Shown here: positions 1-64,000 of the stretch, piece after piece
How positions within the stretch are numbered: the stretch's first letter is position 1
How the letters are laid out: each line of letters opens with the position of its first letter
Assembly (NCBI GenBank): GCA_017411715.1
Contig: JAFQPO010000005.1
Location: forward strand, 662-64,661
Reading direction: 5' to 3'
Length of the DNA: 64,000 bases
Source of the DNA: Bacilli bacterium
GTDB taxonomy: Bacteria; Bacillota_I; Bacilli_A; ML615J-28; CAG-313
The notes under the pieces: model-generated
What the model was told of the DNA's origin: nothing
Databases searched by the model: none
What the model saw: only the letters and a program-made list of their open reading frames with translations
Program-made: the position numbers and the translations under genes

Positions 1-4
1 TACT

Positions 5-1501
5 ATGATTAAACTAGGCCATAAATTATCATATCAATTAAGAGAAAAATATATTTCTCATCTATTTGATATGGATTCTGAACTTTATGAAAAATATACT
101 AAAGGGGACTTAATAAGTAGGGCTACTAATGATTTAAATAGTTTAACAACTCTTGCTACAACATTCTTAGAAAATGTAATCTTTTACGCTGTTACAATCA
201 TTACAGCTATTGTTATGATGATAATAATTAGTCCACTTTTAACTTTAGCATCTGTTGCTTTTATGCCACTAGTTATTTTCTTTTTAAACAAAGCAAGATT
301 AGAAAAAAGAAAATATTATAAAAAGCATCATGAAATATATGCGGAAATGACAGAAAGTGTCTTAGAGTCTATTGAAGGTGTTAAAACAGTTAGAGCATAT
401 TGTTATGAAGATGAAGATTTTAAGAAAACTGAAAGAGCCATTATTAATGATGTTGATTCATGGTGGAAGATCCAAAAATTTGAATCTGCTTTTACACCTT
501 TATTTGAACTAGTTTATGCTCTTGCCTATTTTATCGCCATAGGTCTTGGAACTTATTTAGTTATTCATGGAGATATTTCGGCTGGTAGTTTAGTTTCATA
601 CTTAGTTTATGTTGGCACATTATATGCCCCATTAATTGGTTTAAGTAATGTATTAAACATTATGAATAATATTGTTATTGCTGATCAAAGATTTAATGAA
701 GTTATGAATACAATTCCATCAGTTAAGAATGAAGAACATCCCAAAGATATACTTAAGTTTAAAGAAATATCTTTTAATAATGCTAGTTTTAAATATCCTT
801 TTGATGATTTTGAAGTAATAAAAAATATCACCTTCTCAATTAAAAGTGGTGAAACAATAGGGATTGTTGGACCTACTGGTAGTGGTAAATCAACTTTAAT
901 TAGACAATTACTAAGAGAATTTAATCTAACATCTGGTGAAATTAAAATAGATGGAAATGATATCAAAGAATATAAAATAGAAGATATTAGAAATCTAGTA
1001 GGCTATGTTCCTCAAAATCATATTTTATTTAGAAGAAGTGTTGATGATAATATTTTAATCGGTAAACCAGATGCAAATTCCCAAGCATTACAAAAAGCAA
1101 TGACAATGGCTGATTTTAAAAAAGATTTATCTAATTTAGCAGAAGGTTCTAGTACGATGGTTGCTGAACTTGGAGAATCATTAAGTGGTGGTCAAAAACA
1201 AAGACTATCAATTGCTAGAGCCCTAGTAAAAGACCCAGAAATTTTAATATTAGATGATAGTTTAAGTGCAGTTGATGCTTTAACAGAATCTACTATTATT
1301 GAACAATTAAAAGAAGATCGAAAAGATAAAACAAATATAATTGTTGCTCATAGATTTAGCGCCGTTAAAAACGCTGATAAAATTATTGTATTACAAGATG
1401 GAGTTATTACTGATATGGGTAGTTCTAAAGAATTACTTAAGTATGATAACTGGTATAAACTACAATATCTTAAACAATTAAAAGGTGATATTTATGAGTA
1501 A
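5..1501 (+). CDS. Heterodimeric multidrug ABC exporter subunit, BmrC/YheI-like (5'-truncated by window edge)
   Basis: TM helices, Walker A GPTGSGKST, LSGGQ signature, degenerate Walker B ILILDD; overlaps partner gene; frame open to window start. Confidence 0.9.
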   Translation: MIKLGHKLSYQLREKYISHLFDMDSELYEKYTKGDLISRATNDLNSLTTLATTFLENVIFYAVTIITAIVMMIIISPLLTLASVAFMPLVIFFLNKARLEKRKYYKKHHEIYAEMTESVLESIEGVKTVRAYCYEDEDFKKTERAIINDVDSWWKIQKFESAFTPLFELVYALAYFIAIGLGTYLVIHGDISAGSLVSYLVYVGTLYAPLIGLSNVLNIMNNIVIADQRFNEVMNTIPSVKNEEHPKDILKFKEISFNNASFKYPFDDFEVIKNITFSIKSGETIGIVGPTGSGKSTLIRQLLREFNLTSGEIKIDGNDIKEYKIEDIRNLVGYVPQNHILFRRSVDDNILIGKPDANSQALQKAMTMADFKKDLSNLAEGSSTMVAELGESLSGGQKQRLSIARALVKDPEILILDDSLSAVDALTESTIIEQLKEDRKDKTNIIVAHRFSAVKNADKIIVLQDGVITDMGSSKELLKYDNWYKLQYLKQLKGDIYE

Positions 1502-3515
1502 TTATAAGAGATTGTTTCACTTTTTAAAAGGAAGATTTAGATTCTTGATTGTTAGTTTAATAATGATTTTTGTAATCCAGTGTTTAAACTTCGTATCTCC
1601 ACTTATTGTCAAAACCTTATTAGATGATTATATAATGGGGATTGAATATGATTGGGTTGAAGTTTTAGAAGAAGATAAACATACAGTCAATTATTTAAAC
1701 CGCATATTTAAACAAACAAGATATATTGATGAAGATGATAAAGTAATTAAGGATGTTAGTATCTTTTTATATGAAGCTAAAGTATATTTTGTAGATGAAA
1801 AAATAGAAGTAGGACAAAAAGAAATTGTTGATAATAAATTAGTTATTACTAATAGTCAATCTTCATATTCTTATGATATCTTACTACTTTCATCAAATGA
1901 AATATACAAATTCTACAACCCAATGTTATATTCAATTATTATAATAATAGTTATTTTATTTATTAAATCAGTTGTAACTATTATTTGTAATTTTGTCCAA
2001 CAAATGTGTACTAACAGATGTATTAACCGAATAGTAATGGAAGAAAGAATAAATGGGATGAAAGCAGTTGAAAGATTACCAATCGCAGAATTTGAAAAAG
2101 AGCCTGCTGGTAAACTAGCTAGCCGTATTACTAGTGATGTAGATGGTATTTTAATAATGTATCGTCAAATCATTAATTTATTTTTTAATGCTATTTTAGC
2201 ATTTATATTTGCTTATATTGGAATGTTCTATTTAGATGTTAAACTTGCTTTATTAACTCTAGTTTTTTATCCATTAATTTTTATTTGGATTAAATTATTC
2301 TTAAAATCATTAAAGAAAGTATCAGAAAGAGTAAATGAATCTAGAAGCTTATTAACATCTAAAATAAATGAAATAATTAATGGTATTAATATTCTACAAA
2401 TTTTTAATTTTAAAAATAAAACCATTAATGAATTTAATGAAATAAATGAAGAATATCGAAGTCAACAATTAAAAGGTTCGAAACTAAGTCTTGTTGGTGG
2501 CTGGAATTTACTTAATGTTTTAAGAGGTTTAATAACAACATTCATTGTTGCGTACTTTGGATGGCAATATACAAGTGTAGGAAGTATTGTTGTGACAGCG
2601 GGATTAGTTTATGCGTATAATGAATATATTTTAAAACTAGTTGACCCTATCAATATTATTTTTACGCAAATAAGTGCTTTCCAAGATTCCCATGTGCAAG
2701 TTAGAAGATATCATAAACTAATAGAAGCTCCACTTGAAGCATATGATAAAAATCATATTGAAAGATATAAAGGGAAGATTAAGTTTGATAATATTTGGTT
2801 TAGTTATGTTAATGATAATTACGTTTTAAAAGGAGTTTCTTTTGATATTGAACCAGGTCAAATGATTGGTCTAGTAGGTCATACGGGAAGTGGCAAAAGT
2901 TCTTTAATTAATCTATTACTTAGATTTTACGATATCAATAATGATTTAAGTGGTAGTATTTATGTTGATGATATGGATATTACATCGATAGAAAAAAGAA
3001 CATACCGTGAGCATATTGGAATTGTATTACAAGAGCCTGTCTTGTTTAAAGGAACAATTGCTTCTAATATCAAATTCGGGAAAGATATATCAGATGAAGA
3101 AGTTGAAAACATATTAAAGATGATAGGTGGACAAAAGATAATTGATAAGTTCCCGTTAGGAATTCATCAAAAAATTACTCGCTCTGGGCTTAATATGAGT
3201 GCAGGAGAAAAACAATTAATTTCGCTTGCTAGAGTATTAGTCCATGATCCTAGTATTCTAATTATGGATGAAGCAACTTCTCATATTGATTTAGAAACTG
3301 AAGAAATGGTTAAAAATGCTTTAAAGGTGGTTTCTAAAAATAGAACTGTTATTGTAATAGCTCATAGATTATCTACAATCTTTGATGCGGATAAGATTAT
3401 TGTCTTAGACCATGGTTTAAAAGTAGAAGAAGGAAAACATACCGAACTTGTTAAATTAAATGGTGTGTATGCTAATATTTATAGAGCTCAAACAGCGAAC
3501 ATAAATTTGAAATAA
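1494..3515 (+). CDS. Heterodimeric multidrug ABC exporter subunit, BmrD/YheH-like
   Basis: TMD with large extracellular loop after TM1 as in YheH; GHTGSGKSS, ILIMDEAT; ATG 1494 after AAAGGTGA preferred over GTG 1485. Confidence 0.9.
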   Translation: MSNYKRLFHFLKGRFRFLIVSLIMIFVIQCLNFVSPLIVKTLLDDYIMGIEYDWVEVLEEDKHTVNYLNRIFKQTRYIDEDDKVIKDVSIFLYEAKVYFVDEKIEVGQKEIVDNKLVITNSQSSYSYDILLLSSNEIYKFYNPMLYSIIIIIVILFIKSVVTIICNFVQQMCTNRCINRIVMEERINGMKAVERLPIAEFEKEPAGKLASRITSDVDGILIMYRQIINLFFNAILAFIFAYIGMFYLDVKLALLTLVFYPLIFIWIKLFLKSLKKVSERVNESRSLLTSKINEIINGINILQIFNFKNKTINEFNEINEEYRSQQLKGSKLSLVGGWNLLNVLRGLITTFIVAYFGWQYTSVGSIVVTAGLVYAYNEYILKLVDPINIIFTQISAFQDSHVQVRRYHKLIEAPLEAYDKNHIERYKGKIKFDNIWFSYVNDNYVLKGVSFDIEPGQMIGLVGHTGSGKSSLINLLLRFYDINNDLSGSIYVDDMDITSIEKRTYREHIGIVLQEPVLFKGTIASNIKFGKDISDEEVENILKMIGGQKIIDKFPLGIHQKITRSGLNMSAGEKQLISLARVLVHDPSILIMDEATSHIDLETEEMVKNALKVVSKNRTVIVIAHRLSTIFDADKIIVLDHGLKVEEGKHTELVKLNGVYANIYRAQTANINLK

Positions 3516-3543
3516 ATTATTTGTAAAAAAATATCTAAAATAG

Positions 3544-3600
3544 TTGCAACAAATTCATTTATAATATATAATATACTCGGGTTTAGAACTCGAGTATATT
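3544..3600 (+). promoter_or_regulatory. sigmaA promoter with overlapping palindromic operator (copy 1)
   Basis: TTGCAA 3544-3549, 17 nt, TATAAT 3567-3572; AATATACTCGGG-TTTAGAA-CTCGAGTATATT 3570-3600. Confidence 0.8.
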
Positions 3601-3676
3601 TTAATTATAAGAACTTTTTTTACAAATTAAAAAGAAGAAAAATATAAAAAAGTTATATTGAAAGGAATGGTGATAT

Positions 3677-5983
3677 ATGTCAAATAATGAGTTTAATTAT
3701 TTCAAAGAAGAAAATCAATTTAAAGAAAACAAATCGTTTGATATTTTATCTGTTAATAACAAAGATAAAGAAGTATCATCTCCTAAAATAGATGTATATA
3801 AGACAAAAGAGATTGGTAGTAGTAGTAAGAATGTAAATAAAAAAGATAATAAAAATGTTATTAAAAAAATACTTCAAAAAGTAACTGAATCAACAAGCTC
3901 ATTTGTAAGTGGCGTTGCCGCAACAGCAGCAGTAGTTATAACAACTGTGGTGATATTTTCAAATGTTGTTTTTGATAAACCAGCAATTGAATTAATAGAA
4001 CTTGTTGAAGGCTATGATTATGTAGAATATAATATTTCTTTAGACGATATATCAGAAGAAATTAGTTATTATGTCGTTATTGATAATAGTTTTGAGTCCC
4101 ACTCTTTTGATATAAGAGTCGGAGAAAATAAAAATGTTGTAAATGATTTAATTAGTAATTCATTATATAATTTATCAGTAATAGGAATTAATAATGAAAA
4201 TCAAACGGAAGTTAAATATTTTACAACTAGATTCTTTACTAAAGAAAGTATTGAAAATTATAAAATCACATGGATGTCACAAGGTGAAATCTTAAAAGAA
4301 GAACAAATTCAAAAAGGCCAAATACCATCATATGATGGAGTGATTCCTAAAAGGGGAGAAACGATAGATTATAAGTATGAGTTTATCGGTTGGGATCAAG
4401 AATTTACAGAAGTATTTGCGGATACAGTATATAATGCGGTATTCAAAGAAATTGAAAAAGAGTTTACTGCTTCTATTAATTTACTAGATGAAAGTGATGT
4501 AATAATATATTGGGATAATCCAGATTATAACGAAGTAGTGTTTAATGTTGGGTTTGATAATTCAAATGATCCAAATTTATTATACCGTATTATCTTAACC
4601 GATGAATCAAATAATACGTATGAATATGCTAGTTCATCACAAAATGCAACAATTAATGTACCAAAAGATGTATCACAAGTAACAATTACATATGAATTAA
4701 TTATAGGTTATAATGGATTAGAAAAAGTTCATTCGACAAAAACAATGGAACAACCACTAATCTTTAATAATCCTACATTATCACTTGGAGATTCACTAAC
4801 ATTATCAGGTGTCGATGAATATGAACTTACATACATGATTAATTCAGAATATTATAATAATGAACAATATAAACTAATTAATTTTGATATTACATATAGT
4901 GATAATACTAATGAAATAATTGATATTAGTGAATTTGGGATTAATGAAGTTCAGACAATGAAAGTCAAAGTTCCAAGTTTTGTAAGTAACATGACAATTG
5001 ATTATCAGTTAGAACTTCTAGGTAATAATGGACTTAATCCACGAGTAGTTAGTGGAACTAAAGCATATGAATTAACTAATGAATATTATTTAACTAAAAA
5101 ATATGTTTCAAATATTTCTTCACCATCGGTAATACTTGAGTTTAATTATCATTTTATCGATGAAAATACAACAATTGCAGTAAAGGATATATCAACTGAT
5201 GAAGTTACATTATTAGATGCAAATACTAATAAAATAACTATGTATCATGATGGATCAAGTCAATTAAAAGATTATACCTATTATTTAGCTGATTTTGATG
5301 GTACGATAATTGATGCTGAACAAAGTGTTTCAATTGATTGTACTGAACAAAAAGGCGATTATAATTTTAATTATATAAATCCTGGAGATGCAATTGTTAC
5401 ATACAATGATGATGGTACAATAAATATTTATCTTGAAACTGTATTTGAAACAGTTGATACTAATATTTATTATTCAGTTGTTTATAATAATTATCAAACA
5501 GATACATCAGTTGAAGTATATTACACTTCTTCATATGCAAGATATGAAAATGTAGCATTTAGTGACTATGGAATAGTTTACTATGTATATAAAAATGTTG
5601 ATGATATAGTTTATATATTAGAAGAAATAGCTGTCTCAGGTGGTATTGAAATAACAAATGATTTTAATATTAATGGTAGCATTACTACAGAAGATGATAT
5701 TAATTATACAATTAGTTTTAACTTTGAAGATTATAAATATGATTTTGATGAAAATAGTTTTACCTTAACTATTGATGGAGAAAACTATGTTGTAGATAGT
5801 AGTAATTTAATACATGAATCAACAAATGGTTCTTATACATTCTCGTACGTTATTGATTTTGAACCTACGAATGTTGAAGTAACATTCCAAGGTTCACCAT
5901 CTTTAAATAGTTATGACACACTAGTTCAAAATATTGATGTAAAAGGAAATAAATATGCAACTATAACAGTTAGTTTCTATTAA
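3677..5983 (+). CDS. Large membrane-anchored surface protein (N-proximal TM; FN3/Ig-like and Listeria-Bacteroides-repeat-like domains)
   Basis: Lys-rich N-terminus, hydrophobic VSGVAATAAVVITTVVIF, beta-rich acidic ectodomain, motif YKITW..G..L...IQKGQIPSY...YEFIGWD......TVYNAVF. Confidence 0.7.
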   Translation: MSNNEFNYFKEENQFKENKSFDILSVNNKDKEVSSPKIDVYKTKEIGSSSKNVNKKDNKNVIKKILQKVTESTSSFVSGVAATAAVVITTVVIFSNVVFDKPAIELIELVEGYDYVEYNISLDDISEEISYYVVIDNSFESHSFDIRVGENKNVVNDLISNSLYNLSVIGINNENQTEVKYFTTRFFTKESIENYKITWMSQGEILKEEQIQKGQIPSYDGVIPKRGETIDYKYEFIGWDQEFTEVFADTVYNAVFKEIEKEFTASINLLDESDVIIYWDNPDYNEVVFNVGFDNSNDPNLLYRIILTDESNNTYEYASSSQNATINVPKDVSQVTITYELIIGYNGLEKVHSTKTMEQPLIFNNPTLSLGDSLTLSGVDEYELTYMINSEYYNNEQYKLINFDITYSDNTNEIIDISEFGINEVQTMKVKVPSFVSNMTIDYQLELLGNNGLNPRVVSGTKAYELTNEYYLTKKYVSNISSPSVILEFNYHFIDENTTIAVKDISTDEVTLLDANTNKITMYHDGSSQLKDYTYYLADFDGTIIDAEQSVSIDCTEQKGDYNFNYINPGDAIVTYNDDGTINIYLETVFETVDTNIYYSVVYNNYQTDTSVEVYYTSSYARYENVAFSDYGIVYYVYKNVDDIVYILEEIAVSGGIEITNDFNINGSITTEDDINYTISFNFEDYKYDFDENSFTLTIDGENYVVDSSNLIHESTNGSYTFSYVIDFEPTNVEVTFQGSPSLNSYDTLVQNIDVKGNKYATITVSFY

Positions 5984-5997
5984 AAAGGAGATAATAA

Positions 5998-7044
5998 ATG
6001 GAAAAGAAAAATAAAAAAATAAATATATATCAAATACTACAAATAGTTTTAATAGTTTTAGTACTTGCTTTTATCGCAATGTGTATAATTGTTCAATTAA
6101 TTGATCCATCTTTAAATATTTCTAAATGGATAATTGAAAATGTATGGGACTTAAATAAAACAAAAGCAATTTTTAATGATCGTGTACCAACTATTATACG
6201 TAGTTTAATTTACATTGTATTAATATATGGTATTTGTAAACTTATCAGATTAATTTTTAGGGTTCAAATGAAAAAGAATCATCGTTCAAAAACTATTTTT
6301 ACACTATTAGATGGTTTTACTAAATATGCATGTGCAGTTATTATTATTTTATTAATACTTAGTGCATTTGGAGTAGACACAACAGCCCTTGTTGCTTCAG
6401 TCGGTGTATTAACGTTAATTGTTGGTCTTGGTGCTCAATCATTAATTGCTGATATCATTGCGGGAATATTCATTATTTTTGAAAACGAATATAATGTTGG
6501 TGAAATTATTAGTGTTGATGGTTTTAGGGGAACAGTAGTAGAAATTGGTATTCGTTCAACAAAAGTAATTGATGCGGCGGGTAATATTAAAATAATAAAT
6601 AATAGTAATATTGGTGACATTGTTAACTTATCAAGAGAATTATCTTTAGCAGTAGTTGATTTAGATTTTCCATATGATGTTCCTGTTGATTTAGTAGAAA
6701 ATATTTTAAAAGATAATTTCAAATTAATGCAAAAAAATATTAATGGTATTGTTGATGGGCCTTTCTATAAAGGAATTTGTAACTACAAAGATTCTAACGT
6801 TACTTTGAAAATTGTTGCTCAATGTAAAGAAGAAGATCGTTTTCAAGTTGAAAGAGATTTAATGAGAGAGTATCGTCGAATCTTACTTGAAAATAATATT
6901 GATATGTCATATCATCAAGTAGTTATTAATTATGCGGAAACAAAAGAGTATAGCTCAAACAGCAAATCTAAAAAAGAAGCTGAAGCATTTGTTAAAAAAC
7001 AAAAAATCTTATCTAAAGATTTAGAAGAACAAGAAAACCAATAA
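5998..7044 (+). CDS. mscS: Small-conductance mechanosensitive channel (MscS family)
   Basis: ALVASVGVLTLIVGLGAQSLIADIIAGIFIIFE..Y.VGE.I...G..GTV.EIGIRSTK. Confidence 0.9.
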   Translation: MEKKNKKINIYQILQIVLIVLVLAFIAMCIIVQLIDPSLNISKWIIENVWDLNKTKAIFNDRVPTIIRSLIYIVLIYGICKLIRLIFRVQMKKNHRSKTIFTLLDGFTKYACAVIIILLILSAFGVDTTALVASVGVLTLIVGLGAQSLIADIIAGIFIIFENEYNVGEIISVDGFRGTVVEIGIRSTKVIDAAGNIKIINNSNIGDIVNLSRELSLAVVDLDFPYDVPVDLVENILKDNFKLMQKNINGIVDGPFYKGICNYKDSNVTLKIVAQCKEEDRFQVERDLMREYRRILLENNIDMSYHQVVINYAETKEYSSNSKSKKEAEAFVKKQKILSKDLEEQENQ

Positions 7045-7086
7045 AAATAAATGATCTTGATTATTTGTAAAAAATATTGAGATATG

Positions 7087-7119
7087 AATAAGGGTAGTTA
7101 TATCTACCCTTATTTTTTT
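7087..7119 (+). terminator. Rho-independent terminator
   Basis: AATAAGGGTAG/CTACCCTTATT stem followed by T run. Confidence 0.85.
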
Positions 7120-7206
7120 ATTTAAATTAATAAAAAAAATTCTATTAATGTTAAATTTCTTCTTTTTATGATATAATAAAGTAAACTATTATCTAGGAGG
7201 TAGAAT

Positions 7207-8463
7207 ATGTTTTGTAAAAGTTTGGAACAATTTTTAAATGAGTATTTAGAAAATGATGTGCCTTATATGGATTTATATTTTGAAAATAAGGAACACTATA
7301 AAGACTTATATGATTATGCAAAACAACATCTATATGATACGAGATTTCAAGTAATTATGGGTTATCTATATAAATATGGAGAAGCAGGAGAAAAGAACCA
7401 TCAATTAGCATTTGAGCACTTCTATAAAGCAGCTATTAATGATAATAAATATGCTGCTAATGAAATTGCGTTAGCATATGAATATGGTAATGGTGTTGAT
7501 AAAAACATCGAAGAATCAGTGAAGTGGTTTGAAAAAGGCGTTGCGCTTAATAATCCTTCATCTATGAATGATTTAGGCTATCTTTATGAAAGGGGAATAG
7601 GAGTTAAGCAAAATTTAGAAATTGCAGTTGAGTATTATCAAATGGCAGCCGATCTAGGAAATCCTACTGCTATTAATAATTTGGCATTATGTTATAAGGC
7701 GGGGAAAGTAGTTAAGCAAGATTATCATAAAGCTTTTGAATTGTTTACTAAGGCTGCTGAATTGGGGTGCAATGCAAGTTATAGTCATCTAGGTTATATG
7801 TATGAACAAGGACAAGGTATAGAAGTTAATCTTGAAAAAGCTTTTCACTATTATGAAATTGCTGCGAAAAAAGGAGTACCTGTAGGTATGTTTAATCTAG
7901 GATACACATATGATCATGGTATTGGAACTGCAAAAGATCCAGAAAAAGCTCTTTATTGGTATGAAGAATCAGCTAAAAAAGGCTATCAACAAGGGATGCT
8001 AAATGCGGGTATTATGTACAACCATGGAATAGGCGTTGCACAAGATTTTGGGAAAGCCCGTTATTGGTATGAAAAAGCAGCTGAATGTGGAAACGCTCGC
8101 GCACAATGTTCATTAGGCTTTATGTATGAAAAAGGTAATGGAGTTCCTCAAAATTACAAAACAGCTCTAGAGTATTATGAAAAATCTGCTAATTCTGGAT
8201 ATGCTACAGCAATTAATAACTTAGGTGTATTTTATGAACATGGATTTGGTTGTGAAGCAAATATAAATAAAGCCATTGAATATTATAAAATAGCAGCTGA
8301 AAAAGGCGAAGGAATCGCACTATCAAACTTAGGCTTATGTTATAGATATGGTCGAGGTGTCTGCAAAAATGTAAGTTATGCTTTAGAATTATTCAAAAAA
8401 GCAATTGATGCAGGATTCGAAAAAGCAAAAGATTATTATGAAAAAGCAAAAAATGAATTGTAA
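7207..8463 (+). CDS. Sel1-repeat (TPR-like) protein
   Basis: About ten ~36-aa repeats A...LG..Y..G.GV......A..YY..AA..G; no signal peptide. Confidence 0.92.
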   Translation: MFCKSLEQFLNEYLENDVPYMDLYFENKEHYKDLYDYAKQHLYDTRFQVIMGYLYKYGEAGEKNHQLAFEHFYKAAINDNKYAANEIALAYEYGNGVDKNIEESVKWFEKGVALNNPSSMNDLGYLYERGIGVKQNLEIAVEYYQMAADLGNPTAINNLALCYKAGKVVKQDYHKAFELFTKAAELGCNASYSHLGYMYEQGQGIEVNLEKAFHYYEIAAKKGVPVGMFNLGYTYDHGIGTAKDPEKALYWYEESAKKGYQQGMLNAGIMYNHGIGVAQDFGKARYWYEKAAECGNARAQCSLGFMYEKGNGVPQNYKTALEYYEKSANSGYATAINNLGVFYEHGFGCEANINKAIEYYKIAAEKGEGIALSNLGLCYRYGRGVCKNVSYALELFKKAIDAGFEKAKDYYEKAKNEL

Positions 8464-8470
8464 TGATAAT

Positions 8471-8511
8471 AAAGTACTAATAAACAATCGTGTTTATTAG
8501 TACTTTTTTTT
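8471..8511 (+). terminator. Rho-independent terminator
   Basis: 16-bp perfect stem AAAGTACTAATAAACA/TGTTTATTAGTACTTT plus T run. Confidence 0.9.
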
Positions 8512-8523
8512 ATTAATAAAAAA

Positions 8524-8590
8524 GTATCAATGATACAAAAAATATTGACAAATTATTGATTATGTGATATAATTAATGTATCAATGATAT
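8524..8590 (+). promoter_or_regulatory. TA-operon promoter flanked by two GTATCAATGATAC palindromes
   Basis: TTGACA 8545-8550, 17 nt, TG-n-TATAAT 8568-8573; palindromes at 8524-8536 (perfect) and 8578-8590 (1 mismatch). Confidence 0.8.
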
Positions 8591-8640
8591 CATTTATGAA
8601 AGGAGGATGAAACTATGGGAATAGAATAGATATCAGTGAG

Positions 8641-8976
8641 TTGGGAAAACAAATATATATACAAGAAGTTATTGAATTAATAAATAAAAATCAATTTTAC
8701 ATAATACCTAGAGAAAAGAATAAAAATTTTATATATGAATATAAATTAGATTATATAATGATAAAACAAATGTTGTTATCTTTAGAGAAAGATGACATAA
8801 AATATCAAGTGGAAGATATAGAGTATACGAAGTATGGATCAGCACCATTAGTAGTATTTAAGAAACAATTTCATTTAATTGATATGTTTGGTAATGATAA
8901 AAATGAAATTGTGTATATTAAAATAAAAATGAATAAAGAAAAAATGCCAGTTATATCTTTTCATCTAAACGAATAG
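8641..8976 (+). CDS. MqsR-like toxin (RelE-fold mRNase); start uncertain
   Basis: Small basic protein ending VYIKIK...VISFH, directly upstream of an MqsA-like gene; only a TTG start in frame. Confidence 0.65.
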   Translation: MGKQIYIQEVIELINKNQFYIIPREKNKNFIYEYKLDYIMIKQMLLSLEKDDIKYQVEDIEYTKYGSAPLVVFKKQFHLIDMFGNDKNEIVYIKIKMNKEKMPVISFHLNE

Positions 8977-8989
8977 AAAGAGGAATTAT

Positions 8990-9961
8990 ATGAAAAATAC
9001 AAAAGATTATTGTTTATTGTGTAATAAACACGTAGAATCAATTATTATTAATAAACAACTAAAATATGAAGACAATATGATTGATGTAGAATATGAAGGT
9101 AAAATTGCTATATGTCCTATTTGCGGTGAAGAATTATATAACGATGATGTTATTAAGTACAATCAACAAAAGATTGCTGAACAATATAAAATTGAAAATG
9201 ACATTATAACTAAAGAAGAAATAATAGAAATAATGAGAAAATATAATATTGGCAAAAGACCTTTATCATTACTACTTGGCTTTGGAGAAATAACTATTAC
9301 AAGATATTTAGATGGATATATACCAACAAGTAAAAATTCTAAAATCTTAAAGAAAGTTTTATACTCTCCAAGTGATTATTATTCAATCTTACAAATGAAT
9401 AAAGACAAAATTAAAGAAGTTGCCTTTAATAAAAGTGAAGAAGCAACCAAAAAATTATTAGATATCAATTTGAAAGATGGTATCATTGATGTTGCTGCTA
9501 AGTATATTGTAAATAAGGCAGAAATTACGAATCTTTCACTACAAAAGATTCTATATTACGTTCAAATGTTTTATATGGCCATTTATAAAAAACATGCTTT
9601 TAATAGTAGATGCAATGCCTGGGAGTATGGTCCTGTTTTTGGAACTATTTACCATAAATATAAGAGATTTGGTAAAAATATTATTGTTGATGAAATGCCT
9701 GAAAATGAACTAGATAAAGACTTAAAAGAGACAATCGATAATGTTCTTAAATATTTTGGCTGTTATACAGGTATCGTTTTGAAATCATTTACGCATCAAG
9801 AAACTCCATGGATCGATGCCATTAAATCTGAAAATAAAATAATTGAAAAAAATGTTATTAGAGAATATGGAGAAATGATTGTGAAAAAGTTTAGTATAAA
9901 TCACATAAATGAGATCAATAAGTATAGTTCATTTATGTTTGAACAATATTTAGAAAGTTAA
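8990..9961 (+). CDS. Antitoxin: MqsA-type Zn ribbon + HTH fused to Panacea (DUF4065/GepA/SocA) domain
   Basis: CxxC...CPIC; HTH (LSLLLGFGEITITRYLDG); Panacea motifs LQKILYY, AWEYGPV, THQETPW. Confidence 0.85.
   Translation: MKNTKDYCLLCNKHVESIIINKQLKYEDNMIDVEYEGKIAICPICGEELYNDDVIKYNQQKIAEQYKIENDIITKEEIIEIMRKYNIGKRPLSLLLGFGEITITRYLDGYIPTSKNSKILKKVLYSPSDYYSILQMNKDKIKEVAFNKSEEATKKLLDINLKDGIIDVAAKYIVNKAEITNLSLQKILYYVQMFYMAIYKKHAFNSRCNAWEYGPVFGTIYHKYKRFGKNIIVDEMPENELDKDLKETIDNVLKYFGCYTGIVLKSFTHQETPWIDAIKSENKIIEKNVIREYGEMIVKKFSINHINEINKYSSFMFEQYLES

Positions 9962-64000: not shown

What the first reader, a model, noticed from the sequence alone, without database searches (positions are those of the whole stretch)
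3525..3600. 76-bp promoter-operator module duplicated 8.6 kb away, with compensatory change in the palindrome
3525-3600 and 12105-12179 align with only about 12 differences. Shared: A-tract/ATATCTAA, TTGCAA-17-TATAAT, and an inverted repeat ATATACT(C/T)G(G/A)G-TTTAGAA-CTC(G/A)AGTATAT over the -10/+1. The C...G pair of copy 1 is T...A in copy 2, preserving symmetry. The left arm overlaps the -10, so this is a DNA operator rather than an RNA hairpin. Copy 2 precedes TetR, so the unrelated surface protein at 3677 is probably in the same regulon.
Basis: partly seen in the sequence, partly recalled or inferred. Interest (0 to 1): 0.7.

Follow-up and report, generated by a model that had tools for sequence, protein, structure and literature searches.

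The report
Duplicated TetR promoter-operator rewires neighbour operon
An ~85-bp promoter with a 31-bp palindromic operator, normally found only in front of a TetR repressor gene in these uncultured gut Bacilli, has been copied in this one species in place of the native promoter of a membrane-protein/MscS-channel operon 8.6 kb away. This probably puts that operon under the same repressor: a clean but ordinary case of promoter reuse.

Summary
Window 3518-3601 and 12097-12180 align with 10 substitutions and 1 indel over the 76-bp core. Both carry TTGCAA-17-TATAAT and a palindrome that is larger than reported: 14+3+14 bp, AATATACTYGRGTT-TAG-AACTCRAGTATATT.

Copy 2 is ancestral. Every TetR orthologue of at least 75% identity has TATAAT directly followed by ATACTYRAGTT-NNN-AACTYRAGTAT. 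The arms are 91-94% conserved, against 57-72% for spacer, loop and downstream sequence. More distant homologues with a different recognition helix carry a different palindrome at the same place.

Copy 1 is a species-specific replacement. The 768-aa/MscS operon has another conserved promoter and no palindrome in four related lineages. Within the species, copy 1 shows no variant while the rest of its intergenic region shows six.

The best reading is a TetR autoregulatory operator over the transcription start, copied so as to recruit a second operon. No binding has been shown.

The "compensatory change" is not good evidence. Those two positions are a freely varying Y-R step (9 G·T and 2 A·C pairings among orthologues), and a strain allele of copy 2 already carries copy 1's G.

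This is ordinary TetR biology plus promoter reuse: a new member of a known kind, of modest interest.

The parts
1485..3515 (+). ABC exporter gene (ABC_membrane + ABC_tran). Its stop codon directly abuts copy 1, and no separate terminator lies between them.
   Evidence: In relative L013 the orthologous ABC pair (85-91% identity) lies downstream of TetR-MBG_2 and is followed by a lipoprotein gene.
3518..3601 (+). Copy 1 of the promoter-operator module. It is the derived, species-specific copy.
   Evidence: At unconstrained columns it is 83% identical to copy 2 but only 33-54% identical to orthologous TetR promoters. No variant was seen in strains X12, X15, X17, X24, X3.
3525..3538 (+). A-tract plus ATATCTAA, an UP-element-like stretch upstream of the -35.
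   Evidence: Similar A-tracts occur at the same distance in L007, L013, L014.
3544..3549 (+). -35 hexamer TTGCAA (copy 1).
   Evidence: TTGC is conserved in all TetR orthologue promoters.
3567..3572 (+). -10 hexamer TATAAT (copy 1). It overlaps the palindrome by 3 nt.
3570..3600 (+). Operator O1: AATATACTCGGGTT-TAG-AACTCGAGTATATT. 13 of 14 arm positions are complementary, with one G·T.
3579..3579 (+). Predicted transcription start. It is the purine of the Y-R step, 7 nt after the -10. This is an inference, not a measurement.
   Evidence: Geometry. No RNA 5'-end data could be obtained.
3677..5983 (+). 768-aa lineage-restricted protein. It has one transmembrane segment at about residues 74-104 and no Pfam domain.
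   Evidence: (only 28 homologues).
5998..7044 (+). MscS-like mechanosensitive channel gene, always paired with the 768-aa gene.
7086..7115 (+). Terminator-like hairpin that ends the 768-aa/MscS unit.
12069..12094 (+). Terminator-like hairpin of the preceding Cthe_2159 gene, just upstream of copy 2.
12097..12180 (+). Copy 2 of the module. It is the ancestral TetR promoter-operator.
12123..12128 (+). -35 hexamer TTGCAA (copy 2).
12146..12151 (+). -10 hexamer TATAAT (copy 2).
   Evidence: It is 100% conserved in orthologues.
12149..12179 (+). Operator O2: AATATACTTGAGTT-TAG-AACTCAAGTATATT, a perfect 14+3+14 palindrome.
   Evidence: A strain allele has 12171 A>G.
12201..12878 (+). TetR-family regulator of 225 aa, with its HTH at residues 34-52.
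12887..16612 (+). 1241-aa MBG_2-domain protein with a signal peptide and a C-terminal transmembrane anchor. It starts 9 nt after the TetR stop and is the conserved partner of TetR.

Best explanation
The 31-bp palindrome is the operator of the TetR-family repressor encoded at 12201. In the ancestral arrangement (copy 2) it lies directly after the -10 box of the tetR/MBG_2-surface-protein operon and covers the transcription start. Bound repressor would therefore block initiation or promoter escape of its own operon (autoregulation), until an unknown ligand releases it.

In this species alone, an ~85-bp copy of that whole promoter plus operator (UP-like A-tract, -35, spacer, -10, palindrome) has replaced the native promoter of the 768-aa membrane protein/MscS-channel operon. 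That operon is thereby recruited into the same regulon.

Each arm contains a self-complementary 8-mer, ACTYRAGT. The paralogous 60-74% clade keeps only one such unit, as a 12-14-bp palindrome TGAAC-N4-GTTCA. So the 31-bp site most likely holds two dimers centred 13 bp apart, as QacR does on IR1.

Shown: the duplication, its direction, its species specificity, the phylogenetic footprint, and the co-variation of recognition helix and palindrome. Inferred: binding by this TetR, repression, the start site and the stoichiometry.
For: Duplication and chance.

Position in orthologues: eight distinct orthologous TetR promoters (75-82% protein identity) have TATAAT immediately followed by ATACTYRAGTT-NNN-AACTYRAGTAT. 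There is one site per +/-10 kb, always in front of TetR.

Footprint: -10 is 100% conserved, left arm 94%, right arm 91%. By comparison the loop is 59%, downstream 57%, and -35 plus spacer 72%.

Half-site: the consensus is A-T-A-C-T-Y-R-A-G-T-T, with only positions 6 and 7 variable.

Regulator-operator co-variation:
- Homologues of at least 60% identity share the recognition helix GVxYNEIFRM and the AACTYRAGT core.
- The 41-44% homologues L018 and L019 have the helix AYSSLINVF and a different palindrome, AATTGTATCACGATACAATT, at the same position after the -10.

Conserved operon: TetR is followed 9-13 nt later by a large MBG_2 protein in all close orthologues.

Direction and species specificity:
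- 768/659-aa-MscS orthologues in L001, L032/33, L034/35 and L036/37 share another promoter (TGATATAAT about 55 nt before the ATG) and no palindrome. In the window that element is degenerate.
- Copy 1 matches its own genome's copy 2 at 83% of unconstrained columns, against 33-54% for orthologues.

Constraint on copy 1: 0 variable positions in the 86 nt at 3516-3601 (stop-codon flank plus module), against 6 in the remaining 75 nt of the intergenic region across strains (Fisher p=0.009).

Protein: TetR_N HTH and a confident all-helical TetR fold (pLDDT 86.8; hits to AcrR, RolR, DesT, CprB).

Known precedent: QacR binds a large inverted repeat immediately downstream of the qacA promoter, overlapping the start site, as two dimers (PMC3617543). 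A dimer-of-dimers subclass of TetR regulators is described in PMC5397183.
Against: - No binding, footprint or expression data exist. The organism is an uncultured 'Bacilli bacterium' MAG lineage.
- The start site is predicted only. The metatranscriptome contigs gave no 5' ends.
- The full source genome could not be scanned, so the size of the regulon is unknown. Another regulator binding the site cannot be excluded.
- G·T mispairs outnumber A·C (9 against 2), which is the direction an RNA helix on the + strand would tolerate.
- A strain with a 97%-identical 768-aa protein (L043) diverges about 45 nt upstream of the ATG and may lack the module.
- The copies are 14% diverged, against about 2% strain diversity. 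So the duplication is old, or the donor was a related lineage rather than this genome.
Confidence: 0.72

Rival explanations
1. The palindrome acts as RNA. It could be a 5'-terminal stem-loop that stabilises or attenuates the two mRNAs. In copy 1 it could be the intrinsic terminator of the upstream ABC operon. TetR linkage would then be incidental.
For: - The predicted hairpins are strong: -15.7 and -17.1 kcal/mol, z-scores -6.1 and -7.3.
- The terminator scan flags 3570-3600 followed by TTTTAATTAT, and no other terminator separates the ABC2 stop (3515) from the 768-aa gene.
- G·T pairs outnumber A·C on the + strand, 9 against 2.
Against: - In all orthologues the -10 hexamer abuts or overlaps the left arm. 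A transcript from this promoter would therefore start at about position 7 of the arm and keep only a 5-bp stem, folding no better than shuffled sequence (z -0.7 and -0.8).
- A·C and other non-pairs do occur (4 of 110 cells).
- Copy 2 and all orthologues already have a separate terminator upstream.
- The 60-74% clade loses arm-to-arm complementarity but keeps the right arm as its own palindrome. A hairpin model does not predict this.
- There is no Rfam family.
- A terminator role for read-through from the ABC genes could still be a secondary effect of copy 1.
Confidence: 0.1
2. The two copies are primarily a recombination scar. They would be direct repeats flanking an 8.6-kb strain-variable island (768-aa, MscS, Sel1, toxin-antitoxin-like pair, Cthe_2159), created when the block was joined next to the ABC genes. 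One route is integration of a circular intermediate through the TetR promoter; another is a tandem-duplication junction. On this view the regulatory consequence for the 768-aa operon is a by-product and may not be used.
For: - The copies are in direct orientation and bracket a block whose content differs between strains (L021, L022, L023, L026).
- The left edge of copy 1 sits exactly at the ABC2 stop codon, while in L013 the same ABC pair lies downstream of TetR-MBG_2. A rearrangement therefore did occur here.
- Several assemblies break at or near the module.
Against: - The order 768-MscS...TetR-MBG_2 is ancestral (L001, L036), so the block was not newly inserted as a whole.
- The native promoter of the 768-aa gene has decayed in this species, which argues that the new promoter is the one in use.
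- Copy 1 shows no polymorphism while its flank does.
- No deletion joint between the repeats was seen in four metagenomes.
- This rival concerns origin and is compatible with the main explanation of function.
Confidence: 0.2
3. The module is a small mobile element (MITE/REP-like) or a generic strong promoter spread through the genome, and the palindrome is its terminal or structural feature rather than a specific operator.
For: - It is a short, AT-rich, palindrome-containing repeat upstream of unrelated genes.
- It formally meets the criteria for 'putative mobile promoters' (PMC3575422).
Against: - There are only two copies in 64 kb and one per 20-kb locus in all relatives, always before TetR.
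- No match was found in GTDB representative genomes for the strict pattern, in IMG/VR or in plasmids.
- There are no terminal inverted repeats or target duplications at the module edges.
Confidence: 0.03

Closest known systems
QacR-IR1 of Staphylococcus aureus (TetR family; two dimers on a large inverted repeat)
   Same: - A large inverted repeat lies immediately downstream of the -10 and overlaps the (here predicted) transcription start.
- The regulator is TetR-family.
- The operator (about 29-31 bp) is too long for one dimer. The arm cores are 13 bp apart, which suggests a pair of dimers (PMC3617543; PMC5397183).
   Different: - QacR is divergently transcribed from an efflux-pump gene and is not reported there as autoregulated through IR1. 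Here the operator precedes tetR itself and a surface-protein gene.
- There is no sequence similarity beyond the HTH.
- Stoichiometry was not tested here.
- Each arm here contains its own 8-bp mini-palindrome.
Classical autoregulated TetR-family repressors with 12-17-bp palindromic operators (TetR/tetO, DesT, SimR)
   Same: - The protein has a TetR_N HTH and a helical ligand domain.
- The palindromic site overlaps the promoter of its own gene.
- The paralogous 60-74% clade has exactly such a single 12-14-bp palindrome, e.g. TGAACTCGAGTTCA in L038.
   Different: - In the window's clade the symmetry axis lies between two such units, giving a 31-bp site.
- The target genes are large surface or membrane proteins and an MscS channel, not an efflux pump or a catabolic enzyme.
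- The ligand is unknown.
Promoter reuse / 'putative mobile promoters' (Matus-Garcia, Nijveen and van Passel 2012; PMC3575422)
   Same: At least 80% identity over at least 50 nt upstream of two non-homologous genes in one genome. The proposed consequence is rapid transcriptional rewiring.
   Different: - Here the donor, the recipient, the direction and the displaced native promoter can all be identified from relatives.
- The copied unit carries a repressor's operator together with the repressor's own promoter.
- No IS element is associated with the copy in the window. An ISL3 sits upstream of the same gene in relative L001.

Membership tests
TetR-family repressor with cognate operator | N-terminal TetR_N helix-turn-helix and an all-helical ligand/dimerisation domain | tested here: met
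   PF00440, E=1.7e-10. Model pLDDT 86.8 with 11 helices and the HTH at residues 34-52. Foldseek and PDB sequence hits are only to TetR-family proteins.
TetR-family repressor with cognate operator | Palindromic DNA site overlapping the promoter of the regulated gene(s), conserved with the regulator | tested here: met
   The site lies directly after the -10 in all orthologues of at least 75% identity. Arms are 91-94% conserved against 57-72% for neighbouring columns. The palindrome changes when the recognition helix changes.
TetR-family repressor with cognate operator | The protein binds the site and represses; a ligand releases it | not testable with these tools
   This needs EMSA or footprinting and reporter assays. 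The organism is uncultured.
QacR-type dimer-of-dimers operator | Inverted repeat of about 28 bp or more, downstream of the -10 and over the start site | tested here: met
   A 31-bp palindrome at 3570-3600 and 12149-12179 overlaps the -10 by 3 nt. The start site is predicted, not measured.
QacR-type dimer-of-dimers operator | Two dimers bound per operator | not testable with these tools
   There is only indirect support. Each arm holds a self-complementary ACTYRAGT core, and the paralogous clade keeps a single unit as a 12-14-bp palindrome.
Putative mobile promoter (promoter reuse) | At least 80% identity over at least 50 nt upstream of non-homologous genes in the same genome | tested here: met
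   About 85% identity over 76-84 nt. The downstream proteins are unrelated.
Putative mobile promoter (promoter reuse) | Evidence that the promoter moved independently of its gene | tested here: met
   Orthologues of the recipient operon carry a different conserved promoter in four lineages. Orthologues of the donor all carry the module.
Intrinsic terminator / structured RNA element | A transcribed stem-loop, with a U-tract for a terminator, maintained by covariation | tested here: inconclusive
   - The stem is strong, and copy 1 has a weak T-tail.
- However, the predicted start lies inside the left arm.
- Pairing at the variable positions is not maintained: 9 G·T, 2 A·C, 2 other.
- There is no Rfam match.
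MITE/REP-like repeat | Many dispersed copies with terminal repeats or target duplications | tested here: not met
   Two copies in the window and one per relative locus. None in IMG/VR or plasmids.

The most novel reading that the evidence does not exclude
The 31-bp site may be a recently evolved double operator. An ancestral single 12-14-bp TetR palindrome (TGAAC-N4-GTTCA, still used by a paralogous clade) would have been re-centred into two half-degenerate units forming a larger palindrome. This would give cooperative two-dimer binding that insulates this TetR from a co-resident paralogue with a nearly identical recognition helix; L011 and L014 lie on one contig. On this reading the same unit, copied as a portable promoter-plus-operator cassette, captured a surface-protein/MscS operon. 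TetR here would then govern a small, evolving cell-envelope regulon rather than efflux or catabolism.
Probability: 0.25. Interest if true: 0.55.

Novelty: new member of a known kind. Interest (0 to 1): 0.33.

Why it matters
This is a tidy natural example of regulon growth by copying a repressor's own promoter-operator in front of another operon. Donor, recipient, direction and the displaced native promoter are all visible from relatives. It gives a testable operator and half-site (ATACTYRAGTT) for an uncharacterised TetR clade of herbivore-gut Bacilli. That clade is consistently linked to large MBG_2 surface proteins, which are unusual TetR targets.

The comparison between clades (single 12-14-bp palindrome against 31-bp double palindrome, with the same recognition helix) could inform how TetR operators change stoichiometry. 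None of this overturns current understanding.

Tried and rejected
- Strict palindrome scan of GTDB representative genomes: 0 hits. The source species is evidently not represented, so no genome-wide regulon scan was possible.
- TetR-based locus search: 8 loci from genomes and 6 from metagenomes. The latter were mostly distant homologues.
- RNA evidence: the only RNA runs are stored as assembled contigs. They show pieces inside the 768-aa, MscS and Cthe_2159 genes but give no 5' ends and nothing over TetR. The start site remains a prediction.
- Deletion form between the two direct repeats: none seen in four metagenomes. The listed 'joints' rest on 20-23-nt matches and are noise.
- Rfam: no credible hit at either copy.
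- IMG/VR pattern scan and plasmid BLAST of the module: nothing.
- PADLOC on the genes between the copies: nothing.
- TetR structure model against the PDB: only generic TetR-family similarity (TM 0.4-0.66). It gives no clue to ligand or stoichiometry.
- Second TetR paralogue in the window: none found.

Full report
**1. The observation**

Window 3518-3601 and 12097-12180 align with one 1-nt indel. Similarity ends abruptly on both sides.

Both copies contain:
- an A-tract plus ATATCTAA;
- TTGCAA-17-TATAAT, with -35 at 3544-3549 / 12123-12128 and -10 at 3567-3572 / 12146-12151;
- an inverted repeat.

The repeat is larger than reported. It has 14-bp arms around a 3-bp centre, AATATACTYGRGTT-TAG-AACTCRAGTATATT (3570-3600; 12149-12179). 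It is perfect in copy 2 and has one G·T position in copy 1. With up to three mismatches the pattern occurs only at these two places in 64 kb, and none is expected in shuffles.

**2. Gene context**

Copy 1 begins right after the stop codon of an ABC exporter gene (1485-3515). It precedes two genes:
- a 768-aa protein with one transmembrane segment (residues about 74-104) and no Pfam domain (3677-5983);
- an MscS-like channel gene (5998-7044), followed by a terminator-like hairpin at 7086-7115.

A variable stretch follows: Sel1 repeats, a 111-aa gene next to a Panacea/MqsA-like protein gene, and Cthe_2159. A terminator lies at 12069-12094, then copy 2.

After copy 2 come a 225-aa TetR_N protein (ATG 12201, RBS AAAGGAG) and, 9 nt later, a 1241-aa MBG_2-domain protein with a signal peptide and a C-terminal anchor (12887-16612). 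The two large proteins are unrelated to each other.

**3. Copy 2 is an ancestral, conserved TetR promoter-operator**

The TetR has 673 homologues, all from metagenomes or 'Bacilli bacterium' MAGs of herbivore guts.

I recovered eight distinct orthologous loci at 75-82% protein identity: L001, L007, L008/L015, L009, L027, L013, L014 and L030. In every one, TATAAT is immediately followed by ATACTYRAGTT-NNN-AACTYRAGTAT. This is the only such site within +/-10 kb.

Anchored on the -10, column conservation is as follows:

| Segment | Conservation |
|---|---|
| -10 | 100% |
| Left arm | 94% |
| Right arm | 91% |
| -35 plus spacer | 72% |
| Central 3 nt | 59% |
| Downstream | 57% |

TetR is followed by a large MBG_2 protein in all of these loci, so the conserved regulated unit is tetR-MBG_2.

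**4. Regulator and site change together**

Homologues down to 60% identity share the recognition helix GVxYNEIFRM and an AACTYRAGT core.

The 41-44% homologues L018 and L019 have the helix AYSSLINVF. Directly after their -10 they carry a different 20-bp palindrome, AATTGTATCACGATACAATT.

This is the expected signature of an autoregulatory operator. It is my main reason for assigning the palindrome to this TetR. Binding itself is inferred, not shown.

**5. Anatomy of the site**

Pooling both arms of ten distinct sites gives the half-site A-T-A-C-T-Y-R-A-G-T-T. Only positions 6 and 7 vary, and all four Y-R combinations occur.

The left-arm purine lies 7 nt after the -10 and is preceded by a pyrimidine. 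That is the usual -1/+1 preference, so the predicted starts are 3579 and 12158, inside the left arm.

Each arm contains the self-complementary 8-mer ACTYRAGT. In the 60-74% clade (L004, L010, L011, L012, L038, L040, L042) arm-to-arm complementarity is largely lost. The right arm persists there as a self-contained palindrome, perfect in L038 (TGAACTCGAGTTCA).

That clade is paralogous. L011 (67%) and L014 (82%) lie on one contig and have nearly the same recognition helix.

I infer that one dimer is centred on each arm's Y-R step, 13 bp apart. This would give two dimers per 31-bp site, as described for QacR on IR1 (PMC3617543) and for the dimer-of-dimers subclass of TetR regulators (PMC5397183). 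This part is a model, with roughly even odds.

**6. The 'compensatory change'**

It exists in the two window copies. Comparative data show that it is not evidence of selection for symmetry:
- Across the ten sites, the 110 arm pairs are 97 Watson-Crick, 9 G·T, 2 A·C and 2 other, with 11 of the 13 non-Watson-Crick pairs at the Y-R step.
- Strains in runs X1 and X3 carry 12171 A>G in copy 2. This is the right-arm G of copy 1, combined with an unchanged left arm. They also carry 12131 T>A, which again is the copy 1 state.
- Copy 1 itself breaks symmetry at arm position 8.

**7. DNA operator or RNA hairpin?**

As RNA, the full palindromes would fold strongly (-15.7 and -17.1 kcal/mol). The excess of G·T over A·C points in the direction an RNA helix would tolerate.

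Four points argue against an RNA role:
- The invariant -10 abuts the left arm in every orthologue. Transcripts from this promoter would keep only a 5-bp stem and fold no better than shuffled sequence.
- A·C and other non-pairs do occur.
- The paralogous clade keeps one arm as its own palindrome.
- No Rfam family matches.

Copy 1 is also flagged as terminator-like, and no other terminator follows the ABC genes. A secondary role in stopping read-through is therefore possible. I could not obtain RNA 5' ends, because the RNA runs are stored only as contigs.

**8. Copy 1 is a species-specific promoter replacement**

The 768-aa protein has only 28 homologues.

In four other lineages the orthologous 768/659-aa-MscS pair has a different, mutually conserved upstream region and no palindrome. 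The lineages are L001, L032/33, L034/35 and L036/37. Their upstream region runs terminator, then TGATATAAT about 55 nt before the ATG.

In the window, homology to those regions holds only for about 40 nt before the ATG, and the TGATATAAT element is degenerate.

At unconstrained columns copy 1 matches its own genome's copy 2 at 83%, against 33-54% for orthologous TetR promoters. The direction is therefore TetR promoter to 768-aa operon, within this lineage.

The module is present without any variant in strains from runs X12, X15, X17, X24 and X3. The remaining 75 nt of the same intergenic region has six variable positions (Fisher p=0.009). This suggests the copy is under constraint.

The two copies differ by about 14%, against about 2% strain divergence. 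So the event is not very recent, or the donor was a close relative.

**9. How it arose is unresolved**

- Synteny in relatives is PFK-NUDIX-[768-MscS]-variable island-TetR-MBG_2 (L036). In L027 it is NUDIX-TetR-MBG_2 directly.
- In L013 the orthologous ABC pair lies downstream of TetR-MBG_2. In the window its stop codon touches copy 1, so a rearrangement occurred at this junction.
- The copies are direct repeats around a strain-variable block. I found no deletion joint between them.
- A strain with a 97%-identical 768-aa protein (L043) diverges about 45 nt upstream of the ATG, at a contig end.
- The module has no hits in IMG/VR or plasmids and only two copies here, so it is not a MITE-like repeat.

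**10. Comparison with what is known, and verdict**

Functionally this is a TetR-family autoregulatory operator over the start site, with a QacR-like large inverted repeat. Evolutionarily it fits 'promoter reuse / putative mobile promoters' (PMC3575422).

The less usual aspects are:
- the targets, which are large envelope proteins and an MscS channel rather than efflux or catabolic genes;
- the nested symmetry of the site;
- the clear identification of donor, recipient and displaced promoter.

The finding is real, and its core interpretation is supported in silico. It is a new member of known kinds, of modest interest (0.33).

Noticed in passing
window 63374-63628: Three direct repeats of about 84 nt, 73-83% identical and spaced 96 and 75 nt apart. 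They have promoter-like content (TTGTATTTTTGGCACTTTTTTGTAGTTTATATAGTG) and lie at the very end of the window.
   Followed up: no
window 16072-16428 (inside the MBG_2 gene): Three tandem 126-nt repeats encode a Cys-rich 42-aa unit (HSFTNYTYNEDATCTSFGTETAVCDNCEE...). Strain L024 has a 1199-aa protein against 1241 aa elsewhere, which is exactly one unit fewer. The repeat number therefore varies between strains.
   Followed up: partly
window 7207-12059: The block between the two module copies varies between strains. Sel1, the 111-aa gene with the Panacea/MqsA-like gene, and Cthe_2159 are differently present in L021, L022, L023 and L026. L021 has an FRG/B12-binding gene instead. Relatives carry AbiEii, Fic, AbiH, AIPR or HigB-like genes at the equivalent place, so this is a defence/TA-type hotspot. 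PADLOC gave no hit for the window's genes.
   Followed up: partly
L013 10001-18093 (sheep-colon MAG JAFVWY010000018.1): The ABC exporter pair (91% and 85% identical to window 5-3515) lies downstream of TetR-MBG_2 rather than upstream of the 768-aa operon. The MBG_2 reading frame there is interrupted at 13902 and resumes to about 14180.
   Followed up: partly
L011 1839-2516 and L014 10001-10675 (same contig JAZNQD010000067.1): Two paralogous TetRs (67% and 82% identical to the window's) occur in one genome. Their recognition helices are nearly identical (GVTYNEIYRMF and GVGYNEIFRMF), but the operator layouts differ. L011 has a single GAAT-TTGA-GTTC unit, and L014 has the 31-bp double palindrome. 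Cross-talk or insulation between them is an open question.
   Followed up: partly
L043 1-67: A strain whose 768-aa protein is 97% identical diverges from the window about 45 nt upstream of the ATG (CAGCGCATTTAAAGTCATCTAGTCT...). Its contig ends there, so the module may be absent or displaced in that strain.
   Followed up: partly
L018 about 9960-9985; L019 about 295-320: Distant homologues (41-44% identity) have a different 20-bp palindrome, AATTGTATCACGATACAATT, directly after their -10 box. It is identical in both loci.
   Followed up: no
window 4392-4627, 6579-6788, 11642-11959: A gut metatranscriptome (run X2) contains assembled pieces inside the 768-aa gene, the MscS gene and the Cthe_2159 gene, but none over TetR/MBG_2. 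This is compatible with expression of the copy 1 operon in vivo. DNA carry-over cannot be excluded.
   Followed up: partly
L001 3687-4211: In the relative with 81% TetR identity, an ISL3-family transposase gene lies just upstream of the 768-aa operon, on the opposite strand. This is another sign that the 5' flank of this operon is a rearrangement hotspot.
   Followed up: no
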